Shown here one piece after another: positions 1 through 64,000 of a stretch of 64,000 nt of DNA. Every line of letters starts with the position of its first letter. Position 1 is the first letter of the stretch. The notes beneath the pieces were generated by a model. The model had not been told where the DNA came from and ran no database searches. It worked only from the letters and a program-made list of their open reading frames with translations. The position numbers and the translations under genes are program-made. Source of the stretch: Candidatus Babeliales bacterium (GTDB taxonomy: Bacteria; Babelota; Babeliae; Babelales; JBFXEV01); assembly GCA_050179755.1 (NCBI GenBank), contig JBFXEV010000001.1:35186-99185 (forward strand), read 5' to 3'.

Positions 1-286
1 TACCGGAATTTCTTATATATTTTCGCACCTTATGAAAAAACAAGGCATGGGGCAAGGTGATATAGATTTACTTTGTTTTATTGGCGCATTTCTAGGAGTT
101 GGTGGTTGGTGGATTAGTTTACTGATCGCATCGTGCGTGGGGTCTGTTATTGGCATTCCTTATTTACTAATTACAAAACAAGACAAACAAACACGAATTC
201 CATTTGGTCCATTCTTGGCACTGGGCGCAATGATCTACACCTTGTGGGGTGATATATTATTTGCGTTGCTTTTCCCTACTTTTTAA
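1..286 (+). CDS. pilD: Prepilin peptidase (A24/PilD), C-terminal part, truncated at window start
   Basis: GMGQGDIDL (catalytic Asp motif GxGD) and IPFGPFLALG motif, hydrophobic helices. Confidence 0.9.
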   Translation, partial: TGISYIFSHLMKKQGMGQGDIDLLCFIGAFLGVGGWWISLLIASCVGSVIGIPYLLITKQDKQTRIPFGPFLALGAMIYTLWGDILFALLFPTF

Positions 287-361
287 AGAAAATCATCAAG
301 CACTCTCTAGCGGATAATAAATCGAGAAATTATATCTTAAAAAAACCAATTATTTTCTCTG

Positions 362-1027
362 CTATTTAAGTTTACTCACCTCTTTTTGGCTCTGCAGCAG
401 GATCACTTTTTCTGCAAGTGATGAATCAAGCATTCTGCGTAAAACATCAGGCCTACATCCCCTTTGTGCAAAATAATCTAAAAAAGTGTATCCAGCATTA
501 TCTTTTGCCTCTGTAGGCACACCAAATTCAATAAGCTTTGTGGTAAAATCTTGTATATAATTGACGCAATGATTGTTAGAATTGCGTGCCATTACATGAA
601 GCGCGGTACGGCCTTGCCTATCGACCGCCTTGGGGTCAACACCCATCTTACGGTATTCATCTAACCATTCAAGGGGCATATCTTCAACATGCTTATTTTT
701 TCGATAGCATGCCATCAAATGGAAAACGGTTCCATATTCATTATTTGATTTCCACGAAAAATCCTCTTTACGCACTCGCAAAAATCTCCGCATCTTGTCT
801 TTAGGTGGCTGATTGCGTTTTGCATTTCTAAGCGCTTGAGCATCAAAAATTGATACACCAAATTCCTGCGCTTCATCGATTGTTGTTTGACGTATAGGCC
901 ACCAATCACCATCATGCCAAATGGTCACAAATTCTTCTTTTTTTTGAGGAACTTGATCCATGGCTTGGAATAGTGATAGTTGGCACAATAAACATATATG
1001 CAACACATACAATAACTTTTTAATCAA
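362..1027 (-). CDS. Secreted ankyrin-repeat protein
   Basis: N-terminal hydrophobic signal; ANK-like motifs GTVFHLMA, GRTALHVMA, DNAGYTFLDY. Confidence 0.75.
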   Translation of the reverse strand: MIKKLLYVLHICLLCQLSLFQAMDQVPQKKEEFVTIWHDGDWWPIRQTTIDEAQEFGVSIFDAQALRNAKRNQPPKDKMRRFLRVRKEDFSWKSNNEYGTVFHLMACYRKNKHVEDMPLEWLDEYRKMGVDPKAVDRQGRTALHVMARNSNNHCVNYIQDFTTKLIEFGVPTEAKDNAGYTFLDYFAQRGCRPDVLRRMLDSSLAEKVILLQSQKEVSKLK

Positions 1028-1156
1028 ATGAACACTCCCATATGATAAATTGACTTAGACATGCTTTCAAATAATGTACTAAGAATCAGCAAAATTACCA
1101 AATCAAAATAATTTCACCTTCTAGACAATATTAACCTTCTAAAAGAAAAATGAAAC

Positions 1157-1195
1157 GTGACCTAAAGGTGAGAAAAATTCTCATCTTTAGGTCAC
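1157..1195 (-). terminator. Intrinsic terminator hairpin downstream of the pilin gene
   Basis: GTGACCTAAAGGTGAGAA-AAA-TTCTCATCTTTAGGTCAC inverted repeat, T-rich tail on minus strand. Confidence 0.7.
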
Positions 1196-1222
1196 AAGCG
1201 AATATTATGGTATAAAAAAGTA

Positions 1223-1711
1223 TTAACTTAGATCATCTTTTAAAATTTTAATATCATGCTGATCATTCACGGTAATCACATCAGCCTCTCCATCACCATC
1301 AATATCACCTGCAGCCGCTGCAACAAAACGCGTAGCATTTGCCGTGGTACCTTGCAAGCTTGATGCTGCCGTTTCTAATTTACCGGTAAAATGATGCGAG
1401 CCTTCTTGGCCTTGCGCAAACCCATACGTATAATAAAAACGCTCATCAGCACCGCCGCCAGTATACCCTTCTGGTGCCCAGCCAATGCCCCCAGCACCTT
1501 TGAGCACAGAAGAATAAGCGCCAGTTTCTGCCCAATGCGATTTTTGTGCAACGTAAAGTGAGCCTAAGTTCATGTATGCTTCTGCACGTTTTGCTTTGGC
1601 AAGAAATTTAAAAAAACTTGGAATAGAAACCATTGATAAGAACGCCACAATGGCAACAACAATCATTAATTCAATTAATGTAAAACCTGAGCATACACTT
1701 TTTTGCTTCAT
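1223..1711 (-). CDS. pilA: Type IV major pilin (PilA-like)
   Basis: Class III signal GFTLIELMIVVAIVAFL; AKRAEA; C-terminal GDIDGDGEAD motif as in deltaproteobacterial-type pilins. Confidence 0.85.
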   Translation of the reverse strand: MKQKSVCSGFTLIELMIVVAIVAFLSMVSIPSFFKFLAKAKRAEAYMNLGSLYVAQKSHWAETGAYSSVLKGAGGIGWAPEGYTGGGADERFYYTYGFAQGQEGSHHFTGKLETAASSLQGTTANATRFVAAAAGDIDGDGEADVITVNDQHDIKILKDDLS

Positions 1712-1765
1712 AACCCATCTCCCCTTGCTATAACCCCTCCATCTGTTAGTAGAGCATAAGAAGCT

Positions 1766-2413
1766 CTACTTGGTCAAGGGTTTTAGAAACGGCGCTCCAT
1801 ATAATGCTTCTAGTTCATTAATTGCATACGCGCCCTCGCGCACTACACGTACCTGAACTTGCGTGCAATCAAGAATAGTAGAGGGGATTACTTGTTTTTT
1901 TTCTGATTCGTCTGTCACAACGCATGCGACTGCTTGAAGAATCTTGGGATCAATATCGCTTACCGTTTCTGGAATTGGTTGACCATGTAAATTAGCACTC
2001 GTTGAAAATAAGCCCGACATATCTTTAAGAATATCTAATAATCCTGCATGTTGTGGCACTCTCAATGCCACAGTGCCATCGGGCCCCTTTACATAAGAAG
2101 GCAATGATTCCCTTGCCTTAAAAATTAAGGTTACTGGCCCTGGCCAGCAAGAATCTATCATGCGCTGAAGCCCTGCACTTAAAGGCAGATCAATAAAGTG
2201 ATTAAGCTTGCTCTTATCTGCCATTACTATTAAATAAGGCTTATTCTCCCTTTGTTTCAGGCTGTCAAGTTTTTTGAACCCTTCCAGGGTTACAGGCGCT
2301 AAAAAACCAAGAACCGTATCGGATGAGGTAATCGCAATGCTGCCATGAGCCAAAGAGTGTGCCAAAGTGGCTCTAGATGCAGGTTTAGACCAGGTAAGAA
2401 ATCTTGGAGACAT
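1766..2413 (-). CDS. tsaC: L-threonylcarbamoyladenylate synthase (TsaC/Sua5/YrdC)
   Basis: SDTVLG, KQRENKP, WPGPVT, VALRVP, STSANLHG, PSTILD, VREGA motifs. Confidence 0.9.
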   Translation of the reverse strand: MSPRFLTWSKPASRATLAHSLAHGSIAITSSDTVLGFLAPVTLEGFKKLDSLKQRENKPYLIVMADKSKLNHFIDLPLSAGLQRMIDSCWPGPVTLIFKARESLPSYVKGPDGTVALRVPQHAGLLDILKDMSGLFSTSANLHGQPIPETVSDIDPKILQAVACVVTDESEKKQVIPSTILDCTQVQVRVVREGAYAINELEALYGAPFLKPLTK

Positions 2414-2465
2414 TTTTAATCTTTTGTAAATAAAGTGATAGAGATTATACGCTATTATTCAATGA

Positions 2466-2493
2466 TTGACATTTTTATAATATAACGTATATT
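2466..2493 (+). promoter_or_regulatory. Sigma70-type promoter upstream of the folC-like/atp genes
   Basis: TTGACA (2466-2471), 16-nt spacer, TATATT (2488-2493). Confidence 0.5.
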
Positions 2494-2611
2494 TAATAGT
2501 AAGTCATCTGGTGCCTATTTGCACTATGATCCAGGGTAAAACAGCAAAGCGCATGTTACCCAGTTATCATAACAAAAGGTACTCAATTGAAGAAAAAGCA
2601 TCAAACTGGAG

Positions 2612-4039
2612 ATGGACATGATCGACACAAATAAGCGTAAAGAATCAACGCGTACCTCTGACCTTGGCTCGCAACGTAGTTATAACGACGTTGTTGAATT
2701 TCTGAATGCCAATTGGTCGGCCGAACGTACCGATAAAAAATTAACTACTATCAAGCAACTTGATAAAGCACTTGGTTATCCCTCAAAAGCTACCAATGCA
2801 ATTCTTGTAGCTGGTACCAATGGTAAAAGTTTAACTATTAACTTTGCCACACAGCTTCTAAAAGAAGAAGGCCTTTCAGTAGGTGCGCTTTATGCACCAC
2901 ACATACTTACCTATAACGAGCGATTTGCAGTAGATGGCCAATCTATTGCCAATAAACAATTTACTGATATTGCAAATGAAGTCATTTCAGCTGCACATAT
3001 TAATAATATTGCTGCAGATACACAAGATATGCTCGTTGCAATTGCTTTGCTTTATTTTAAAGAACAAAAAGTTGATGTTGCCTTCTTAGAAGTAGCAGCT
3101 AACAGTGTATGCGATCCGGTTAATATTTGCGCTCCAAAAGTTCTTGCTATTACGCGTATTACTGATGATCAAATAGATTTACAAGATCTGAGCGTTGCTG
3201 CATGGATTGACCGCTTAACTGAAATGGTGCAACCAGGCACGTGGGTGGCATCTGCTGATCAAAGCAAATTGAACTTACAAGTGGTCCTTAAAAATGTAAG
3301 TGAACGTGGCGGCCAATGGGGCATGCCAATTAGAAAATTAGCACCTTTAGGTTATCCTTTTGAACAATTACATGGCCGTTGTGCAGCACTTGCTGAGCGA
3401 ATTTGCCAATTGTACATCGATAACTATGTAACAAATGATTCAATTATTGTATCGGACAGCCTTCTTGCAAAAGAAAAAGGCCGCCGTGGTCGACCAACGC
3501 TTGAGGCAAAACGCCAAGCGGAATTGAATCCAAAGAAAACTATTGATCAATACTGGCGTGACGTGGTGAGCACGTTGCCAGGTAGATTCCAAATTCTTTC
3601 AAAAGAAAAACCAACTATATTACTTGATAACGCATGCAATATTGATGCGCTCAAAAATTTATTCTTAGGCATTCGCTTGCTCCATTATCAACGCCCACTT
3701 AAAGGTATTACTTTTATTTTGGCTTGCGATAAAGACAGCATGCATACGGAAGAGTTTTTACGTGCGTTACGTTACTTTGCAAAAAAGAATACTACAAATG
3801 TGGTCTTTTGCCCTCTTGAAAACCAAATTGCTGGTGTACACGAAAATTCATGGGACGTTGAGCAAATAACTAATGATGTAAAAACATTAAAAATCAAGGC
3901 TCGTTCTGCAAAATCATTTGATGATGCATTTGAAATGGCAAAGAAATCTGTAGATGAACGGCAAGGACTGGTGGTTATTACCGGCTCTAAATCAATCATT
4001 GCACAATTCTGGCATCACAAAGGCATCAAGAAGTTCTAA
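2612..4039 (+). CDS. Divergent FolC/Mur-ligase-family protein (folylpolyglutamate synthase-like)
   Basis: P-loop VAGTNGKS, PHILTYNERF, LPGRFQ, LLDNACN, VVITGS; several canonical FolC motifs are degenerate. Confidence 0.75.
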   Translation: MDMIDTNKRKESTRTSDLGSQRSYNDVVEFLNANWSAERTDKKLTTIKQLDKALGYPSKATNAILVAGTNGKSLTINFATQLLKEEGLSVGALYAPHILTYNERFAVDGQSIANKQFTDIANEVISAAHINNIAADTQDMLVAIALLYFKEQKVDVAFLEVAANSVCDPVNICAPKVLAITRITDDQIDLQDLSVAAWIDRLTEMVQPGTWVASADQSKLNLQVVLKNVSERGGQWGMPIRKLAPLGYPFEQLHGRCAALAERICQLYIDNYVTNDSIIVSDSLLAKEKGRRGRPTLEAKRQAELNPKKTIDQYWRDVVSTLPGRFQILSKEKPTILLDNACNIDALKNLFLGIRLLHYQRPLKGITFILACDKDSMHTEEFLRALRYFAKKNTTNVVFCPLENQIAGVHENSWDVEQITNDVKTLKIKARSAKSFDDAFEMAKKSVDERQGLVVITGSKSIIAQFWHHKGIKKF

Positions 4040-4043
4040 TTGC

Positions 4044-4358
4044 ATGATACTTGGCCCTACGCTACTATCCATGTTGATTGGTATAGTAACAGGAATATTT
4101 TATTACGGCCTTTCTTTTGTAGGAATACAAAGGAACGGCCGTTTCTATTCTCACCAAAAAACTAGGCCAACAACATTCCCCTTTTCTTACCTTTATATGT
4201 CTACCATTCGCATACTCATAATATCTTGTCTATTCTATCTAATATTGCGCTTACCACACATTAACCCTATACTAGTAGTAATAATGTTTATGTGTGCGTT
4301 CTGGTCATTATTATTAGGTAGGGATCTTAATCTATGGAATCGTTTGACCACCTTTTAG
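4044..4358 (+). CDS. Small membrane protein, probable ATP synthase protein I
   Basis: Hydrophobic ~104 aa protein overlapping the start of atpB; IR in a TM helix; ATG at 4044. Confidence 0.55.
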   Translation: MILGPTLLSMLIGIVTGIFYYGLSFVGIQRNGRFYSHQKTRPTTFPFSYLYMSTIRILIISCLFYLILRLPHINPILVVIMFMCAFWSLLLGRDLNLWNRLTTF

Positions 4359-5065
4359 ATCCTAAAACAATCAATCTTCTTGCCCCATTTGGCATAGACA
4401 ACAAATTATTCTATGTTAATGAGGAAATAATTCTTAATACGTGGCTGGTTCTTTTCATTATACTACTACTGGTGCTTGTTTTACGGTATTATACACGAAA
4501 AAAAAGGAGCATTGGCAGGTCTATTGCTATTTCTATAGTATCGGCATTTATTGATTTAACTACAGAAACTCTTGGCGCATTCCATTATAATCATACCGTC
4601 TTTATAGGCAGCATATTTATTTTTATTCTCATATGTAACTGTATTGTGGTAATTCCTGGCGCAGATGAGCCAACGCGTGATTTAAATACTACAATCGCCC
4701 TTGGAGCAATTTCCTTTTTATATAAAGAATATTTTTCTATTAAAGCACACGGCTTTTTGGGATATCTAAAAGAATTTACACATCCATTTGCTGTAATGTT
4801 TCCACTGAATGTAATTGGTCATCTTTCTAAAGTTGTTTCACTCTCATTTCGGCTTTTTGGAAACATCTTTGGTGGTGCAATTATTTCCACCATCTATAAA
4901 GGATTTATAACATCATCGATTATCTATCAACTTGCTGGCTTATTCAGTGGTCTCAATTTAATAGTACTATTATTTTTTGGTATATTTGAAGGACTTATTC
5001 AAGCCTTTGTTTTTGCAATGCTCTCACTTACCTATCTATCAATAGCGCTTCAAGGGGAAGAATAA
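4334..5065 (+). CDS. atpB: F0 ATP synthase subunit a
   Basis: PTRDLNTT, SLSFRLFGNI (essential Arg), GLIQAFVFAML. Confidence 0.95.
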   Translation: MESFDHLLDPKTINLLAPFGIDNKLFYVNEEIILNTWLVLFIILLLVLVLRYYTRKKRSIGRSIAISIVSAFIDLTTETLGAFHYNHTVFIGSIFIFILICNCIVVIPGADEPTRDLNTTIALGAISFLYKEYFSIKAHGFLGYLKEFTHPFAVMFPLNVIGHLSKVVSLSFRLFGNIFGGAIISTIYKGFITSSIIYQLAGLFSGLNLIVLLFFGIFEGLIQAFVFAMLSLTYLSIALQGEE

Positions 5066-5069
5066 AAAC

Positions 5070-6020
5070 ATGGAACAATATGCATACTTTCTCCATTTTA
5101 TAAGCATTGGACTAGTAGTAGCATTAACATCTATTGGTGTGGGCATTGGAGCGGGATTTACCGGGCAAGCTACCGTGCGCAATTTATATCGCCAGCCTGG
5201 TGCCGCAACTGATCTTTATAAAGCTTCATTTATCAGCTTAGCTCTTGTGGAAACCTCCGGTATTTTTAGTATTGTTATGGCATTTATTCTTCTTTTTAAT
5301 AAAGAAGTGCCCAATTTTTTTGGCAGTATTGGCACGCTTGGTATTGCTTTTGGACTTGGGATTGCAGGATTTGTAACGGGCATTTATTCATCATTGCCTG
5401 CGCAAGCAGCCTTTAAAGCGATTGCTCGTCAGCCCTTTTTTGCTCCTCGCATTATTAACTTGATGGTCATCGCCCAATCACTCATTCAAACACCAGTAAT
5501 TTTTGGGCTCATTGTCTCATTACTTATTAGCGCATCTATCAGCTCCGCTCAAATGCTTGCAGAAGGCACTCAACTACTTGCTGCTGGCCTGTGTATTGGC
5601 CTTGGCAGCATTGGTCCAACTATTGGCCTTGGCAGATTTACGTATGAAGCTTGTTATACTGCAGGAATCAATCGCTCAGCATATGGCAAGATTGTACCGT
5701 TTACTCTTATAAGTGGTGCCATTATTGAAACGCCGCTTATTTTTACACTTATTGTTGCCTTACTAGTTACCCAAACAACATTTGAAAATTCATTTGTAGA
5801 GATAGTAATTCCGTTTATGGCAGCTTTGTGTATGGGATTAGGAGCACTCGGCGCTGGCCTTGCCTCATCACGCACAGCAACTGCTGCATGTATTGGCATT
5901 GGCAAAGATCCACATGCAACTTCTTTAATCTCTAAAGCAAGTTTGGTAGCACAAGCGCTTATTGACGCGATTGCTATATATGCTTTGCTTATTGCCTTGT
6001 TAATGATATTCTTAAGATAA
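5070..6020 (+). CDS. atpE: F0 ATP synthase subunit c, four fused hairpin units
   Basis: Four Gly-rich hairpins; loops RQP, RQP, INR, KDP; ion-site positions ALVET, SLIQT, AIIET, ALIDA; follows atpB. Confidence 0.9.
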   Translation: MEQYAYFLHFISIGLVVALTSIGVGIGAGFTGQATVRNLYRQPGAATDLYKASFISLALVETSGIFSIVMAFILLFNKEVPNFFGSIGTLGIAFGLGIAGFVTGIYSSLPAQAAFKAIARQPFFAPRIINLMVIAQSLIQTPVIFGLIVSLLISASISSAQMLAEGTQLLAAGLCIGLGSIGPTIGLGRFTYEACYTAGINRSAYGKIVPFTLISGAIIETPLIFTLIVALLVTQTTFENSFVEIVIPFMAALCMGLGALGAGLASSRTATAACIGIGKDPHATSLISKASLVAQALIDAIAIYALLIALLMIFLR

Positions 6021-6030
6021 AAAATAGATA

Positions 6031-6112
6031 ACCCTACTTGGCTAAAGCTACCAAGGGTTCTACTTGCCTTTCATCGGCAACTTAAGCAACGAGGTTTTTA
6101 GGCGAAGTAGAA
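6031..6112 (+). repeat. Palindromic REP-like hairpins / terminator after atpE
   Basis: ACCCTACTTGG-CTAAAGCTA-CCAAGGGT then TTCTACTTGCCT...AGGCGAAGTAGAA; similar to copies at 44987, 52518, 57092. Confidence 0.5.
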
Positions 6113-6134
6113 AAAATGAATGAGAGAGCAAGCA

Positions 6135-7271
6135 ATGAAAAAACAACCCCATATCATCTACATTATCACCAAACTTGAACTTGGTGGTGCTCAAAAAATT
6201 TGTCTTGCATTATTTAATAACGCAGACCCATCTTGCACTTCCTTAATTTCTGGAACTAAAGGGCCGCTTACTGAACTTGTTAAAGACAAACAAAATGTAT
6301 ATTTATTACCACAGTTAACGCGTGAGATTTCTTTTTTTGGCGTATTCAATGAACTCAGTGCGCTCTGGGCGATTACTCAAAAATTACGACAATTAAAGCG
6401 AATGCATGGCAATGTAATCGTACACACGCATAGCACCAAAGCTGGCTTACTTGGCAGATGGGCAGCTTTCTTTGCGGGCATACAAACACGCATACATACC
6501 GTACATGGTTATTATGCGTTTCATGAAAATCAAAATATTATTATTTGGACTATTACCTATCTATGTGAACTAATCACTAGTTTTGTAACAACTCATTATG
6601 TTTGTACTACCTCACACGATGTAGAAGAAGGAATTCGATTATTACCACATTTTAGTTCTCGCCATTCAATAATTCGCCCTGCTGTAAGTGTAGAGCAATT
6701 TATCCCAGCTCATCAAGCTGCATCTTTTCCTCAAGAAAAAGAATTATTTGTTTTTGGTTGTGTGGCATGCTTTAAACCACAAAAAAATATTTTTGATCTA
6801 CTACAAGCATTTCGCTTAGTACATATCCATAATCCAAAAACTCGTTTGGAACTTATTGGTGACGGCGCATTGCGACCTGCCATTGAAGATTGGATTCAAG
6901 CTCATCAATTAACAGAAGTAATCACCTTGCATGGCTGGCAAGATAACGTGGCGGCTATCATGAGCTCGTGGCATGCTTTTGTATTAAGTTCATTGTGGGA
7001 AGGAATCTGTATGGCAATAGTAGAAGCGCGTCTGCTTAAATTACCAATACTATCCTATAATACTGGTGGCATTAAAGACGTTGTAATACATGGTAAAAAT
7101 GGTTTTTTATATCCTCAAAAACAATGGCAACAACTTTCACATGGCATGCTTGCACTAAGCACAAATGCTTTATTACATACCAAATTACAATCTCATGCTG
7201 ATAACCTTAATGAATTTTATATTGAAGATATGATTGATCGACATCGAAAACTATATCAATTAATAAAATAA
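6135..7271 (+). CDS. Glycosyltransferase family 4 (GT-B)
   Basis: LGGAQ, HTHSTKAG, HTVHG, PQKN, SSLWEGICMAIVEA. Confidence 0.9.
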   Translation: MKKQPHIIYIITKLELGGAQKICLALFNNADPSCTSLISGTKGPLTELVKDKQNVYLLPQLTREISFFGVFNELSALWAITQKLRQLKRMHGNVIVHTHSTKAGLLGRWAAFFAGIQTRIHTVHGYYAFHENQNIIIWTITYLCELITSFVTTHYVCTTSHDVEEGIRLLPHFSSRHSIIRPAVSVEQFIPAHQAASFPQEKELFVFGCVACFKPQKNIFDLLQAFRLVHIHNPKTRLELIGDGALRPAIEDWIQAHQLTEVITLHGWQDNVAAIMSSWHAFVLSSLWEGICMAIVEARLLKLPILSYNTGGIKDVVIHGKNGFLYPQKQWQQLSHGMLALSTNALLHTKLQSHADNLNEFYIEDMIDRHRKLYQLIK

Positions 7272-7359
7272 GCTTATAAAAATAAGTGACAAATCACTGA
7301 TTTTTTTGCTATCTTAATACTGATATCAATTTTTTGATAATAATCATTACGAGGCGACA

Positions 7360-8334
7360 ATGCAAAACACTACCATTCAAGAAATCAACAAGAAAACACC
7401 CAGTACTCATCACGAACCAATACACTATAAAACTCTTCTTGAATCCATTGGGAATACGCCATTGGTAAAATTGAATGTTGACGTACCATGCACCGTTCTT
7501 GCAAAACTCGAATTCTTGAATCCCGGTGGTAGTTTAAAACCACGATGCGCACTCTACATGATAGAACAAGCTGAAAAAAATGGTTCTCTTCTACCAGGTG
7601 GCACTATTGTTGAAGCATCATCAGGTAATCAAGGTATTGCGGCAGCCATGATAGGAGCTTTAAAGGGTTATAACGTAATTATTACCGTGTCTCAAAAAAT
7701 TAGTGCTGAAAAATTAGCCACCATTAAAGCTTTTGGCGCACAAGTGCTTATGTTTCCACCAGCACCAACGCTTGAACACCCTGATAGCTATCAAAGTAAA
7801 GCATGGGAAATTCATAGAAACACGCCAAACTCCATTATGCTTAATCAATATTATAATCCGGTAAATGCAGATGGCCATTACTGGTCACTTGGGCCCGAAC
7901 TGTGGCATGGCACACATGGTCAGATTACACATTATTTTGGTGCAGCAGGATCAGGTGGTCACGTAAGTGGCGTAGGCAGGTATTTAAAAGAACAAAATCC
8001 ACTTGTAAAAGTTATTGCATTAGATGCTGCAAATTCATGGTATTCAACAAAAGGCAATCCAAAACCATATAAGATTGAAGGCCTTGGCATTGACGCTGAT
8101 TCTCCGGTACTTGATAAAAAAACGATTGATCAAATTATTCCGGTAACTGATGAAAATGGGCTTGCCATGACTAAACGTCTTGCACGAGAATTTGGTATTC
8201 TTGTAGGGCCTAGTTCTGGCGCTGTTGCTCACGGCGCATTTGAATACGCAAAAAATCTCTTACCACATGACGTTCTTGTTATGGTTTTTGGTGATGCTGG
8301 CCAAGCGTATTTGAGCAAGGGTTTTTACGATTAA
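7360..8334 (+). CDS. PLP-dependent cysteine synthase / cystathionine beta-synthase family protein
   Basis: IGNTPLV, KLEFLNPGGSLK (PLP Lys), EASSGNQG, KIEGLG, VGPSSGA. Confidence 0.85.
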   Translation: MQNTTIQEINKKTPSTHHEPIHYKTLLESIGNTPLVKLNVDVPCTVLAKLEFLNPGGSLKPRCALYMIEQAEKNGSLLPGGTIVEASSGNQGIAAAMIGALKGYNVIITVSQKISAEKLATIKAFGAQVLMFPPAPTLEHPDSYQSKAWEIHRNTPNSIMLNQYYNPVNADGHYWSLGPELWHGTHGQITHYFGAAGSGGHVSGVGRYLKEQNPLVKVIALDAANSWYSTKGNPKPYKIEGLGIDADSPVLDKKTIDQIIPVTDENGLAMTKRLAREFGILVGPSSGAVAHGAFEYAKNLLPHDVLVMVFGDAGQAYLSKGFYD

Positions 8335-8335
8335 T

Positions 8336-9367
8336 ATGCACGCCCGGTTAAGCTCACTACTCTACATTATGTTCTGTGGAATGCTCTGCCCAATATATTC
8401 TTGCAAGCCTATGGAGCATAGCGTAAATCAACCACAAACAAATGCGAGCAGTTCAAGTATACAAAAATCTCTTACGTATATTAAAAGTGAGGCAGTTAAA
8501 GCAGCATTTCTCGCGGGTGCACCGATCAGACATGAGGATGGCACAGAGACGACTCCTTTAATGCGCGCTGCTTCTCTTAATGATCCTGCTTTAACTGAAT
8601 GGCTCCTTGCACACCCTATTGCAATTGACTGTAGCGACAGTCATTTTGCATCACCTCTGCACGCTCTTTTTGGTATTAGGCGATTTGAAATGGGTGATAA
8701 TAATACACTTTTAGAAAAAATAATAGCTTTATATCGCGCTCGTTTTCCCTTTTCACAAGAAATACTAATAGTCGAACTCCTTGCAGGCAAGATGCCTCTG
8801 CTCGTCGCTGCTAAGACTGATAATGAAAAATTGGCAAGAACATGCCTTGCATATGGTCTTTCTCCGAATGCCAAAGACACAAAAAGCAGAACGGCACTCA
8901 TGTTTGCAATACAAAATAATGCATATGGCGTTATAAATGCACTATTGGAATTTGGAGTAGACACACAAGCAATAGATGATGCCGCACGCACTCCTCTGGA
9001 TTATGCAAGAAATGGATTCCCTGCTGACTTACAAAAAACTATCACACAATCTCTCGGATTTAGCTCGAATAAAATACCATTACAGTATAGGGAATCAACA
9101 GCAGATGATGAAGCGTTAGCAAATAACTTTCTCATAGAGTGTACCCAAATTCTTGCAAAAGAGTCTGCACCGCCGGAATTTGTACAAACATCAAAAAAAA
9201 TTCAACCACAAAGAAAATCTGGATCAAGGAAAAAGGTACATCTAGAATATACTGAAAGCGATAATATTTCTTGGGAGGAGCCACTTCCTGAAGTTATATC
9301 AATAACAGGTTTTAATAGACCAAATCTATTATCTCCTACAAAAAAAACCAAAGTTAAAAAACGCTAA
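8336..9367 (+). CDS. Secreted ankyrin-repeat protein with basic C-terminus
   Basis: Signal-like N-terminus; TPLMRAA, RTALMFA, RTPLDYA ankyrin motifs; ends KKTKVKKR. Confidence 0.75.
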   Translation: MHARLSSLLYIMFCGMLCPIYSCKPMEHSVNQPQTNASSSSIQKSLTYIKSEAVKAAFLAGAPIRHEDGTETTPLMRAASLNDPALTEWLLAHPIAIDCSDSHFASPLHALFGIRRFEMGDNNTLLEKIIALYRARFPFSQEILIVELLAGKMPLLVAAKTDNEKLARTCLAYGLSPNAKDTKSRTALMFAIQNNAYGVINALLEFGVDTQAIDDAARTPLDYARNGFPADLQKTITQSLGFSSNKIPLQYRESTADDEALANNFLIECTQILAKESAPPEFVQTSKKIQPQRKSGSRKKVHLEYTESDNISWEEPLPEVISITGFNRPNLLSPTKKTKVKKR

Positions 9368-10332
9368 ATGCGTTGGCCAACTTTAGCGATAATAAGATGT
9401 TCAAGTGCAAGCCCTGCTTTCTGCCAAGCTTCTTGCAAATGCTCAAGTGGCGTTGCAAAATGATCAACCCCAAAATGAAATGTGCCCCAATGCATAGGGA
9501 TCATGCGCTTTGCTTTTAAATCCTTAAATGCCTGTACCGTATGCTGCGCACTCATATGCACATGCTCCATCCAACGCTTTGGCTCACACGGCCCAATAGG
9601 CAATAAGGCTGTATGGATATTAGGAAAATGTTCGCTAATTTCTTTAAAATGTCCTGCATATGACGTATCACCTGCAAAATAAATAGAATGATCTTTAAAG
9701 GTTAAAAGCCAACTGCCCCATAACGTTTTATTGCGATCAAAAAGATTTCGTTGTGACCAATGCCATGAGGGTAAAAATGTAAACGTTATAGGTTCGCCCT
9801 CTTGCCTTGAAGGTATCGAATACGATTGCCACCAATCATGCTCGTGCACAGCTTTATATCCTCGAGAGCTAAACCAATTGCCAAGCTTTAAAGGCACAAG
9901 CACTCGCGGCTGTCTTTTCTTAAGAGCGCGCAAACAAGAAGCACTCATGTGATCAGGATGGTTATGAGAAATCAAAAGCACATCTGGCTTAGGCAATTTT
10001 TTAAGAGCTATGCCAGGCGGCAAAATTCTTCTAAATAAGAGTGACGGACTAGAGAATAGAGGATCAGTGAGAATGTTAATACCGCCAATTTGTATCAAAA
10101 ATGTTGCATGGCCGATCCAGGTAATTACCGGCTGATCGCTACGCTCAAGCGGCGATTGCTTGATAACCCAATCTTCTTTTTTTATCTTAGGCCCAAACCA
10201 CCTGCGTATCCAAGAACCTGCATACATTAATGCGGAAGGTAGCAAAACATGATGCACATATTCATTAGGCTTATTATAAAACCTATCATTATGCACGTGA
10301 GGACGAGTTTTAGGCTTATTCTGCATTTGCAA
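9364..10332 (-). CDS. Metallo-beta-lactamase-fold hydrolase (NAPE-PLD/RomA-like)
   Basis: WIGHAT, TDP, SHNHPDH, HWSQR, FAGDT, PMHWGTF. Confidence 0.9.
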   Translation of the reverse strand: MQMQNKPKTRPHVHNDRFYNKPNEYVHHVLLPSALMYAGSWIRRWFGPKIKKEDWVIKQSPLERSDQPVITWIGHATFLIQIGGINILTDPLFSSPSLLFRRILPPGIALKKLPKPDVLLISHNHPDHMSASCLRALKKRQPRVLVPLKLGNWFSSRGYKAVHEHDWWQSYSIPSRQEGEPITFTFLPSWHWSQRNLFDRNKTLWGSWLLTFKDHSIYFAGDTSYAGHFKEISEHFPNIHTALLPIGPCEPKRWMEHVHMSAQHTVQAFKDLKAKRMIPMHWGTFHFGVDHFATPLEHLQEAWQKAGLALEHLIIAKVGQRI

Positions 10333-10351
10333 ACTTTGAGTTTGGTACTAA

Positions 10352-10390
10352 AAAGTAACCCCTATCCAGACAGAAAGTCAAGGACAGGGG
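10352..10390 (-). terminator. Intrinsic terminator-like hairpin in intergenic region
   Basis: Minus strand CCCCTGTCC-TTGACTTTCTGTC-TGGATAGGGG followed by TTACTTTTT. Confidence 0.55.
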
Positions 10391-10555
10391 AAATGGAGGT
10401 TATCTTGTATAAAGAACTTACTTTATTTTGCAAGTTCATTATGAAGTTTACAGGAGGTAATCAGAAAAAGCAACTAGTTTCATATGTTTATTTTTTTATA
10501 GCATACTAGAAATTTTTTACATCACCCTAAGCCATAAAGTTGCCAACAAGAAACC

Positions 10556-12799
10556 CTACAATTGCGCAAGTTCTACTGCCACCTGCTTTTTTAAGGCAGC
10601 AGATAAATCTGGCAATGCTTGGGCCGTTAATAAAGCCTCCCGTGCCTTCACTTTATTGCCAAGCGCGTCATGGCAACTTGCAAGGCGCAAGAACAAGTTA
10701 GACCCCTTAAAGCCAGTTTCTTGTGCCTTGATCAAATAAGTAACGCCCTTTTCATACGCTTCTAATTGATAGGCAGACTCGCCAGCATTAAACCAATACT
10801 TACATTCACCTGGATTTGCCTGAGCAAGAGACTCAAAAAGAGTAAGTGATTTATCATATTGCTTATCGAGTAAATACGCTTGGCCAAGCTGCGCCTTATA
10901 TTCCAAGCTATTAGGGCAAAAATAGCACAACTTAGAGAGGGCTAAAATTGCTTCTGGCCAGTTTTGTAGCTTATAGGCCACTTGCGCGTAAATTTTAAAT
11001 CCGGCCTCATTATCCATATCAGCCTCTAAACACGCTTTTTTAAAGTATGGTAACGATTCTTCAAGCTTATCCTGCTGCAAATAGAGCTTTCCGTAATTAA
11101 AATAGGCTTTGCCATAATGTTTGCGCAGTTTAAGCGCAATCTTAATCATCTTTTCAGCCTCATCGTATTCTTTTTTCTGCAGTAAAAAGGAAGCCATATT
11201 ATTATAAGCTTCTGGATAATAGGGCTGAATTCTAATCGTTTGCTTCATTGCTTCAATTGCGCCATCAAGATCACCAAGCAAAGAATAGATAACTGCCAGG
11301 TTATTCCAAGGATCTGGATACTTGCCATCCATTTGAACGGCTTTCTTATAAAACGGAATCGACTCTCGATATTTCTTTTGATCAGAAAGCGCTACGGCAA
11401 AATTATTATATGCGCGCGCCTTGCCTGGAGCATTTTGCATAACGTTGCCCCAAAAATCAAGCCCTGAGCGCCACACCTTATTACGTTCATGCGTGGCAAA
11501 TCCTGTGAGTAATAATATACACGCAAGGCTTGCATAGGTAACCGGCATGGATGCTTTGGTTGATTTTATTTTTGCAATAAAAAACTGTACTAGCCATACA
11601 AGCGCACATGCAAGAACAAATAACATTCCCATGGAAGCAAGATATGTTTTATAATCAACCAACAATTCAGATGATGGAATAATGCTGCTACGTGGAAGAA
11701 CTGCAACAAAAAACCATGCAAACCCGAATGCTATAACATTGGCACTATTTTTTTTAAGCGCATACGCCAGACAACTCCACAATGTAGCAAGCGCCATAAA
11801 AGGCAGAAAACAATCAGCAGCAAAAAAACTTGTTGATAACATCCAATCGTATTCTACACTAATATTAAATGGCCACACGAACATAACCATATAATGAAGC
11901 ATCACTTTAAATTGTGAGATTGCAAAATGAACCGGATAAATTTTGGATTGCGGATCTTGTGTTAATTGATTACCTATATTGTTACGCGATTCAAGCTGAA
12001 ATGTGGCAGCCTTAAGCATAAAATCTGCTTTAAAATATATATAGGTTGCAAGAATTGCAGCCCACACTGTTGCATGATGCAGCCAACGCTTTTTAATCTC
12101 ATTAACATCACCTTGTGCAATAAAAAACCAATCTGTTAGTAGCACAAGTACGGGCGCCACAACAGTAATTTCTTTTGCACCAATAGAAAGTGCACATATA
12201 AATATTAATAACGCACCAAGTCCGTACTTACCAAAAGTTGTTTTAGCTTGTAGCCATTTAACAAAACAAAGGACAATGCCGATAGTCAAAACTCCTGCCA
12301 AGCCTTCAAGTTGACCTTGAATGACATACGAAACAGTTTGTGTTTGCACCGGATGCAATAAAAATAACCCAGCAGTTGTCGCTGCAATTAACAAGCTATT
12401 ACGCTTAAAGAAACTATCTTTGCGCAATCCAGAAAGCAATGTGTAGAGTAAATAAAAAACTAAAATTCCACCTACCGAATGTATGATAACATTGCCAATG
12501 CGATAAAGCATAGGATTAAATTGTACATGGCTATAATAAATGGTATTGAGCCATTGACTAATCCAACGCGGTCGCTGGAAAAATAATTTTGCAAAAGTAT
12601 CATGACGAATATCAAACATCTTTTTAATGTTTGCAATATCGTCAAACTGAAATCCATAACTAAGTGATGAAAAGTAACTGGCAACAGTTGCCGCAACAAG
12701 CCCTAAAGGGATACTACTAATTTGCCACCAAGAGTACACGGATTCTTGACGAATCTCAGATGATGACGGTTCGTTCAATTTTTGTTTCATAATAATCAA
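10556..12799 (-). CDS. GT-C membrane glycosyltransferase with C-terminal TPR repeats (TMTC-like protein O-mannosyltransferase family)
   Basis: FQFDD, RP, LHPVQTQTVSY, AKE motifs in a multi-TM N-terminal half; many TPRs (AYNNFA, PWNNLA, AYFNYG). Confidence 0.8.
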   Translation of the reverse strand: MIIMKQKLNEPSSSEIRQESVYSWWQISSIPLGLVAATVASYFSSLSYGFQFDDIANIKKMFDIRHDTFAKLFFQRPRWISQWLNTIYYSHVQFNPMLYRIGNVIIHSVGGILVFYLLYTLLSGLRKDSFFKRNSLLIAATTAGLFLLHPVQTQTVSYVIQGQLEGLAGVLTIGIVLCFVKWLQAKTTFGKYGLGALLIFICALSIGAKEITVVAPVLVLLTDWFFIAQGDVNEIKKRWLHHATVWAAILATYIYFKADFMLKAATFQLESRNNIGNQLTQDPQSKIYPVHFAISQFKVMLHYMVMFVWPFNISVEYDWMLSTSFFAADCFLPFMALATLWSCLAYALKKNSANVIAFGFAWFFVAVLPRSSIIPSSELLVDYKTYLASMGMLFVLACALVWLVQFFIAKIKSTKASMPVTYASLACILLLTGFATHERNKVWRSGLDFWGNVMQNAPGKARAYNNFAVALSDQKKYRESIPFYKKAVQMDGKYPDPWNNLAVIYSLLGDLDGAIEAMKQTIRIQPYYPEAYNNMASFLLQKKEYDEAEKMIKIALKLRKHYGKAYFNYGKLYLQQDKLEESLPYFKKACLEADMDNEAGFKIYAQVAYKLQNWPEAILALSKLCYFCPNSLEYKAQLGQAYLLDKQYDKSLTLFESLAQANPGECKYWFNAGESAYQLEAYEKGVTYLIKAQETGFKGSNLFLRLASCHDALGNKVKAREALLTAQALPDLSAALKKQVAVELAQL

Positions 12800-12822
12800 T
12801 CTCCTTCGTAAGTTACGTATTG

Positions 12823-13929
12823 TTATATCATTAATCGCTTATAGAGCTCTTTATATGCGGTTGCCATAGCTGTGAGCGAATAATGCTCACGCACCAAAGC
12901 TTGTGCACATGCTGCGAAAGCCTTACCTTGATCTTTGAGTAACATAAATTCTTTAAGAGCATAAAAAACCGCTTCTACGCTCGGTTTCTGAATTAAAATA
13001 CCTGTGCTTTCTGTGCTTATTATTTCATGCCGGCCATGATTACCCGTTGTTATACACGGCACACCACAAGAAACTGCCTCAAGCAATGCTATCGAAAGTC
13101 CTTCATAATGAGAGGATAATACAAATGCGTTCATCAGTGAATAGTAACCATATGCTGTCTTTCCTACTACAAATTGTACAACATCTTTAATACCAAGTTC
13201 TTGCGCATGCACGCGCAATGCCTCTTCTTGCGAACCGCTGCCCACAAGAAGTAACCTTGTATGTGGATAGAGAGCGTTTAAACTTGCAAACGCTTCCAAT
13301 AACGTGTGATAGTTTTTCTGTTCTTCAAACCTGCCTACGCTACCAAATACAATTTCTTTATCTGTCCAACCAAATTGTTCTCGAGACTGCTGTTGGCTGT
13401 GTGCACGCTTTTGAATAGCATCCACGTCAATGCCATTAGGGATGCATTCCATCTTTTTTTCATCATAGGGAAAGCGCTTTCCGCTAGAAACCACTACCGA
13501 TCCTATGCCTACTACCGCATCTGCAAGCGGTAATGACACAAAATCAATCGTATTTCTGAACGCACCTTGAAACATTAATTTATTATGAATGGTATTGACC
13601 GCGGGAATGCCAAGCAACTTACCAATAATACGCGCTGATAAATTTGCCGCCCATAAGTGTGCATGAATAAGATCCGGTTTGATTGCCTTAATACAGGTAA
13701 ATAAACGCACCCAAAATACGGGATCACACAACATAATAGCGCCTTTAATGTGATATACAGGAATGCCTCGTTCTTGTATGCGCGTAACACTTGGTCCGCT
13801 ATGAAAATATATCACGTGATGCTCAAAGTCTTTATCACCAAGCTGATCAATTAAACTGGCAAGCACCGATTCTGCACCACCAAGTTGCAAAATAGAAATA
13901 ATATGCACTAACTTAATCTTTTTTGTCAT
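12823..13929 (-). CDS. Glycosyltransferase family 4
   Basis: LGGAE, IHAH, IPNGID, GRFEEQKN, SSHYEGLSIALLEA. Confidence 0.9.
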   Translation of the reverse strand: MTKKIKLVHIISILQLGGAESVLASLIDQLGDKDFEHHVIYFHSGPSVTRIQERGIPVYHIKGAIMLCDPVFWVRLFTCIKAIKPDLIHAHLWAANLSARIIGKLLGIPAVNTIHNKLMFQGAFRNTIDFVSLPLADAVVGIGSVVVSSGKRFPYDEKKMECIPNGIDVDAIQKRAHSQQQSREQFGWTDKEIVFGSVGRFEEQKNYHTLLEAFASLNALYPHTRLLLVGSGSQEEALRVHAQELGIKDVVQFVVGKTAYGYYSLMNAFVLSSHYEGLSIALLEAVSCGVPCITTGNHGRHEIISTESTGILIQKPSVEAVFYALKEFMLLKDQGKAFAACAQALVREHYSLTAMATAYKELYKRLMI

Positions 13930-15460
13930 GCTCTGCCCTTAATTGCTTCTTATCAATTTTTCCCATTGCGGTTATTGGCAATGCGCTTTTGACTATAAAC
14001 ATACGTGGTATTTTATAGGTTGCAAGTTGTTGTGCACAAAGTGCATGTAATTCAGCTTGTGCATCTTTTAACACATGTTTGAGAGTGACGTATGCCACGG
14101 GAATTTCATCACTACCACCATCTTTTACACCAATGACTGCAGCCATCAGCACGCTCGGATGAGATAGTAGCACGTTCTCAATTTCTTGTGGATAAATTTT
14201 AAAGCCTTTGTTACTTATCAAATCTTTTTCACGACCAACTATATGCAAGCGACCCGCACTATCAAATTGCGCCAAATCACCCGTATTTAACCAGCCATCT
14301 TTGAGAATAGCGTGCGTTGCTTCTTGAGCATTATAATAGCCAAGCATTACATTATCACCTTTAACCCAGAGCACGCCAACCTCACCTTGTGCTACTTCTT
14401 GATCATCTTTGCGTAGAGAACATTGCATACCAAGTACCGGATCACCAACGGTATCGGCACTCACTCGTTCATCAATTACATGCGCTGCAATGAGTGGTGA
14501 TGTTTCTGTCATACCATACCCATTACAAATTTTTCGTCCATAGATCAAGGCAAACGCAGCACGTATCTTATCAGGCAATGCATCCCCACCAGAAATGAAA
14601 TAACGCACGTTCTTAAATGGTGCTGTTTTCATTAAACAAAAAATAGCATACAATGATGGGACTGCAAGAATTACCGTAGGATTATGCTTAAGCCCGTCAA
14701 GCAATGCACGCCGATCTATTTTAGGCACCACAACACAAGACGCACCCATGAATATAGTTGACCATACAGCTGCATTTTGCGCCAAGCTATGAAACAACGG
14801 CACCGGCACGTAGCAACGATCTTGTGGTGATAATTTTAACAATGAAATAGCCTGGACCACGTTCATTAAAAGGTTACGTGAACTAAGCATCACTCCTTTC
14901 GGCATGCCCGTGGTTCCCGAAGTATATAACAATACCGCAAGAGCATCAGGATCTTTTTTTGCAATGTCACAACGGCTGGGCCCTGGCAGTTCGCGCGTAT
15001 TTTCAATATATGCTTGATCAATACGTAGAGGCAAGTTATTCTTAATTGCATCATCTAATTTTGCAAGAAGTTGATCAGAAATAATAACTACTTTTGGACG
15101 GGCGTCGGTAATAATATGCTCAAATTCACGTGGATGTAAAAAAACGTTAAGGGCAGCAACAACGGCACCTGTATGCCACACGCCATAATAAGCTATAAAA
15201 AACTCTATTGAATTTTCATACCAAATAAGCACTTTTTCTTCAGACCCCACACCAAGAGCACGTAATTGATTACTCACCAAGCATGCACGTCTAAATAATT
15301 CTCGATAAGTGATACTTTCATCACCACATATATAGGCAATACGCTTGGGCCATTGCTTTGCAGCACGCTCAAGCAACTTACCGGCAAACATGAGCGTGCC
15401 ATCTTGATGCAGTGACTGCCAATAGGCATTAAACCGTTCTTGTTCTTGTGCTGAAATCAT
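13913..15460 (-). CDS. Long-chain fatty-acid--CoA ligase (ANL family)
   Basis: YTSGTTGMPKG, GYGMTE, TGDLA, GREKD, GKIDK. Confidence 0.9.
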   Translation of the reverse strand: MISAQEQERFNAYWQSLHQDGTLMFAGKLLERAAKQWPKRIAYICGDESITYRELFRRACLVSNQLRALGVGSEEKVLIWYENSIEFFIAYYGVWHTGAVVAALNVFLHPREFEHIITDARPKVVIISDQLLAKLDDAIKNNLPLRIDQAYIENTRELPGPSRCDIAKKDPDALAVLLYTSGTTGMPKGVMLSSRNLLMNVVQAISLLKLSPQDRCYVPVPLFHSLAQNAAVWSTIFMGASCVVVPKIDRRALLDGLKHNPTVILAVPSLYAIFCLMKTAPFKNVRYFISGGDALPDKIRAAFALIYGRKICNGYGMTETSPLIAAHVIDERVSADTVGDPVLGMQCSLRKDDQEVAQGEVGVLWVKGDNVMLGYYNAQEATHAILKDGWLNTGDLAQFDSAGRLHIVGREKDLISNKGFKIYPQEIENVLLSHPSVLMAAVIGVKDGGSDEIPVAYVTLKHVLKDAQAELHALCAQQLATYKIPRMFIVKSALPITAMGKIDKKQLRAEHDKKD

Positions 15461-15552
15461 GCGACCTCATCCTTTTTTTCTATATCATTCGTTTAAAATT
15501 AGATATACTAGATGCTAATTATATTACCACAAAATCTAGGTACTCATAACAC

Positions 15553-16209
15553 ATGCAACAATCACGTGGATTTCTGGTTGCCTTTGAAGGCATTGATGGT
15601 TCTGGCAAAAGTTCACTTATACAAACAGTGGCGCAAGCACTTTCACAAAAATACATACCCGTTGTACTCACCAAAGAACCAGGGGGATCGCAACTGGGCA
15701 AAACATTACGTGCTTTACTGCAAGAACAACCAGTTCCAATTGACCATCGTGCTGAATTTTTATTGTTTGCAGCAGATCGCGCACAACACATGCAAGAAAT
15801 TATTAAACCAGCGCTTGCACAAGGAAAGTTAGTTCTTTCTGACCGCCTTGCCGATTCTTCTATTGTCTATCAAGGATACGGCCGAGGTCTTGACATTACT
15901 ATGATTAAATCAGTGAACGCGTGGGCGCTTGATGGCGTTGCACCCGATCTTACTATTTATGTCTATATTGACGGACAAACTGCTACTGAACGTGTTATAG
16001 AGCGTGGCAAAGAATTAACCGCTTTTGAAAAAGAAGCACAGGATTTTTTTAATAAATTAATTAATGGCTATACTATGCTCTATAAAGATCGCAGCGATGT
16101 ACTCGTGATCGATGGTAGACAACCGCGTGAAGTAATGGCACAACAAGTTTATGATGCATTATTTACCTTATATATAGCCGGCTCAAGTACAAACGATACG
16201 TATGCATAA
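15553..16209 (+). CDS. tmk: Thymidylate kinase
   Basis: FEGIDGSGKS, EPGG, LFAADRAQH, SDR, YQG. Confidence 0.95.
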   Translation: MQQSRGFLVAFEGIDGSGKSSLIQTVAQALSQKYIPVVLTKEPGGSQLGKTLRALLQEQPVPIDHRAEFLLFAADRAQHMQEIIKPALAQGKLVLSDRLADSSIVYQGYGRGLDITMIKSVNAWALDGVAPDLTIYVYIDGQTATERVIERGKELTAFEKEAQDFFNKLINGYTMLYKDRSDVLVIDGRQPREVMAQQVYDALFTLYIAGSSTNDTYA

Positions 16210-16930
16210 TCATCTACACCCTGCTCAGTTGTGGTTAGGCTCGCATGAACAACTTGCTTTAGAAACACTCAGTTATTTACAACAACAATTCTGCATGCAA
16301 AATGGTTGTGGGCTATGCACACCGTGCACGCAGGTATATGATAAACAGCATCATGGTCTTTTATGGTTAGAACCAGAAAAAAATTATACGCTAGAATCAC
16401 TTGAACCAATTAAAACAGCATGTGCTTATACACTTGAAGCTAATGAACATTTCTATTTTGTACTCAATAAAGCAGAACTATTATCAGTTGTTTGCCAAAA
16501 TAGTTTACTCAAAATTATAGAAGAACCGCCAACAGGTTATCATTTTATTTTACTTGCTACACACAAAGATGCAATTTTACCCACCATACAGTCACGTTGT
16601 ATTCTTAAATATGTCTCTTCTACCGGCGATACGTCAACTCATCCACTTGTTACTTTTTTTAAAGCAAGTATCAAACAAGATCCCAGCATATTATTAAAAT
16701 TACTTGAAGAGCATAAACCTTCCGAACAAGAAAGCAATGCGCTTGTAAATCAATTACTTAACTTTTGGCTTAAAGAATTTAAACATACTGCTTCTCTACA
16801 AGAATCTCCACGGTACAATCAAGCTCAGCGCTTTATTATGATCTTAAATGAATGTCTTTTGAACCCACCAATGCCTGGTGGTACTGCTTTATTTTGGAAA
16901 AATGTATATTTACAATTTTATACCTCATAA
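16202..16930 (+). CDS. holB: DNA polymerase III delta' subunit (shortened)
   Basis: Zn site CGLCTPC, QNSLLKIIEEPP, ILPTIQSRC; canonical position after tmk. Confidence 0.85.
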   Translation: MHNHLHPAQLWLGSHEQLALETLSYLQQQFCMQNGCGLCTPCTQVYDKQHHGLLWLEPEKNYTLESLEPIKTACAYTLEANEHFYFVLNKAELLSVVCQNSLLKIIEEPPTGYHFILLATHKDAILPTIQSRCILKYVSSTGDTSTHPLVTFFKASIKQDPSILLKLLEEHKPSEQESNALVNQLLNFWLKEFKHTASLQESPRYNQAQRFIMILNECLLNPPMPGGTALFWKNVYLQFYTS

Positions 16931-16983
16931 TAAAACATTTTTCCCTTTTTTTTCGGCTTATTGGCAGCATCTTTTTTAAGCCA

Positions 16984-17012
16984 TTGACATATAGCTTACA
17001 CCTCTTTAGAAT
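16984..17012 (+). promoter_or_regulatory. Sigma70 promoter for the beta-helix gene cluster
   Basis: TTGACA (16984-16989), 17-nt spacer, TAGAAT (17007-17012). Confidence 0.65.
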
Positions 17013-17136
17013 TGACTGTAGTCATCTATGGTAAAAAAGAAAGGAGCGTCTTGATATCTTATACTTGATTCACACGATTCAAAAATCTCAAATAATTTTA
17101 AAACTAATCTCATAATTTCTTTAAAGGAAAACGTAT

Positions 17137-19140
17137 ATGAAAAGCCCCATTACTTTGAGTATAATGCTTTTAAGCATGTCGCTCGTGGCAACTCCACTTT
17201 TTGCAAAGTCTGATACAAACAAATTTACTTGCTGTCCAAAAATAAAACACGAACATAAATGTAAATCAGTTATTAACATTACAGCACACGATATTAATGA
17301 AGCTTCAAAGCATAGCGCTGAGGGTTTAGTTCTTCGCCATCCTGGTAACTATAAAGTTTGTGAGAATGTAAGATGGAAAACAAAAAGATCAGAAAGTTAT
17401 GCAATAACGATTAAGGCTGATAACGTATCGCTTGATCTAGATGGACATTTTATTAAACAACACGATACAACGCTTGCAAATAATTACGCAATACAAGTTA
17501 CTGGTGATACACAATATACCCTTATCCACAATGGTACATTACAGCAAATTTCCGGTGGCGGTGTGATCGTGCAAGGGGGTGCGCGTGGCATAACTATTGA
17601 TCAAATAGAGTGCAATAGATGCTGCTATGCGGGCCAACTTAATAATGACATATTCCCTATTCCATTCTTATCAGCAATAACTCTTTTTGGAACTTCAACT
17701 GCACCAATTCAAAATGCTGTGATCACAAATTGTAATGTTACTGATAATGGAATCATTGGCATAGAACCAGTATGGTTCCAAGCAACAATAGCAGGCACTA
17801 CTTTAACACTGACTGAACCTCCGCTCTATCCACTTACTCCAGGTTTTGAGCTAAGACTTTCTGATGGCACAACTTCAGTTGGTATGGTTATCGCCAACAT
17901 TGTTGAACAACTCTCTCCAACTACATTTACCATTACGCCAACAGCACCCATTGGAGTTCCTACCACTATGACGGTAACGGATCCGAATGGCGCATTTGTT
18001 CCAGCATTACCAATTGTTTCACCATTTGGACCTACATTCACTGGGTATACGTTTGCCATTAGTACACTCGGCACTTCAAATGTTTCGGTAGAACATAACA
18101 TTGTAAATAAGAGCTTTGGCTATACAGCATCATATGCACTGACATTCGTTGGTAGCCGTGGACTTGTTGTATCAAATAATCTTGTACACAATCTCACCAC
18201 CTTTGGTTTAACAAAAGGTCTTTTCTTGGTATTTATGCAAGATTGTTTAGTAGAAGATTTGGCAGTAGATAATCTGGTTTGCAACGCCATACCACTTTTC
18301 TCAGACACTTCAATTGGCCATGGAGCTGAAGGAACAAAAGTATCTGGAGTATCCAATACAATCTTGCGCAGAGTTACTTATGATGGAAGCACAGTGCAAA
18401 CTGAAATACCTACAACGCTCACTCACCCTACAGCATACTATGATTGTGTTGGATTAATCACTGATTTTATTGGATTATCTGATCTTTTAATTGAAGATTG
18501 TGTTGCTAAAAATATGATAAATGATGGTGGCCGAGTGGCAAGCAATCCATCATACACTGCAGGTTTTAACGCAGCAACATTCTTTGGCAATATTCAAAAC
18601 TTGCACTATTCACGTTGCACTGCCTTTAATATTACTGCCTCAGCAGGATATGCATGGGGCTTTGGTTGCAATCCAGGAGCACAGGCACTTGGCGATCCAA
18701 GCAATCTTACATATTCAGATTGCGTGGTTCACAATGTAAGAACCATAAATGATGGTATCTACGCTGCAGGATTCTTAATTAATGGTACTGAAAACCAAGT
18801 GGTGCGATGCTCTGCAAACCAAGTTGTAGGAAGCTCAGCTTATGGCATTCTTCTAGGTTCTACAAATTCTAGCCAAGGTACTCGTTGTATTATTGCCAAT
18901 AACAGAGTAACTCATTGTGACACCTACGGGATCGTTGATGCTACAAATTGGAATGTTTCACATAACATTTTCAATAGCAACTATGCATACTTAAATGGCA
19001 TTGCTGGCAACAATAATTACCAAATTAATTTTACAGTCAACCCAGTTCGTGCTTGGAGTACTACTGGTGCCCCAGACCCGGTAGATCAGTTTGGTATTCT
19101 TGATCCAGAACTTGATAACCTCGATATTCGTAGTTCCTAA
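17137..19140 (+). CDS. Secreted right-handed parallel beta-helix protein, paralog 1
   Basis: Signal peptide; AITIKADNVSLDLDGHFI; Asn/Cys ladders typical of pectate-lyase-like beta-helices. Confidence 0.75.
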   Translation: MKSPITLSIMLLSMSLVATPLFAKSDTNKFTCCPKIKHEHKCKSVINITAHDINEASKHSAEGLVLRHPGNYKVCENVRWKTKRSESYAITIKADNVSLDLDGHFIKQHDTTLANNYAIQVTGDTQYTLIHNGTLQQISGGGVIVQGGARGITIDQIECNRCCYAGQLNNDIFPIPFLSAITLFGTSTAPIQNAVITNCNVTDNGIIGIEPVWFQATIAGTTLTLTEPPLYPLTPGFELRLSDGTTSVGMVIANIVEQLSPTTFTITPTAPIGVPTTMTVTDPNGAFVPALPIVSPFGPTFTGYTFAISTLGTSNVSVEHNIVNKSFGYTASYALTFVGSRGLVVSNNLVHNLTTFGLTKGLFLVFMQDCLVEDLAVDNLVCNAIPLFSDTSIGHGAEGTKVSGVSNTILRRVTYDGSTVQTEIPTTLTHPTAYYDCVGLITDFIGLSDLLIEDCVAKNMINDGGRVASNPSYTAGFNAATFFGNIQNLHYSRCTAFNITASAGYAWGFGCNPGAQALGDPSNLTYSDCVVHNVRTINDGIYAAGFLINGTENQVVRCSANQVVGSSAYGILLGSTNSSQGTRCIIANNRVTHCDTYGIVDATNWNVSHNIFNSNYAYLNGIAGNNNYQINFTVNPVRAWSTTGAPDPVDQFGILDPELDNLDIRSS

Positions 19141-19156
19141 AGACTATTTTTACAAG

Positions 19157-19182
19157 ATGGGCCACTCACACGAGTGGCCCAT
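19157..19182 (+). terminator. GC-rich hairpin between paralogs (terminator or mRNA-stabilising stem)
   Basis: ATGGGCCACTC-ACAC-GAGTGGCCCAT; no clear U tract. Confidence 0.55.
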
Positions 19183-19198
19183 ACACTAAAGGGAAACT

Positions 19199-21193
19199 AT
19201 GAAAAATTTGTTATATCTGGCCATGTTGTTTTTTAGCGCATCATTAATCAATGAACAAATATTTGCAGAAACTCTAAACAGAAACAACAATCGATTATGT
19301 TGTCCAAATAAAAAACAATGTAAAACATTCATCAACATTACTGCGCACGATATTAACCAAGCATCACAAGACAGCGCACAAGGATTGGTACTTGATAAGC
19401 CAAATACTAATTATAAGCTGTGCGAAAATGTAAACTGGACAACTTCAAGACCTAATAGTTTTGCTATTACCATTGCTGCTGATAACGTAACTCTTGATCT
19501 TAACGGTCATACTATAAAACAACAAGATATAACCCAAGCTGCCAGCTTTGCCATTAACGTATTAGGCACCACAAATTTTACGATTATACAAAATGGAACT
19601 TTACAACAAATTTCTGGTGGCGGGATTCTTGTGAATGCCGGAGCACATTGTCTTACTATTGACGCAATCACCTGTAATCAGTGTTGCTACAATGGTCAAA
19701 CTGCGGTGGTTCCTCCGCTTCCTGGACTAGATAATGCTGCTTCGGCACTGTTATTTAATGGATCTCCAGATGCCCTGATAGAAGACGTTATTATTACTAA
19801 TTGCAGATTCTGTGATAATGGAATAATTGGTACGGCTCCCGTATGGTTCACAGGAACAGTTTCTAATAGCACTACGTTAACTTTAACAGAGCCTCCGTTA
19901 TATCCTGTGACGCCCGGCTTTATTCTTTCAAGCGGTGGAACTATACTTGGCACAATTGTTTCACAAGAATCACCAACAACATTTACTATTTCTCCAACGT
20001 CAGATATCGGGCCAGTGGCCATGACCGTAACTGATCCAAATGGTGCCTTTATTCCGTTTGGCAATGTTTCATTTATGTATGTAGCTTTTGCATCAAATAT
20101 TACCGTTGAAAACTGCATTGGCTCTGGTAACTTTGGTTATTTTTTCTCGTTTGCTTTATTCTTTGTAAAATCTGAATTTATCAACATCTCTAATGTAAAA
20201 ATAAATAGCCCAACTACTTTTGTACTATGCAAGGGTATGGAATTCGCGGGTTGCAATAATGTCATTGCACAAGACATAGATATAACTAATCTAACTATGA
20301 ATTTTACACCTGACGCAGATAACTTTGCTATTGGCCATGGCGCAGAAGGTATCAAATGTGGATCGAGCTTTGATTGTATTTTCCGCCGCATCAACTTTAG
20401 CCGTAGTCGCGTACAAACACAGGTGCCAACTGCCTTGACAGCGCCGACTGCTTATGTAGATTGCTGCGGCATATTTTATGATGTGCTTTCCGGCCTTGGT
20501 CCTATTAGAAATATCGTTGTAGAAGATTGTACAGCAGTAGATATGCGCAGTGATGGTGGCAAAGTCGCAAGTAATGTCTCGTATACTGCCGGCTTTAATA
20601 ATAGCTCAGCAATTCTCTTTGGAACTATCCAAGAAGAAATGAATAATTTACGTTATGAAGGTTGTTCAGCTTCAGGCATTTTTGCAGAAGTTGGTTGGGC
20701 TTATGGATTTGGTTCTTCACCAGAACCAAACTTTATTGCAATTGAAAACGATATTTCGTATGTAAATTGCATGGCGGAGGATATTACTATTACAGGTTCA
20801 GGCATTTTCGCAGCAGGATATATTCTTACAGCTGAAAGAAATATTATACGCGATTGCTCAGCAAATCGTATTTTGGATGAACGACCAAATCCTGCAGCGT
20901 ATGGTGTTTTACTCGATAATTTAGGTGATGGCAACCAAGCAAGAGCGTGTATCATTGCAGAAAATACTATCACTAATTGTTCGACAACTGGAATTTTGGA
21001 CATTAGTACCTTAAATAACAATATCGTAAACAGTAATTATGCAGCATTGAACGGATTTTTAGGAGCTGGACCAAACTATGTTGGCCTTGCGCCAAGCAGT
21101 GCAGCCTTAATTCAAGATTGGCCACTAAATGGCGTGCCTGCAGCTCCGCCGGTGGGTGGGCCCGTATTGGCAAACGTTTCTGTACATAACTAA
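19199..21193 (+). CDS. Secreted right-handed parallel beta-helix protein, paralog 2
   Basis: Colinear with 17137..19140 (INITAHDIN, LQQISGGG, LTLTEPPLYP, IGHGAEG, SYTAGFN). Confidence 0.75.
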   Translation: MKNLLYLAMLFFSASLINEQIFAETLNRNNNRLCCPNKKQCKTFINITAHDINQASQDSAQGLVLDKPNTNYKLCENVNWTTSRPNSFAITIAADNVTLDLNGHTIKQQDITQAASFAINVLGTTNFTIIQNGTLQQISGGGILVNAGAHCLTIDAITCNQCCYNGQTAVVPPLPGLDNAASALLFNGSPDALIEDVIITNCRFCDNGIIGTAPVWFTGTVSNSTTLTLTEPPLYPVTPGFILSSGGTILGTIVSQESPTTFTISPTSDIGPVAMTVTDPNGAFIPFGNVSFMYVAFASNITVENCIGSGNFGYFFSFALFFVKSEFINISNVKINSPTTFVLCKGMEFAGCNNVIAQDIDITNLTMNFTPDADNFAIGHGAEGIKCGSSFDCIFRRINFSRSRVQTQVPTALTAPTAYVDCCGIFYDVLSGLGPIRNIVVEDCTAVDMRSDGGKVASNVSYTAGFNNSSAILFGTIQEEMNNLRYEGCSASGIFAEVGWAYGFGSSPEPNFIAIENDISYVNCMAEDITITGSGIFAAGYILTAERNIIRDCSANRILDERPNPAAYGVLLDNLGDGNQARACIIAENTITNCSTTGILDISTLNNNIVNSNYAALNGFLGAGPNYVGLAPSSAALIQDWPLNGVPAAPPVGGPVLANVSVHN

Positions 21194-21212
21194 TGTAATA
21201 CAAAATCCTTAC

Positions 21213-21247
21213 AAAGAAAGGCCACATTGCTGTGGCCTTTCTTTTTT
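21213..21247 (+). terminator. Rho-independent terminator
   Basis: AAAGAAAGGCCACA-TTGC-TGTGGCCTTTCTTTTTT. Confidence 0.85.
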
Positions 21248-21343
21248 AACTGGCATCTTAATACTTTAAGTACTTGTAGTACACATAGAGTTACAGTATA
21301 CTACGAGCACCTAGATATTATTAATTAAGAGCTCGTAGATATT

Positions 21344-22894
21344 ATGAACATACACCTCAAAAAAAATATATTTTTCCCTTTTCTTCTTAGTTTTACTCTC
21401 GTATGCCTTGCCCACGTCTATACACAAAAAAATGAAGCATCCTCCAAAATTATATACATTACCGAAACTGAAATTAACGCAGCTTCATTACAGAACGCTC
21501 ATGGCTATGTTATTAACAAGCCTGGCATATATATTTTGGAGAATGTTAATTGGAATGTAGCAAAGCCTGACAATTTTGCTTTAACCATTGCAACAGACAA
21601 TGTACAGCTCGATGGTACAAATACACGTATTAAACAAATGGATTCTTTAATTAAACACGCTATTGCTATTCAAATACAAGAAAATTGTAAGAATATACAA
21701 ATTAGTAACGTTGTTTTTGATTCTCTTTCCGGTGGCGGCATATGGTGCCGTGGCAACAACACAAATATTATCATTAAAAACTGCAAATTTACTAATTGCG
21801 GCTATTTTGGCAACACACAACTAGATTCAAAAAATTTACCTTTTAATGCACCACGAGCGTGCACGCAAGGCATATTATTTGATGGAGGCCATGGCAAGCC
21901 AATTGTTAATGCACAGGTAGTTGATTGCCTTTTTGCAGAATCCGGCATTCTGCGTACAGGTCAACAAGTTTTTGAATCAGATTGTGGTGCAGTACTTGCT
22001 TACCATGTACATGACCTAACGATTAAAGGTTGCACTATTGATGGCTGTGTAGGCAAAAACACAGCCTATGCTATAAGCCTCATTGATATATCAAACGCAT
22101 TAGTTTCCGATATATTTATCACTGATATTTTTTCAAGTGGCCATGCAGAAGGAATTTTTGCCTATGATGTTGATGGGCAAGTTATTGATGCATCGCAAAC
22201 TGCTATTTTGTCTGGTTTGCCAGCGCATAAATATAGTTACATGCTTGATACGCATGACAGTTATAAGGAATTTGTGCTTCCTGATCCAAATTACCAGATA
22301 GAAGCCAATCATCTAAAAGGTATAATACCCAAACATACGCAAATGATTGAAACCTTATTCAATGAACATAAATGGCGTGAATTTAGAACGCTTGGCAGAT
22401 TAGTATGCCATCATGCAGATAAACGATCTGAAACTACAAGAATTTATGGAAAATGGGTAGAGCTTTTATGTGAACGAGTTCTTAATGTAAAAGTAAAAGT
22501 AGTGGGAGCATTTGCTAATTTATATGAAAACGGCAACATCCCGTTACCAGCACATCGTGACCAATATAAAAAATGGATTATTGGTTTAAGTTTTGGAGGT
22601 CCGAGAACATTAGAATTTGTGCCTGATGATCCTAGAGCTCAAATTGCATCGTTTGTAATGGATTCAGGTGACGTATTTATTTTTTCACCTGATGTAAATA
22701 ATCGTTATCAACATAGAATGCAAGAAGAACCAAGCAGCACTAGCCGCCGCATTAATCTCACCTATTTTATAGATATTTTACCAGGTCAAAATGCAAACAA
22801 CTTAGTACACGCACCAAATATCAACGCTTCAATTATTCCTACCTATGAAGAAGCAGAAACTCTTTACAATCTACAAAAAGGAGCTGTTATATAA
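21344..22894 (+). CDS. Exported beta-helix protein fused to a C-terminal AlkB-like 2OG-Fe(II) dioxygenase
   Basis: N-terminal part paralogous to the two upstream genes; C-terminal ANLYENG..AHRD..GLSFGGPR..GDVFIF..YQH..RRINLT. Confidence 0.75.
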   Translation: MNIHLKKNIFFPFLLSFTLVCLAHVYTQKNEASSKIIYITETEINAASLQNAHGYVINKPGIYILENVNWNVAKPDNFALTIATDNVQLDGTNTRIKQMDSLIKHAIAIQIQENCKNIQISNVVFDSLSGGGIWCRGNNTNIIIKNCKFTNCGYFGNTQLDSKNLPFNAPRACTQGILFDGGHGKPIVNAQVVDCLFAESGILRTGQQVFESDCGAVLAYHVHDLTIKGCTIDGCVGKNTAYAISLIDISNALVSDIFITDIFSSGHAEGIFAYDVDGQVIDASQTAILSGLPAHKYSYMLDTHDSYKEFVLPDPNYQIEANHLKGIIPKHTQMIETLFNEHKWREFRTLGRLVCHHADKRSETTRIYGKWVELLCERVLNVKVKVVGAFANLYENGNIPLPAHRDQYKKWIIGLSFGGPRTLEFVPDDPRAQIASFVMDSGDVFIFSPDVNNRYQHRMQEEPSSTSRRINLTYFIDILPGQNANNLVHAPNINASIIPTYEEAETLYNLQKGAVI

Positions 22895-22964
22895 AAATAA
22901 TTGTAACTCTTGCATTTAAGTGCCTCTTCTTGGCATACTACAAACAACAAAGCAAGAGGCTCCA

Positions 22965-24398
22965 ATGCAGCATCACCTCACTCTCTGCATCTTCACCATC
23001 ACCATGCCAATCTTTACGATGGAACCTTTTCTCTTAACAGATCAAGTACCTCAACTTCACGAACTGTGCATGCGCCATATTGTAAAAGCCATAAGCTCTC
23101 ATAAACCAGAATTTTGCCGTGACCGCGAGTTCCACATAGGCAAACTGCAACAAGAAAATGCTACACTTCTTGAACAAGAAACCTGTGAAGATCTTAGAAT
23201 AAAACTTAAAACACTTATACTTGAATGTTACCATGCATACCTTGAAGGTTGCCCCTGGCAAGAAGTAAAACCAACGCTAACCCCGACAGCTTCTCTTCTT
23301 AATGATCCAACGTTTTGCTATGATTATGCACCAGACCAAAAACTGCTTGCAGCTTTTATTAAAACACAAAAACAAAAATCTCTTCTACAGCTCTTTAGTC
23401 TTAAAAAGAAAGCTTTAATCTCGTTAGTAAGCATGGATCTAAGTACGTATAATAATGTACATAGTATTAAATTTAGCCCTCGTGGATCATATGTAGCAGT
23501 AGCTTATGGTGAACCTAACCATCGCCTTGAACATGTACTTATTCCCATTATACAATGCGCTCCAGGCTACATGCAAAAACGGCGTTTCCACATGCCTTCA
23601 CTAAAAAAAGTACATGTCTATTCTGTGCATTTCAGCCCTGATGAGAGATATTTAATTACTCGTTCACTCCATAAAGTAACAATCAGCGATTTATTAAGTG
23701 ACCAAATGAAACACTCTGAGATTGTGCCAATTACTGGCACCATCAAAAAAGATTATGCGTATGTGATGATAAGCCCTACCAGTTACCATCTTGCAGCACG
23801 TCAATATGGAGGCACTATTGATATTTATTCATATGCCAATGGCACACCTTATTTAATCTCCAGATTTGTATCTAATTTTCTTAATAATAGATTTCATTGG
23901 ATGCCTTGTGGCACCAAATTGCTTATACAAGAAGCAAATACCAATCTTTATTGGAGCCCCTACACAGATACTATGCAAAATCTCACCACGCGCTTTCCAC
24001 TTATTCATGATCATGTGATGGCGCACAGCCCATGCCAAAAATATCTTGCATATAGTTCGCCAGTTGGAACAGTAATACTTGATAGCAAACTAAATAAATA
24101 TTGGATTCTTAGTAAATTTCTTCCAAGCAGAATGACCTTTGATAAGCAGAGCAACCTGAGCATATTGCAATCAGATGGCACTACTACCACCCATGCACCA
24201 TATGAATATGGTGCAATGTCATTACCACAACTTCTATCAGTATGTTGGCTTGCAAAAAGTGTGCTTAATCCACATAAAAATACCAGTGCATTAGATAGCC
24301 ACCATGCTGCCCATTGTATTACTGCCACAGAGGGGTTTCAATCTTTGCCAAGGCCAATACAGCTAGTGTTTATAAAGCGGATTAAAGGAAAACTATAA
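22965..24398 (+). CDS. Secreted WD40/beta-propeller-like protein
   Basis: ATG at 22965 after AAGAGG; signal peptide; blade motifs FSPRGSYVA, FSPDERYL, ISPTSYHLA, HSPCQKYLA. Confidence 0.65.
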   Translation: MQHHLTLCIFTITMPIFTMEPFLLTDQVPQLHELCMRHIVKAISSHKPEFCRDREFHIGKLQQENATLLEQETCEDLRIKLKTLILECYHAYLEGCPWQEVKPTLTPTASLLNDPTFCYDYAPDQKLLAAFIKTQKQKSLLQLFSLKKKALISLVSMDLSTYNNVHSIKFSPRGSYVAVAYGEPNHRLEHVLIPIIQCAPGYMQKRRFHMPSLKKVHVYSVHFSPDERYLITRSLHKVTISDLLSDQMKHSEIVPITGTIKKDYAYVMISPTSYHLAARQYGGTIDIYSYANGTPYLISRFVSNFLNNRFHWMPCGTKLLIQEANTNLYWSPYTDTMQNLTTRFPLIHDHVMAHSPCQKYLAYSSPVGTVILDSKLNKYWILSKFLPSRMTFDKQSNLSILQSDGTTTTHAPYEYGAMSLPQLLSVCWLAKSVLNPHKNTSALDSHHAAHCITATEGFQSLPRPIQLVFIKRIKGKL

Positions 24399-24932
24399 TA
24401 TATATTTTTTTAATACGCGATGCTGCGCGCCTTCAGCAGTAAGTTTAGACTCTTTTAGCACAAAAGAATTTATCTTAAAAGTGCATGAAGGAATATCAAT
24501 ACGTTCAAGTCTTTCTAAAAACTTAATTTGATCTTTAATAAATTTCACACGCGCAATGGTAATATGACTTAAAAAAGCACGATCTTCCACCACAGCATAT
24601 TCTTTTGCAATGGATTGAATGTGCGCCACAAGCTCAAGCAATTCCTGGCCAAGTAAATCAATATACACTATTCTTAAGTCTTTATTTTGTGGCAAAATGC
24701 CTAATTGCCCTAATCTGACAGTAAAAGGGCTAAACTTAATTGCATCTAATGCAAGTCGTAGCGCACTAACTTTATTCTCAGGAACTTCGCCAAAAAAGTG
24801 CAACGTAAGATGCAACTGATCCCGTAGCACCAAGCGCAAATCACCACAACCAAGGTCTAATATTTTTCTTTGAATAGCAACTAATATATCTTTAACTTGC
24901 TCAGGAAATTCCAGTGCAACAAAGATGCGCAT
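24393..24932 (-). CDS. thpR: RNA 2',3'-cyclic phosphodiesterase (2H family, ThpR/LigT)
   Basis: MRIFVAL, HLTLHFFG and HITIAR (two HxT motifs). Confidence 0.9.
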   Translation of the reverse strand: MRIFVALEFPEQVKDILVAIQRKILDLGCGDLRLVLRDQLHLTLHFFGEVPENKVSALRLALDAIKFSPFTVRLGQLGILPQNKDLRIVYIDLLGQELLELVAHIQSIAKEYAVVEDRAFLSHITIARVKFIKDQIKFLERLERIDIPSCTFKINSFVLKESKLTAEGAQHRVLKKYIL

Positions 24933-26390
24933 TTACCCACCTTTAATTACTGCTAAAGGTGTCAAGCGCACAACTTTGCGCGCAATTTTAGATTTTTGCA
25001 CCACATCAACCACATCTTCTACGTCTTTATAAGCAATAGGTGCCTCTTCAGAAAGGCCTGCATCTGAATCACAACGAATTAGAATGCCATGCGCTTCAAG
25101 GTCTTTACGTAATTCTGTACCACGAATAGTTTTTTTAGCTTTTGCCCGCGAAAGCCTACGCCCTGCTCCATGGCATGATGATCCAAATGCAACTTGCATA
25201 CCTTCTTCTGTACCCACAAGTACATATGAAGACGTGCCCATGGTTCCAGGAATAAGAACTGGATGGCCGTATGCACGGTATTGCTCCGGAACCTCAGGAT
25301 GCCCTGCTGGGAATGCACGCGTTGCGCCCTTGCGATGCACTAATAATTTTGTTGGTTTATCATTCAGAATATGTGTTTCTAATTTGCCCATGTTATGTGA
25401 AAGATCATACACCATAGACACTTTAGCATCTTTGCCCACTGTAGCCTCAAATGCTTCGCGCACCCAATGGCCAATCAAGTGCCGATTTGCCCATGCAAAA
25501 TTTGCAGCGCCTTTCATAGCACTAAAATACTCTTGCGCTTCACGCGTTTGAAAGGGCGCACATACAAGCTCTCGGTCAGGTAATTCAATACCCCATTCTT
25601 TTACTTTTGGCATCATCAAACGCACATAGTCAGTGCATACTTGATGACCAAGTCCACGGGAGCCACAATGAATCATCACAACGACTTGATTGAGCTTTAA
25701 GCCAAAGGCTTGTGCAATTTTTGCATCAAAAATTTCATCAACACGTTGTACTTCAAGAAAGTGATTACCTGAACCTAAAGTTCCAAGTTGATCAGACCCT
25801 CTTTTTTTTGCTTGCTCAGAAATAGAACGCGGATCAGCATCAGGCATGCACCCATTTTCTTCACAACGGTCAATATCACCGAGCTGGCCATACCCTTGCG
25901 TAAGCATATATGGCGCACCACCTTTAATAACGTTATCAAGCTCACCAAGAGATAATTTAACTTTGCCTCCTTGCCCCACGCCAGAGGGCACGCGTGCAAA
26001 AAGTTCATCAGCAAGTTTGGGCAAATACGGTTTGAGTTCATCAGCATTCATATTTACCGCAAGCAAGCGAACGCCACAATTAATATCATAGCCAATGCCA
26101 CCAGGAGAAATAACACCACCTTGATCAACAATTGTTGCTGCTACGCCGCCAATTGGAAAACCATATCCTTGATGAATATCTGGCATGGCCAGTGCACGCT
26201 TTGCAATACCAGGAAGCGTTGCTACATTTGCAAGCTGCCATAATGAACGATCTTCTAAAATATCATCTATTATTGCTTCACTTGCAAATAAACGCGCGGG
26301 AACTTGCATATCTGCTCTGAATTCTCTTGGAATTTCATAAACAGTTTCATCAAGTTTTATTAAATCTTTTTTCTTTACTTCTTGTTCCAT
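24933..26390 (-). CDS. rtcB: RNA ligase RtcB (archaeal-like, long form)
   Basis: PDIHQGYGFPIG, GYDINCG, GSGNHF, HCGSRG, SHN, HRKGAT, SCHGAGR. Confidence 0.97.
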   Translation of the reverse strand: MEQEVKKKDLIKLDETVYEIPREFRADMQVPARLFASEAIIDDILEDRSLWQLANVATLPGIAKRALAMPDIHQGYGFPIGGVAATIVDQGGVISPGGIGYDINCGVRLLAVNMNADELKPYLPKLADELFARVPSGVGQGGKVKLSLGELDNVIKGGAPYMLTQGYGQLGDIDRCEENGCMPDADPRSISEQAKKRGSDQLGTLGSGNHFLEVQRVDEIFDAKIAQAFGLKLNQVVVMIHCGSRGLGHQVCTDYVRLMMPKVKEWGIELPDRELVCAPFQTREAQEYFSAMKGAANFAWANRHLIGHWVREAFEATVGKDAKVSMVYDLSHNMGKLETHILNDKPTKLLVHRKGATRAFPAGHPEVPEQYRAYGHPVLIPGTMGTSSYVLVGTEEGMQVAFGSSCHGAGRRLSRAKAKKTIRGTELRKDLEAHGILIRCDSDAGLSEEAPIAYKDVEDVVDVVQKSKIARKVVRLTPLAVIKGG

Positions 26391-26398
26391 TTTAAAAC

Positions 26399-26836
26399 CT
26401 ATATATCAAACACAATATCTACTTGATACCCATCATTAGTTTTAAGTATTTTAAGATCGTGATAAGTAACCGCTTTAATTTCAATGCCAAACCGTTTAAC
26501 TGGCACACCCTTAATCGTTGCTTCTAATGCGCGTTCATTAAATATGTGTACATCAACCGCAAGATAAGCCTCATTATGCACATCACTTAAATATAACGCT
26601 TCAGATAAAAAATCAATAAGGAGCAAATCAACTTCAGATGAAGCTATTTTAATAGTGTGATGCGCAGGTAATAATTGGCAAACCACTCGCTCATCTATAA
26701 TCTTACATTGAGGAACAACGGGCTCAATAGATTGGAACATACCAATAAGAGCATTAGAAAATAATTCAGACAATGATGCCCCATAAACCCGAATTTTTAA
26801 ATCGGCTGTATGGGGCAACGCTTCAAAATCTCTCAT
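26399..26836 (-). CDS. Archease (RtcB activator)
   Basis: HTADL, IKAVTYH, C-terminal VFDI; directly upstream of rtcB. Confidence 0.93.
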   Translation of the reverse strand: MRDFEALPHTADLKIRVYGASLSELFSNALIGMFQSIEPVVPQCKIIDERVVCQLLPAHHTIKIASSEVDLLLIDFLSEALYLSDVHNEAYLAVDVHIFNERALEATIKGVPVKRFGIEIKAVTYHDLKILKTNDGYQVDIVFDI

Positions 26837-26847
26837 GAATATCTTAT

Positions 26848-27408
26848 CTAGTAATTACCACAACCACTTGACCAACACGATGCACCGCAAGCCTCAGCAA
26901 CTACTCTTTTTGGAACTTTAACAAGAACTGTTTTCCAATAACCTGGAAATATAATTTCTTCTGTTCTTATCTCATATTCATCTTCTTGAGGTCGAGTTGA
27001 AGCTCCTTCTGCCGTTGGCTTTTCTGCTACCATTACTCTTGCAGCAGCATTTAATTGTTCTTGAGATGCTACTCGAGCCACGCCAATAGCCGCAACCCTT
27101 GCCACTAATCCTGAGCTGCCCGCATCCATTCTTTCTTGAGGTGCAGTGGCGACATGGTCTGTAGCATCTGTCATCGCAACAGCTGACGGTGCTTGAGCAT
27201 GCAGATTGGTAATATCTTTAAGCGGAACTTTATTACTATCGGAAGAAGAAGAAAGCTGCGTACGGCCTTGGTCTGGTAAATCTGCCAATTCTTGTCTTGA
27301 TGGTATTCTAGTAACAGTACCAGGAATAGCTACGCTGGGCAGCATTCCTTGTGCCACATCAAAAAATCCGAAAAAAACCAACCCGAAAAAAAACGAACGT
27401 TTGAGCAT
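26848..27408 (-). CDS. Hypothetical secreted low-complexity protein
   Basis: Signal-peptide-like N-terminus, Ala/Ser-rich body; no recognisable domain. Confidence 0.55.
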   Translation of the reverse strand: MLKRSFFFGLVFFGFFDVAQGMLPSVAIPGTVTRIPSRQELADLPDQGRTQLSSSSDSNKVPLKDITNLHAQAPSAVAMTDATDHVATAPQERMDAGSSGLVARVAAIGVARVASQEQLNAAARVMVAEKPTAEGASTRPQEDEYEIRTEEIIFPGYWKTVLVKVPKRVVAEACGASCWSSGCGNY

Positions 27409-27581
27409 AAAACATCCTTGTTTGAAAATAATATTAATTTTATTGCATATGCCGCATAAAACTCTTGATTAGTGTAGCAGATCTTATGTGCGTGTCGAAC
27501 GATTTTTTTAAAAAAGACCATTTGTTAATTACCTAAATCTGGAGTACACCTAGTATAAGTTATTTTTAAAAAGGGATTTTT

Positions 27582-29042
27582 ATGAACAAATTTTGCTCTT
27601 TCATGTACCTTATGCTTATATTTGCTTCACTAAACGCACACGAAAATAAACTACCCAGAGCGCGTTCAAAAGAACTGGCGTATGAACGCCACTTACTAAG
27701 TTCTTTTTGTTTTGACCAAACAATGGACCCAATTGTTTTTAAATATCTATTTTCAAATAATCTCCAGTATGCTCAAGATTTTGCAGATCGTCTTAATGCT
27801 ATCATTAAAGTTTTTTTTAATCTCGTAAGCGCAGATATTTGTATGCGCACGCACGCATGCCTTATCTTTACCAAACTTCAGATTGAAGAACCCTATAATG
27901 GTACGCTGCAAAAAGTAATTAATGAACTTATCCCTCTCTATTTTGATTCCCATGGTTGCCTTGTGCATCTTGACGCACAAGACACAAAAACACGTAATTT
28001 TTGCATTGCACAGTTATTAAAAAATGGCATAGATAATGATACTTATAAAAAGCTTCTTCATATCTTTAATTTCAATGATGTGGCGTGCTATGAAGAAAAA
28101 ACAAGCTCATATATAAGTGAAAACCTCTATCATTTTGCTACAGGCGGCTGGCTGCCATCTATTACCTGGTACCCACATAACATTAAACAACGTATTGCTG
28201 AGCACGCGCACAATCGGCACATTGAAGAATTACTTACTTTATGCGTAGACACTGACTTTATTGTTGCTCATAGTTTTATTACTACGCATTCACACCCAGT
28301 ATTACGCGAGCTTTTTACTGAAAGTTATAAAGACTATACGCAAAAATACTGTAATGCCTGCGGCATTATCAAAGAATATGAAGATGATCCTTATTGGGCA
28401 TCGCTCTCACCCGAAGATCAAGCGCACTATAGCAATGATTTAGAAAAAATTATGGCGCTAAATACGACATTAAAAAAGCGATCCGAACAAAAAAGGAAAC
28501 TCCAAGAAAATTGGGCAATAGATGAACATGCACCTACCTATGTGCATGCAACGCTTTTTGAACTCCTTGAATTTCTTGAAACAACCAGTTATTGTATAGG
28601 CCATATATTTGAAATCATGCAAAAATATTCCGCTGACGAACAGCAAGAATTGCAAAAAGCTCTCTTTCTCAAAAACGGGATCCTTAAACAATTTGCTCTT
28701 TTTAGCGATTCTTCACGTTATTCTTTCCCGCAGCAACTTTTTTCTGAACCAGATATGCTTCTTGAAATAAATAAACTTTTCTATCTTCAGCATATGCATC
28801 AAAATTCATATGAAGGTATTATTGCTCGTATTACCTTAGATCAACTGCATGCATTCTATGATCCGCAACTTAACAAAATGCCCAAATTGATTGATTATGA
28901 TTTAGAGACGATGCAAAATCCCAGCTTTTTTACACGCATGCAATCAAGAATAGAGAAAATTACAAATCGCATGCCATATTACACAACAACCTATACTTCG
29001 ATTAAGAAGGCAATTGCATATATCATAAGTAATTTTTCTTAA
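27582..29042 (+). CDS. Secreted hypothetical protein, paralog of the central domain of the downstream toxin
   Basis: Signal peptide (SLNA-HEN); shared blocks RTHACLIF, ELIPxYFD, ATGxWLPSxTWYP, ALFLxNGILK with 29107..31938. Confidence 0.75.
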   Translation: MNKFCSFMYLMLIFASLNAHENKLPRARSKELAYERHLLSSFCFDQTMDPIVFKYLFSNNLQYAQDFADRLNAIIKVFFNLVSADICMRTHACLIFTKLQIEEPYNGTLQKVINELIPLYFDSHGCLVHLDAQDTKTRNFCIAQLLKNGIDNDTYKKLLHIFNFNDVACYEEKTSSYISENLYHFATGGWLPSITWYPHNIKQRIAEHAHNRHIEELLTLCVDTDFIVAHSFITTHSHPVLRELFTESYKDYTQKYCNACGIIKEYEDDPYWASLSPEDQAHYSNDLEKIMALNTTLKKRSEQKRKLQENWAIDEHAPTYVHATLFELLEFLETTSYCIGHIFEIMQKYSADEQQELQKALFLKNGILKQFALFSDSSRYSFPQQLFSEPDMLLEINKLFYLQHMHQNSYEGIIARITLDQLHAFYDPQLNKMPKLIDYDLETMQNPSFFTRMQSRIEKITNRMPYYTTTYTSIKKAIAYIISNFS

Positions 29043-29106
29043 CCATTGCTTAAATAAGAAAACTATAGTACAAATAGTAGGTCGGTATGTACATCACAGG
29101 AGCCAT

Positions 29107-31938
29107 ATGCTACAAAGACCTCGATTACGAAAATTAGCTTTATGTTTATTGATATTAATTCTATTCGATGAAATAGTTATACAAAAATGTAAACCAATTG
29201 CTCCTGCTGTGGCGTTAGCACCAATAGCCTATGAAACAATCTTACTCAGTGCTGCTGCAGCAACTTCAATTTATAGTGCATACTTGTTAACACAAATTTC
29301 AGACCCTGTCTTGCGCACTCATAGTCAAACATTGCCAACTATAGCTCAAGAACTAAAAGAAATTTTCCCAAGCACACCTTCTCATGTCCCTCACTCGCCA
29401 GATTTTATCGCACAGGCTTTAGAAGAATCTGTTGGTCAGGCTTCCTATAAAAAAGCTTATAAAAGCCAATTCACTAAAATCCAAGAGCAATCTTTAATAA
29501 ACACAATCAATACAAATATAGTCCATCCTGCTATCGCACGTAATAAGCATATTAACTCAATACCTTCACAACAATTAAGTACAACGCCACTTACACCCTC
29601 ATTACCAAGTTCACCAATACAATTTACCTATCAACCAAATGCAATCCATTTTGAAGTCCCACATATCAATACATATGGATCAATAGCGGTAACTGAGGAA
29701 AGACCACTATCCTCAGTTCGTCAACAAATCATTAACAATTGCCATGAACATGCACTAGATGAATTTCTTTTCAATGAACGGTGCAAACATATTCCAGGTT
29801 ATCTGGCTAATTTTACCGAGCAGCTTAACGAGATCATCTTAGTTTTTCATGATTTAGTAAGTGAGGATATCTATAAACGCACACATGCTTGCCTTATTTT
29901 TCCTCATATAAGTATTGAAGGGCCATTTAACTATACGCTGCAAAATGTAATTCATGAGCTCATTCCCTTCTACTTTGACACTGAAGGAAAATTGGAAAGG
30001 CTGTTTCCGCATAACAAAGTAACTCATGATTTTATTATCGCAAAATTTCTTAAAAATGGTATCAATAGATCCACGTACCTACAACTTCTTAAAACCTTCA
30101 ATTTTAAGGAAGTCCTTGAACATGAAGAAAACCTCGGGTCTTATCTTTGGAATGGGGTCAAACATACGGCAACTGGGGCTTGGTTGCCAAGCCTCACTTG
30201 GTATCCTCGCGATATTAAAAAATTAATCAGCCACAACAACTTTAATCATGGGCTTGAACAAATTTTAACGCTCTGTAGTAAAAATAAATTTGTAGAAGCA
30301 CAAAATATTGTTAACTCCGCGGGGCTTGAAGTTCTTGCGTGGCAAGAACTCTACCAACAATGTTATCATGCATTCAAAAGTAAATACTGTGATAGTTATG
30401 GCATATTAATCGAGTATCTAAGCGATCCTCTCTGGGCGAATGCCACTAACGAAGCTAAAGCTGAACTTGCAAGAAACATAATGGATGTCACTACCTTTAA
30501 TAATGCGCTTGCAGTTCGCTCAATTCAAAAAAAGTCTATAGAAAAGTCTTGGGGCATAGCATCAGACGCACCTACGTGTGTGCATAACGCGGTCTATTGT
30601 CTTATAGACCTTCTAGGAACAGGTACCGAATTTATTGATAAAGTTCATGAATTAATCGCACAAGAAGATAAATTTAAACGAGATGCATTAATTGAAGCGC
30701 TTTTTTTACCAAACGGTATCTTAAAAGATTTTAGCCATTTTTCTGCAATTGATACGTATCATTTTCCAAAAGATATTCTTACTCAACCAAAATTGCTAAA
30801 GAAAATAAATACGTTATTTTATCAGCAACATATATTTGCTGGAAGTGAGCAGGGAACTAATGCTGCTATTAAATTAAATACACTTCAAGCGATATATGAT
30901 ACTAGATTCTCAAGTAACATTCCACAAGCAAAAACTAGCGAATACTGGCCATTTGACCAAGAGAATACAAACTTTAAGGAACAAATACTCAAACGAGCCC
31001 TTGCAGTGAGTCACTACCTTGCTGATTATTCTAATACAATGTATAAATCAGTGCGCAATGCTATTCTGGATATTGCACCCTCTTTATTCCTTGCAAATGA
31101 AAATACTGAACCAACGCCACAGAATGAGCCGCCGCCTGGCGAACAAGTTCCTTTTGAGGAAGATGCACCAACGCCTGAAACAAAGCCAGATTCAGAAGAA
31201 GAGGTAATTGCTCCAGAAGTAGTTTTTGAACCAACTAAGCCAAGTAAATCGACCCCTTCAAGCTCTGGAAGTAATTTATTAGATCCAAGCAATGGAACTC
31301 CACCTCTTGAAAATGAACCCTCAATATATTATATTCCACGTGAACTACCTAATGATCCTGAGGATTGGGCCAAAGAGAAGAATGGAATAAAACCTTGGGT
31401 TCCACCTTCAAGTAATTGGAAGTCTGAACAAGCAAAGGCTTATTTGCAATTTCTTGGGCAAGGATTTTTGCGCACGGGCTTGGCAGCAATGGGTATTCCC
31501 TTTGAAGACTTTGAATACGCTTTAGAAATATTTAAAAATATTCCTGGTTTCTTATCCAACAATAGTGCATTCCAACAAATCATACGCTATTGCTATAGAC
31601 AGCCAATTAAAAACTGGCATCAAATTAAAGGTTTTATTTATGAAATTCAGACGGCATTACGGGTTGACACAAATCGAGAGCAAATAATTGAGTTTGGTAG
31701 AAAAGTGCCAAGCGGGGAAATTGATATTATTACAACGACACGTTTTATTGAATGTAAAAATATTAAATGGGAAAATAATATTGACGCAATTAATGATTGT
31801 AAGAATACTATTGGAAAACAAATAAAACATATTCATGAAGAATTAGGCAAAAGGCTTACAGTCTTTTCAAAAGAACCGCTACCACAAGAATTAAAAAATT
31901 GGTTTATTAAAAAAAATATAGAATATTTCGAGGGTTAA
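29107..31938 (+). CDS. Putative polymorphic toxin with C-terminal PD-(D/E)XK (REase-fold) nuclease
   Basis: Hydrophobic N-terminus; carrier domain shared with upstream gene; Pro/Glu linker; C-terminal KGFIYE...EID...IECK. Confidence 0.7.
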   Translation: MLQRPRLRKLALCLLILILFDEIVIQKCKPIAPAVALAPIAYETILLSAAAATSIYSAYLLTQISDPVLRTHSQTLPTIAQELKEIFPSTPSHVPHSPDFIAQALEESVGQASYKKAYKSQFTKIQEQSLINTINTNIVHPAIARNKHINSIPSQQLSTTPLTPSLPSSPIQFTYQPNAIHFEVPHINTYGSIAVTEERPLSSVRQQIINNCHEHALDEFLFNERCKHIPGYLANFTEQLNEIILVFHDLVSEDIYKRTHACLIFPHISIEGPFNYTLQNVIHELIPFYFDTEGKLERLFPHNKVTHDFIIAKFLKNGINRSTYLQLLKTFNFKEVLEHEENLGSYLWNGVKHTATGAWLPSLTWYPRDIKKLISHNNFNHGLEQILTLCSKNKFVEAQNIVNSAGLEVLAWQELYQQCYHAFKSKYCDSYGILIEYLSDPLWANATNEAKAELARNIMDVTTFNNALAVRSIQKKSIEKSWGIASDAPTCVHNAVYCLIDLLGTGTEFIDKVHELIAQEDKFKRDALIEALFLPNGILKDFSHFSAIDTYHFPKDILTQPKLLKKINTLFYQQHIFAGSEQGTNAAIKLNTLQAIYDTRFSSNIPQAKTSEYWPFDQENTNFKEQILKRALAVSHYLADYSNTMYKSVRNAILDIAPSLFLANENTEPTPQNEPPPGEQVPFEEDAPTPETKPDSEEEVIAPEVVFEPTKPSKSTPSSSGSNLLDPSNGTPPLENEPSIYYIPRELPNDPEDWAKEKNGIKPWVPPSSNWKSEQAKAYLQFLGQGFLRTGLAAMGIPFEDFEYALEIFKNIPGFLSNNSAFQQIIRYCYRQPIKNWHQIKGFIYEIQTALRVDTNREQIIEFGRKVPSGEIDIITTTRFIECKNIKWENNIDAINDCKNTIGKQIKHIHEELGKRLTVFSKEPLPQELKNWFIKKNIEYFEG

Positions 31939-32364
31939 ATGGGAATCATGCATAGCGTGAAAATTAAAGTTCATGCCTTCTTTCAAGAAAACTCAATTGA
32001 ATTAATACTACAGCAAGCCGTAGACGCTCGGTATAAACTGTATATTGCAGAAGATTATGAATATTTCAAGCCTGAAAAAAATTCAATAATTTCGCCTCGA
32101 ACTGCTACAAAAACAATTTTCAAAATATATCAGGAAACTAACTATGGTGGCCCGATTATTGCAAAACTTGATGAAACGGAAGTTCTTTTATCTTTTAATT
32201 TCGAAAATCCATACCTTATAGTTAAAATAACACTTTTTTCAAATGACTGGGAAAAGGAATTCCCAAATGGCGAAAGTCAAAAAGATTTTGCCCGTTACAT
32301 TTCCTTTTTGCTCAAAATCACACAGGATTTCCCAATAAGCAATTTGGAAATTAAATACCTTTAA
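31939..32364 (+). CDS. Putative cognate immunity protein (paralog 1)
   Basis: ATG directly abuts toxin stop (TAA-ATG); 141 aa; family motif NGESQKDFARYISFLLKITQDFPI. Confidence 0.65.
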   Translation: MGIMHSVKIKVHAFFQENSIELILQQAVDARYKLYIAEDYEYFKPEKNSIISPRTATKTIFKIYQETNYGGPIIAKLDETEVLLSFNFENPYLIVKITLFSNDWEKEFPNGESQKDFARYISFLLKITQDFPISNLEIKYL

Positions 32365-32387
32365 GCTTAATTATATTTGAGGGCTAA

Positions 32388-32813
32388 ATGGGAATCATGC
32401 ACACAATTAAGATAGTCCTTAAAGATTACCTAAAAGAAGAATCTGTTGAATCAATATTAAAGAGAGCAATTGAAGCTAATTGCGGTATATATATATCAGA
32501 AGATTACATATTTTTTGAAGATGAAAAAAATCATGCTATTTCTGCTGATATAGCCACTAAAAAAATTTTTAAAACAAACCACGAAACGGATGATGTTAAA
32601 GGGATTATTATTAAAATTAACAATACAGAAATTGCTTTATCATTTAATCATGATGATTCAAATCTTGTTGCGTATTTAACTCCATTAGTATCCCGCTCAG
32701 AAAGAGATTTTCTCAATGGCGAATCTCAAAAAGATTTTGCCCGCTATATTTCTTTGTTGCTGACTATCACTCAAGATTTTCCATTAATAGATATAGAAAT
32801 ACTGTACCAATAA
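32388..32813 (+). CDS. Putative immunity protein (paralog 2)
   Basis: Same start MGIMH; NGESQKDFARYISLLLTITQDFPL. Confidence 0.65.
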   Translation: MGIMHTIKIVLKDYLKEESVESILKRAIEANCGIYISEDYIFFEDEKNHAISADIATKKIFKTNHETDDVKGIIIKINNTEIALSFNHDDSNLVAYLTPLVSRSERDFLNGESQKDFARYISLLLTITQDFPLIDIEILYQ

Positions 32814-32867
32814 ATTAATTTATAATGTTTAAAACTTAAAACATAATACTTACTAAATAGAAACACT

Positions 32868-33272
32868 ATGGAAAAAATACCTACTGCTAGAATCATCCTT
32901 AATGATTACTTAGTAAAAGAATCAGTTGAATTAATATTAAAAAGAGCACTAGAAGATCACTGTACATTATATATCTTAGAAGAACAGAATAACCACCTTG
33001 CTTCTGCACAAATAGCAACTCAGTTTATTTTTAAAATGCACAACGAAACTAATCAAGGAGGCACAATCATTGTAAAAGTTGAAAATACCACGATGCTATT
33101 ATCCTTTAAATCTAATTTACCAGATCTGCTAGTCGATATAACACCCCTTTCTAATCATTGGAAAAAAACATTCTTGAATGGCGAATATCAAATTGACCTT
33201 GCACGATATCTTTCGTTGCTATTATTAATTACTCAAGATTTTCCCATTATTAATATAGAAATTTTACACTAA
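32868..33272 (+). CDS. Putative immunity protein (paralog 3)
   Basis: ESVELILKRA; NGEYQIDLARYLSLLLLITQDFPI. Confidence 0.65.
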   Translation: MEKIPTARIILNDYLVKESVELILKRALEDHCTLYILEEQNNHLASAQIATQFIFKMHNETNQGGTIIVKVENTTMLLSFKSNLPDLLVDITPLSNHWKKTFLNGEYQIDLARYLSLLLLITQDFPIINIEILH

Positions 33273-33322
33273 CCCCAACCTTCGGATGATATTAAAATGA
33301 GCAAGCTACTTATGAGGGCTAA

Positions 33323-33735
33323 ATGGGCTTAGATCGCATAATCAAATTAACATTCACAGAACCATTAGAAAAAAATCACATTAGAAGTATTGTTACAAAA
33401 CCATAGACTTAGGTTCTGTATTTTATAATTATCCAGAAGAAGAATTTGCATGTAATCTTCTTTCTACAACGGATATTGTAGAACACTTCTATCAAAAAAA
33501 TAACAACGGGGACTTTGGTGGAGGCCTTTTTGTGTATATTGATTCTAGTTATTTTATGCTCTCCATATATCAACAAAAAAACAAAAAAGCTACATTGAGT
33601 ATATTCCTTGAAGTAGATTATTGGGAACATCCCCAATTTGAGTATGATTGTGACTACGAAAGATATATTAGATTTTTACTTAAAATTATTCAGCAAGTGC
33701 CATTGCACACTATCTCAATTGAATTCGAAATGTAA
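33323..33735 (+). pseudogene. Frameshifted immunity paralog 4
   Basis: MGLDRIIKLTF...IVTK stops at TAG 33404-33406; the -1 frame continues IDLGSVFY...GGGLFVYID...DYERYIRFLLKIIQQVPL to stop 33735. Confidence 0.65.
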
Positions 33736-33739
33736 TAAG

Positions 33740-34216
33740 ATGCATAATATACCATTAATACAAATACAATTAGCATGTAGCTTCAGTGAAGAATATATTA
33801 CACTTATTTTAAAACGTCTTCATAACGTAAATTGCTTCTTTTTTCATCTTTCTGAGAAAGAGAAAAGCCCTGAAATAAGAAATAAAATTTCATTAGAAAC
33901 TGCTGCAGAATATCTCAGTAATCCATTAAACCGGGAGCCCAATATCCTGGGTATTTTAGTAAATATCAAAACTTATTATTTTGTACTTACTATTTATAGC
34001 AATGATTCATTAGCAAGCGCTTTATGCTTAGGCATTTCACCTTTGGAAGCAACTACAGACATTAGTCCTTGGGTTTTATCATTATTAAATATTGTTCAGG
34101 GCGCGCCTATTGAATCTATAAGCACCATCAATAAGGGATCGTCATCTTATTGGGAGTATGGTCGAATTGCTGAATCCAAAAGATTACGCGAAGAAGAAAC
34201 AAACAAATCTTCTTGA
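33740..34216 (+). CDS. Divergent putative immunity protein (paralog 5)
   Basis: MHNIPLIQIQL..EEYITLILKRL resembles MEKIPTARIIL..ESVELILKRA; C-terminal DISPWVLSLLNIVQGAPI resembles DFARYISFLLKITQDFPI. Confidence 0.55.
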   Translation: MHNIPLIQIQLACSFSEEYITLILKRLHNVNCFFFHLSEKEKSPEIRNKISLETAAEYLSNPLNREPNILGILVNIKTYYFVLTIYSNDSLASALCLGISPLEATTDISPWVLSLLNIVQGAPIESISTINKGSSSYWEYGRIAESKRLREEETNKSS

Positions 34217-34247
34217 TAGATGCAATAAGTCACTATACGCTATATGC

Positions 34248-34700
34248 ATGGCTACATCACTCAAAGACTTATTACAAAATATAGTCCCACATCAAACTTC
34301 ATGGAAAACTGAGCTACAACAAAACTGGCACCATATTGTGGGCCATTTGGCCACTCATGTACAATTACTCAAAGTATATGAGAACGCATTACTCCTTGGT
34401 GTAAAAGATTCAAGTTGGTTGCAAGAGATGTACCTGTTGTCCCCGCTTTTAATTGAGACAATTAATAAAAGTCTTGATAAACCCTACATTAATAAGCTAC
34501 ATTTTAAGAATGTAGGGGATGGTGAACAAACACAACAGACACGGGCTCCCCAGCCTAAAGAGAAAAAACCGCTGCCACCACAACTCATAAAAAAACATGT
34601 AACAAAGTTCCAGCAAGAAACGCTCGAACGAGTTGAGGATCCGGAATTACGTGAATCTCTTAAACAACTGTTGCTTACTTGCCGCGAGGAGCCAGAATGA
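34248..34700 (+). CDS. dciA: DciA (DUF721) replicative helicase loader family protein
   Basis: WHHIVGHLATH, LLLGVKDSSWLQEM, C-terminal VEDPELRESL. Confidence 0.75.
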   Translation: MATSLKDLLQNIVPHQTSWKTELQQNWHHIVGHLATHVQLLKVYENALLLGVKDSSWLQEMYLLSPLLIETINKSLDKPYINKLHFKNVGDGEQTQQTRAPQPKEKKPLPPQLIKKHVTKFQQETLERVEDPELRESLKQLLLTCREEPE

Positions 34701-35488
34701 AGCGAGTATATATACTTCTACTTGCAGGGGAATTTGCAGCCTATGCTAACCCAGAAGCACTAACTCCTGCAGACATAAAAAAAGAAGCCGATGAAGTAAA
34801 TCATTATCATTGGTCATTATGGGGCAACTATCAATATAGGCAAGGCAACATTAAACAAGCTGCCAATTGGTATTCTAAAATACTTGGCGATAATCCCACG
34901 CCCTATGCACTGCATGGCTATGTAACAGCACTCTATAAATCTCATAATTATCCTGCCATATTAAACGTATTACCTGCTCTTGATGAACAATTTGCAAATG
35001 ATCGTGACATGCAATTAATTTTTGCGCAAGCACTCCTTTATACCAAAAACTTTAAAGACGCTCACGCCAAATTTTCAAGCATATATGAAAAAAATAAAAC
35101 ACATGCAGAATCTGCATATTTTGCAGCAGAATCGTATTCACGACTTCAAGAATATACCAAAGCAATGGATGTTATTGATACGTATTTAAAACATTCAACC
35201 CAACAGCACACTGACTTTCTATTTTATTTTTTAAAAGCACAAATATTTGCCGTGCAACATTATCTTGAAAAAGCACGTGAATTTGCTCTCAAAACATTGG
35301 AAATGAATCCACGCTTTGAGCAAGCGGCAGTGTTTTTGCAACTTCTTGATAATATAGAGCGTGAAATACTCAAAAGTGGGGCAAAGAATATGACCCAATC
35401 TGCCTTGCGTAAATTTATACCGCAAGTGCAAAAACAATCAAATAATTTTTATCAAACAGAAAAAACGATATACTTTAGTAGATTATAA
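34697..35488 (+). CDS. Tetratricopeptide-repeat protein
   Basis: Helical TPR-like repeats; ATG overlaps dciA stop. Confidence 0.65.
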   Translation: MKRVYILLLAGEFAAYANPEALTPADIKKEADEVNHYHWSLWGNYQYRQGNIKQAANWYSKILGDNPTPYALHGYVTALYKSHNYPAILNVLPALDEQFANDRDMQLIFAQALLYTKNFKDAHAKFSSIYEKNKTHAESAYFAAESYSRLQEYTKAMDVIDTYLKHSTQQHTDFLFYFLKAQIFAVQHYLEKAREFALKTLEMNPRFEQAAVFLQLLDNIEREILKSGAKNMTQSALRKFIPQVQKQSNNFYQTEKTIYFSRL

Positions 35489-35496
35489 CCCCACTC

Positions 35497-35535
35497 TCCC
35501 TGAGTGTTTTTTCGTAGAAAAAATGTATCGAAGGG
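35497..35535 (+). repeat. REP-like palindromic element (CCTGAG...TCGAAGG family) with expanded central hairpin
   Basis: CCCTGAG-TGTTTTTTCGTAGAAAAAATGTA-TCGAAGGG. Confidence 0.6.
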
Positions 35536-35556
35536 TTGTAGTATAAAAGAACTCTT

Positions 35557-36576
35557 ATGATAAACACCTATTGCTTTGTAGCTGCCAAATCTGCAGGCCA
35601 CATTTTACCCGCTCTTGCTCTTGCAAGACAGACCAAACAGGCTAACCCAAACGCTGAAATAATTTTTATTTCTACAAACACTCTGCTTGATCAGAAATTA
35701 TTAAACCGTAATCAAGATATTACGAGGCATATCCCTTTTATGCTCCCTAATATCCCGTATTACAAACCTTGGCGTTTACCAATATTTTTGTGGCAACTAA
35801 TAAAATGCACATATCAAAATTATATGTTACTCAAAAGTATACGCCCTAAATCCATTGTTTCCACCGGTGGCCTTATTGCATTACCAACCTGTCTTGCAGG
35901 TTGGTGGCTCAATATTCCCATTGATTTATATGAGCTTAATGCTGAACCTGGCATGGCAATTAATTGGCTTTCAAAACTTGCAACTCATGTATATTATTGT
36001 TTTGACGAAACGGCACATGCGCTGCCAGCTAAAAAAAGACGCAAAGCACATTACCCGCTCTATATTTCATTAAATACTGCGGCAAAATCATATGCCGATC
36101 TTAATTTTGATAAGAATAAAAAAACTATTTTTCTTTTAGGTGGTTCACAAGGATCCGAAAAACTTAATCAAGCCCTCAAAAATATACTTTCACATAATAA
36201 ACAACTTGCAGGATCCGTAAATATAATACACCAAATTGGTGGGCATGAAACTAACCTTGAAACTTGGCGTTCATGGTATAAAGAACATCATATTCCGGCG
36301 TATCTATTTACCTATGAACCAACATGTGTACCATATTATAAATTAGCTGATGTGGTCATTTGTAGATCCGGTGCAGGAACGCTTTTTGAACTTGAAGCAC
36401 TCCAAAAGCAGTATATCACTATTCCGCTTGAAACCAAATCAACGCAGCACCAAGTGACAAATGCTGTGGCAATGGAACGCAAGTACCCAAAACTTGTAAA
36501 AGTAGTGCGCCAAAAAGATAATACTCACCATGCTGCCCTTGCGAAAGAAATACAGGCAATATTAGAATCACTATAA
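35557..36576 (+). CDS. murG: MurG glycosyltransferase
   Basis: SAGHILPA, STGG, ELNAEPG, GGSQGS, CRSGAGT, HQVTNA. Confidence 0.85.
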   Translation: MINTYCFVAAKSAGHILPALALARQTKQANPNAEIIFISTNTLLDQKLLNRNQDITRHIPFMLPNIPYYKPWRLPIFLWQLIKCTYQNYMLLKSIRPKSIVSTGGLIALPTCLAGWWLNIPIDLYELNAEPGMAINWLSKLATHVYYCFDETAHALPAKKRRKAHYPLYISLNTAAKSYADLNFDKNKKTIFLLGGSQGSEKLNQALKNILSHNKQLAGSVNIIHQIGGHETNLETWRSWYKEHHIPAYLFTYEPTCVPYYKLADVVICRSGAGTLFELEALQKQYITIPLETKSTQHQVTNAVAMERKYPKLVKVVRQKDNTHHAALAKEIQAILESL

Positions 36577-36588
36577 AAAAGAGAAGCT

Positions 36589-38109
36589 ATGAACAATCGA
36601 ATAGCATATGCCAAAGATATGCAAAAACAAGTTAAACACGCAGGCAACATACTTTTACTTGGATGCGGCGCGATCGCTCGAGCATCATTGCCATTACTTT
36701 TTCAACTTATTGATTTTGACCCCAAGAAGCTCACCATAATTGATTTTGCAGACACCAGAAACACGATAACTGACTATTTAAACCAAGGCGTGATTTTTAA
36801 ACAAGAAAAAATAACCCCAGAAAATTATAAAAGTATACTGTCACGAACTCTTACTAAAGGCGATTTGCTTCTAGACTTATCCTGGAACATTGATACGTGT
36901 GATCTACTAACATATTGCCATGAGCATGGAATTCTTTATGTAAATACGAGCATTGAAGAATGGAATCCTTACCAACAATTTGCAACGCTCCATGAATCAA
37001 CGCTCTACTATCGCCATCAAGTCATCCGTAAATTGCTTGGAAATTGGCACAACACTATAAGCCAACCAACCGCTATTCTTGATCACGGCGCAAATCCCGG
37101 CATGATATCTCATTTGGTCAAAAAAGGACTCTGTGACATTGTTACGCAAAAACTTATTCCATCAGAAAAGCTTGTGGATCACGAAAAAGATTCAATGCTG
37201 TCTTACATTAAAAATAATCAGTTTAATCTGTTGGCGCAAAAAATTGGTTTAAAAGTAGTTCATATTTCTGAGCGCGATACACAAATTTCCAATGATCCCA
37301 AAAAACCTGATGAGTTTGTAAACACGTGGTCTGTTGAAGGCTTGATTGAAGAAGGCTTAGCGCCGGCAGAACTTGGTTGGGGAACTCATGAAAAAGCATT
37401 ACCACCGGACGCATTTACGCATCCAAAGGGCAACAGAAATCAAATCTTTTTAAAATCACGCGGCATGAATACCCTAATGAAAAGTTGGATCAAAAGTGGT
37501 CCTATTATTGGCATGCTGATCAGACATGGTGAATCATACAGTATTAGTGATCGACTGGCCGTTTTTCCTGACGAACAACAGACAAGTTATATACATCATC
37601 CTTTACGGCATCATGACCGCAAACTGCAAGCACTCTATCGCCCTACCGTGCATTATGTGTATTGCCCCAGCGATAGCGCACTCGCATCTTTACACGAATT
37701 TAGAATGCATAATTATGAACGGCAAAAAAAACAACGAATTTTATATAATGACATTATATCAGGCACTGATGAATTAGGTTGTCTCTTAATGGGTGATTTT
37801 GGTGTGTGGTGGGTAGGTAGCTTATTGAGTATTGAAGAAGCGCGTGCCATTATTGACCCTAAAAAAAATAAAATTAATGCAACTTCGTTGCAAGTTGCGT
37901 CAAGTTTTGTAGCTTCTGCAATTTATGCGTTGCGCCATCCCAATGTAGGTATTTGTATGGCTGATGATATTGACCATCGAGAAATCTTGGAACTTGCAAG
38001 TCCTTTTTGGGGAGAGATTTGGAGTGGGGAGATTAAACTATCGCCCGATGAAGCACAGAAGATCCGTGAATATCAATTTGAAGACTTCCACGTAACTGAA
38101 CAACAATGA
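36589..38109 (+). CDS. hss: Homospermidine synthase
   Basis: LLGCGAI, HGANPG, HISERDTQ, EFVNTWSVEG, ELGWGTHE, RPTVHYVY, NATSLQV. Confidence 0.92.
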   Translation: MNNRIAYAKDMQKQVKHAGNILLLGCGAIARASLPLLFQLIDFDPKKLTIIDFADTRNTITDYLNQGVIFKQEKITPENYKSILSRTLTKGDLLLDLSWNIDTCDLLTYCHEHGILYVNTSIEEWNPYQQFATLHESTLYYRHQVIRKLLGNWHNTISQPTAILDHGANPGMISHLVKKGLCDIVTQKLIPSEKLVDHEKDSMLSYIKNNQFNLLAQKIGLKVVHISERDTQISNDPKKPDEFVNTWSVEGLIEEGLAPAELGWGTHEKALPPDAFTHPKGNRNQIFLKSRGMNTLMKSWIKSGPIIGMLIRHGESYSISDRLAVFPDEQQTSYIHHPLRHHDRKLQALYRPTVHYVYCPSDSALASLHEFRMHNYERQKKQRILYNDIISGTDELGCLLMGDFGVWWVGSLLSIEEARAIIDPKKNKINATSLQVASSFVASAIYALRHPNVGICMADDIDHREILELASPFWGEIWSGEIKLSPDEAQKIREYQFEDFHVTEQQ

Positions 38110-38114
38110 AAATA

Positions 38115-40049
38115 TCAAGAAACAATACCATTTGTTGATTGTGCAAATCCATTTTTTGGGACCAAGATAGTCATTGCACCCGGCGCATTCTGTGCAACTT
38201 CCATGCCAGTTTTTGCATCAACTGTCATCGCTTTAAGTGAATGATCAAACGTAAATCGCTTGCTGTTACATGGAACATCTTTGTGTAAACCAAACCAAAT
38301 AGGGAACGCCATGCGCGATGCATAGCAGTTTACACCCATTGGCCGGTTATCATCGCAGCCAATGTATATTGCAGTGGTTAATTCTGGTGTTGCTCCTGCA
38401 AACCACGTAGTGCGCCAATCGTTAGTTGTCCCTGTTTTGCCGATCGCTTCACTATCAATCCATTCTTTGCGTCGTTTCTTACCACGTTCCATACTGGCTT
38501 GCAAAACACTATTAACTTGATCGGCAACATGCGGCTTTACTACCATCTTTTGTTCAGGCAATGACTTATATATTTTTTTACCCAATGCATCTTTTATCCA
38601 CACAATATAATGCGGTTTTGTATATACGCCATGATTGGCAAAAATATTAAATGTACATGCAACATCAATTAATGTGCGATCAATACAACCAAGCGCAAGC
38701 GAAGGATAAGCAGGCACCAAGCCTAATTGGCCTTTTTCTATAATCTCTGCAGCTTTTTCTGGCCCTACGGTAAGCAATGCTTTAATGCTCACAATATTAT
38801 TAGAACGAGATAATGCATGTGCAAGCGTCATCTGACCATCAAATGTTAATGTGTTATTACGCGGCTGCCATACCGTGCCACCAGAAGTAAGCGATAACGG
38901 TTCATCAATAAACGTATCATCAAAGCGCAATCCTCCCTCGATTGCTGCAGCATAAATGAGTGGTTTCAATATGGAACCCATTTGCCGTTGCGCTTGCATT
39001 GCACGATTAAATTTAGATTTTGTAAAATCAAAACCACCCACAAGTGCACGAACTGCACCAGATGCCACATCAAGAGTCACCAATGCACCATCAATATCTG
39101 AGCAAATTTCTTTATGCATCAAACGCATATGCTCTGCAAAAGCACGAGACGCACAGCGTTGAATATTTATGTCAAGTGTAGTTTGAATGCGATATCCTTC
39201 TGAATATAACGCACTCTTGCCCACTAAAGCTTCTACTTCTTGCCTAATTGCTTCCTGCAAATGCGGCGCTAAGAATTCTTGCTGATGCTCCACTATACCA
39301 AGCGGTTGTTGTTGACATGTAGCACATACTTTTTTATCAATAAAATTAAGTTCTCGCATTGATCTGAGCACTACATTGCGACGCTGCTCACTTGATAATG
39401 GGCATAACAATGGCGAATAAAGCCCCGGTGATTTTACAACGGCTGCAAGAGTAGCAGCCTGTTCAATAGAAAGTTGTTGTGCAGATATTCCCCAAAACCG
39501 TTGGCTTGCAGCTTCCACGCCATAAATTCCACACCCAAAATAAACATGATTTAAATAGGTTTGCAGAATTTGCTCTTTGCTAAATTGCCGCTCAATAAGA
39601 AGTGCCATCAGCTGTTCTTTAAACTTGCGGGTAAATGTTTTGGAAGCACCCACATAGAGCAATTTAATAAGTTGCTGCGTGATAGTACTTGCGCCTTGTT
39701 TTTTGCGACCATGGTATATATTCACCAATGTGGAACGCACAATCCCTTTAATAGAAATACCTGGATGATGAAAAAAATCATGGTCCTCTGCTGCAATAAA
39801 CGCTTGTATCAAATGTTGTGGCATTTCATTAAGTGAGATAGGTTTTCGTTTATCGCGTGCAAATCTTGCCCATTCAACACCATGGCAATCAAGCAAGACT
39901 GAAGGTGTTCCTGGCTCATAATGCTCTAAAACAGAAAGATCTACAATGTGATAGTGAGAAACAAAAAAAAGTCCCCCCATGCAAGCTGCTATGCTACATA
40001 ATAAAAGTATAATAACATAGGTAAAATTAATTCTCTTGAATATATACAC
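38115..40049 (-). CDS. Class A penicillin-binding protein (PBP1A family)
   Basis: AAEDHDFFHH, GASTITQQL, RKFKE, YLNHVYFG; transpeptidase SILK, SNN, KTGT. Confidence 0.92.
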   Translation of the reverse strand: MYIFKRINFTYVIILLLCSIAACMGGLFFVSHYHIVDLSVLEHYEPGTPSVLLDCHGVEWARFARDKRKPISLNEMPQHLIQAFIAAEDHDFFHHPGISIKGIVRSTLVNIYHGRKKQGASTITQQLIKLLYVGASKTFTRKFKEQLMALLIERQFSKEQILQTYLNHVYFGCGIYGVEAASQRFWGISAQQLSIEQAATLAAVVKSPGLYSPLLCPLSSEQRRNVVLRSMRELNFIDKKVCATCQQQPLGIVEHQQEFLAPHLQEAIRQEVEALVGKSALYSEGYRIQTTLDINIQRCASRAFAEHMRLMHKEICSDIDGALVTLDVASGAVRALVGGFDFTKSKFNRAMQAQRQMGSILKPLIYAAAIEGGLRFDDTFIDEPLSLTSGGTVWQPRNNTLTFDGQMTLAHALSRSNNIVSIKALLTVGPEKAAEIIEKGQLGLVPAYPSLALGCIDRTLIDVACTFNIFANHGVYTKPHYIVWIKDALGKKIYKSLPEQKMVVKPHVADQVNSVLQASMERGKKRRKEWIDSEAIGKTGTTNDWRTTWFAGATPELTTAIYIGCDDNRPMGVNCYASRMAFPIWFGLHKDVPCNSKRFTFDHSLKAMTVDAKTGMEVAQNAPGAMTILVPKNGFAQSTNGIVS

Positions 40050-40338
40050 GCCAATCGTCTATTTCGGCTTCTGTATCTATTCCCACTAACCCTTGCATCC
40101 AAGGACAGTATTTTAATGATAAGCCAATCGTAATAGCAACAGCAAGAAGAGCAAGTTCCTTTTTATAATGTACAACAAACGTTGCTATTTCTTCTTGCGT
40201 AGCAGCAAATGAAATGCCATTTTTTTGCAGTAAACTTTTAGAAAAAGTAACTGAATTATTTATTGGCACGTGCGTATGAGATAACAACGTGCTCCATACT
40301 AGCGAAGCTGTAAAAACTGACGTAAAAATTTTTTTCAT
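40027..40338 (-). CDS. Hypothetical small membrane/exported protein
   Basis: GGAG SD upstream; signal-like N-terminus plus one TM helix; overlaps PBP start. Confidence 0.55.
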   Translation of the reverse strand: MKKIFTSVFTASLVWSTLLSHTHVPINNSVTFSKSLLQKNGISFAATQEEIATFVVHYKKELALLAVAITIGLSLKYCPWMQGLVGIDTEAEIDDWRVYIQEN

Positions 40339-40401
40339 AGTACTCCTTGCAATTTTGGGTACACTATTGTTATAGAAGACATCTTACTTAACCACTTAAA
40401 A

Positions 40402-40863
40402 TTGTCAATTTACTGCATGCAAAGCTGGCATTATTATCTGATTATCACCTTGGTTTTCTTTCTAAATAATACGCTGCATACTTTATTTGGAATACCTAGC
40501 GCATTATTATTAGGCGTAACTACGTTTATCTTAGTACAACCTCAAAACTCTGCTATGCTTAAAATATATGCCATTGCACTTGTTTGCTTTGATTATTTCG
40601 TTTGGCTTGACCAACTTGGCCCCCCTCTGCTTTATTTAGCCCCTCTTTATCTACTTGCCCCTGCCCTTAATCAACTATTAATGCCCAGGGCAAGAAGCCT
40701 GCTACCTTACGCTTTTTTTTCTAGTGCCTATTTGGTACAGATTTATACCCTGGAACCCTTAACTACCGGGGTTTTACCACCTTTTGCCTGTACAATTTGG
40801 CCTTTTTGTGCTATAGTACTAGGGATATATAGCTTTGAAATATATAGATCAACAGCAGTTTAG
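40402..40863 (+). CDS. Multi-pass membrane protein (possibly MreD-like)
   Basis: About five hydrophobic segments in 153 aa; start codon uncertain. Confidence 0.45.
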   Translation: MSIYCMQSWHYYLIITLVFFLNNTLHTLFGIPSALLLGVTTFILVQPQNSAMLKIYAIALVCFDYFVWLDQLGPPLLYLAPLYLLAPALNQLLMPRARSLLPYAFFSSAYLVQIYTLEPLTTGVLPPFACTIWPFCAIVLGIYSFEIYRSTAV

Positions 40864-41258
40864 GTAATCGCTTTCTCTTTTAAAAATTGAGAGAAAGAGG
40901 AAAGTCCGGACTCCAAATAAACACGGTACCATGCAAGAACTTGTTTCAAGCATGGGCAGGGTAAAAAAACACTATCCTGACGGCAAGTGCCACAGAAAAT
41001 AACCACCTTAACCCGCTCATCCTGCGCTTGTCGAAGGATTTGAGCGGATCAGGTAAGGGTGAAAATGTGCGGTAAGAGCGCACAAAACAAAGCAGCAATG
41101 TTTTGTTTGGGCAAACCCTCCGGGAGCAAGACAAACAGTGCGTTCGGTTGTTTATTCCGATTTAAAACGTGCGGGTACGTTGCATAGATAAATGGTTACC
41201 ATATTACGCATCGCAAGATGTGCAATAACAGAATCCGGCTTATTAATTGTTGTTGATC
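40847..41258 (+). ncRNA. rnpB: RNase P RNA
   Basis: GAGGAAAGTCCGGACTCC, AGTGCCACAGAAA, AGGGTGAAA..GCGGTAAGAGCGCAC, GGCAAACCC, ACAGAATCCGGCTTA; P1 ends GATCAACAGCAGTT / AATTGTTGTTGATC pair. Confidence 0.95.
41013..41047 (+). repeat. Palindromic element within the P12 region of rnpB
   Basis: CCGCTCATCCTGCGCTTGTCGAAGGATTTGAGCGG; its core matches 41279-41303 with one mismatch. Confidence 0.7.
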
Positions 41259-41329
41259 CTCCTACGCTTATCCGGGCACGCTCATCCTGAGCTTGTCGAA
41301 GGACGGGCTCGGCAAGCTACGGGGACAGG
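41256..41329 (+). repeat. Composite nested palindromic element downstream of rnpB
   Basis: Outer ends match 57091-57121; middle arms match the reverse complement of 57152-57187; inner CTCATCCTGAGCTTGTCGAAGGA. Confidence 0.75.
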
Positions 41330-41348
41330 CCTTTTAAATTTTCAGTAC

Positions 41349-42074
41349 ATGAAATTCATACCTTCGATGAAACTAACAAACTTCCTCTGGGCATTACCCT
41401 TCATTTGTTTTATAAGCACTTATACTATTCTCACGCTTATTTTTACCGCACCTCCAATTCCAGCACCATCACTTATTGGCAAACAATTGCCAGAAGCGTT
41501 TACCATTCTTTCGCACCATAATTTAAATCCACGCATCTTACATGAGCAAGTTGATAATGATGTGCCTGCTGGTACCATTTTGAGCCAAACCCCGCTTGCT
41601 GGCCAAAAAATTAAACCTTATCAACAGCTTTTTTTAACGGTTAGCAAAAAAGCAGAAAAAACTATTGCACCATCCGTGCAAGGCAAAACATATGAACAAG
41701 TTGTGGAACAACTTACCAAAGCTCATATAAAACATAAACGATATGATCTTGCAAGCAAAAAACCAATGGGTACTATTATTGCACAATTGCCTGCAGCAGG
41801 CGCACCTCTTGAACAAAACAGCATGATTCTTTATGTATCGCAAGGAAATAATAAGCCAATTTTATGCCCCCAATTTATTGGCAAAACGGTTAAAGAGGTA
41901 ACCCAATTTTTAGAAACATATAATATAGCACCCGAAGTATATCATGCACATACAATGTATGATAATCATTCATGTGCAAACTGCGTAGTACTCAATCAAC
42001 AACCCCTTGCAGGAACTATTATTGACCTTCATCAAGGTTTGACTGTACAGTTGAAGGTGACTCACTGCATGTAA
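41349..42074 (+). CDS. Membrane-anchored PASTA-domain protein
   Basis: N-terminal TM then three PASTA-like repeats (PSLIGK..GTILSQTP; PSVQGK..GTIIAQLP; PQFIGK..VLNQQP). Confidence 0.85.
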   Translation: MKFIPSMKLTNFLWALPFICFISTYTILTLIFTAPPIPAPSLIGKQLPEAFTILSHHNLNPRILHEQVDNDVPAGTILSQTPLAGQKIKPYQQLFLTVSKKAEKTIAPSVQGKTYEQVVEQLTKAHIKHKRYDLASKKPMGTIIAQLPAAGAPLEQNSMILYVSQGNNKPILCPQFIGKTVKEVTQFLETYNIAPEVYHAHTMYDNHSCANCVVLNQQPLAGTIIDLHQGLTVQLKVTHCM

Positions 42075-42912
42075 GCATGCCATCTTGATACGCATACGTA
42101 TTTCTAAAAGTAACTAATCTATTTATAGACGCAATAATATCAGGCACATAAAGCTTAATTTGTGTAGGATTAAGCAATCTTGCCCGCTCATCATGCGCAT
42201 AATAAAGTTCCTCCAGAGCCTCAGGAGTCATCTCTTCATTATCTTGTGCCGTCAACGCACGAGATACTACATCTAATTTTTCAGACACTAATGCATTAAT
42301 GGCGTTAAGCTCATCTTCTTTTGGAAAATAGAACGGTGGCAATAAACAATAACTTGCAATAATTTTACAGACGTCTGTTACCAACCTCCGTGGGTTTTCT
42401 GGACGTTTAAAACACAGCATTATGATAAATCCACTATTTTTTAACCGTCGCAAATTAATTGAACTGTACGGCACATATGTTAATAATCCTTTAACAAATT
42501 CACGGCTCTTTGACGCACTCAAATGCATCGTATTATGTTGATTACTATCACATGCAGAGAGATCGGCTCCATGATCAAGTAAAAGAGCTGCTAGTTTAAA
42601 ATCTGTTGGTATGGTATCCCAAACCATTGAAAGAAGTGGTGTTTTATATTGTTTATTACGCGCATCAACTGGTACCTTATGTTGCAAAAGATAGGCCGCT
42701 ATAATAGGATTAGGAGCTACATGTAGCAAAGTATTACCATCACTATCACGGCATTGCAAAAATAGCTCTGAATTACATGCTGTACTAAATGTTTGTCTAA
42801 GCTCGGGTAAATTGCCCTTTCTGACTAATGCAAACAAATCAGTTTGCATCGCAATGACATTAAAAAAACCCAAAAATAAGAGAAGCACATAACAACAAAA
42901 AGAATATGCCAC
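42019..42912 (-). CDS. Secreted ankyrin-repeat protein
   Basis: Signal peptide; DGNTLLHVA, KTPLL, LLDHGAD, HNTMHLSA. Confidence 0.75.
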   Translation of the reverse strand: MAYSFCCYVLLLFLGFFNVIAMQTDLFALVRKGNLPELRQTFSTACNSELFLQCRDSDGNTLLHVAPNPIIAAYLLQHKVPVDARNKQYKTPLLSMVWDTIPTDFKLAALLLDHGADLSACDSNQHNTMHLSASKSREFVKGLLTYVPYSSINLRRLKNSGFIIMLCFKRPENPRRLVTDVCKIIASYCLLPPFYFPKEDELNAINALVSEKLDVVSRALTAQDNEEMTPEALEELYYAHDERARLLNPTQIKLYVPDIIASINRLVTFRNTYAYQDGMLTCSESPSTVQSNLDEGQ

Positions 42913-42990
42913 TCCAGCTCCTTTTTACCATACCTTCATACTTTAGGTATACCAAAAAAGAGACTGCTAAATCAATGAAATAAAGCAAGA

Positions 42991-43680
42991 TTATGCGCCG
43001 AAATTGCGCGTGACTTCTTCAAAATAACCTAATGCTGTATCAAGATCATTTTCTTGTATATCAGGCCATAGACAATCAAGAAAGTAAAGTTCACTATAGG
43101 CTGCCTGAAAGAGCAAGAAATTGCTCAAACGATTTCTGCCGCCAGTGCGAATGATAAGTTCTGGCTCGGGGATAGCGCCAGTCCATAAATAAGAATTAAC
43201 TAATGTATCATTAATTTGATCTAGTTTTATAATACCTGCCTGCACATCTTGTGCAATTGCCTTACATGCATGCGCAATTTCTTGTTGACCACCATAGCAA
43301 AAAAGCAAATTAACTTGCAAAGTGTCTAAATGTTTTGTTTCATGCTCAACCTCTTCAATGGTAGACTGCACGCTGGCTGGGAATAATGATCTATCTCCAA
43401 TAAAGCAAATGCGTATACCCTTGATAATTAGTTCAGATAATCGCTTATGAGCTTCATGCGCCAAGATCTCAAACAAAAAACTTTTCTCTTCAGGGCTGCG
43501 ATTAAAATTTTCAAGTGAGAACGTATACAGTGAAAGATATTTAATCTGTTTATTTAGACAATAGTTAAGTACTTTTTGTGCCGCCTGCACGCCTTCTTGA
43601 TGCCCCTTCCAAGGAGTAAGCAAGCGTTTTTTTGCCCAACGGCGATTTCCATCCATTATCAATGCTAGATGTTTGATCAT
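42991..43680 (-). CDS. uppS: Undecaprenyl diphosphate synthase
   Basis: HLALIMDGNRRWA, FSLENFNRS, YGGQQEI, IIRTGGRNRLSNFLL, WPD, RNFG. Confidence 0.95.
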   Translation of the reverse strand: MIKHLALIMDGNRRWAKKRLLTPWKGHQEGVQAAQKVLNYCLNKQIKYLSLYTFSLENFNRSPEEKSFLFEILAHEAHKRLSELIIKGIRICFIGDRSLFPASVQSTIEEVEHETKHLDTLQVNLLFCYGGQQEIAHACKAIAQDVQAGIIKLDQINDTLVNSYLWTGAIPEPELIIRTGGRNRLSNFLLFQAAYSELYFLDCLWPDIQENDLDTALGYFEEVTRNFGA

Positions 43681-44126
43681 AAACTGAGATCTTCGGGCGT
43701 ATATTCTGCTGCAGTGCACATAACCGGAAACAATTCATCAATATCATGACATATTTCTTCTGCAATATCACCATCAAATACTTGCCCGGTCATGCCATAT
43801 ACTGCTACAAGCTCCAAGCAACCAACATAATCTTCCTGAGATAAAATATGTTTTTGGAATGCAGCTTCAAAAATCATGCCCGCGGAAGTTTCTGGTTGCT
43901 CAAATTCATAAATCATGCCAACTCGCTCTGCCATATAACTACAGAGCGCATGAAAAGCTACTTCAAAAGCACGCACCGCTGAAAGGCGCACATGCGGATA
44001 GGTTGGAGACGTTTGATAAGCTTGATTCAATTTTGTTAGTGCCGCATGCAATGCATCTAAATGTTTAATAACAATCTGATGCTTTTTTTTAATAATTTCT
44101 TTGCGTTCGCTCGGTATTTGCAACAT
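43677..44126 (-). CDS. HI0074-like (HEPN / nucleotidyltransferase substrate-binding) protein, likely inactive
   Basis: RLSAVRAFEVAFHAL resembles RDxxIQRFEFTYEL; IFEAAFQKHIL; the RNxxxH motif is absent. Confidence 0.55.
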   Translation of the reverse strand: MLQIPSERKEIIKKKHQIVIKHLDALHAALTKLNQAYQTSPTYPHVRLSAVRAFEVAFHALCSYMAERVGMIYEFEQPETSAGMIFEAAFQKHILSQEDYVGCLELVAVYGMTGQVFDGDIAEEICHDIDELFPVMCTAAEYTPEDLSL

Positions 44127-44128
44127 AG

Positions 44129-44779
44129 TTATATCTTGGAAACCTGCTGTTTTGCTCCATAAAGCACTCTCACATCAACAGCCTGTATAAAGGCCACACC
44201 ATGCATTATTATAACCATGCCTAATGCACATACTAATCGCTCAACCGCCACAAAAGGTAGCAACCCTGACCAGATTGCAGCAGTAGTTGGCATTATATAA
44301 AGCCATAGCACAGAGCCTACTGCATGTTGCACAAATGTGGCGCCAAGCGCGGTGGTAAATTGCGTTTGTTGCGTGTAATATAGCACCACTGGAATCAACC
44401 AGTAGCAGGCATAGAACCAGGCTTGACCGCCTACCGGATGCGCTATAAAAAGGACCATACACAAAAGAGGCGTTGCCACACGAATCCAAAAGGAAGTTGA
44501 TCTAAAATAGAGTGCTGCCGCAAAAGTGGGCAAATACAATGAGAAAGGAGACAATAAACTTGTTCCCATAAAAACGCAATGCACCATACGGCGCAGCAAA
44601 AAAAGACCTGCTCCAAAGCCCATGCCTGTATAGAGACTTACTAATGGACCACCAAGAGAGAATCCCGAAAAAACTGCGGTTTTTGCTCCTAAAAGCACAT
44701 TTATTTTTAATAAACTAAGTAATTCTAGGATACTAAAGCCTACCACCACAGTAATAATGCTTGCTAATCTACGATTCAT
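44129..44779 (-). CDS. Integral membrane protein (possibly ECF S-component-like)
   Basis: About 6-7 TM segments; FIAHPVG, ATFVQHAVG, ERL. Confidence 0.55.
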   Translation of the reverse strand: MNRRLASIITVVVGFSILELLSLLKINVLLGAKTAVFSGFSLGGPLVSLYTGMGFGAGLFLLRRMVHCVFMGTSLLSPFSLYLPTFAAALYFRSTSFWIRVATPLLCMVLFIAHPVGGQAWFYACYWLIPVVLYYTQQTQFTTALGATFVQHAVGSVLWLYIMPTTAAIWSGLLPFVAVERLVCALGMVIIMHGVAFIQAVDVRVLYGAKQQVSKI

Positions 44780-44943
44780 TGTAAGTCACCCTTTAAAGAC
44801 TGCTTATGAACAAAATATATTTGTAGTAATAAGAATACAGCAAAGTAAGAAAAAAGGGAAAGATTACTTAGGCCGACCCATCGGTTTACAATAGAGTAGA
44901 TGTCTTTAATAGAAGTTCACTAAATATTTTCAAGCAATTATCT

Positions 44944-45066
44944 CTGGCGCCGCTTCCTCCGCGGCAAGCGCACCCTTTTTGGTGCATCCTACTTGGCAAA
45001 GGCTTAAAAAGGACACGGAAAGGGTGCAAAAAGTAATTAAGGGCATGCTATCCCTTAATAATCCCA
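44944..45066 (+). repeat. GC-rich hairpin element resembling the left end of the 56.7-57.2 kb element
   Basis: GCGCCGC..CGGC..GCACCCTTTTT..GCAAAAAG..AAGGG..CCCTT..AATCCC layout parallels 56697-56802. Confidence 0.4.
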
Positions 45067-45249
45067 TACCTTATTTTGTTGCTGCTGAAATATTAAAATA
45101 CTTCTACAATAAACTTAATAATGGAGTTAATTAACTAATTTCTGCTTAAATCTTTAGGATTCAACTTAACTATTGTGTACATTAAATGATGTGAGAAAAT
45201 AGATCTTAAATTTTATTAACCAAGACCAAATGGTTACCAAATATAAAAG

Positions 45250-46027
45250 ATGATTGAGCGTTGCCGTAGTGCTTTGCTCATTAATCTCAACCTCAATTGG
45301 TGCAACAAACAAATAGGATTGCTGTTGCCCCGTTATAAAAGAACATTACAAACCAGAACATCATAATTCTAAATTTCGCAAAGAAGGTGCAAACATAACC
45401 CAACTCGATCTCACTCCCGTAAATATTACCGTAGCTGAAAACTATCCTGATAATGGCCAAACCATTAATCTTATTGCAAAAATTGCAAGTCAAAATACTA
45501 GCGGGAAAAACGTGCTCTTTCTACACGGATTTCCACACTGTCACTCGTTATGGAGCACAACTGAGACCTGGATCTAAGTTACGCACTAAACATAACTTAT
45601 ACACATTAGATTTTCGTGGTCAAGGTGAATCTGATAAACCTGCACCTTCTGCGCCACCTGCGCCAGATGGTACTGACACTGTTTACCGCCCATGGCAAAA
45701 TTATGCCAATGATATTCATCAAGCAATTCTACGATTGGGCCTTACAGATCTTAATAAACCTGTGTTCGTTGCACATTCAGCTGGCGCATTTTTCCTCAAT
45801 GATTACTTACGCATGAATGATCCTGTATGGGCAGCTGTAACAGTGCCTACATGAGTAATTCATGGCGTAAATGATCATGTATATTATTTGCCGCAAAAGA
45901 ACATCTTGCTCTCGTAATTCCAAAAGCAAAATTAAAAGCATTCAAGCCGGGTAGTCACTTTCCACCATTACAAAATACAAAGAAATTCAATAAAGTGTTA
46001 TTAAAGTTTCTTAAATATTATAACTAG
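45250..46027 (+). pseudogene. Alpha/beta-hydrolase pseudogene
   Basis: Fragments in different frames: VLFLHGFP; LDFRGQGESDKP; VAHSAG; VPT*VIHGVND; GSHFPPLQNTKKFNKVLLKFL; 5' boundary approximate. Confidence 0.75.
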
Positions 46028-46028
46028 T

Positions 46029-46063
46029 AAAAAGGGGGGGTGGTTGACGCCCGACCCCTTTTT
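46029..46063 (+). terminator. Rho-independent terminator
   Basis: AAAAAGGGG..GACCCCTTTTT hairpin after the pseudogene. Confidence 0.6.
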
Positions 46064-46125
46064 ACGTAACATGTGAGCTAATATCATTAAATCTCATGAA
46101 TCTTTTGTAAAAGCACGAAATTAAT

Positions 46126-47484
46126 ATGGTACTTATTGTATTTATAACATTTATTGTGTGCTATCTATGCATTGGTATATGGAATAGCCGGCATGTAAAA
46201 ACACTCAATGATTTTTTTATACGATCACGCTCACTATCGCTGATTGAAACCACTGCAAGTCTAGTAGTTACTCAACTCGGGAGTAACATGATTCTAGATA
46301 CTTCGCGAAAAGGATTTGAGTACGGAGTATACGGAATATTCTATCCTCTTGGCATCTCAGTAGGATTATTGCTACTTACAAGTACACTAGCAGAAAGATG
46401 GCGCACGTTGAACATCAATACTACTGCAGAGCTCTTTATAAATCGCTTTAAAAGTGTCTATTTACATAAATTGGCAGGATGCATAGGTCTGATAAGCCTG
46501 TTTGGCATTCTTGTGGCACAAGTTGCCGCCTTGCGGTTTGTTATTTGCCCCTATTTATCAATTGCCAACATGTGTCTTTTTATAGCCACATGGCTCTGTA
46601 TAGTCTTCTACACCATGCTTGGTGGACTATCGTCCGTTATCAACACTGGTTTTTTGCAAGGCATTCTTTTATACGGTTTTTTTGGATTATTTATTGTCAC
46701 CGTTCTGATCACAACACCTTTTTCTATTGCTGAATTAGCTGCTGAAGCTGTCAGGCGTCCAATCGTACCCAAAGAACTTACCTTTACTCAAACCCTTTCA
46801 TTATTTATTCTACCTGGACTCTATGTTATTATTTCACAAACAATTATTCAATTCATAATTAAAGCTAAAACAGTAAAAGTTGCAAAAGCTGCAACCTCAC
46901 TTTCCTCATTCTTACTAATAGGCTTCACTTTTGTACCATTTATGGGCGGGCTTATCGCAAAAAAAATGACTCCTCATATTGATGCATCTACTCACGTAAT
47001 CGTTGCGGTGATGAGAGCATTAACACCAACATGGATGCTTGCTCTTGGTATAGCGGCAATCAGCGCCGCAATCATATCAACTGCAGACGCCCTACTTTTG
47101 GGTGCAAGTTCTTTTATTATTCACGATATAATGCCAAAATATAAGTATAACTTTCTTATAACTCGATTGCTTATTGCACTCACCGGATTGATGAGCCTTG
47201 TGGCTTCGTATTATGTTGAAGAGAGAGTTGTATTTCTTATACTGCATAGTTATGAATTGGCACTGAGCGTATTATTTATACCGAGTATTATATGCTTATA
47301 TTTTCCCGAGGTACCCGTATCAACAAATTGTGCATGGGCATCTTGCATTATAGGCGGTTGTAGTTATCTGCTTGGTGCATTCTTGCTGCCTTCTACTGTG
47401 CCCCATATTTTAATTACTTTCGGTCTTGCAAGCCTACCTTTTGTAGTTTACAAATTTAAAATGCAGAAACTTCAAGTTAAGTAA
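46126..47484 (+). CDS. Sodium:solute symporter (SSS) family transporter
   Basis: Many TMs; DFFIRSRSL, YTMLGGLSSVINTGFLQ, SAAIISTADALL. Confidence 0.88.
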   Translation: MVLIVFITFIVCYLCIGIWNSRHVKTLNDFFIRSRSLSLIETTASLVVTQLGSNMILDTSRKGFEYGVYGIFYPLGISVGLLLLTSTLAERWRTLNINTTAELFINRFKSVYLHKLAGCIGLISLFGILVAQVAALRFVICPYLSIANMCLFIATWLCIVFYTMLGGLSSVINTGFLQGILLYGFFGLFIVTVLITTPFSIAELAAEAVRRPIVPKELTFTQTLSLFILPGLYVIISQTIIQFIIKAKTVKVAKAATSLSSFLLIGFTFVPFMGGLIAKKMTPHIDASTHVIVAVMRALTPTWMLALGIAAISAAIISTADALLLGASSFIIHDIMPKYKYNFLITRLLIALTGLMSLVASYYVEERVVFLILHSYELALSVLFIPSIICLYFPEVPVSTNCAWASCIIGGCSYLLGAFLLPSTVPHILITFGLASLPFVVYKFKMQKLQVK

Positions 47485-47566
47485 TTACGATCGATTTTTT
47501 TTAGGTAAACAATACTGCAGCGCACTTGAATGAGAACTATTCTTTAGATACTGTATAAAATTTATT

Positions 47567-48202
47567 CTACGTATGAATCTGCTTAGTAACTAATCTAATC
47601 ACTTCATCAAGATCGTCTGTCATCACAAATAAATTCTTAAATTCGGCGTCAATAAAACCATGCGTAAATGCCACGTCTACCCACTCACTAAAACTTGCCC
47701 AAAATGAAGTTCCTACTAACACAACAGGAGACCGCCTTATTTGTTTCATTTTAATGAGGTTCATAATATCACCTAGTTCATCGAACGTGCCAACACCTCC
47801 GGGAAAAATCACATATGCATCAGAATAATACATCAATAGCCATTTGCGCGCAGAAAAATTGCTTAAAAATATAGTAGTACGTTCGCAGCGAGACGAAGCC
47901 GGCTCATCTATACCAATCACGTTAATGCCAAAGCCAAACGGTTTTTTGCCAGTACTTACTGCTCCACATAATACCGCTTCCATAATGCCCATGCCACCGC
48001 CAGTAATCACCGCTTGATCAGCATCTGCAAGTTTTTTGCCTAACTCAAAAGCTATTTTATAAAAATGGGAATTATAATCTGCATGATGGCCGCCAAACAC
48101 GGTAACGATTGGCTTTTTTAAGCGATATAAATGCCATAGTCCGCGTACAAATTGAGGCCATTGCCAAAGATACTGTGCTGCATGCCTTGTTTTTCCGTAC
48201 AT
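47567..48202 (-). CDS. LOG family nucleotide phosphoribohydrolase (TIGR00730-like), paralog 2
   Basis: ITGGGMGIMEA, FSARKWLL, PGGVGTFDE. Confidence 0.88.
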   Translation of the reverse strand: MYGKTRHAAQYLWQWPQFVRGLWHLYRLKKPIVTVFGGHHADYNSHFYKIAFELGKKLADADQAVITGGGMGIMEAVLCGAVSTGKKPFGFGINVIGIDEPASSRCERTTIFLSNFSARKWLLMYYSDAYVIFPGGVGTFDELGDIMNLIKMKQIRRSPVVLVGTSFWASFSEWVDVAFTHGFIDAEFKNLFVMTDDLDEVIRLVTKQIHT

Positions 48203-48915
48203 TACTCATCCCTTTTCTTTAATTTTTCGACTGGCATATTGCACGTTTGGCAGCGCTCTTTAAGCAATAAAAGTGCTTCATCAATATCGTCAGTCACATG
48301 GATTAAATTAATATCGTCGTTAGTAATGAGCCCCTCATGCAAAGCGCTTTTATGCATCCATTCTATAAAATGCTTCCAATAGTCTTTGCCAAACAGCACA
48401 ACCGGTACACCAGGCAGTTTTTTTGTATGAATTAGCGTAATAACTTCCGCAAACTCATCTAAGGTGCCAAATCCCCCAGGAAACACAGCAAATGCCACTG
48501 AGTAATTAATCATAAGCCATTTGCGCGCAAAAAATTCAGGCATAATAAAGTATTCTTGGGCACATTCCTGCGCCATCTTTTCTCCCAAACCTTCCACAGT
48601 AATACCAATAGAACGGGCTGTTATACCCTCTCGTATTTGATGCGTTGCACCACATCCTGCTGCGCGCATGATGCCTGGTCCTCCCCCCGTAATAACGGAA
48701 ATATTTTCTTGAATTAATCTATGAGCAAGTTGATGTGCAAGCTGAGCGTACGTACTGTTATGCGGCAAAAGGTGACCTCCAAATATGGTCACGACCGGCC
48801 TTGGAAGTTTACCTAATCTCCAAGCGCCTCTGAGCATTTGCACAAAAACAGTACCTAATTGCCAGGTAACTTTCAAGCAAAAACCAATACGTTTAAAAAT
48901 AGATAACATTGCCAA
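48202..48915 (-). CDS. LOG family nucleotide phosphoribohydrolase (TIGR00730-like), paralog 1
   Basis: ITGGGPGIM, FFARKWLM, PGGFGTLDE. Confidence 0.9.
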   Translation of the reverse strand: MAMLSIFKRIGFCLKVTWQLGTVFVQMLRGAWRLGKLPRPVVTIFGGHLLPHNSTYAQLAHQLAHRLIQENISVITGGGPGIMRAAGCGATHQIREGITARSIGITVEGLGEKMAQECAQEYFIMPEFFARKWLMINYSVAFAVFPGGFGTLDEFAEVITLIHTKKLPGVPVVLFGKDYWKHFIEWMHKSALHEGLITNDDINLIHVTDDIDEALLLLKERCQTCNMPVEKLKKRDE

Positions 48916-48968
48916 GAACTCCTTTTGTTCATCGCAGCTATTTTTAGAAATTATAGAGTCAAATAAGT

Positions 48969-49391
48969 TTATAGCACCATGAACCCCATGCCCATAAGCA
49001 AGAGTACTGAACCGATAATAGATTTCCAGGTTACTGCTTCACCCAAAAAAACCATAGCCAAATATATGATAAAAACAATTGAAAGTTGATCAAGAGATGC
49101 TGCACGAGAAGCTGAAGCATTGCTTACTACCAGGTAATATGAAGCATAATATATTGCTGCAAACAGCGAGCTTGCCACAATATAAGGTACTACTTGCATA
49201 TCAATGGTAGAGAATGTAGAAAGCTTATTAGAATAAAAGAGCATGCCCACGAGGACTGCTAGCGTTGCAGATGTTTGTATGACCCCTACCAACGTACTGT
49301 CAATGTAACGGGTTCCCATTTTATCACAGATTACAACCATTGCTGAACTAAATGCAGAAACTATACCAAGTGGTATCCACACGTCCTTCAT
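48969..49391 (-). CDS. EamA/DMT family small membrane transporter
   Basis: Five TM helices; SLDQLSIVF, FLGEAVT. Confidence 0.75.
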   Translation of the reverse strand: MKDVWIPLGIVSAFSSAMVVICDKMGTRYIDSTLVGVIQTSATLAVLVGMLFYSNKLSTFSTIDMQVVPYIVASSLFAAIYYASYYLVVSNASASRAASLDQLSIVFIIYLAMVFLGEAVTWKSIIGSVLLLMGMGFMVL

Positions 49392-49777
49392 ATGCGCCCC
49401 CTAATTATTGATTGTCTACTTCGCATAAAATCCTAGGTTAAAGTGAACTATTTTTTATTCACAATACTCTATTTAAAAAATAGTGCAATAATATTCTGTC
49501 TCATCTGTCTATCAAATGACCGGACTAGTCTTTTACCTTAAAAGAGGACAGAGTATTTGTTGTTTTTTAAGCTATCTTTGTGTCTTAGATTTTTTGCCAC
49601 TGCTCTCTTCATATTAACCTTACTCTTTTATGAGCATTAAAATAAACATATTGATAAAGTTTGCATCAATATGTGAATATGCTACCCTTAAACTGCCTGA
49701 TATTAAAGCCATAAGCCCCAAGAAATAACCTGACTTGCAAACCATTGGAGCAAGTACATTCTAGTAGAAAATACGTA

Positions 49778-50602
49778 ATGAACATGAAGCACTTTTTGTA
49801 TCTTTCTTTTTTAATCAGCACTCTGCTATCTATCATACCAATTAATGGCCGCGCTCCTGCAGTGCATCTAAACTTCAATATAGGTAGACGGGTTGTTCCG
49901 ATAAAAGGAGCTGTTATTGTAGAGGAGGAACTTGAAACTACCGTACGCGATGATGGATCGGGCATTCTCTGGCGAAACACTGCTCTTTATGGCATTAGTG
50001 AACATTTGGGCTTGCGCTTATTTATCCCAGTCTTTTTAAAACGAAAAGTGGGCAATGATATTGCTCGCGGATTAAGTGATATTAGTTTAGAAGCGCTTCT
50101 TATTAAATTCTTACAACCATACAATGCGGGTATACTTGGTCTTGGTTTTTTTGCTCCAACCGGTAGCATTAAGTCTCGCCCAAATCTTGGCACGGGTAAT
50201 TACAATCTTATTTTTACTGCACAATGGATCCATTCCTCTCCCCATTGGTATTGTTCCTTTTTCTTAAGGCCTGTGGGCGCGATTAAACGCCATGGCAGAT
50301 ATGCAGGCTCAATACTTAACTTTGAATATTTATTTGGTCCCAAATTTATCTTAGGAAACTCAAAGTTGCCGCTTGCAACACTTTTGATATTAGATGGGGC
50401 CTACCGAAAACCCGCAAAAATTAATGGACTGACCGTGCCTAACACTGGAGGCACCGTAGTAATTCTTGGTCCGTTTATTTCAGTGCGCACTGGCCGCATG
50501 ATAGTTCAAGGGCGCGTACAATTTCCTATTTTGCAACGCTATAGAGGCACGCAGGAAAAACTTAATTACATAGCAGCAGCTACCGTGCAATATTATTTCT
50601 AG
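49778..50602 (+). CDS. Putative outer-membrane beta-barrel (MetA-pathway/SphA-like), paralog 1
   Basis: Signal peptide; YGIS, RGLSDI, APTG, LGTG, PNTGG, C-terminal Phe. Confidence 0.6.
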   Translation: MNMKHFLYLSFLISTLLSIIPINGRAPAVHLNFNIGRRVVPIKGAVIVEEELETTVRDDGSGILWRNTALYGISEHLGLRLFIPVFLKRKVGNDIARGLSDISLEALLIKFLQPYNAGILGLGFFAPTGSIKSRPNLGTGNYNLIFTAQWIHSSPHWYCSFFLRPVGAIKRHGRYAGSILNFEYLFGPKFILGNSKLPLATLLILDGAYRKPAKINGLTVPNTGGTVVILGPFISVRTGRMIVQGRVQFPILQRYRGTQEKLNYIAAATVQYYF

Positions 50603-50609
50603 AGAACAC

Positions 50610-51440
50610 GTGATGAAAACAGTATCAATTTTTTTAGTTTTGCTTTTTAAAATTCTTACGCTATTTGCGCATGCTGCGGCACATGAACCGATTCCCATCA
50701 ACGGTAAATTCAGCATTGGCAGAGAAACCATCACAAGTAAAGGTTACGGTTCTTATGTTACCGGCTCGCTCATGTTTATAGGTCATGAAGCAAACTTACT
50801 ATTTTATTTTAATGCATTTTCTTATGGTATTTCAGAACGTGTAGGTTGCACATTTACCGTGCCTATAGTTTTACATTTCAGAGAAAATAAAGACGTGTCT
50901 CGTGGTCTTTTTGATCTTCGTTTTAACATGCAATGGCATTTGTATAGAAGTGAAAATGAAATTGTAGTACTCAAAACGGGCATGTGGTTTCCTACTGGCG
51001 ATATATTGGCTCGACCGCCACTCAGCTTTGGCTCATTTAATCCAACAGTTTATTTGATTGCAGCACATTCTTCTGAACGCTTGTACGCTAATGCGACAGT
51101 TGGTAGCGTTATTACTACCACACGTAAGCACCGTAACACAGGCGGCTTTATTGATTATCATCTAAGCGTAGGGCCCAAATTTCCATTGGACACAAAAAAC
51201 CATAGCCAGTTATATGCCTTTTTAGAACTTCAAGGATATTATTTTTTTGCAGCAAAATTTAGAAATGTGCGCGTGCCTAACACCGGTGAGCATTTATTAT
51301 TTTTAGGCCCCAGCGTTTCTTATGATAGCGACTTCTTCCAAATACTTGCAAGTATTGGTGTGACCGTACTTGATCATCGCAAAGGCATACAACCGCGTAC
51401 AGACTTTCTTGCTCAAATTTGGTTTGGGAGAAGATTTTGA
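50610..51440 (+). CDS. Putative outer-membrane beta-barrel, paralog 2
   Basis: SYGIS, RGLFDL, FPTGD, FLELQG, PNTGEH, C-terminal Phe. Confidence 0.6.
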   Translation: MMKTVSIFLVLLFKILTLFAHAAAHEPIPINGKFSIGRETITSKGYGSYVTGSLMFIGHEANLLFYFNAFSYGISERVGCTFTVPIVLHFRENKDVSRGLFDLRFNMQWHLYRSENEIVVLKTGMWFPTGDILARPPLSFGSFNPTVYLIAAHSSERLYANATVGSVITTTRKHRNTGGFIDYHLSVGPKFPLDTKNHSQLYAFLELQGYYFFAAKFRNVRVPNTGEHLLFLGPSVSYDSDFFQILASIGVTVLDHRKGIQPRTDFLAQIWFGRRF

Positions 51441-52267
51441 AAAACCACTTTATTATACATTTTTTTGCACTCTTTTTTGCTGCAATGCTACCGTGCATAC
51501 TGCATGGCCGCGATCCCTTCCCCATGAACAGAAAATTTAATATTGGTCAAGATATTATAACCAGTGATGGCTATGGTCTTCTTAATTTAGATAACCCCTA
51601 TCTTATGCAACAAAATAATAAAGCTGACATTGGTTTAAGCTGTAGCATATCCTATGGCATCAACAGGTTTCTCGGTATAACATTCTCCGTTCCATTTTTT
51701 CTACAACATGCAGACAATCCTTACACTTCTCGGGGACTAGGTGACATTTCAACTTTTATGCAATTTCACATGCACCGTACAGAGAATGTTCTGGTGCTAT
51801 TCAAAGCTGGCATGCAATTTCCCACCGGAGACACCAACACACGCCCAGCGCTTGGTTCTGGCTCTTTTAACCCACTTGTTAATTTTGAAGCATATTATTC
51901 GCCTGATCGCTTTTTTGCAAGCCTTATTCTTGCAAGCACTATCACCACAACCCGTAACCATAAAAAAGCAGGAACTATTCTTGATTATGAAATTACTCTG
52001 GGGCCAAAATTCCCCTTGCGCTTTGTAAAAGATTCTTATTTTTATGTATTTCTCGAACTTCAAGGCTTTCATCTTTTTAAGAGTAAGGCATACGGTGAAT
52101 CAATTCCAAAAAGTGACGGCCATTTATTATTATTTGGCCCAATTCTTTCCTATGATATAGCAGACTGCCAATATTTACTCAGAATCCAATTTCCTATTGC
52201 TCACCGTAAGTTCGGTACTCATAAAATTGATTATCTTGTTTCCTTATCATTCCAAAAAGACATTTAA
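51437..52267 (+). CDS. Putative outer-membrane beta-barrel, paralog 3
   Basis: SYGIN, RGLGDI, FPTGD, LGSGSFNP, FLELQG; probable TTG start overlapping upstream TGA. Confidence 0.6.
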   Translation: MKNHFIIHFFALFFAAMLPCILHGRDPFPMNRKFNIGQDIITSDGYGLLNLDNPYLMQQNNKADIGLSCSISYGINRFLGITFSVPFFLQHADNPYTSRGLGDISTFMQFHMHRTENVLVLFKAGMQFPTGDTNTRPALGSGSFNPLVNFEAYYSPDRFFASLILASTITTTRNHKKAGTILDYEITLGPKFPLRFVKDSYFYVFLELQGFHLFKSKAYGESIPKSDGHLLLFGPILSYDIADCQYLLRIQFPIAHRKFGTHKIDYLVSLSFQKDI

Positions 52268-52379
52268 AAAAAGTCGATAAAGATACGGCACTGTTCCCTG
52301 TACTGTATACTTTCTAGCACTGAAAACGGTATACTAAATAAGAGAGAAATAGTTACAGAACAGCTCTCCATCAAATTTT

Positions 52380-52422
52380 GCAGGGGTATGAAGCTACTTT
52401 TAATATTACTTCATACCCCTGC
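52380..52422. other. Strong intergenic hairpin
   Basis: GCAGGGGTATGAAG...CTTCATACCCCTGC 14-bp inverted repeat. Confidence 0.6.
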
Positions 52423-52517
52423 CTCCCCCTGTTCATCTGCGCGAGACTTGTCGTACTTAGGTAATAAAATACCCTAAAATGCCACCATCCTTCATCTCTT
52501 GATAATTCCCGCCAGAC

Positions 52518-52548
52518 CCCCTGCCCTCCGAAGCTTTAGCGTAGTGGG
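52518..52548 (-). repeat. REP-like element (CTACGCTAAAGCTTCGG family)
   Basis: Reverse complement CCCACTACGCTAAAGCTTCGGAGGGCAGGG resembles 57092 TCCTCCTACGCCAAGGCTCCGGCGGACAGG. Confidence 0.6.
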
Positions 52549-52630
52549 GCACTAGTTATTGCTCTTAACTTTTATCTCCTGCTACTCTAATATCAATAGG
52601 GATGTTGACTATCTAAAAAAGGAGAATGTC

Positions 52631-53041
52631 ATGGCAAGCCATTTAAATGAAGAATTAATTGCAATTTTAAACGATTGTATCGCAACGACCGAAGGCTGCA
52701 TTGATGCGTGCCAAGTGTTAACTGAAAAATGCAGCACAACCGACATTGTAGAATGTGGTGAACAACTTGGTGAATGCCAAGAAGCATGCCAAAACACCAT
52801 TGATTCTTGTCATGCAGCTATTGAAGAATGTTCTGATCATATGGGCATCTGCGATGAAGACGATTGTGAAGAGAAATGCTTAGCAGTCATTGAAGCAGCA
52901 GAAGAATGTATTGAATCATGTGAGGAGCTTCTTGAAGCGTGTGATGCTGAATATGAAGATTGCATGGACACGAGCTTTAAAACAATGACCGCGTGTGAAA
53001 ACTGTGCACAAGCTTGTAACGATTGTTTACAAGAAGATTAA
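52631..53041 (+). CDS. Cys-rich acidic four-helix-bundle protein, copper-storage (Csp3/DUF326)-like
   Basis: AAGGAG SD; 136 aa with 20 Cys in helical CxxxC/CxxC spacing; ends ACENCAQACNDC. Confidence 0.7.
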   Translation: MASHLNEELIAILNDCIATTEGCIDACQVLTEKCSTTDIVECGEQLGECQEACQNTIDSCHAAIEECSDHMGICDEDDCEEKCLAVIEAAEECIESCEELLEACDAEYEDCMDTSFKTMTACENCAQACNDCLQED

Positions 53042-53071
53042 AATTGAATATCTCAACAAAAAGGAGATCCT

Positions 53072-53476
53072 ATGATGCATAATTGTAAAAACCTCTATAC
53101 CGCGTGGTATTTGCTATATATTACGTATGGCGTGCTGGCAATTGCAGCAGGGGCGGACAAATTTTTTGATATGCTTGTGTATTGGCCAATATATTTAAAC
53201 CCTAAAATTCCTGCTTTATTTAACATGTCAGCACAACAATTTATGTATGGCGTAGGTATTATTGAAATTCTTGCAGGCCTTCTGGTTTTTGCACGGCCAT
53301 TTTACGGTGGTCTTTTAATTGCCGCATGGTTTGGACTGATTATACTCAACTTACTAAGCACCGGCCAATACTTTGATATTGCAGTGCGCGATGTAGGCCT
53401 TGTCGTTGGTGCGCTCGTGTTATCACTTTTAACATTAGAGCTTGCACACCGAGAACATGATCTTTCCCGCAGATAA
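53072..53476 (+). CDS. DoxX-family membrane protein
   Basis: AGADKFF, GIIEILAG, FDIAVRDVGL. Confidence 0.8.
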   Translation: MMHNCKNLYTAWYLLYITYGVLAIAAGADKFFDMLVYWPIYLNPKIPALFNMSAQQFMYGVGIIEILAGLLVFARPFYGGLLIAAWFGLIILNLLSTGQYFDIAVRDVGLVVGALVLSLLTLELAHREHDLSRR

Positions 53477-53492
53477 AAATAGAAATAATCTT

Positions 53493-53523
53493 CAAGGCAA
53501 GCATAATTATGCTTGCCTTTTTT
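53493..53523 (+). terminator. Rho-independent terminator
   Basis: AAGGCAAGCATAATTATGCTTGCCTT palindrome followed by T run. Confidence 0.85.
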
Positions 53524-53667
53524 ATACACCTCTCTACTCTAATACAGCTCAAATAGCACATTTTTTTATTAATTAATCTGCAAAAATCTTAACTTAACGC
53601 TATAAATGGCGGTATACTAACAGTGTATTCTGATTCAAAAGGCAAAAAACAGCATCAAGAGGCGCTC

Positions 53668-54915
53668 ATGCTCATTCGTACACGCTTTGTGTACCTATGG
53701 TTTATTATTATATGTTGGGCACCCTGGAAGGCTCTCGCCCATCCTACACCTTGCAATGAGCAACCATGGATCACCATTTTTGTACATGGCATCATTAGCG
53801 TAAAACCTTTTCTTTCGCCCTATAATATTTATATTTTAATGCGAGATGATATTCACGGATCAGTATATGCGCACACTATTTGCCATGCTCGCAAAGATCC
53901 TTTTTTTGAACATTATCATGCTATGCAACAAATAGGTCTTAAAAAAATAGATCTTAATGTTATAGAAAAATCTCGTGCAGCAACTGCTTTTGCTCGTTCA
54001 TATGACTGTGTTGCACACTCAATTTCATCGCATGAACACAACACATATTATACTTATGGCTGGTCGGCATTACTCAGCAAAAAATTGTGGAAAGATGAAG
54101 GTGAATTATTTTACAAAGCATTGTTACAAGAAATTGAAACCTACCGCGCACAAGGAATTCAGCCAAAAATTCGCATTATAGGCTACAGTCATGGTGGCAC
54201 TATTGCTGCACATCTTGCCAATGCGTATAACGAAGAAAATACCGCATTTTACGTTGATGAACTCATTTTGCTTGGCATGCCCGGCGTACCTGAAGCCAAA
54301 GAATTAATACAAAGCCCACTTTTTAAAAAAATATATCAAATTTATTCACATGGTGATCGCGTGCAAACGCTTGATTTTTTTTCTCTCAATGTAGTCTTTA
54401 GCAGAAAAACCTTTTTTGGTGGTAAAAACTTACCCGATAATTTTCATCAAATCGGCATAAAATTATACCGCCTTTCATCATCATGTACTGCAAAATGTAA
54501 GTATGGCCATGCGTGGCCAGCGCCACCACGCCACGTGCGCCCTGCACACCCCGGCCATACAGAATTATGGTCATTTGGATGGGCTGGCGGCTATCGCCAA
54601 TATTATCCCTTATACCCATTGCCAATAGGCGTCTTTATACCCTGGTTCATTGAGCTTTCAAAACAATGTAGCGATTGCTCACGCCATATTTCTATCGCCA
54701 TGCATCCATATGCTGAGCATACACAAATCAAATGCCATGATACGCATATAACCTATGATCTACCCGGCTTTGATACAAGTCTTATTGAGCAGATGAAAGA
54801 AGACGCATTGCAATTCTGCCCTTATGAATACGGAGCGTTAGCCTATGAACAGCATTTAAAAATTGCCATACGCAAAGCAAATGAAGAATTAAAACATCAA
54901 GACAAAGCCGTTTGA
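53668..54915 (+). CDS. Secreted alpha/beta-hydrolase (lipase-like)
   Basis: Signal peptide; IFVHG, YGWS, nucleophile elbow GYSHGG, LILLGMP, DRVQ, PGHTE. Confidence 0.7.
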   Translation: MLIRTRFVYLWFIIICWAPWKALAHPTPCNEQPWITIFVHGIISVKPFLSPYNIYILMRDDIHGSVYAHTICHARKDPFFEHYHAMQQIGLKKIDLNVIEKSRAATAFARSYDCVAHSISSHEHNTYYTYGWSALLSKKLWKDEGELFYKALLQEIETYRAQGIQPKIRIIGYSHGGTIAAHLANAYNEENTAFYVDELILLGMPGVPEAKELIQSPLFKKIYQIYSHGDRVQTLDFFSLNVVFSRKTFFGGKNLPDNFHQIGIKLYRLSSSCTAKCKYGHAWPAPPRHVRPAHPGHTELWSFGWAGGYRQYYPLYPLPIGVFIPWFIELSKQCSDCSRHISIAMHPYAEHTQIKCHDTHITYDLPGFDTSLIEQMKEDALQFCPYEYGALAYEQHLKIAIRKANEELKHQDKAV

Positions 54916-55694
54916 TATCTATCCAAACGGTTAAAAAATCCTGGTAACCATTGTTTTTCATGAGCCTTGTCAACAGGAGCATGTGACACACGATTTGTTA
55001 ACACTGCTTTAGCCGCTTGCACAAACTGCGCAACAGCATCTTCTTTATGAGTAGTTTCCATTGTTTGTAACACTTGCAATAAACCCCATGCCACGTTATT
55101 ATACCGTTCTTTAGGATCAATACCCGCACCTTTAAAATTCAAGTAATCAAGCAATGCAAAGATTCCTTGTGGTGATTGCATAAGTAAGGTGTAATTTGCA
55201 GTTATCTTTTGTTGCTCTGATGCAAGAGCTTGCTTTTGTATATCAGGCCACATACGTTCAAATCGATCAATAATAAAATCTACTTGCACATGCATAGTGC
55301 TATACATCAGTGCCTTAAGCTCCTCAATTTGTTGTTGATGCTCAGGCTTTAAAAACTCTGCTCGTGTTGACCACGGAGCATAATGCGCATTTTGCAACCA
55401 AGCAGGCATATGAACTAAATTTTTTTTAAAATACTGCAATAATTCGGGAAAAGTTTGTGTGTATTGTTCTTTACAATTTTCTGGAAACCAAATAAAGTGG
55501 CATATGCCAAGTGAGGGGAAATTTTCATTCTGATTCCAAAAAACCAATTTGTCATAATGTCCACTTGCCTCATTAAACCAAATGCGCTCAGCAATTTCCT
55601 TTTTCTGTGCTGGAGTAAGATTAATCTGCAAGGTCTGACTGGCAGTGCAATAAAAAAATAACATACACCATACGTAATATTTTAAAGTATTCAT
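54897..55694 (-). CDS. Exported conserved hypothetical protein
   Basis: Signal-like N-terminus; motifs IWFNE, FPSLGICHFIW, DYLNFKG, WGLLQVL. Confidence 0.65.
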   Translation of the reverse strand: MNTLKYYVWCMLFFYCTASQTLQINLTPAQKKEIAERIWFNEASGHYDKLVFWNQNENFPSLGICHFIWFPENCKEQYTQTFPELLQYFKKNLVHMPAWLQNAHYAPWSTRAEFLKPEHQQQIEELKALMYSTMHVQVDFIIDRFERMWPDIQKQALASEQQKITANYTLLMQSPQGIFALLDYLNFKGAGIDPKERYNNVAWGLLQVLQTMETTHKEDAVAQFVQAAKAVLTNRVSHAPVDKAHEKQWLPGFFNRLDRYQTALS

Positions 55695-55768
55695 AGCATC
55701 TCCCCTAATATGACTAATCATATGTACAGAGTACTATAAATTGAGAACTGTATACAACCAACGAGTAA

Positions 55769-56551
55769 TTAGTGGGAAAGTTGTGACCATATTTTCAAAA
55801 AATCACCCATTGCAAGTTGCTGTGCGCGCTTGCCAAGCAACTCATCATCAAAGCGTGAAAGATCATAATGCGTTTGCGCTAAATTATTGCGCAAAGTTCT
55901 CCTTGGCTGGCGAAAGCACACCTTTATAAATTTCCAAAATTGTTCCTCATTTGGAATTTCCACCAAGTCAGTTTTAGGCTTAAAATAAATTAAGCGAGAG
56001 AATACTTTTGGTGCAGGATAAAAAGCTGAAGGAGGAATCTTAGTAAGTAACTTAAGCTCAAAAAAGTATTGAAAATAAAGCGATATAAAGCCATACCCTT
56101 TGCCAGACTTTTTAACAAGCTTTTGCGCAACTTCCTCTTGAAGCATCACCACACCTTCTTTTAAAAGATGTCTGCTTTCTTGGAACTTATGTAAAATAGG
56201 AAACGTTACGTTATACGGCAAATTAGCAAGTACCGTCCAAGGAGCATGAGGCTCTAAACGCGCCATATCAAGATCTAAAAAGTTTTCCTGATAAACCGTT
56301 AGACGCTGATCTTTGAATTTATTGCGCACAAAACCCGCCCATTCAGGGTCAATTTCAAATACCCATAAACGGGCTATAGGAGTTTGCAAGATTGCTTGCG
56401 TTAAAAAGCCGTCACCACAGCCGATCTCAAAAACAGACGTGTTTTTATCTATTGCTACGGCATCTAGCATTACATTGAGGACCGCTTGATCACGCAAGAA
56501 ATGTTGGCCGTATTGTTTTTTAATGACTATGTTGTGGGAGGTTTTTACCAT
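55769..56551 (-). CDS. rsmA: 16S rRNA adenine dimethyltransferase
   Basis: KQYGQHFL, EIGCGDG, EID, ANLPYN, MLQEEVA, FYPAPKV. Confidence 0.93.
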   Translation of the reverse strand: MVKTSHNIVIKKQYGQHFLRDQAVLNVMLDAVAIDKNTSVFEIGCGDGFLTQAILQTPIARLWVFEIDPEWAGFVRNKFKDQRLTVYQENFLDLDMARLEPHAPWTVLANLPYNVTFPILHKFQESRHLLKEGVVMLQEEVAQKLVKKSGKGYGFISLYFQYFFELKLLTKIPPSAFYPAPKVFSRLIYFKPKTDLVEIPNEEQFWKFIKVCFRQPRRTLRNNLAQTHYDLSRFDDELLGKRAQQLAMGDFLKIWSQLSH

Positions 56552-56689
56552 GAAAGGGTATTTTTTCGTTATTTTAAGGCTTAAAAGTAATATTTTTATT
56601 GTAACTGTCATTCAAGGTGATGGCAAATTTAGTTTAAAGTTGAAAGAGATAGTTCTTTCCTTCGTTCCTTCTCGGCCGCTTATTCATGG

Positions 56690-57205
56690 ATTATCGCTTA
56701 CGCTGCGCGCCTACCCGGCGGGGGCAAACTGTTTTTCTTGTCAAAAACAGTTTAACCAAAAGGACAAATAAGGGGTTTAGGCAACCCCTGTATTTAACCC
56801 CGCCTTATGCTTAAGACAGCTATTATAACATACATTAAGCAATACCTTCTTTCAGTCCTTAACTTACGAAATAAACCGTTCCCAGTTTCGGGTTTTGACA
56901 CACCGCCTCTCAAATAGCTAAACAAATTGGGACATACCTAAAATCTATTGGAATAACTCCTTGGCCATTTAGCCCGGACTCTTAGCATCTTTTTTGCATT
57001 CCAAAAAAGTGCGCCGGAGGAGGATCTAAATGCCGGATACATAAGACTGGAAGTCTTATGTGCCCTTTTAATTCAAAAACCTTTTTGGCAATCCTCCTAC
57101 GCCAAGGCTCCGGCGGACAGGGAAAAAAACTAAAGTGCGGCGACAGCCCGACGTAGCTTGCCGAGCCTGGAGGCCCGGATAAGCGTAAGCGGGGCAGCGC
57201 CTCAA
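56690..57205. repeat. Hairpin-rich intergenic element (possible non-autonomous mobile element or structured RNA)
   Basis: GC-rich ends with loose inverted similarity; several internal hairpins; contains REP-like units at 57092-57121 and 57152-57187. Confidence 0.45.
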
Positions 57206-57263
57206 AGTAAACAATTGGAATATGAGTGTACGACTTGTCCAGGAAAATCTTAAGTACGACAAC

Positions 57264-57296
57264 AAAAAAGCGCCTCTCGTTAAAGAAGCGCTCTTA
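57264..57296 (-). terminator. Terminator of mreB
   Basis: Minus strand AGCGCTTCT-TTAACG-AGAGGCGCT-TTTTT. Confidence 0.7.
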
Positions 57297-57319
57297 CGAA
57301 AAATATCTAAATCAAAAAT

Positions 57320-58384
<1,065 letters not shown>

Positions 58385-58403
58385 TCAGTTAAAATGACCC
58401 ATA

Positions 58404-59684
58404 CTAAAACGTAAATTCTATCCCAAGAGCAATATTATTTGTCTGCACCACATTCTCAGCAATGAGATAACATACCGGAATATCCCATGAAAGAGAAACA
58501 AGTGGTAAGAATCTATTACATCCTTCTACTTTAGAGAAATCATAGAAAAAGTTAAGAGTCACTTCTTCTGCTGCCCAATTTGAATTTTTAAACAATAGTC
58601 CAGTATCTACTGGTGGAATTCTATTTAATAAAGGTCGCCTATCTTTCCATTCATCATTATCATGCCACACTAAAGTATAATTCACCATCACTCCTAACCC
58701 ATCGCGTATTCCTTCTAATCGCAAATATGGCGCAAATACAAATGTTATACCAGGGTTTACTTTAAATGGCGCCACGAGCGCACCAAATAATTCGTTTTCC
58801 CCTGCTACTGGTACGCGGTGCAACGCAGTCTTTGGAATGCGCTTAATAAGGCGAGAAATAAGACCGACTTTAAGATCTTCTTTCAGTTCAAATTGACCAT
58901 CTAAGCCAACGTAAAATCCATAGTGGCCGTTCCCACCAAAAGGAACTGAAGCAGGATTTGCAAGATCCTTTGTTACACCCGTTGGGAACAATGTTCCAAA
59001 TTTAACCCCAGCATCAACGCGGCGACATTTCAGAATGTAATTCCATACGTTACCAAAGCGAATATACGCATCAACGTCAGTAATACCTGAATGCCTCCAT
59101 GTAGTCGACGCAAGGCCAAGTTCTCGATTAAATGCTCTGCGGACTTCATCTTCCATTCTGCCAGCCGTTGTTTCTGCCAGCAAGAATTTTAAGGCAGTGT
59201 TCATATGCAAAAATGAAAATGAAACCCCGCACGCAAGCCAATCAAGTAGCTGTTGATCGTAAGCAAAGGAAATACCCTGACCTTCAAGTTTACCGCGGCC
59301 AGGCAACTTTGTGCCCTCAAAAAGCGGTGAAATCCGTGATGGATTTACGCGATTTAATGCGTTATTAATGCTAGTAAGACTAAAATCACCAAAAATTTCA
59401 GGAAACCCAACATCGCCATGCCTGCCGCATGCATTATTTGCCGTGAGAAAGAAAAAATCATTCCTATAGCGTGATTCACCCCAGTGGCCTGATTCTGCAT
59501 CGCAATTTGGATCATAAAAAAAACGTTCGCGAGAATAAGGTACTTCTAAAATTCTAAAAAACCGATTGTCATAAATATAGGCACTAAGCTGCTGCCCTGT
59601 TAAAAAAACTAAAGTAAAGAGAGCAAGCAGACGACGTGTCATGATTGGCATAAAAAATCCTGTGTTGTATATGAAAGTCATCAA
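58404..59684 (-). CDS. Putative outer-membrane beta-barrel protein
   Basis: Signal peptide; alternating aromatic strands; FPTG, PFGGNGH; C-terminal IEFTF. Confidence 0.6.
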   Translation of the reverse strand: MMTFIYNTGFFMPIMTRRLLALFTLVFLTGQQLSAYIYDNRFFRILEVPYSRERFFYDPNCDAESGHWGESRYRNDFFFLTANNACGRHGDVGFPEIFGDFSLTSINNALNRVNPSRISPLFEGTKLPGRGKLEGQGISFAYDQQLLDWLACGVSFSFLHMNTALKFLLAETTAGRMEDEVRRAFNRELGLASTTWRHSGITDVDAYIRFGNVWNYILKCRRVDAGVKFGTLFPTGVTKDLANPASVPFGGNGHYGFYVGLDGQFELKEDLKVGLISRLIKRIPKTALHRVPVAGENELFGALVAPFKVNPGITFVFAPYLRLEGIRDGLGVMVNYTLVWHDNDEWKDRRPLLNRIPPVDTGLLFKNSNWAAEEVTLNFFYDFSKVEGCNRFLPLVSLSWDIPVCYLIAENVVQTNNIALGIEFTF

Positions 59685-59742
59685 ATGATAGCTTCTAAGA
59701 TACTGTATTCTCCATTTTTTTAAAGTTTTTTAGTACAACTAA

Positions 59743-59772
59743 TTGACAATAAGCGCTCGCTCGGAATAAGCT
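59743..59772 (+). promoter_or_regulatory. Possible sigma70 promoter for glmU-sbcD
   Basis: TTGACA (59743-59748), 18-nt spacer, TAAGCT. Confidence 0.4.
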
Positions 59773-59884
59773 TGTAGGGAATCCATCGGTATTAATCGCA
59801 CTATTCAAACAAAGAGAATACATGCGAAATTAAGCCAATGATCAACCATATTAAATCTCTCGAAGCACTAAAAAGGAGATTGTC

Positions 59885-61429
59885 ATGATACAAAAAAAAT
59901 TAATTATTGCAGGCGCTTTAATTGCAAGTTTTGCTCACATAGAAAATACTCGGGGTAGCATAATGTCAAAAATATCATTACAAGGTGTTGTACTTGCAGC
60001 AGGAAAATCTACACGATTTAAAACTGAAAAAAGTAAGTTGGTTACCAAAATTTGTGGCCAAGAGATGATTCTCTATTGTACTAAACTTCTTGAATCATTA
60101 GAAATTCCCACAACGCTGGTAGTGGGTTATCAAAGAGAACAAGTTGAACAGGTAGTAAAGTATGCACATGGCGATACAGTGAATTTTGCTTTACAAGCAC
60201 CGCAAAAAGGCACTGGTCATGCGGTGCAATGCTCTAAAGAATTCTGGCATAAAGATCACGTACTTATTTTAAATGGCGATGGCCCCTTAGTTACCAGAGA
60301 TATTATTGAAAATTTAGCAAAAGTGCACCAAGAATCAGATGCTGCTATTTCATTTGTTACCGCACACAATCCTGACCCGAGCGTGGTTGGTTATGGCAGA
60401 GTCATTACTACTGGCAATAGCGTTAAAATTGTAGAACAAAAACATTTTACCGGTGATCCACAAGAACATTGCTGTTTAAATGCAGGAATTTATATTGTAC
60501 GCACAGATTTTTTACGGGAAGTTATTGACACTATCCCTGAAAATGAAGTAACACACGAATGGTATTTAACCGATTTAGTGCATTTGGCGTGCGCGCAAGG
60601 CCGCATTGTAAAAACAGTTGATGCCCCTTTTGACCGTATTCGTGGTGTAAATACACTCAAAGAATTGTGGACGCTTGAACAAATTATTCGTTATGATGTT
60701 ATTTCTGAACATATGGCCAATGGCGTACGTTTTAGTGCACCACAAACTATGCACATTGATCTTGACGTTCAAATTGGCGCAGGCACCGTAATTGGATGTA
60801 GCGTACATTTACTTAATGGCACACGCATTGGCAAAAACTGCAGAATTGAATCTGGCAGCACGCTTAAAGATGCGCATATTGGCGATACTGTAACTATTTT
60901 TCAAAATAGCATTGTGGATAATTCTGATATTGAAAGTGGCGCATTGATTGGGCCTTTTGCACATATTAGAAAAGAATCTAAAATTGCACAAAATGCTCAG
61001 ATTGGTAACTTTGTGGAAGTATCTAAAAGTACTATTGGCCAAGGCTCCAAAGCAAAACATTTGGCATATTTAGGCAATGCAATAATTGGTAGTAACGTAA
61101 ATATTGGTGCCGGTACCATCACTTGTAATTACGATGGCACGCATAAACATGTAACCACTATTGAAGATGGCGCTTTTATTGGCAGCAATAACACATTAAT
61201 TGCGCCAGTTACCGTGCACAAAGGCGCATATACGGCTGCAGGTTCAGTGATCACAAATGACGTGCCCGCAGGAGCACTTGCCATTGCACGTGAACGTCAA
61301 ACAAATAAAGAAAATTATGTAGAACAATTAATAAATCGTGATCTAAAAAATGAGAGCGATGAAACTCCAGAAAAACCCACGGCTTTTATGGGCGCGTTTA
61401 AAGATACCAATCATCATCACTTTCAATAG
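59885..61429 (+). CDS. glmU: Bifunctional UDP-GlcNAc pyrophosphorylase / glucosamine-1-P acetyltransferase
   Basis: LAAGKSTRF, GTGHAV, GVN, hexapeptide repeats, GPFAH, GNFVE, HLAYLG, TCNYDG. Confidence 0.95.
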   Translation: MIQKKLIIAGALIASFAHIENTRGSIMSKISLQGVVLAAGKSTRFKTEKSKLVTKICGQEMILYCTKLLESLEIPTTLVVGYQREQVEQVVKYAHGDTVNFALQAPQKGTGHAVQCSKEFWHKDHVLILNGDGPLVTRDIIENLAKVHQESDAAISFVTAHNPDPSVVGYGRVITTGNSVKIVEQKHFTGDPQEHCCLNAGIYIVRTDFLREVIDTIPENEVTHEWYLTDLVHLACAQGRIVKTVDAPFDRIRGVNTLKELWTLEQIIRYDVISEHMANGVRFSAPQTMHIDLDVQIGAGTVIGCSVHLLNGTRIGKNCRIESGSTLKDAHIGDTVTIFQNSIVDNSDIESGALIGPFAHIRKESKIAQNAQIGNFVEVSKSTIGQGSKAKHLAYLGNAIIGSNVNIGAGTITCNYDGTHKHVTTIEDGAFIGSNNTLIAPVTVHKGAYTAAGSVITNDVPAGALAIARERQTNKENYVEQLINRDLKNESDETPEKPTAFMGAFKDTNHHHFQ

Positions 61430-61431
61430 AT

Positions 61432-62673
61432 ATGGCAATAACATTTATCCACACGGCCGACATCCATTTTGGTATGGAAAATTATGGTCGGCTCGACCCA
61501 AAAACGGGCATACACACGCGCTTGCTTGATTTCAAACGAGCGCTTGATGCCTGTATTGATCACGCAATTGAACAACAAGTTGATTTCTTTTTGTTTGCAG
61601 GCGACGCATATAAAACAGCACATCCAAGCCCCACGCAACAACGATTATTATTCCAATGTTTGCTCAGATTATTTAAAGCAGATATTCCGGTGATACTCGT
61701 AATTGGCAATCATGATAACCCATTAAGTTTCGGCAAAGCTCACGCACTTGATATTTTTGATGAATTACCTATTACTGGGTTTCACGTGATTGCAAAGCCC
61801 ACAGTACTCAATCTTAAAACTAAGCACGGCCCAGTCAATATTGTGGGCATCCCCTGGCCATCACGCACAAACATTGCCATTGATGATACATATAAGCACG
61901 CAAGTTCTACTGAACTCACGCAACACATATCAAAACAGGTAAGTGGTCTTATTGCACATTATGCACGCGAACTTGATCAAAATATTCCTGCAGTTCTTGC
62001 AGGGCATTTAACGGTAAGTAACGGCATATTTTCTGGTTCAGAGAAACGAGCAATCTATGGCACCGATCCATTATTTATGCCATCCCAACTTGCAATCGCC
62101 CCCTTTGATTATGTGGCATTAGGTCACTTGCACCGTTACCAAAATCTCAACCCAAACGGTTATCCTGCCATCGTTTATGCTGGCTCCATTGAACGTGTTG
62201 ATTTTGGTGAACGTAAAGAAGATAAAGGGTTTTGCCTCGTCACAATTCATGAGAAAAATAGTACCACGCATGAATTTATTAAGGGGCCAATGCGGCCGTT
62301 CTTGCAAATAACGTGCAAACTTGCGCTTGAAGGCGATCAAACCGAGCAAGTGATCAAAGCTATTAGTGAACATGATATTACCGACGCGGTGGTAAAAATT
62401 GTGTACCATGTACCGATTGAGCGGCGTGACATGGTTGATCTGCAAGCAGTCCAACGTGCGTGCGAAAAAGCACTCTATGTAGTGGGCATTATTCCGGTGA
62501 TGCAATTTAAAGTGCGCGAGCGCAGGCCAGCAATAAAAGTGGATATGGATTTAAAAACATTACTTGCCACGTATTTTAAAGATAAACCAGAATTATGCGA
62601 GCGTTCGAGTGAATTGATTGAAAAGGCATTGATGCTACAGCAAGAGATTCAGCAAGAAGAAATCGAAGGATAA
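61432..62673 (+). CDS. sbcD: SbcD/Mre11 nuclease
   Basis: HTADIHFG, AGD, GNHD, GSE, YVALGHLH, YAGS, FGE. Confidence 0.92.
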   Translation: MAITFIHTADIHFGMENYGRLDPKTGIHTRLLDFKRALDACIDHAIEQQVDFFLFAGDAYKTAHPSPTQQRLLFQCLLRLFKADIPVILVIGNHDNPLSFGKAHALDIFDELPITGFHVIAKPTVLNLKTKHGPVNIVGIPWPSRTNIAIDDTYKHASSTELTQHISKQVSGLIAHYARELDQNIPAVLAGHLTVSNGIFSGSEKRAIYGTDPLFMPSQLAIAPFDYVALGHLHRYQNLNPNGYPAIVYAGSIERVDFGERKEDKGFCLVTIHEKNSTTHEFIKGPMRPFLQITCKLALEGDQTEQVIKAISEHDITDAVVKIVYHVPIERRDMVDLQAVQRACEKALYVVGIIPVMQFKVRERRPAIKVDMDLKTLLATYFKDKPELCERSSELIEKALMLQQEIQQEEIEG

Positions 62674-62817
62674 GCAATTCCATCGCTTATCCTTATGCTC
62701 TTCGTAATTTTAATGAAGTAGAAATCAATTTAAAAAAAATAGCTAAAGCCGTTCTAGCTGATATAAAAAAAACTATCCAACTAAGAATAGCCATTTGTTT
62801 ATAAAAATTTAATTAGT

Positions 62818-63747
62818 CTATGCAGCAACAGCCGGCACAAACTCTATGACTGTTGCGTCTTTAAATATTTGTTCTTTATATTCTGCAAGCAACTGATTAT
62901 ACCGTGGAGCTCTCAGCTCATCTTCAATAAGTTTATAACGCTTTTCCAGTGAAACAATGCGCTCTGGCACAAACTCTTTTAGGCGGTATACTTCAAAACC
63001 GTCATTAACAAATTGCGGCGCTGAAATATCACCAGGCTTCATATTTTTTACGAACGCAATGTTTGGCGCAATATCAGATTCCTTAAGCCAAATGCACGCT
63101 CGCCAATCAAGCTGAGCTGACTGCCCTTTGTTAATCTTTTCTTGTACACGCTGCGCTTGCTTTTCCACAGGTTCATCAGGATTTAACGCAATATGCGCAA
63201 TTTCAATCTGATATTTAGCATCTTTGCGTTCAGGATGATCATTATAATATTTCAAAATATCATCACGTGGCACAATCAAACGAGACGTTACTTTATGCTC
63301 AAGCATTGAATTTGCAGCATGCATTAATTTTAACTGCTCACGCCCTTCTTCATAGGAATACCCTGAACTTCTGAATATACCTTTAATATCATCAAGCGTT
63401 AAATTATGCTCTTGGCGTAAGGATGAAATGTATTTATCGATCACGGTATCATCCATAGGGATCTTATAACGAATCGTTTCTTGGAATAATAATTCTTCAA
63501 AAACTACATCTTCCACCGTTCTTTTGCGACCATCAATACTCATGCGCTCAACTTCTGATCTGCAAATCACGCGCGTTCGTTCAGGGCCGTAGGCGGTCAC
63601 CATAATTTCATCAATAATAAATTGACCTGGCTCCAAGGTACTTACCAACGTATCTGTTACTTGTTTGGTTTGCATAATTGCTAAGACCTGACGGTCTTGC
63701 GAAATAACAATTAATAATAGAAGTGATAAAAAAACTTTCTTAAACAT
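62818..63747 (-). CDS. SurA-like periplasmic chaperone / parvulin PPIase
   Basis: Signal peptide; SurA N-domain-like helices; YQIEIAHI and MKPGDISAP parvulin-like segment. Confidence 0.7.
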   Translation of the reverse strand: MFKKVFLSLLLLIVISQDRQVLAIMQTKQVTDTLVSTLEPGQFIIDEIMVTAYGPERTRVICRSEVERMSIDGRKRTVEDVVFEELLFQETIRYKIPMDDTVIDKYISSLRQEHNLTLDDIKGIFRSSGYSYEEGREQLKLMHAANSMLEHKVTSRLIVPRDDILKYYNDHPERKDAKYQIEIAHIALNPDEPVEKQAQRVQEKINKGQSAQLDWRACIWLKESDIAPNIAFVKNMKPGDISAPQFVNDGFEVYRLKEFVPERIVSLEKRYKLIEDELRAPRYNQLLAEYKEQIFKDATVIEFVPAVAA

Positions 63748-63773
63748 ATATCCCCTGCTAATAATTACTGAAA

Positions 63774-63830
63774 CCGCTCATCTCGAGTGTTCTTCGAGCC
63801 TTTTAGGCGATGAAGAATATATCGAGAGAC
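63774..63830 (+). repeat. REP-like palindromic element with expanded centre
   Basis: CCGCTCATCTCGAG-TGTTCTTC...GAAGAATATA-TCGAGAGAC parallels CCGCTCATCCTGAG-CTTG-TCGAAGGA. Confidence 0.6.
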
Positions 63831-63954
63831 AGCATACAAAGCTTAATAATTCAAAATTGTTACTCAAAGCTCAACACCTCTTACCTTAAAAACTTTTATA
63901 AAAACTCCCCGATTCATTGCTAGTTACTTTATAAGTGTTTGATTTTTAACTGCT

Positions 63955-64000
63955 GTCCCTCGATACATTCTATTTTCGCTAACGCTCTATAAAACACTCG
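63955..64000 (-). repeat. REP-like palindromic element, inverted copy, cut at window end
   Basis: Reverse complement CGAGTGTTTTATAG...AATAGAATGTATCGAGGGAC matches the GAGTGT...TGTATCGA pattern of 35497. Confidence 0.55.

Follow-up and report, generated by a model that had tools for sequence, protein, structure and literature searches.

A probable polymorphic toxin-immunity locus with an exchangeable, predicted PD-(D/E)xK nuclease tip in Babeliales (Dependentiae)

Free-living and extracellular bacteria are well-known carriers of polymorphic toxins. In the MafB/MafI systems of Neisseria, a signal peptide and a lineage-specific N-terminal domain precede a variable C-terminal toxin, which is followed by a downstream immunity gene and by spare cassettes. 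The Dependentiae are a little-studied phylum, known almost only from metagenomes. A polymorphic toxin locus is apparently undescribed for this phylum: a search of full-text literature identified no paper on polymorphic toxins in Dependentiae, TM6 or Babela, and the supplements of Zhang et al. (2012) might list relatives. Among the toxin tips with a restriction-endonuclease fold, Tox-REase-3 is of particular relevance here. The sections of Zhang et al. (2012; PMC3482391) which deal with this family give its motifs as [KR]ExD, K and ExQxK, list it for proteobacteria and firmicutes and not for Dependentiae, and include forms with a signal peptide ('T2SS', MafB-N).

In a window of 64,000 nucleotides from a Candidatus Babeliales bacterium we identified a locus that we consider, with a probability of about 0.8, to be a polymorphic toxin-immunity locus of Babeliales (Dependentiae), consisting of a leader, a carrier, a linker, an exchangeable nuclease tip and immunity paralogs. 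Comparison with related sequences supports this reading; what was computed is the domain layout, the fold with its catalytic residues, the exchange of tips among carriers and the close linkage of the tip to a family of small genes. The locus supplies three protein families: a nuclease tip resembling Tox-REase-3, a new candidate immunity family and a carrier without recognisable relatives.

Layout of the locus and the N-terminal part of the 943-aa protein

The earlier note on this DNA had described an ORF of 943 aa, an upstream gene and a row of small genes at 27582-34216, and all of these are present in the ORF list, with every ORF of the locus on the + strand (Table 1). The 3' end of the last small gene overlaps the ORF of a DciA-like gene. 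A promoter scan gave 28 sites (31.8 expected) and 12 terminator-like sites were found (4.3 expected), none of them placed tellingly.

Table 1. Features of the locus, in coordinates of the window.
Feature	Coordinates	Strand	Basis or remark
Carrier-only paralog, 486 aa	27582..29042	+	ORF list
943-aa protein: leader, spacer, carrier, linker, predicted nuclease tip	29107..31938	+	ORF list, domain searches
N-terminal leader (residues 1-62)	29107..29292	+	Sequence, Kyte-Doolittle
Carrier domain (residues 196-661)	29692..31089	+	jackhmmer envelope
Pro/Glu-rich linker (residues 662-769)	31090..31413	+	Composition; tip homology of the sister genome begins at residue 770
Exchangeable C-terminal module (residues 770-943, ~175 aa)	31414..31935	+	Helical fore-part and nuclease core
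Predicted PD-(D/E)xK nuclease core (~residues 834-943)	31606-31935	+	VIA-align on model
Predicted catalytic codons	E846 31642-31644; D873 31723-31725; E882 31750-31752; K884 31756-31758	+	Alignment
Small gene 1, 141 aa	31939..32364	+	ORF list; presumed cognate immunity gene
Small gene 2, 141 aa	32388..32813	+	ORF list
Small gene 3, 134 aa	32868..33272	+	ORF list
Small gene 4, frameshifted	33323..33735	+	Parts 33323-33406 and 33385-33735 in different frames
Small gene 5, 158 aa	33740..34216	+	Listed from TTG 33638; start at ATG 33740 likelier

The 943-aa protein has the hydrophobic N-terminus that had been noticed before. A basic start (MLQRPRLRK) is followed by a hydrophobic core (LALCLLILILF) and by a second, Ala-rich hydrophobic segment reaching to about residue 62, with Kyte-Doolittle segments at residues 6-28. 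A similar leader is found in most of 21 carrier proteins. Export of the 943-aa protein via Sec is suggested by these features of the leader rather than by a dedicated predictor.

The large central domain of the protein is also encoded alone by the upstream gene, as the earlier note had proposed (171/455 identities, 38%; BLASTP E 1e-97; residues 30-478 of the 486-aa paralog against 199-653). In this paralog a short hydrophobic N-terminus leads directly into the carrier domain (residues ~26-486, carrier profile), and both the linker and the toxin tip are missing. No Pfam or NCBIfam family was matched by the 486-aa protein, and PADLOC reported a weak, unexplained match to its CARF_PDDEXK model (E 3e-4). 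The carrier of the 943-aa protein likewise matched no Pfam family. Its AlphaFold model consists of helices only (pLDDT 79.8, pTM 0.63). With this model, Foldseek found nothing in the PDB better than E 0.29, only helical hairpins of ~50 residues were matched when VIA-align was run on 48,161 chains (best Z 7.8), and the ESM Atlas gave no usable match; since the 476-residue model was used whole in these searches, the carrier may yet contain a known fold. A word-indexed protein search with the carrier and with small gene 1 returned the query itself as the sole match. The carrier is present in 22 of 261 genomes of the phylum and seems, as far as searched, to be specific to Dependentiae.

The absence of known delivery domains from the 943-aa protein, also claimed previously, was borne out by Pfam, which finds no RHS, VgrG, PAAR, TPS, LXG or MuF domain; at E<=1 the searches likewise gave none of RHS, PAAR, VgrG, TPS/FHA, LXG, WXG, MafB-N and PT-HINT, the trafficking and pre-toxin domains by which polymorphic toxins are recognised. 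The suggestion of a new, Sec-exported carrier held in part. The carrier domain is new and the export principle is not, because a Sec-type leader belongs to the ordinary 'T2SS' class in the classification part of Zhang et al. (2012); the novelty therefore resides in the carrier domain. Behind the carrier lies the expected Pro/Glu-rich linker (21% Pro and 16% Glu over residues 662-770), which ends at the junction between PPSS and NW, the point where homology to other tips starts.

The predicted C-terminal nuclease module and its exchange between N-terminal regions

The three motifs quoted in the earlier note were all found in the C-terminal module: KGFIYE holds E846, EID holds D873, and IECK holds E882 and K884. 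The assignment of a nuclease fold agrees with the model, with VIA-align and with the alignment, according to which the last ~110 residues adopt a PD-(D/E)xK fold in which E...D...ExK is kept. The AlphaFold model of the tip (pLDDT 89, pTM 0.84) has an alpha-beta-beta-beta-alpha-beta core with the elements H103-121, E126-133, E136-142, E145-150, H158-178 and E182-187, and the catalytic E...D...(D/E)xK of the PD-(D/E)xK superfamily is found at the first helix and at strands 2 and 3. VIA-align retrieved AF1548 (Z 11.3), Cdn1 (11.2), XisH (11.0), NucS (10.7) and Card1 (9.4), each over ~100 residues with an rmsd of 2.1-3.0, covering residues ~100-209 of the 209-residue model. By sequence, the single tip gave nothing below E 0.27 in the PDB, and the profile of the tip family aligned with the nuclease portion of Cdn1, motif to motif (E 0.0056). 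E846, D873, E882 and K884 are invariant in an alignment of 40 sequences; among 150 representatives the four residues are kept in 140 (E), 148 (D), 148 (E) and 149 (K), the rest being mostly gaps from truncated sequences. On the basis of model and alignment, the C-terminal module is a PD-(D/E)xK nuclease of predicted activity.

The tip family comprises 186 representatives at E<=1e-3 and occurs in 81 of the 261 genomes. Tox-REase-3 was matched by more of its members than any other Pfam family (10 of 40 at E<=1, best 2.3e-5). Searching the genome with the Tox-REase-3 profile gave a single match at E<=1, which is located in the window at 31705-31902 (13.2 bits, E 0.115). This score is below the cut-off of 25 bits, and the best relative reaches 24.8 bits. 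In hmmscan the window tip had no Tox-REase-3 match at E<=1, the Tox-REase-7 profile found no match in the genome, and tblastn with the tip against plasmids found none either. The tip is not a wholly new family, its nearest Pfam relative being Tox-REase-3 at a distant, sub-cut-off level.

If the carrier delivers toxins, its homologs should differ in their C-termini and downstream genes, and in other Dependentiae genomes they do, ending in EndoU, in the REase tip of the window or in ~7 unnamed kinds of domain. The tails of 20 window-type carrier proteins fall into 10 clusters representing ~9 kinds of tip, and three of the 20 reach the Pfam cut-off for EndoU_bacteria. Conversely, the window tip family occurs behind three or more unrelated N-terminal regions, PT-HINT being part of one of these, and sister proteins sharing those N-termini end instead in Ntox35 or EndoU. 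Among 150 tip representatives the carrier of the window occurs in 14 and a second N-terminal type in 17. Both situations are encountered in the genome itself, which encodes a tip behind a PT-HINT domain (41.2 bits, cut-off 27.7) as well as a protein with the second N-terminal type ending in Ntox35 (27.7 bits, cut-off 23.6). A tip 45% identical to that of the window is present on the second carrier type in a sister genome and begins exactly at the NW junction, and one tip subtype is carried by two carriers in two genomes of one genus. In 147 of 149 representatives no more than 20 residues separate the end of the tip domain from the C-terminus; the proteins are 74 to 1375 aa long. A conserved N-terminal region joined to alternative, unrelated C-terminal domains, and the presence of spare tip cassettes together with arrays of immunity genes, are named in the parts of Zhang et al. 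(2012) that define polymorphic toxins, and both were found here.

Copies in various states of decay were also encountered. Elsewhere in the genome there are orphan tip fragments of 96, 101 and 151 aa in which motif residues are altered, the tail of an 897-aa paralog is frameshifted, and a stop codon breaks the syntenic toxin gene of the sister genome. The degraded copies in the genome (gene 4, the 897-aa tail and the orphan tip fragments) count against the polymorphic-toxin reading.

The small downstream genes

Directly behind the toxin, as described previously, the ATG of small gene 1 (31939) abuts the toxin stop codon (TAA 31936-31938). The earlier note had counted five small paralogous genes. 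Paralogy extends to all five, whereas only four are intact: the frames of gene 4 are broken, and the array therefore consists of four intact genes and one pseudogene, or contains an assembly error. Identities among genes 1-3 are 46-51%, gene 4 shares ~30% with gene 1 (E 1e-10), and gene 5 is the most divergent (24-26% to the others; E 5e-5 to gene 2 and 0.03 to gene 1). Relics of toxin 3' ends are found between the genes: IIFEG and a stop, a copy of a toxin 3' end, upstream of gene 2 (32370-32387), and YEG and a stop upstream of gene 4 (33311-33322). At the syntenic locus, the sister genome has a gene of 156 aa with 41% identity to gene 5, and gene 1 is 48% identical to the gene downstream of the closest sister-genome tip.

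The proposed link between the small proteins and the tip is upheld across the phylum, where the small family is found almost only directly downstream of the window's tip type. All 13 matches of the small family in the 1.5-Mb genome adjoin the 8 matches of the tip, and a member is located directly downstream in 13 of 20 tip loci from other genomes. In the 261 genomes, 66 of 76 small-family matches lie within 3 kb downstream of a tip on the same strand (29 of them within 4-20 bases), a count that is partly circular because the search profile was built from genes picked beside tips. Of the 25 genomes containing the small family, 23 also contain the tip. Between one and five small genes are linked to each full-length tip, and some copies of the small genes outlive the toxin; arrays in other genomes contain up to four small genes, compared with five here. 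In this genus three subtypes of the tip occur, and the small genes fall into subtypes of 141 aa, of pairs (123-127 plus 135-137 aa) and of double modules (282-291 aa). Variation in the tip is correlated with variation in the first downstream gene (Spearman r 0.41, a value that none of 5000 permutations reached), which can come from linkage alone because linked genes share history.

The small genes are thus immediately adjacent to the toxin, the position given for immunity genes in the defining parts of Zhang et al. (2012), and gene 1 is presumed to be the cognate immunity gene. The 24 small proteins have no Pfam family common to more than one of them at E<=1, and NCBIfam and PADLOC gave no match and no known immunity family; these are sequence profiles, with which distant kinship stays possible. 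A profile of the 24 proteins found 5 proteins in a protein search. Complex prediction for the tip (residues 60-209 of a 209-aa piece) with gene 1 scored 0.23 against a mark of 0.32 and is evidence neither way.

Possible targets and comparison with known systems

How the protein is exported, whether its tip is an active nuclease and on what substrate, how it is neutralised and which cell it targets can only be inferred. The 943-aa protein would be exported via Sec and perhaps cross the outer membrane via the type II secretins of the genome. The core of its tip would be a metal-dependent PD-(D/E)xK nuclease, distantly akin to Tox-REase-3, which could cut nucleic acid in cells not protected by the cognate immunity protein. 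Gene 1, whose start codon directly follows the toxin gene, would neutralise the producer's own tip, and genes 2-5 may be extra immunity paralogs, one of them broken, that protect against related tips of neighbouring strains; two of them probably still carry the last codons of lost toxin genes. The upstream 486-aa gene would represent a carrier copy without a tip. The all-alpha domain of ~420-460 aa and the two-part leader might, more tentatively, form a new phylum-specific delivery module with which obligate intracellular Dependentiae bring exchangeable nuclease and RNase tips into rival bacteria sharing the protist host cell by none of the type V, VI, VII or other known contact-dependent systems; we regard this part of the proposal as possible and rather doubtful.

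TssC and VirB4 were not found in the genome. The export machinery that was found consists of Sec and type II secretins only, with no contact-dependent system, a picture for which the part of Yeoh et al. (2016) on secretion can also be cited. The organism is presumably intracellular. The absence of a contact-dependent system and the presumed intracellular life count against the polymorphic-toxin reading.

This export repertoire would suit a toxin aimed at the protist host. In that case the nuclease, once exported, would break down the DNA or RNA of the host, either to take the cell over or to scavenge nucleotides, the small proteins would guard the producer only before export, and the tips would owe their diversity to an arms race with the host rather than with other bacteria. 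As parasites that depend on their hosts, Dependentiae secrete a large number of proteins, among them nucleases (Deeg et al., 2019, in the part on secreted proteins), and REase tips are directed at hosts by Wolbachia, Amoebophilus and Parachlamydia according to the section of Zhang et al. (2012; PMC3482391) on intracellular bacteria. The same section describes intracellular bacteria, whose toxins of this type are aimed at the host, as mostly lacking the immunity genes, which are absent from the three host-directed cases just named, whereas here small genes are linked to every full-length tip, form arrays and outlive the toxin, which is typical of conflict between strains. PT-HINT and the exchange with Ntox35 and EndoU cassettes furthermore mark classical polymorphic toxins, and we consider a host target unlikely. 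The genome contains at least four such loci, with eight copies of the tip, thirteen small genes linked to them and several carriers. Such a number in 1.5 Mb, and the occurrence of the tip in 81 of the 261 genomes, point to conflict between strains in Dependentiae.

A nuclease followed by a small neutraliser also resembles the layout of type II toxin-antitoxin modules, and CRISPR ancillary nucleases (Card1, Can2 and Cdn1) are among the nearest solved folds. An intracellular toxin-antitoxin or anti-phage module, whose nuclease would act in the producer once the small protein is lost or displaced, is nevertheless very improbable: the nuclease terminates proteins of 600-1300 aa that begin with a hydrophobic leader and contain long linkers of low complexity, neither the 943-aa protein nor the small genes are matched in PADLOC, and the tip is fused to PT-HINT and accompanied by no CARF or other sensor domain. 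Slightly less probable still is the remnant of a once active system, decaying, without function and retained by chance alone. The broken frame of gene 4, the loss of the tip from the upstream carrier copy, the interrupted sister-genome toxin and the tail of the 897-aa paralog would fit such decay; set against them are a 943-aa frame open over its full length with all four catalytic residues kept, the intact genes 1, 2, 3 and 5, and the conservation of gene 5 in the sister genome. We therefore maintain the polymorphic toxin-immunity locus as the preferred reading.

Compared with described nucleases, the tip shares its fold and aligned catalytic motifs with the CRISPR ancillary enzymes Card1/Can2/Cdn1 and with NucS/EndoMS, AF1548 and XisH. 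These enzymes are cytoplasmic and contain CARF or other domains for sensing or DNA binding, whereas the window tip is the end of a putatively exported protein, and a common fold is no proof of a common substrate. TseV/TsiV of the type VI secretion system (VRR-Nuc) also pairs an effector of restriction-endonuclease fold with a small immunity protein (Hespanhol et al., 2022, in the part describing this pair). In the ESM Atlas, the model of gene 1 is similar to a cluster that includes TsiV (TM 0.51), which is below the bar for naming a family and is a lead only; there is no sequence match to TseV/TsiV, and the search of the genome for TssC gave no match.

CdiA-CT/CdiI of Burkholderia pseudomallei 1026b (4g6v) has a PD-(D/E)xK tip neutralised by a small immunity protein, and Foldseek lists 4g6v for the window tip (E 0.084, prob 0.89, 106 columns), a match much weaker than those to Cdn1, NucS or AF1548. 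CdiA further differs in its two-partner secretion filament and VENN junction; the 943-aa protein has no TPS domain or FHA repeat. With Tox-REase-3 (PF15647), as characterised in the relevant sections of Zhang et al. (2012), the locus shares a C-terminal tip of restriction-endonuclease fold, variable N-terminal regions and a downstream immunity gene (here a presumed one), and the R-E-F-D consensus of the tip family fits [KR]ExD. The window tip itself has GEID in place of [KR]ExD and ExK (IECK) in place of ExQxK, and its partners are not Imm-SUKH or Imm7 by Pfam. MafB/MafI of Neisseria differs in that the window carrier is unrelated by sequence (no Pfam match) and belongs to a presumably intracellular parasite of protists; in layout, it is the closest analogue of the window locus.

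Organization of the locus

The ORF listing contains all genes that the earlier note had claimed for this locus, all on the + strand: a gene for the carrier domain alone, the 943-aa candidate toxin and five small genes encoding candidate immunity proteins (see table). The two large proteins have a central domain in common (38% identity over 455 residues, E 1e-97). As described in that note, the 943-aa protein has a hydrophobic N-terminal leader, a linker rich in Pro and Glu (21% and 16% of residues 662-770) and C-terminal motifs, which contain E846, D873, E882 and K884. The proposed abutment of toxin and first small gene, and the paralogy of the small genes, were also borne out: the ATG of gene 1 directly follows the toxin stop codon, and identity is 46-51% among genes 1-3, approximately 30% between genes 4 and 1, and 24-26% between gene 5 and the rest. 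Gene 5 is 41% identical to the gene at the same position in a sister genome. The DNA directly before the ATG of genes 2 and 4 reads IIFEG-stop and YEG-stop, copies of the toxin's own end (...YFEG-stop), so that these genes were copied with, or once stood after, a toxin 3' end.

Features of the toxin locus and its surroundings, and small-family matches without a nearby tip
Feature	Position	Strand	Remark
Two further large ORFs (516 and 492 aa)	21344-24398		
RNA-repair cluster	24393-26836	-	directly upstream of toxin locus
486-aa ORF	27582-29042	+	ORF listing
943-aa ORF	29107-31938	+	ORF listing
Small gene 1	31939-32364	+	ORF listing
Small gene 2	32388-32813	+	ORF listing
Small gene 3	32868-33272	+	ORF listing
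Small gene 4	33323-33406 and 33385-33735	+	two pieces, frameshift between
Small gene 5	33740-34216	+	ORF listing; ATG at 33740 most likely start
Small-family matches, G020	C3:14083-16111		no nearby tip
Small-family matches, G185	C2:502584-503409		no nearby tip
Small-family matches, G239	C124:583-1441		no nearby tip
Small-family matches, G001	C72:899-1297		no nearby tip
Small-family matches, G121	C1:77362-77778		no nearby tip

G+C content is lowest in the window at 31417-34216, the end of the toxin gene plus the small genes (30-32%, compared to 38.5% for the whole window), as expected for exchanged cassettes. The locus is flanked by an RtcB-archease-LigT cluster on one side and a DciA-like gene on the other. 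The former is an RNA-repair cluster (RtcB 576.7 bits, archease 99 bits, LigT-like 2',5' RNA ligase/phosphoesterase 71.1 bits); among the neighbours within the fetched stretch, RtcB and archease also adjoin the syntenic locus in G121, a sister genome of the same genus. Beyond the cluster, the 516-aa ORF has a 2OG-Fe(II) oxygenase domain and a hydrophobic N-terminus, as well as a beta-helix region that scored below cut-off, and the 492-aa ORF gave weak WD40/beta-propeller matches; both may be secreted or host-directed.

The predicted nuclease tip and its exchange

Searches of Pfam and NCBIfam with the 943-aa protein gave no significant match. An exhaustive search using its last 209 residues, which include the C-terminal module (the tip), yielded 186 representatives at E<=1e-3, and tip relatives occur in Candidatus Babeliales MAGs, which puts the locus in the phylum Dependentiae, as the earlier note had assumed. 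In a 40-sequence alignment the only invariant columns of the 209-residue piece were E112, D139, E148 and K150, corresponding to E846, D873, E882 and K884 of the full protein; among the 150 representatives listed of the 186, they are kept in 140, 148, 148 and 149, respectively. The AlphaFold model of the tip made with this alignment (pLDDT 89, pTM 0.84) has a core of helix, three strands, helix and strand. Foldseek placed VC1899, Card1, NucS, Cdn1 and Can2 at the top of its list and the CdiA-CT toxin 4g6v further down, and VIA-align gave Z scores of 11.3 (AF1548), 11.2 (Cdn1), 11.0 (XisH), 10.7 (NucS) and 9.4 (Card1) for matches spanning about 100 residues at rmsd 2.1-3.0. Run against PDB sequences, a tip-family profile matched Cdn1 in its nuclease half at E 0.0056, and the alignment brings the GxxxE and ExD...ECK motifs into register. 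The C-terminal module is thus, as predicted from alignment and model, a PD-(D/E)xK nuclease.

The nearest Pfam family is Tox-REase-3, which 10 of the 40 aligned members match at E<=1 (best 2.3e-5). One relative scores 24.8 bits at a cut-off of 25, and across the whole genome the sole match of this model at E<=1 is the window's tip (13.2 bits). The tip thus probably works like a Tox-REase toxin, yet, with its score below cut-off, it is no PF15647 member by the Pfam criterion.

At most 20 residues separate the domain's end from the C-terminus in 147 of 149 representatives listed; protein lengths range from 74 to 1375 aa. A Pfam scan of 59 longer representatives left 55 without any domain and found PT-HINT in two and a sub-threshold Tox-REase-3 match, covering the tip, in one; a sub-threshold Mis12 match in another was taken as chance. 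Among the 150 representatives listed, the window's carrier is present in 14 and a second, unrelated N-terminal type in 17. The tip-like domain is internal in a 1255-aa and a 1294-aa protein (residues 382-542 and 412-563, respectively; loci in G009 and G010), neither of which is followed by a small-family gene; the nuclease domain may be put to another use there.

The window's own genome (1.525 Mb, single contig) has eight tip matches at four loci. At 424001-437500 lies a second toxin island (L017) with three tandem genes of the second N-terminal type. Two of these (646 and 693 aa) end in the tip, each followed by a small-gene pair (123-127 aa and 135-137 aa), and the adjoining 623-aa protein ends in Ntox35 (27.7 bits, cut-off 23.6) and is followed by TPR-like ORFs of 150 and 168 aa; a 224-aa ORF there matches EndoU weakly, at 17.6 bits and below cut-off. 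The locus at 1052901-1059000 (L018) encodes a 609-aa toxin in which a third tip subtype follows PT-HINT (41.2 bits, cut-off 27.7), with a 287-aa double-module small protein and a further two genes of double-module type (289 and 291 aa) downstream. At 676001-680100 (L019), an 897-aa protein is a third copy of the window's carrier; its tip is frameshifted near the end, with the last 38 residues in another frame. Three tip fragments are orphans: one of 101 aa in L017, in which K-I-D...D-C-R replaces E-I-D...E-C-K, and two in L018 of 151 aa and 96 aa, the latter with I-C-K replacing E-C-K.

G121 has an 807-aa protein whose N-terminal region is of the second type (31% identical to the 693-aa protein over 628 residues). 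Its tip shares 45% identity with that of the window, the match beginning exactly at NW after the linker, and the gene downstream is 48% identical to gene 1. A single type of cassette, made up of tip and small gene, thus occurs in one genus on two carriers that are unrelated. The syntenic locus in G121 has the same neighbours as the window locus, a single carrier gene without the carrier-only gene, and two small genes compared to five. Its toxin is interrupted by a stop codon, a 685-aa carrier ORF ending just past the NW junction and the nuclease core lying on a separate 136-aa ORF. Within the genus, the tip modules start at a short common junction (...KPRNW, ...KPRDW, ...RPWDL, ...KPWEL, ...PPSSNW; compared at window 31405-31419 and matching places in L017, L018, L019 and the fetched loci L032, L033 and L062). 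It follows the low-complexity linker, is not conserved in other genera and may mark a recombination point.

The carrier and the small-protein family

A word-indexed protein search with the carrier returned only the query itself. A six-frame search located the domain in 22 of 261 genomes of the phylum and 16 of 145 genera, always within open frames, from several hundred up to 1407 residues long. In 21 carrier proteins from fetched loci, it starts 26-303 residues in from the N-terminus, with a tail of 0-522 residues behind it. When the 20 tail-bearing proteins were compared over their final 140 residues, 10 clusters resulted (nuclease tip, six; EndoU, four; two pairs; six singletons). Since one singleton is the sister-genome ortholog whose tip is split off by a stop codon, these amount to approximately nine kinds of tip. 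EndoU_bacteria is the sole Pfam name among the tails (three above cut-off, one below). The carrier model is all-alpha (pLDDT 79.8, pTM 0.63) and, used whole as query in Foldseek and VIA-align, had no convincing relative among solved structures. Within the carrier we observed two weak matches: DUF1548, a Pfam domain of unknown function from chlamydial proteins (residues 392-461 of the 943-aa protein, E 0.0067, 17.2 bits, below cut-off), and PADLOC CARF_PDDEXK (residues 108-197 of the 486-aa protein, E 3e-4). At the start of most carrier proteins, a basic stretch precedes a hydrophobic core, after which comes a second hydrophobic segment, rich in Ala and Gly, and we infer that these proteins are exported. 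The genome encodes two secretins, in agreement with Yeoh et al. (2016), who report two copies of gspD in every TM6 genome; TssC and VirB4 were not found in it.

The small proteins matched no family in Pfam, NCBIfam or PADLOC. In the ESM Atlas, leads were unnamed clusters of about 140 aa (feature score 0.90, TM 0.64-0.69) and, as weaker likenesses, TsiV and a CDI immunity family. A first profile, built on nine copies from the own genome, also matches the first halves of four 282-291-aa proteins after the other tip subtype. All 13 small-family matches in this genome adjoin tip matches, and among 20 tip loci retrieved from other genomes, 13 have a member directly downstream, up to four in a row. 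A wider profile detected the family in 25 of 261 genomes, 23 of which also have the tip, compared to 81 of 261 overall. Of its 76 matches, 66 have a tip match on the same strand no more than 3 kb upstream, a count that is partly circular because the profile was built from genes picked beside tips; still, only 10 are elsewhere. Outside the own genome the count is 53 of 63, and 29 of the 66 are within 4-20 bases of the tip. Tip identity correlated with identity of the first downstream gene (Spearman 0.41, 20 pairs; reached in none of 5000 permutations), for which linkage alone could be a sufficient source. The ten matches away from any detected tip include four in tandem in G020; the genome search gave no tip match anywhere in G020 or G001. 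They are possible orphan immunity islands.

Proposed mechanism and known systems

The computational analysis showed how the locus is laid out, which fold and catalytic residues the tip has, that tips are exchanged between carriers, and that they are linked to, and co-vary with, the small family. In the mechanism we propose, the toxin would be exported through Sec and possibly also type II secretins, the tip would be released or presented on the flexible linker, and it would cut DNA or RNA in a cell without the matching small protein. Gene 1 would neutralise the tip in the producer, and the extra paralogs would give wider protection. As the main alternative, the host could be the target, with the small proteins protecting only the producer. 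We regard this as unlikely, since the immunity arrays and orphan small-gene copies speak against it, and favour toxicity towards cells that do not have the matching small protein.

The closest known relative of the tip is Tox-REase-3, and its fold is closest to Cdn1, Card1, NucS and AF1548. In layout, the locus most resembles polymorphic toxins of the signal-peptide class, such as MafB. The Tox-REase-3 row in Zhang et al. (2012; PMC3482391) carries the label 'T2SS (MafBN)'. In the literature searched there was no relevant co-mention of 'toxin' with 'TM6' or 'Dependentiae', and the word 'toxin' is absent from the Dependentiae genome papers of Deeg et al. (2019) and Yeoh et al. (2016). Intracellular bacteria are described by Zhang et al. 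(2012) as mostly without immunity genes. Relative to the literature searched, novelty lies in the carrier domain, in the family of small proteins and in the presence of so rich a repertoire of toxins and immunity genes in Dependentiae.
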